DNA from: an uncultured Methanosarcinales archaeon
Lineage (GTDB): Archaea; Nanobdellota; Nanobdellia; Woesearchaeales; GW2011-AR9
NCBI GenBank assembly: GCA_964542815.1
Contig: CAZIUU010000012.1
Coordinates: 1,206-10,904, forward strand
Reading direction: 5' to 3'
Length of the DNA: 9,699 nucleotides
The first letter of the stretch is position 1; each line of letters starts with the position of its first letter. The notes beneath the pieces are model-generated. The model was given only the letters and a program-made list of their open reading frames with translations, was not told the origin of the DNA and did not search any database. Positions 1-9,699 of the stretch are shown here, in pieces. A program made the position numbers and the translations under genes.

Positions 1-103
1 CTCTAGAACCTTCTTCTAATCCCATCTCTTCTCTTATATCTGAGGGTATTGCTATCTGTCCTCTAGAGCTTACAGTTCCCATTTCTACGATTTCAGTGGT
101 CAT
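1..103 (-). CDS. AbrB/SpoVT-type DNA-binding protein, N-terminal fragment (the gene continues beyond the left edge)
   Basis: Manual translation of the minus strand from the ATG at 103..101 gives MTTEIVEMGTVSSRGQIAIPSDIREEMGLEEGSR. This matches the swapped-hairpin AbrB/SpoVT/MazE-like signature (G-x-V-S-x-x-GQI-x-IP-x-x-IRE-x-x-GL-x-x-G). A GGTGA Shine-Dalgarno motif (reverse complement of 109..113) sits 5 nt upstream of the ATG. The ORF is absent from the ORF track because it is truncated by the window edge. Confidence 0.6.
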   Translation of the reverse strand, partial: MTTEIVEMGTVSSRGQIAIPSDIREEMGLEEGSR

Positions 104-182
104 ATTTTTCACCTGCTTTAATTAATAAGATTTACAAGATGTGTCTTGTATATAAACTTTTCGTAGAAAAATGTTTAATTTT

Positions 183-1193
183 TTATTGTAACACCCTAAA
201 CTTAACCTTTGCCTCTTTCAACAAAGCCGTCCCCACATCATCCGGATAAATTGTCTTGGCAATCACTTCTTTAATCCCGGCATTAATTATCATCTTGGCA
301 CATTGATGGCAGGGGGTAAAAGTAGTATAAAGCATCGTTCCCTGGGTGGAAATTCCATTACACGCCGCCTGCACAATAGCATTCTCTTCTGCATGAGCAC
401 AGGTGCAGGGAACTGCATAATAATCTCCGGACTTGATTTTTCCCAAATGCCGCTGCGTGCACCTCAGGCAGCCACCCTGATTGCAGTTTTTGATTCCTTT
501 GGGAGTGCCGCAATACCCTGCAGAAAGAATCTGTTTTTCTTTCACAATTATCGCCCCTTTGGGAGCAGAAAGGCAATTGCTGCGTTTTTTTACCTGGTTA
601 GCGATGTTCATGAAATAATGATCCCAATCTGGACGCTCTTGCTGTAATTTAAACATCCAATCTTGAATTAAGCGTTCAACCTTACCCTGCAGCTTTTCTA
701 CAGTAGAATCATTTACTAACGTAACTTTAGCAAGCTTAGCTACCGTTTTTAATTGCTGGGCATGAGGATCAGTAGTATTTTCTAATTTTTCTTTAGCTCT
801 CATCTCTTCTAAAGTTTTAGGATCCTCTTCACGATTTCGGGCTACTAACCGTTGTAAGCGCACTTTATCTGAAGCAATTACATTAACTAACAAGAAATCT
901 TTACGCTGCTGCAGCGATTTAACTTCATCAGGATTTCTAATGGAAGTAAACACATAATTTTCTCCATCTCTCACTTTAAGCAAAGCGGATTTGGCTAAGA
1001 TGTCTGCGCCCTGTTTTAATCTTAATTCATTTCCCAGGCTGATTAAAGCATCACGGCTGATTTTTTTGTTTCTATTCTTGAGTTCTTCTCTTAAATAATC
1101 CGAAAAAGAAACATGAGTAAAGTTCATCTTCTGCAGAATTTCGGCCGCAGTATCTTTTCCTGCGCCATAACTGCCGGTAATGCCGATTATCAT
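183..1193 (-). CDS. Two-domain fusion of an N-terminal P-loop nucleotide kinase-like domain (CoaE/UPF0200-like) with a C-terminal zinc-dependent dCMP deaminase (ComEB/DCTD family)
   Basis: Residues 1-180 have a P-loop (IIGITGSYGAGKDT) and a small NMP-kinase-like layout (FTSIRNPDEV, VRLQRLVARNRE). Residues 187-336 begin with RPDWDHYFMNIANQV and carry the cytidine/dCMP deaminase zinc motifs CAHAEENAI and PCHQCAKMII, plus the GGCLRC insert typical of dCMP deaminases. Confidence 0.8.
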   Translation of the reverse strand: MIIGITGSYGAGKDTAAEILQKMNFTHVSFSDYLREELKNRNKKISRDALISLGNELRLKQGADILAKSALLKVRDGENYVFTSIRNPDEVKSLQQRKDFLLVNVIASDKVRLQRLVARNREEDPKTLEEMRAKEKLENTTDPHAQQLKTVAKLAKVTLVNDSTVEKLQGKVERLIQDWMFKLQQERPDWDHYFMNIANQVKKRSNCLSAPKGAIIVKEKQILSAGYCGTPKGIKNCNQGGCLRCTQRHLGKIKSGDYYAVPCTCAHAEENAIVQAACNGISTQGTMLYTTFTPCHQCAKMIINAGIKEVIAKTIYPDDVGTALLKEAKVKFRVLQ

Positions 1194-1304
1194 GAACTAC
1201 TTTGAAGAGAATTCGTTTAAATTGATTGTGGTAGAGGAAAATAGATGTACGAGAGCACAAATCTATTTAAAATGAGTATATTTGGTTGAAGTTGGTGATA
1301 GAAT
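1194..1304. promoter_or_regulatory. Divergent promoter region shared by the kinase-deaminase gene and the thyX-tmk operon
   Basis: This 111-bp A/T-rich spacer lies between two divergent start codons. TATA-like tttaaatt (1216..1223) is about 25 nt from the minus-strand ATG at 1193. TATA-like tatttaaaa (1264..1272) and tatattt (1278..1284) lie upstream of thyX, and a GGTGA motif sits at 1294..1298, 6 nt before the ATG at 1305. Confidence 0.45.
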
Positions 1305-2882
1305 ATGGCTTTACAAGTAATTCGTTCTGGACGAAATATTGATGAAGAAGTTTTAGCAGAGCTAATCACAGGCAATAATTCTGAAGAAGTTATTCTCGCC
1401 GCTACTCCGGAAGTGCTTTCTGCAGCTTATGCCCGAATAAGTAGAGATCCACGTCCGGTGGATGAATTAAGAGCAGATGCCCGAAGAGAGGTAGAAAAAT
1501 CCCGAAAATCTACGGAAAACATTGTATTTACTATGGGACATCATTCTGTAGCTGAACATGCCGTTTTAAATTTTGATATTATGGGCTTATCCCGATTAGC
1601 AGTAGAAGCGTTAGAACAGCATCGTTTATGTTCTTACACCGAGAAATCCCAGCGCTACATCACACTTAAAGGCGATTTTGTAGTTCCGGAAGAAATTAAA
1701 GGAAAGCCTGTCGAAAAAGAGTTTAGGAATTTAGTAGAAAATGTACAAAACAAGTTCTACTTTGATAATTTAGAAGCTTTAGAGCAATGGCATACCCAAA
1801 ATCCAGAAACGGAAGCGTTATTGCAGAGAATGAAGATTGTTCCAGAGAATAAACAGTTTAAAACAAAAGAAGTTTATGAAGCCAGAAAAAAAGCCACCAT
1901 TGAAGGCTGGGCTAAAGAAGATGCCAGATATGCTTTAAGCATGGCTACTGAAACTCAATTAGGTTTTACCGCTAATGCCAGAAACTTAGAACACATTATT
2001 CGAAAGTTCAAATATCACTCATTAGCTGAAGTAAGAGAGTTGGGAGCAAAATTATATGCTTCAGCTCGAGAAGTAATTCCTTCATTAATCATTCTTGCGG
2101 ATGAAAAAGAGTTTAAGAAAACGCAGAAAGCTACTCTGAACGAAGAGTTTTTGAGATTGGCATGGCTGGATAGGCATGCTGCTAATTTCGTTACTTTAAA
2201 CCAAGCTGATTGCTCCGATAATGAACGCAAACTGCTCACCAAAGCCAATGAAGTAGATAAAGAAGTGATTTCAGCTTTAATTGTTGGTAAAGGAAGCATG
2301 CCTTTAACCAGAGCATATCATATTTATGATAATATGCCTCCTGAAACAAGAGTAAATTATGTCAAGAAATGCTTAGAGCATCTTTCCGAGTTTGATACTC
2401 TTCCCAGAGAGTTTGAGATGGGAGAATTTACATTTGATTTAGTGATGTCTTCCAGTTGTTATGCTCAATTAAAAAGACATAGGATGTGCACGCAGCTACC
2501 GGGAGCATATGATTTGGAATTAGACATAACCATACCAGAATCGGTGCATGGTATTGGAAAAGCCAAAGCTTTGGCGGAAATTGCCGAGAAAAGCGGAGAT
2601 TTGTATCTCGCAATGCGGTTGCACAGTGATTCACAGCCCTTCGCAGCTGATTACTGCTTAACTAATGCCCATCGCAGAAGTGTTATTTCCAAAATAAATC
2701 TGCGCGAATTGTATCATTTTTCCCGATTAAGAGAAGATGCCCATGCCCAATGGGAAATTCGAGAATTAGCTAATGCAATGTGCGAGGAAGCAAGAAAAGT
2801 TGCTCCGGTTACGACTATGCTTATGGGTGGGAAAGATGAATTTTCGGGGATAAAATCTACAGTATATGGTGAATGTAAATGA
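1305..2882 (+). CDS. thyX: FAD-dependent thymidylate synthase ThyX, double-length form with two tandem ThyX-like domains
   Basis: The N-terminal half has GHHSVAEHAVLNFDIMGLSR, then QHRLCSYTEKSQRY (the ThyX motif RHRxxSxxxxSxRY with its first R replaced by Q) and EDARYALSMATETQ...NARNLEHIIRKF. The C-terminal half has FTFDLVMSSSCYAQLKRHRMCTQ and NLRELYHFSRLREDAHAQWEIRELA (the ThyX C-terminal AQxEIR signature). At 525 aa it is about twice the length of a canonical ThyX monomer. Confidence 0.85.
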   Translation: MALQVIRSGRNIDEEVLAELITGNNSEEVILAATPEVLSAAYARISRDPRPVDELRADARREVEKSRKSTENIVFTMGHHSVAEHAVLNFDIMGLSRLAVEALEQHRLCSYTEKSQRYITLKGDFVVPEEIKGKPVEKEFRNLVENVQNKFYFDNLEALEQWHTQNPETEALLQRMKIVPENKQFKTKEVYEARKKATIEGWAKEDARYALSMATETQLGFTANARNLEHIIRKFKYHSLAEVRELGAKLYASAREVIPSLIILADEKEFKKTQKATLNEEFLRLAWLDRHAANFVTLNQADCSDNERKLLTKANEVDKEVISALIVGKGSMPLTRAYHIYDNMPPETRVNYVKKCLEHLSEFDTLPREFEMGEFTFDLVMSSSCYAQLKRHRMCTQLPGAYDLELDITIPESVHGIGKAKALAEIAEKSGDLYLAMRLHSDSQPFAADYCLTNAHRRSVISKINLRELYHFSRLREDAHAQWEIRELANAMCEEARKVAPVTTMLMGGKDEFSGIKSTVYGECK

Positions 2883-3637
2883 GACGATGGTATAAAGATC
2901 CTCAGAAAAGAGGCAAATTCGTAGTAGTAGATGGCATCGACGGAGTAGGCAAAGGAGTATTCTTAGATACATTCGTAGAAGAAGCCAAGAAAGATAATAA
3001 AAAAGTGTTTGATGTAAATGAGTTTTGGAAGCAGCATGAGATTAATCCTAGAATAAACAACATCATTGGAAAATATAATGTGGTACTCACTTCAGAGCCT
3101 ACGTTTATGGGTACAGGTAAACTGATTCGTGATGAGTTAATTGCTATGGGAAGAAATTATCCCGTAGAATTGGTAGCATTGGCTTATTCTTTAGATAGAA
3201 GAGTATTATACGGAGAATTACTCTTGCCGTTGTTAAGCGCTGGTGTGGATGTGTATCAAAGCCGTTCATTTTCCACCAGTTTGGTGTATCAACGGCAGAT
3301 GGCTGTTAACCAGAATAAACCGGAATTCACTATGGGAAAGCTCTTAAGTATTCCAGGCAACGAATTCTGTTCCAGGAATCCGATGGACCATCTGATAGTT
3401 CCTACGATTAAAGATGTAGAAGAAGCAGTACGGCGTTCTCAATCTCGAGATAAGCAGGATAATTGTGCGTTTGAGAATCTGGAGTTCCAGTTGAAAGCCA
3501 GAGAATTATATGAAAGCAGAGATTTCAGAAGGCTCTTTAAAGGATTAAACATTCCGTTAACTTATATGGATGCAGGGGTTTCCATTGAGTTCTCTAAAGA
3601 GCAGGCGAGAGAGTTTTATATGAAGAATTTACGATAA
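2879..3637 (+). CDS. tmk: Thymidylate kinase (dTMP kinase) family protein, divergent
   Basis: Tmk-like signatures: FVVVDGIDGVGKGV (Tmk P-loop context GxDGxGK), TSEPTFMGTGKLIRDEL (Tmk T-x-EP-x-x-x-x-G-x-x-IR), ALAYSLDRRV, VYQSRSFSTSLVYQ (in place of DRYxxSxxAYQ), and the lid/C-terminal RRSQSRDKQDNCAFENLEFQLKARELYE. The start ATG overlaps the thyX stop (ATGA at 2879..2882), and a tandem stop taa-taa lies at 3635..3640. Confidence 0.7.
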   Translation: MRRWYKDPQKRGKFVVVDGIDGVGKGVFLDTFVEEAKKDNKKVFDVNEFWKQHEINPRINNIIGKYNVVLTSEPTFMGTGKLIRDELIAMGRNYPVELVALAYSLDRRVLYGELLLPLLSAGVDVYQSRSFSTSLVYQRQMAVNQNKPEFTMGKLLSIPGNEFCSRNPMDHLIVPTIKDVEEAVRRSQSRDKQDNCAFENLEFQLKARELYESRDFRRLFKGLNIPLTYMDAGVSIEFSKEQAREFYMKNLR

Positions 3638-3680
3638 TAATACTAAAAAAATATTAAAGATGAGAAAAAACTATTTTTTC

Positions 3681-3809
3681 GTATTTGTTTAGCATCTTCA
3701 AAATCCTCGCAGTGTGATTGTAAAAGCGACATCTCCGTAGGAGTCATCCCTCTGTCGCTCTCTCAGTCATAATCAAATGGATTTTGACCTTATGATGTTA
3801 AACAAATAC
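3681..3809 (+). repeat. 129-bp nested inverted-repeat/hairpin element (candidate structured small RNA or MITE-like element)
   Basis: Five nested helices were read directly: 3681-3696/3794-3809 (16 bp), 3698-3706/3779-3787 (9 bp), 3715-3721/3769-3775 (7 bp), 3725-3731/3753-3759 (7 bp) and 3733-3736/3740-3743 (4 bp). The element is flanked by tattttttc (3672..3680) and tatttttc (3810..3817). It has no ORF and no recognisable tRNA, rRNA or C/D-box signature. Confidence 0.5.
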
Positions 3810-4126
3810 TATTTTTCTATTTCCTCATCCTCTTCGTTAAAAAAAGATTCTAGCTTCTTGCAGTTCATCTGCGCCCCATAAGATATTTTAGACACACCTA
3901 CCACCCCCAATTCCCTAAACATCTATCAAAAATAGGTAAATGGCAGGGGTATATAAATTATACTGGTGGCGAAAATATAGTGAAGGAGATTAGAAATCAA
4001 ACCGTAAGTATTGGGAATTATATTTTACAGACGAAGAAAGAACGATATTTATAGTAAATTTTTGTGTAAAAAATAGGAGTACTACTTTAAGTTAAAGAAA
4101 AAGATTCACTTTTTTTAAGAATTATT

Positions 4127-4390
4127 TTACTGTTTTTCTTTTGGAATTAGAACACTAATTTTACGAATGTGACGAATTGATTCATAACTTTCTCTTTCAA
4201 ACTTCTGGTGGACCCCGTCAAATGAATGGTAACCAAATTGATAATATCTCACTCGTGGAGATGGTTTTTCATCTATGCAATTAAAATATCCAACAGTTGT
4301 TCTGATGTCCGAACTAAATTCTACTTCAGCTTCAATCTCTATCGGAGAATATTTCGGGATATTCATCTTCACCAAATCATCAAGTTTCAT
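4127..4390 (-). CDS. Hypothetical small protein (87 aa), no recognised family
   Basis: The ORF stands alone with no competing ORF. A TATA-like gtataaatag (reverse complement of 4411..4420) lies about 25 nt upstream of the ATG at 4390, consistent with a leaderless archaeal transcript. I recognise no motifs in it. Confidence 0.45.
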   Translation of the reverse strand: MKLDDLVKMNIPKYSPIEIEAEVEFSSDIRTTVGYFNCIDEKPSPRVRYYQFGYHSFDGVHQKFERESYESIRHIRKISVLIPKEKQ

Positions 4391-4462
4391 ATGTGAATTG
4401 TAATCTCGAGTCTATTTATACTTTATGGTGCTCTATTCTCGCTGTTGTAGAGTTTACTATTT

Positions 4463-5008
4463 TTAATTCTGAGGTAATTGTTGAGCTTTCTTCCCCTTAT
4501 GTGTCTCCATGAAACTTATCACGTTATGGCTGAACAATTCTCCGGTTTCAGCATTTATCTTCAGGTTAGCAAACTTTAAAGTTTTAGTGATAAAAGAAAC
4601 GTTCCATTGCACTACTTCGTTCAAAGTTTGTAAGATAATAAACCCATTTCCTAGAATCTCTTTAGGGAAATGCAATATTTTGCTTTCATTAGCGGTTTTT
4701 TGCACTTCTCCGACGCTTACTTTAACTTTATCCAAATCTAATTCTTCTACTTTAGTGTTTTTATCTTTAAACACTTCATCAGCAGGTTTGATGGCAAAAC
4801 TCTGATTTTCTAATAAAGCAAATACAGTTATCTTCCCATCATTAGGATTAAGCCAGCCGATTTCCCATTCGCCTAATGGCTCAAGCTCAGAATTTATCGG
4901 ACAAAAAAAATGAGAAATATAACTGGATGTATGATTTTTCTTCCATTCTTGGAATAACTCTTCTTCTTTCAACAGTTCAATTACTTTCAAAGGAGAAACT
5001 AAAGACAT
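4463..5008 (-). CDS. Hypothetical protein (181 aa from the MSLVSP start), no confident family assignment; beta-rich and possibly PepSY-like
   Basis: I prefer the ATG at 5008..5006, which overlaps the TFS stop by one base (TAATG), over the track start at 5038, which would overlap TFS by 31 nt. The C-terminal WNVSF...LKINAETGELFSH loosely resembles PepSY-type repeats. That resemblance is unverified. Confidence 0.55.
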   Translation of the reverse strand: MSLVSPLKVIELLKEEELFQEWKKNHTSSYISHFFCPINSELEPLGEWEIGWLNPNDGKITVFALLENQSFAIKPADEVFKDKNTKVEELDLDKVKVSVGEVQKTANESKILHFPKEILGNGFIILQTLNEVVQWNVSFITKTLKFANLKINAETGELFSHNVISFMETHKGKKAQQLPQN

Positions 5009-5319
5009 TATGAATATTCTCTCCAAGTAAACCGGCATTTGGTGCAGCGGAAGAATCTCGTTTCCGGCTCATCTGCCCCTCGAGTTTGCTGAGTCCAATA
5101 ATAAGCCATATTATTACCGCATTTTTCACAGGTTGTTTTAATTTTAGGATGGGTTTCTAAGTTTTCCATCACTTCTATCTTCTTTCCTGCATCTACTTTT
5201 TCGGTTATTTCAGTAGATTCACCTTCTATAGATTTAGTAAAGCCGCACGTACAGAACAGTACCTTTTTACCGCCTTTATCTTTTGGTCTTAATAAAGATC
5301 CGCATTTAGGACAAAACAT
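5008..5319 (-). CDS. tfs: Transcription factor S (TFS; TFIIS/RpoM-type zinc-ribbon transcript cleavage factor)
   Basis: The N-terminal zinc ribbon is CPKCGS...CTCG. The C-terminal TFIIS-type ribbon is CEKCGNNMAYYWTQQTRGADEPETRFFRCTKCRFTW, with the acidic ADE hairpin. The 103-aa length is typical. A strong SD (ggggggtgaggg, reverse complement of 5323..5334) lies just upstream of the ATG. Confidence 0.88.
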   Translation of the reverse strand: MFCPKCGSLLRPKDKGGKKVLFCTCGFTKSIEGESTEITEKVDAGKKIEVMENLETHPKIKTTCEKCGNNMAYYWTQQTRGADEPETRFFRCTKCRFTWREYS

Positions 5320-5435
5320 AAGCCCTCACCCCCCTGTTTTAATGTAAGATTCAGGGGTAGTTTATAATAATTGTGTATAATTTTGGTTGGAGAAAAGGCG
5401 GTGTTTGAACAATATTCACTTAACTCACCCATTCG

Positions 5436-6212
5436 TTAAAAATTATAAAAAGCCCTTCCTTCAAAAGTAGTATTAGTTTTATTATCTAATTTTCCACCAA
5501 ATTGTAACAGAAATCCTCCCCCAAGCGAGAAGCGAGTTTCGGGTCCAAGAGCAATAGTTCGAGCTGATTTTTTAATTGATTGACCATATATCTGATCTTC
5601 TCCGGTTTGTTTCACCAAACTTTCTACGCCCGCCCAAAACCCGAGATGGGTATAAGCAATGGATAAGCTTCCCTGAAATACATCTCCTAGATCAACACCA
5701 GTTTTAGGATTAGTAGTCTGAAAAGTGTATTCAGTCATTACGTCAATTTCTAAAGAAGAGGCAGTATAAGTTTGAGTTAATCCTAAAGAATTATCAAAAC
5801 GTCCAGTACCCGGGCTTAGTTTTTTGGGATCAAAATCTCCAGTAGGAAACCTAACTTTAAGATAGGGAGCGATAGTCCACTCTGAGGTTAATTTCATAAT
5901 TTGGAGGGTGGTGAGACTTAAATCTCCCACTCCTTCTGTCTCTTGAGTTGGGCTGCTTTTGTAAACAAAAGGAACACTGACCATAGCACCAGCGCCAGAT
6001 TCAGTGAAATATTTCAAGATCAGATTGCTGGTCAGCACATCTATTTCTTTTTCTTTATCTTGATCTAAACGGACAATTTCTAAAACCTGCCTTCCGGTAG
6101 GAACCCTTCTGGCTAAGAGATAATCAGCTTCTGCCTGAAGAGGAAGTAAGGATAAGATTGTTCCAATCACAGCAGTTCTATTTATTGTTAATATGTTTTT
6201 ATTTACCATCAT
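5436..6212 (-). CDS. Secreted beta-barrel protein resembling bacterial outer-membrane 'MetA-pathway of phenol degradation'-type transporters
   Basis: The N-terminus has a signal peptide with an AxA site (...GTILSLLPLQAEA|DY). The mature part shows the alternating hydrophobic/polar pattern of amphipathic beta strands and Gly/Thr/Ser-rich turns. It contains the motifs GVGDLSL and RFPTGDFD. The C-terminus ends ...EGRAFYNF, with a terminal Phe and aromatic/hydrophobic residues at -3 and -5, like the bacterial OMP beta-signal. Confidence 0.6.
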   Translation of the reverse strand: MMVNKNILTINRTAVIGTILSLLPLQAEADYLLARRVPTGRQVLEIVRLDQDKEKEIDVLTSNLILKYFTESGAGAMVSVPFVYKSSPTQETEGVGDLSLTTLQIMKLTSEWTIAPYLKVRFPTGDFDPKKLSPGTGRFDNSLGLTQTYTASSLEIDVMTEYTFQTTNPKTGVDLGDVFQGSLSIAYTHLGFWAGVESLVKQTGEDQIYGQSIKKSARTIALGPETRFSLGGGFLLQFGGKLDNKTNTTFEGRAFYNF

Positions 6213-6742
6213 TCCCCCACGAACGTTAAAATAGCTTCACTTTGTTCGGGATAATTCTCTCTGACATAATTTATTATGCCCATAATTGAATCAAAATGAC
6301 CCGCTTCGCTTAGGTTCTTAGCCAAATAAATCAATTGGTTATAGGGACATTTTTTCTCGTCGATAGCAGCTTTTAACTCATCCGTCGTTACTTTTGTTGG
6401 TTTGAATCTCCAGCGTTTACCACTTTTTTGTTCATAATCAGTTATTATTGCTAGCGCAGGAGTAATACCGAATCCTAATGCAAGTTGTAATGAATAACGA
6501 TCTATTGTATCCGTTTGTGGTTTATTTCTTTCCCAGCTCAAAAAGCCATTATCAACAGCAAAAACTAATGAGCTAAAAAGAGGAGAATGTTGATTGCAAG
6601 AATAACATGCGAACATAACACTAGCATAAATTGCATCTTGATATTCTCTAGTCTCTAAAGCTCTCTTCAAAGCTTCATAAGCTTGGTTGGTTTGAAACTC
6701 CAATGCCTTTAATTGTGTAGGTATTAAGCACATTCTGACCAT
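6209..6742 (-). CDS. Hypothetical protein (177 aa), predicted cytoplasmic, no recognised family; co-operonic with the beta-barrel gene
   Basis: This is a clean ORF. Its TGA stop overlaps the ATG of the downstream gene (ATGA at 6209..6212), and a G-rich SD-like tggggga lies within its last codons. It has no signal peptide and no motif I can name. Confidence 0.5.
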   Translation of the reverse strand: MVRMCLIPTQLKALEFQTNQAYEALKRALETREYQDAIYASVMFACYSCNQHSPLFSSLVFAVDNGFLSWERNKPQTDTIDRYSLQLALGFGITPALAIITDYEQKSGKRWRFKPTKVTTDELKAAIDEKKCPYNQLIYLAKNLSEAGHFDSIMGIINYVRENYPEQSEAILTFVGE

Positions 6743-6843
6743 GTTTATTGTTTTGGAACCGTTTTATTATGTATTGTTATTTTTACTTTTAAGTGGTTTA
6801 AAGCGAAATACTTAAATACTATTTCCCCTCAAGGGGGTTAAAA

Positions 6844-7974
6844 ATGATAGAAAATGCCTTGCGAGAAATAGGATTAACTGAAGGGGAAATCAAGGTATAC
6901 CTTGCTTTATTAGAAATTGGTACAACTACTACTGGTAAAATCATTAAACAATCAAAGATAAGCGCTTCTAAAGTTTACCAAATCTTAGAAAAATTAAGCC
7001 AGAAAGGATTGGTAAGCCAGGTGATAAAACAAAAAACGAGATATTTCCAAGCTGCCGATCCCAAAAGAATTATTGATTATTTATCAGATAAAGAAATTGC
7101 GTTAGGAGAACAAAAAGAAAATATTCAGAAACTGCTTCCGGCATTATGGATTAAACAGCAAAAATCAGAAAGCGGAGCAGAGATGTATCAAGGTTTAGGC
7201 GGAATAAAAACTATGTTTTATTCTATTCTCAATGATTTAAAGAAAAGTGAAGAATATTATGTTATAGGGGCTGGTTTAGGGTTCCAAAATAATGAAATAG
7301 TTCAGCTAATGTTAAAAGAATTTCATCAAAAAAGAGCTCAAAAAGGAATTTTTGCTAATTTATTGTATAATTTTGAGCTTTATCCGCTGACTAAAGAACT
7401 TAAATTTAAACTGTGTAAGATTAAACCAATGCCTCAAGAATTGAGTACCAGTACTCAAATAATGATTTTTGAAGAAAAGATATTTCTTATTCTTTGGAAG
7501 AAAGATCCGCTTGGGTTTGTAATTAAAGATTTGGAACTACGAGATAGCTTCAAAAAATATTTTGATTCTTTATGGAATAGGGACATCCAAACATTTAAGG
7601 GTTATGAGGGAATAAAATCGGTTTTTGAAGATACTTTAAACCATAAAGAAGTCCTGTTTATAGGTGCGGGCGGGTACATCTCCATTAGAATGCCGGAATA
7701 TTGGAAAGAATACAATATAAAGAGAATTGCTCGAAAACAGAAATGGAAAATATTGGCACGAGAATCAATAAAAAACACTCCTCTCATAAAAGAGCGGTTT
7801 ATAGATTACAAAATTCTATCTAAAACTTATCTTACTCCCAACGTAGTTTGGATTTTTGGAGATATGGTTGCGAATGTTCTTTGGACTGAAGAGCCAATCG
7901 CTTTTGTGGTGGAAAATAAAGAAGTAGCTAAAAGTTATCGAGAATATTTTAATAGTCTCTGGAACAAATCATAA
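6844..7974 (+). CDS. TrmB-family transcriptional regulator with a tandemly duplicated C-terminal domain
   Basis: The N-terminal winged HTH is typical of TrmB (LTEGEIKVYLALLEIGTTTTGKIIKQSKISASKVYQILEKLSQKGLV). A coiled linker follows, then two homologous modules of about 130 aa ending FKKYFDSLWNRD and YREYFNSLWNKS. An SD-like gggggt lies 5 nt upstream of the ATG. Confidence 0.8.
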   Translation: MIENALREIGLTEGEIKVYLALLEIGTTTTGKIIKQSKISASKVYQILEKLSQKGLVSQVIKQKTRYFQAADPKRIIDYLSDKEIALGEQKENIQKLLPALWIKQQKSESGAEMYQGLGGIKTMFYSILNDLKKSEEYYVIGAGLGFQNNEIVQLMLKEFHQKRAQKGIFANLLYNFELYPLTKELKFKLCKIKPMPQELSTSTQIMIFEEKIFLILWKKDPLGFVIKDLELRDSFKKYFDSLWNRDIQTFKGYEGIKSVFEDTLNHKEVLFIGAGGYISIRMPEYWKEYNIKRIARKQKWKILARESIKNTPLIKERFIDYKILSKTYLTPNVVWIFGDMVANVLWTEEPIAFVVENKEVAKSYREYFNSLWNKS

Positions 7975-7988
7975 TGATTAAAACAAGT

Positions 7989-8660
7989 CTACTTCTCAAT
8001 CTGTATCCCTACTAATTTAGCTGCGTCTACCGCCAGAATCTTAACCCAGCCAAGATAAGGCACCCTAATCAATCCTTTGCCATAAACCCGACTTTCTTCA
8101 ATCTTAGTTTCGCCCAGCGTTCCGGTAATACTGGCGCTATTGTGATCACCTTTAGTGTGATAGAAATACTGCCCATTTTCCTGCCAGACTTTTACTACGC
8201 GATGAATTATTGGCTGGGGCTTAGTTCCCTGAAATACTAATACATCACCAACTTCAATGTTTCTTTTATTAGCTCTCCACAATAGGATTACATCTCCTTT
8301 ATCAAACCCGTTCTGAAATGAGAATTGAGCAAATTGGGCTTTAGTTATTCCATTGTTTTCATACCAATCTCCGCATAATTTCCAATAATTATCAAATGAT
8401 TCCGGAAACGCTTTAAGACTATACCCACAAATAGCTCCGGCATCAATTCCATGTTCCATGCTTTCGCTGACTACCGCAACTAAAGGATAGCTCGTTCCTA
8501 ATAATAATCCTAGAAGAGGATATACTACAAATTTGATTAGGATAAATGCTACTACCACATTAGCCAGCCAGCTCCAAGCAGAATCGTCTTCCCATAAGAA
8601 GTGCCAGAACTTCTTAAGCCAGTGTTTGGAAGTATTCCTAGACCTATTTATATCCACCAT
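7989..8660 (-). CDS. Signal peptidase I, archaeal/ER (Sec11, S26B) type
   Basis: It has an N-terminal TM anchor (WLANVVVAFILIKFVVYPLLGLLLG), a Ser box VSESMEH, GDVILL/GDVLVF boxes, a His box IIHRVV and the Sec11-type KGDHN motif. These are consistent with the Ser/His enzymes of archaea and eukaryotes. Confidence 0.8.
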   Translation of the reverse strand: MVDINRSRNTSKHWLKKFWHFLWEDDSAWSWLANVVVAFILIKFVVYPLLGLLLGTSYPLVAVVSESMEHGIDAGAICGYSLKAFPESFDNYWKLCGDWYENNGITKAQFAQFSFQNGFDKGDVILLWRANKRNIEVGDVLVFQGTKPQPIIHRVVKVWQENGQYFYHTKGDHNSASITGTLGETKIEESRVYGKGLIRVPYLGWVKILAVDAAKLVGIQIEK

Positions 8661-8683
8661 ACTCCCGCGATTGTTTCGCGGTT

Positions 8684-8697
8684 TAAAAAGCTTTTTA
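8684..8697. promoter_or_regulatory. Perfect 14-bp A/T palindrome (taaaaagcttttta) at the centre of a 59-bp divergent intergenic region; putative back-to-back TATA boxes
   Basis: Read directly from the sequence. Each half-site lies about 24-27 nt from the start codon it faces (8660 on the minus strand, 8720/8723 on the plus strand). That spacing fits archaeal leaderless promoters. Confidence 0.4.
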
Positions 8698-8719
8698 TAT
8701 CCGAAGCTGTTTTCAACTA

Positions 8720-9412
8720 GTGATGGTAAGATTTAAACCGGGAAAAGAGAAACATGCTTTAGATTGGGATGTACTGTTTAAAGCAGTTTTGGTGGTTACT
8801 ATAGTTTTTTCGGCAGCATTACTGGTAGTTAATTACTTTGAGCAGCTTACAGAATACCCTTTAATTATGTTTTTCTCACTGCCAGCAGCTTGGGCAGTAA
8901 TTGGACAGATTCTGGCACATAAGTATAGTTCAGCAGAACAACGAGATATGCATAATGTGTCTGATTTTGGGGTGCTGTCGTTGTGCGGATATTTTGCCGC
9001 ATTTTTTCTCGTTTTGTATGGATTAAAAACCAAAGAAACCATAACTTTTATTTTAGCAGTCATAGTGTTCTTGGTCTTTTATGGATATAGTTGGAAAGTG
9101 TTTAAAGCGTATATGGTGCAAAGAAATATTCATTTTGAATGGGGAATAGCTAAGATAATTCTATTGATACTATTCTTGTTAGCGGTAATTACGGCATTAT
9201 TATCTCAGATGTGGAGTCCACTGTGGGCTTTAGTATTACTGGTTGCAGAAGTAATTTACGTATTTGTGAAGTTCTGGGGGAAACTGACGAAAGCGTTCTG
9301 GTACGCTCAGCGTTATCGTTCATTTATTGTGTTTGGGTTAGTGTTTAGTTTCTTGTCGCTAGTATTGTGGATGTTTGTGTTTGTAGTGGTGGGAGTGATG
9401 ATGTGGGGATAA
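8720..9412 (+). CDS. Polytopic integral membrane protein (about 6-7 TM helices), unknown function
   Basis: The protein has multiple hydrophobic stretches of 20-25 aa (VLVVTIVFSAALLVV, LIMFFSLPAAWAVIGQIL, LCGYFAAFFLVLYG, FILAVIVFLVFYGY, IILLILFLLAVITALL, LWALVLLVAEVIYVFV, FIVFGLVFSFLSLVLWMFVFVVVGV). I recognise no family. Confidence 0.6.
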   Translation: MMVRFKPGKEKHALDWDVLFKAVLVVTIVFSAALLVVNYFEQLTEYPLIMFFSLPAAWAVIGQILAHKYSSAEQRDMHNVSDFGVLSLCGYFAAFFLVLYGLKTKETITFILAVIVFLVFYGYSWKVFKAYMVQRNIHFEWGIAKIILLILFLLAVITALLSQMWSPLWALVLLVAEVIYVFVKFWGKLTKAFWYAQRYRSFIVFGLVFSFLSLVLWMFVFVVVGVMMWG

Positions 9413-9447
9413 ATCTATAAACCTAAACTTAATTTCTCTATAATCAT

Positions 9448-9699
9448 ATGAACACACTTATCGAACGGTTAATTCCCAAGGTTAAACAGAAGAAAGAACT
9501 TACTGGAGTTAGTGATGAAACTGTGAATGAAGTGTTGATTAAGTTATTTAAACGCGAGCCGAAGCTGTTTAAAGAGCTATCAATTAAATTCAACGAGAAG
9601 TCAGCTGTTTACACCCAAACGATTAAATTAGCACGAGCAGAATTACAAGAAATTTTAGATTTACCCCCGGAGTTTTCTCTTGATGCGCCTAAGTTAATA
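9448..9699 (+). CDS. Hypothetical protein, N-terminal 84 codons (open to the right edge of the window)
   Basis: Manual translation from the ATG at 9448 gives MNTLIERLIPKVKQKKELTGVSDETVNEVLIKLFKREPKLFKELSIKFNEKSAVYTQTIKLARAELQEILDLPPEFSLDAPKLI, with no stop before the window ends. A TATA-like tctataaac lies about 30 nt upstream. The ORF is not in the supplied track, presumably because it lacks a stop. Confidence 0.45.
   Translation, partial: MNTLIERLIPKVKQKKELTGVSDETVNEVLIKLFKREPKLFKELSIKFNEKSAVYTQTIKLARAELQEILDLPPEFSLDAPKLI

Follow-up and report, generated by a model that had tools for sequence, protein, structure and literature searches.

A predicted bacterial-type β-barrel of the COG4313/Phenol_MetA_deg family, linked to a TrmB-family regulator on a relocatable module of DPANN archaea

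Transmembrane β-barrels of the outer membrane protein (OMP) type are regarded as characteristic of diderm bacteria, mitochondria, and plastids. In the window analyzed here, a 9,699-nt stretch of DNA from an uncultured archaeon, a sequence-only reading had recognized a protein resembling such barrels within an archaeal gene neighborhood. This raises the question of what the protein is, whether it truly resides in an archaeon, and what it might do there. The host itself is a tiny groundwater archaeon. The features of the locus are collected in Table 1.

Table 1. Features of the barrel locus and their positions in the window.
Feature	Position	Strand	Basis or remark
Transcription factor S (TFS), archaeal marker	5008..5319	-	TIGR01384, 1.7e-24; TATA-like and SD-like elements of its own
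Accessory module (regulator, orf177, barrel), 2.65 kb	5341..7989	.	Missing from this site in a closely related genome
Barrel gene, 258 aa, COG4313/Phenol_MetA_deg-family 12-stranded β-barrel precursor (predicted)	5436..6212	-	PF13557, AF2, Foldseek, dN/dS
C-terminal strand EGRAFYNF with terminal Phe, resembling a β-signal	5439..5462	-	Homologue termini; stop codon from 5436
RFPTGDFD...SPGTGRFD, residues 121-140, PTG motif and G-x-G-R-x-D loop	5793..5852	-	Conservation, 4rl8 alignment
GVGDLSL, residues 94-100, in the family's conserved loop cluster	5913..5933	-	Conservation, 4rl8 alignment
Mature N-terminal segment DYLLARRVPTGRQ ahead of strand 1, candidate lumen plug	6087..6125	-	Conservation and Pput2725
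Predicted signal peptide, residues 1-29 (MMVNKNILTINRTAVIGTILSLLPLQAEA / D)	6126..6212	-	n/h/c layout, A-x-A site
orf177, 177 aa, variable slot gene	6209..6742	-	Overlaps the barrel start by 4 nt, ATGA
Shared divergent promoter/putative operator region	6743..6843	.	Conservation; operator role inferred
TATA-like TTTAAAC	6796-6802		Within the shared intergenic region
Direct repeat AGTATTT-A-AGTATTT	6806-6820		Within the shared intergenic region
Inverted repeat CCCCCTTGAGGGG	6825-6837		Within the shared intergenic region
TrmB-family regulator, 376 aa	6844..7974	+	Winged HTH and two tandem ~130-aa C-terminal domain copies
Archaeal-type signal peptidase I, type of enzyme expected to process the barrel precursor	7989..8660	-	TIGR02228, 1e-21

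The Pfam search with the product of the barrel gene returned PF13557 (Phenol_MetA_deg) at 80.2 bits (cut-off 22, E 3.3e-22), the match spanning profile positions 60-238 of 242. This bore out the family assignment that had been made earlier from motifs. The AF2 model (pLDDT 84.4, pTM 0.77) had 12 long amphipathic strands closed into a barrel, within the range of 10-14 strands that had been anticipated, and a non-barrel fold was excluded. In the Foldseek comparison with the PDB, the best match was FapF (5o65, E 2.7e-11, TM 0.75), and the COG4313 channel Pput2725 (4rl8) was matched with an E of 2.2e-8 and a TM of 0.74; NanC, KdgM, and autotransporter barrels followed. The model predicts a closed, 12-stranded transmembrane barrel of the bacterial COG4313/Phenol_MetA_deg type.

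It might be argued that the barrel is not embedded in a membrane at all and serves as a secreted or S-layer-associated binder of hydrophobic ligands that hides its hydrophobic belt by oligomerizing. Such a role would agree with the binding of detergent and hydrophobic molecules inside the barrel in the COG4313 family (PMC4493636), and it would account for the fact that neither a host membrane nor an assembly machine can be named. We consider it highly unlikely: most strands have an alternating hydrophobic face, the geometry is that of a 12-stranded barrel, the best structural matches are all integral OMPs, and the COG4313 family offers no soluble precedent.

The precursor is predicted to carry a cleavable N-terminal Sec signal peptide with an AEA/D site. 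Its n-region is basic (K5, R12) and is followed by the hydrophobic core AVIGTILSLLPL and by AEA ahead of D30. Among the homologues, the length before the hydrophobic core differs, and the stretch from G17 through AEAD is invariant. In the AF2 model the peptide is a detached helix with low pLDDT. These sequence features and the pattern of conservation support the cleavage at AEA/DY proposed previously. The mature protein starts with a segment of 10-13 residues in which D30, P38, T39, and Q42 are nearly invariant in both clade 1 and the distant group. As the barrel of Pput2725 is occluded by its N-terminal 14 residues (PMC4493636), the segment may likewise plug the lumen; because the AF2 confidence across it is low (45-57), this placement is tentative.

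The loop motifs GVGDLSL and RFPTGDFD (5829-5852) and the terminal RAFYNF, all pointed out in the sequence-only reading, were found again at the sequence level. G94 and D97 of the first motif are invariant in alignment A2, and the motif aligns with GVGDLTLT of 4rl8, which holds Asp92 and Thr94 of the conserved cluster. In the PTG region, which aligns with PTGNY...LNLGENR of 4rl8, residues P123, G125, and G135 are invariant and T124, G137, R138, and D140 nearly so. The conserved loop cluster of Pput2725 comprises D92, T94, P119, T120, G121, Y123, N130, N134, and N166, the last of which is unmapped. According to the HMM alignment, D97, S99, P123, T124, G125, and F127 of the barrel correspond to D92, T94, P119, T120, G121, and Y123, respectively. 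The positions of Asn130 and Asn134 are taken by S/P and G, so that the asparagines are not kept. The terminal phenylalanine is present in all eight clade-1 sequences (8/8) and in 28 of the 40 sequences of the distant group, a few archaeal members having short extensions beyond NF. The protein has no cysteine.

The protein resembles the Gram-negative COG4313/PF13557 channels (Pput2725, 4RL8; TcpY; SphA) in several respects: it matches the family HMM significantly, its predicted barrel equals theirs in size and has 12 strands, a short conserved stretch lies between its signal peptide and strand 1, the GxGD and PTG[DN][YF] motifs are in place, and the last residue is aromatic. It differs in that it is only ~17% identical to 4RL8, its hosts are archaea without a known outer membrane or BAM, and its partner is a TrmB regulator rather than genes of aromatic or sphingosine catabolism. 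A broader DPANN profile matched 4rl8 (E 3.6e-4), no match was found when the clade-1 profile alone was compared with the PDB sequences, and half of the distant group goes undetected by Pfam. FapF, through which Pseudomonas secretes functional amyloid (5O65), is the best structural match and belongs to the same wider group of COG4313-type barrels. In contrast to FapF, the mature barrel has only 229 aa and no N-terminal coiled-coil/plug extension, and it gives no sign of trimerization or of an amyloid substrate. No fap genes were found in the window, where the neighbors of the barrel are the TrmB regulator, orf177, and TFS. The passage of amphipathic or hydrophobic small molecules has been proposed for bacterial COG4313 channels (PMC4493636), and by homology to TcpY, SphA, and Pput2725 the archaeal barrel may pass hydrophobic or amphipathic substrates as well.

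The archaeal surroundings of the gene were confirmed by the matches of its neighbors to TIGR01384, TIGR02228, and PF01978, that is, TFS, the archaeal signal peptidase I, and the TrmB regulator. On the same strand, 116 nt separate the stop codon of the barrel gene (5436) from the start of TFS (5319), as had been noted. The TFS cluster at ≥90% identity includes MBI4980428.1 from a Candidatus Woesearchaeota archaeon. In a blastn comparison with another Woesearchaeota genome (L028, GCA_016214025.1), the flanks were collinear at 78-91% identity and the positions 5341-7989 were replaced by 74 bp. Since this close relative has no module at the same site, the module is not a core component of the envelope. 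Because the signal peptidase I gene adjoins TFS there, its proximity to the barrel gene is incidental.

Mis-binning or chimeric assembly of a bacterial fragment, or a dead passenger in the form of a decaying recent transfer, would suit a family that is overwhelmingly bacterial and has one close relative of the barrel on a bacterial-looking contig. We find this scarcely credible. The orf177-barrel arrangement was assembled independently in a Logan run, the archaeal flanks are collinear with the Woesearchaeota genome and the boundaries of the module are sharp, and the GC3 of the barrel gene (0.27) is similar to that of its neighbors, indicating amelioration; chimerism of the contig is thereby excluded. 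SD-like sequences of the archaeal style (GGGGG/GGTGA) precede both the barrel and TFS genes. Moreover, the dN/dS of the barrel is 0.13-0.20, which means purifying selection, and the paired archaeal regulator is kept in many MAGs.

The orf177 and barrel ORFs share 4 nt on the minus strand (GGGGGAATGATGG), in agreement with the ATGA coupling at 6209..6212 and the ORF sizes given before. Also in line with the earlier view, orf177 belongs to no recognizable family, having no match in Pfam, NCBIfam, PHROGs, or PADLOC. Its NAD_binding_6 match (E 0.068) was dismissed as noise. Only two homologues were found among 5.8 billion clusters, and the AF2 model built from two sequences (pLDDT 47) was unusable. 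The idea that orf177 and the barrel form a fixed operon pair did not hold. The window and L009 have the gene, L001, L010, and L012 lack it, and the barrel of L012 is nearly identical to that of L009. In other lineages, the same slot holds a flavin reductase, a receiver-like protein, or a 291-aa unknown protein, all unrelated to orf177. Thus, orf177 is cargo that the module may carry or lack and no required subunit, and the slot genes give no consistent pointer to the substrate. A reading of this variable module as a defense system was rejected, as PADLOC matched nothing in it except the HTH.

The constant partner of the barrel is the divergently transcribed regulator, whose assignment to the TrmB family was upheld by the match of its HTH to PF01978 (9e-17). 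Among PDB entries, it matched TrmB (3qph, 6.7e-5, residues 2-115) and TrmBL2 (5bpd, 1.5e-3, residues 10-187), the latter homology extending past the HTH. The two C-terminal copies are 28% identical (E 4e-15), and the domain has no significant Pfam match (PLDc_2, E 0.17). The regulator is homologous to the 242-265-aa regulators located beside the distant barrels (E 8e-34). With the exception of L021, each archaeal locus whose upstream DNA could be read has a TrmB-like gene in divergent orientation upstream of the barrel. The pairwise divergences of the two genes are correlated (Spearman 0.75). The TrmB regulator and the barrel are a conserved two-gene unit. This unit is relocatable: L001 shares just 5436-6169 and 6757-7973 with the window, its neighborhood being different. 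No terminal direct or inverted repeats were found at the ends of the module, no transposase or integrase was found in the window, and neither the tRNA nor the Rfam scan gave a match there.

The region between the two genes may function as an operator. Its first ~60 nt are conserved in the window, L001, L009, L010, and L012, until the barrel ATG or the start of orf177. In the distant group, the palindrome GTGGTAT-N6-7-ATACCAC was found in 9 of 10 intergenic regions, with a single further occurrence elsewhere in 248 kb; in the form GTGGTAT-N7-ATACCAC, it lies between two promoters with two TATA-like boxes. As this palindrome is absent from the window clade, the operator at 6743-6843 is only a guess there. 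The scan for sigma-70 promoters and intrinsic terminators was uninformative for an archaeal host.

The Thermococcales regulators TrmB and TrmBL1 control trehalose/maltose and maltodextrin ABC systems through the site TATCAC-N5-GTGATA. The arrangement is alike in that a TrmB-family regulator adjoins a presumed transport target with a palindrome in the promoter region, and the palindrome of the distant group is of the same style. The differences are that the target here is a β-barrel and not an ABC transporter, and that the C-terminal domain occurs as one short copy or, in the window, as a tandem duplicate.

The nearest relatives of the barrel are few among 1.84 billion proteins, and nearly all of those with readable context are in MAGs of DPANN archaea (Woese-, Pace-, and Nanoarchaeota). 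All genome matches of the distant group (9/9) are archaeal MAGs, with contigs of up to 258 kb that carry archaeal markers (L44e, eIF-1A, CDP-archaeol synthase, diphthamide synthase). Besides the genome of the window, the carriers of the module include the MAGs JBBSXN01, JBDRHG01, VGKP01, JACRKL01, DATDUA01, and JAGVOV01. The clade-1 profile found nothing in the one-genome-per-species contigs or in the IMG/VR viral contigs, and L010 and L011 were the sole additions from a metagenome scan. One clade member, P0073 of a Nitrospinae MAG, lies in a sulfatase/phosphodiesterase operon of bacterial type on a bacterial-looking contig, so the clade is not purely archaeal. It is nonetheless almost confined to Woese-, Pace-, and Nanoarchaeota-type DPANN, where it is carried widely on a relocatable module and not as the result of a one-off transfer. 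The sequence-only reading had suggested horizontal acquisition from bacteria with a new role; of this, the acquisition is supported, as a long-ago event with retention under selection.

The explanation that we favor, with modest confidence as a whole, is that the archaeal module encodes a plugged channel for amphipathic molecules, exported through Sec and controlled by a TrmB regulator that responds to a ligand. The regulator would bind the intergenic operator, probably repressing both promoters in the distant group, where the palindrome lies between the TATA-like boxes, and a small-molecule ligand would relieve this control. The precursor would be exported via Sec and cut behind AEA by the archaeal signal peptidase I. 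The mature barrel would then insert into a lipid bilayer of the cell surface, folding independently of BAM, and, by analogy with its bacterial relatives, act as a narrow plugged channel for amphipathic or hydrophobic small molecules such as lipid-like nutrients.

The membrane is the least certain part of this proposal. To our knowledge, BAM/Omp85 occurs in no archaeon, an outer membrane has been demonstrated for no Woese- or Pacearchaeota, and β-barrels in a cytoplasmic membrane have no precedent; our literature search for BAM/Omp85 or an outer membrane in these two groups gave nothing. As the terminal phenylalanine resembles a BAM signal, a bacterial assembly machine fits better than spontaneous insertion. 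We give the archaeon's own envelope (the cytoplasmic membrane or an undescribed outer layer) somewhat less than an even chance and the membrane of a partner cell distinctly less, leaving the rest to other locations. That the barrel acts in a membrane other than the DPANN cytoplasmic one, either that of a Gram-negative partner by means of the partner's BAM, as a pore for scavenging lipids or hydrophobic nutrients across domains, or an undescribed archaeal outer membrane in which assembly needs no BAM, seems to us rather doubtful.

If the membrane is that of a partner, the barrel would be a host-interaction factor, exported by an episymbiont and assembled in a Gram-negative outer membrane via the partner's BAM or in the membrane of an archaeal host, opening a route for lipids or hydrophobic nutrients. 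The preserved C-terminal aromatic signal would serve such a role, the module is accessory and variable among strains, as host-interaction genes often are, and COG4313 channels have been linked to hydrophobic substrates and lateral diffusion. We know of no secreted OMP-type barrel toxin acting between prokaryotes, no delivery apparatus adjoins the barrel gene, and the OMP would have to arrive, still unfolded, in the periplasm of another cell. The carriers are Woese- and Pacearchaeota, lineages for which bacterial hosts have been proposed on account of their large extracellular murein transglycosylases (PMC8204110, PMC9723730). However, no partner organism has been named for the carriers, and a ligand-sensing TrmB regulator suits nutrient-responsive transport equally well. 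On balance, this reading is unlikely.

We regard as more unlikely still that the DPANN carriers are diderm, with the barrel as an ordinary substrate-specific outer membrane channel and an unrecognized or divergent Omp85-like assembly machine. The protein has every OMP feature, namely the signal peptide, the amphipathic 12-stranded barrel, and the terminal phenylalanine, and it is widespread under purifying selection across many DPANN lineages. Double membranes have reportedly been seen in a few archaea, including DPANN of the ARMAN type. Against this, a single OMP family surfaced where a diderm cell would need many, a close relative does without the module, and a survey of DPANN protein families is silent on outer membranes, porins, and barrels. 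No Omp85 was found in the ~250 kb of flanking DNA with listed Pfam content, which is a very small sample. Only if the carriers were diderm would the barrel be comparable with Ihomp1 of Ignicoccus, a protein of an archaeal outer lipid layer; Ihomp1 is a small α-helical protein unrelated to bacterial OMP barrels. We know of no bacterial-type barrel described in double-membraned archaea such as Ignicoccus.

In a literature search that largely lacked subscription journals, no prior description of OMP barrels, porins, COG4313, or TrmB in DPANN was found, nor anything relevant on Cyc2-type fused porins in DPANN. The PopA lipid-trapping superfamily, for which a possible relative in Altiarchaeales is mentioned (PMC12228718), was rejected as a different family.

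A selected and regulated clade of OMP-type barrels across DPANN raises the question whether some of these archaea have an outer lipid layer, whether such barrels can assemble without BAM, or whether they are placed in a partner's membrane. If the barrel does act in a non-cytoplasmic membrane, the rule that confines OMP barrels to diderm bacteria and the organelles descended from them would fall. In either case, the module offers a handle on how the cells of uncultured Woese- and Pacearchaeota are enveloped and on the way in which DPANN that depend on lipids and nutrients obtain material from their partners, possibly bacterial ones. As it is small, consisting of a regulator, an operator, and one barrel, it may be studied in vitro without cultivation.

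The 258-aa barrel protein matched the Pfam family PF13557 (Phenol_MetA_deg, equal to COG4313; cut-off 22 bits) with 80.2 bits (E 3.3e-22), far above chance. All motifs quoted in the sequence-only reading, which had proposed this family, were found where it had placed them. The AlphaFold2 model, obtained from a 14-sequence alignment, had a pLDDT of 84.4, a pTM of 0.77 and 12 long beta-strands; its N-terminus forms a detached helix, the signal peptide, and residues 22–39 are of low confidence. One face is clearly hydrophobic in most strands, and the mature protein contains no cysteine. The top Foldseek match in the PDB was FapF (5o65/5o68; E 1e-11 to 1e-9, TM 0.70–0.77) and the second was the COG4313 channel Pput2725 (4rl8; E 2e-8, TM 0.74), with NanC, KdgM, autotransporter, intimin and OmpG barrels at lower ranks. 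In alignment, the GxGD and PTG[D][F] motifs fall on the loop cluster reported as conserved in COG4313 channels. Neither of the two Asn positions of that cluster is kept. The family match, the predicted fold and the motifs together argue against a soluble beta-sandwich unrelated to outer-membrane proteins (OMPs). By sequence and predicted fold, the protein is a PF13557/COG4313 member and a bacterial-type transmembrane barrel; an OMP is defined by its cellular setting as well. A FapF orthologue was ruled out, because the N-terminal domain of FapF and a fap operon are both lacking.

The features of the locus are listed in the table below. The ORF coordinates, the ATGA overlap (4 nt) of orf177 and the barrel gene, and the gap before the transcription factor S (TFS) gene agreed with the sequence-only reading.

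Features of the barrel locus (window coordinates)
Feature	Position	Strand	Remark
TFS	5008-5319	-	116 nt downstream of barrel gene; TIGR01384, 1.7e-24
Barrel gene	5436-6212	-	258-aa ORF
orf177	6209-6742	-	177-aa ORF
TATA-like TTTAAAC	6796-6802		window-clade intergenic region
Direct repeat AGTATTT-A-AGTATTT	6806-6820		window-clade intergenic region
Inverted repeat CCCCCTTGAGGGG	6825-6837		window-clade intergenic region
TrmB-family regulator gene	6844-7974	+	divergent from orf177/barrel
Archaeal-type signal peptidase I gene	7989-8660	-	3' of regulator gene; TIGR02228, 1e-21

It should be noted that orf191, if started at Met11, has an ATG overlapping the TFS stop codon by 1 nt (5006-5010). The same overlap is seen for a 179-aa gene at position 3471 of L028, the close relative GCA_016214025.1; with the Met11 start, TFS and this unknown-protein gene would be a conserved, translationally coupled pair.

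The module of regulator, orf177 and barrel is flanked by TFS and archaeal signal peptidase I (SPase I), whose clusters at an identity of at least 90% contain proteins with the name Candidatus Woesearchaeota archaeon. The window and the Woesearchaeota MAG contig JACRPH010000018.1 are collinear at 78–91% nucleotide identity; the genes concerned are orf230, SPase, TFS, the next ORF, Tmk, ThyX and the deaminase-kinase gene. The orf177–barrel arrangement was also assembled independently in a Logan run. The GC3 of the barrel gene (0.27) matches that of its neighbours (0.26–0.38), SD-like G-runs precede both barrel and TFS, and dN/dS among five clade members was 0.13–0.20. Chimerism, contamination and pseudogene decay were therefore rejected, and the archaeal neighbourhood described earlier holds.

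Close homologues of the barrel numbered only four (72–100% identity) in a word-indexed search of 5.8 billion clusters, and 1.84 billion representatives, searched exhaustively with HMMER, yielded 35 proteins at E<=1e-3, four of them at E<=1e-10. These searches therefore place the barrel in a small, divergent branch, clade 1 (the window, P0002-4, P0024, P0025 and P0027). The next-best matches, the distant group, share ~25% identity and the motif ...ADD..G.RGPT..Q...KYWDG...RYNF. When the profile of this group was run against one genome per GTDB species, nine loci were obtained, on contigs of up to 258 kb. All nine belong to archaeal MAGs, whose labels, taken as given, are Nanoarchaeia, Nanoarchaeota, Pacearchaeota, Woesearchaeota, 'archaeon' or 'Methanosarcinales'. 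Archaeal markers on these and related contigs are ribosomal protein L44e, eIF-1A, CDP-archaeol synthase, diphthamide synthase and an archaeal Hel308 domain. More distant matches (the P0080 group) are clearly bacterial. The archaeal loci and the bacterial matches combined make this an old family of bacterial type, one clade of which resides in DPANN, rather than a one-off transfer.

Three relatives deserve separate mention. P0073 (L022 4006-4776, DNJG01000145.1, a Nitrospinae-labelled MAG), a barrel of the mostly archaeal group, lies inside a bacterial-looking operon with a phosphodiesterase and three sulfatases, and a crude NJ tree nests it within the archaeal sequences; this may reflect archaeon-to-bacterium transfer or hint at the substrate class. 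In P0026 (L011 81-1892), a clade-1 barrel is cut down to its N-terminal half and continues in frame into ~450 aa of Ig/FN3-like repeats; this is either a true fusion with a truncated barrel or the result of misassembly. The archaeal contig L027 bears a bacterial-type lipoprotein signal peptidase (Peptidase_A8, LspA; 9943-10404) together with eIF-1A and the regulator–barrel module.

The ORFs of the loci were grouped by clustering. In the window, L001/L010, L012, L013-L020, L025 and L027, the barrel gene has a TrmB-like gene immediately upstream, in divergent orientation; L009 contains its start. It is missing only in L021; L007, L011 and L026 end without upstream DNA. Regulator and barrel are a coupled pair. 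The window-clade regulator (376 aa) consists of an HTH and a ~130-aa domain in duplicate (28% identity, E 4e-15); those of the other loci (242–265 aa) contain this domain once and align to the window protein at E 8e-34. The regulator is homologous to the TrmB and TrmBL2 structures. Pairwise identities of regulators and barrels correlated (Spearman 0.75 over 78 pairs; 0.68 inside the distant group), which, as the pairs are not independent, is only consistent with co-inheritance.

The intergenic region of the distant group contains the palindrome [AG]TGGT[AG][TG]-N6-7-[AT][TC][AC]CCA[CT] in nine of ten loci (L013-L020, L025, L027), typically as GTGGTAT-N7-ATACCAC (for example, L013 2393-2413), with TATA-like boxes on both sides. 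L017 has the inverted repeat TTCTCC-N5-GGAGAA at this position instead. The pattern occurred once more, by chance, in 248 kb. It resembles the operator of an autoregulated repressor. The window-clade intergenic sequence is conserved and different.

The promoter region is conserved to a fixed point, which is followed by the barrel ATG in L001, L010 and L012 and by a ~560-bp insert with orf177 in the window and L009. L012 lacks orf177 and L009 has it even though their barrels are nearly identical (dS 0.15). Elsewhere the slot is occupied by a Flavin_Reduct protein (in L025 and L027), by a 291-aa unknown protein (in L016), or by 147-aa and 207-aa ORFs, of which the 207-aa one is weakly receiver-like (L019); several of these slot genes likewise share 4 nt with the start of the barrel gene. 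No family match was detected for orf177, as had been noted before, and its structure model was unusable. The proposed orf177–barrel 'two-component unit' was not upheld, since orf177 is optional; the unit should be re-drawn as regulator and barrel with a variable cargo slot.

The module (5341-7989) is an insertion relative to L028, where 74 bp stands instead. L001 has the module alone in common with the window (84–86% identity); there it sits in unrelated surroundings, with a 120-aa ORF on one side and dnaJ on the other. The module is relocatable; no terminal repeats at its ends, recombinase or viral copies were found.

The window has further notable features. Over a ~225-bp intergenic block (3815-4040), identity to L028-L030, three contigs from a related Woesearchaeota population, is almost 100%, whereas the flanking coding DNA is only 78–89% identical. 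The block holds a 37-aa ORF (3809-3922, -) and a TATATAAAT box, had no Rfam match even at E<=1 and gave fold z-scores of about -1; a small gene or an RNA not yet described may lie here. A second indel relative to L028 (4134-4473) includes the 87-aa orf87 (4127-4390, -), which had no family match and which, with its surroundings, has no counterpart in the otherwise collinear L028. A nucleotide-kinase and dCMP-deaminase fusion protein (183-1193, -) matched the PADLOC anti-phage dCTP deaminase model (E 3.4e-55) and NCBIfam NF041025 (E 1.4e-40, score far under the model cut-off). Its gene adjoins Tmk and a double-length ThyX (525 aa, two Thy1 stretches), syntenic in L028, and it probably serves housekeeping pyrimidine metabolism, not defence.

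The protein is an exported OMP-type barrel, under selection, in archaea. By homology with COG4313 channels (PMC4493636), it would form a narrow channel for amphipathic or hydrophobic molecules, in which the conserved N-terminus of the mature protein would act as the plug, and the promoter anatomy suggests that control by the regulator is relieved by a ligand. Sec export and cleavage of the precursor would precede membrane insertion. The nearest bilayer would then be the archaeon's own membrane, and in vitro the folding of small barrels does not require BAM, as Pput2725 was refolded from inclusion bodies (PMC4493636); BAM-independent insertion into the own envelope is therefore ranked first. 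Meanwhile, the terminal Phe is kept in 8/8 clade-1 and 28/40 distant-group sequences, and small-genome Woese- and Pacearchaeota have been proposed to attach to bacteria via giant murein transglycosylases (PMC8204110, PMC9723730). On account of both points, location in a partner cell's membrane and location in an archaeal outer membrane stay as rivals to insertion into the own envelope.

We found no description of OMP-type barrels, COG4313 proteins or a TrmB–barrel module in DPANN in the literature, which was covered incompletely, and database curators may already have noticed archaeal PF13557 entries. The observation of the sequence-only reading was confirmed, and its interpretation was partly supported and substantially extended. 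A known protein family is found in an unexpected domain of life; new are its conserved regulatory partner and its modular, mobile organisation.
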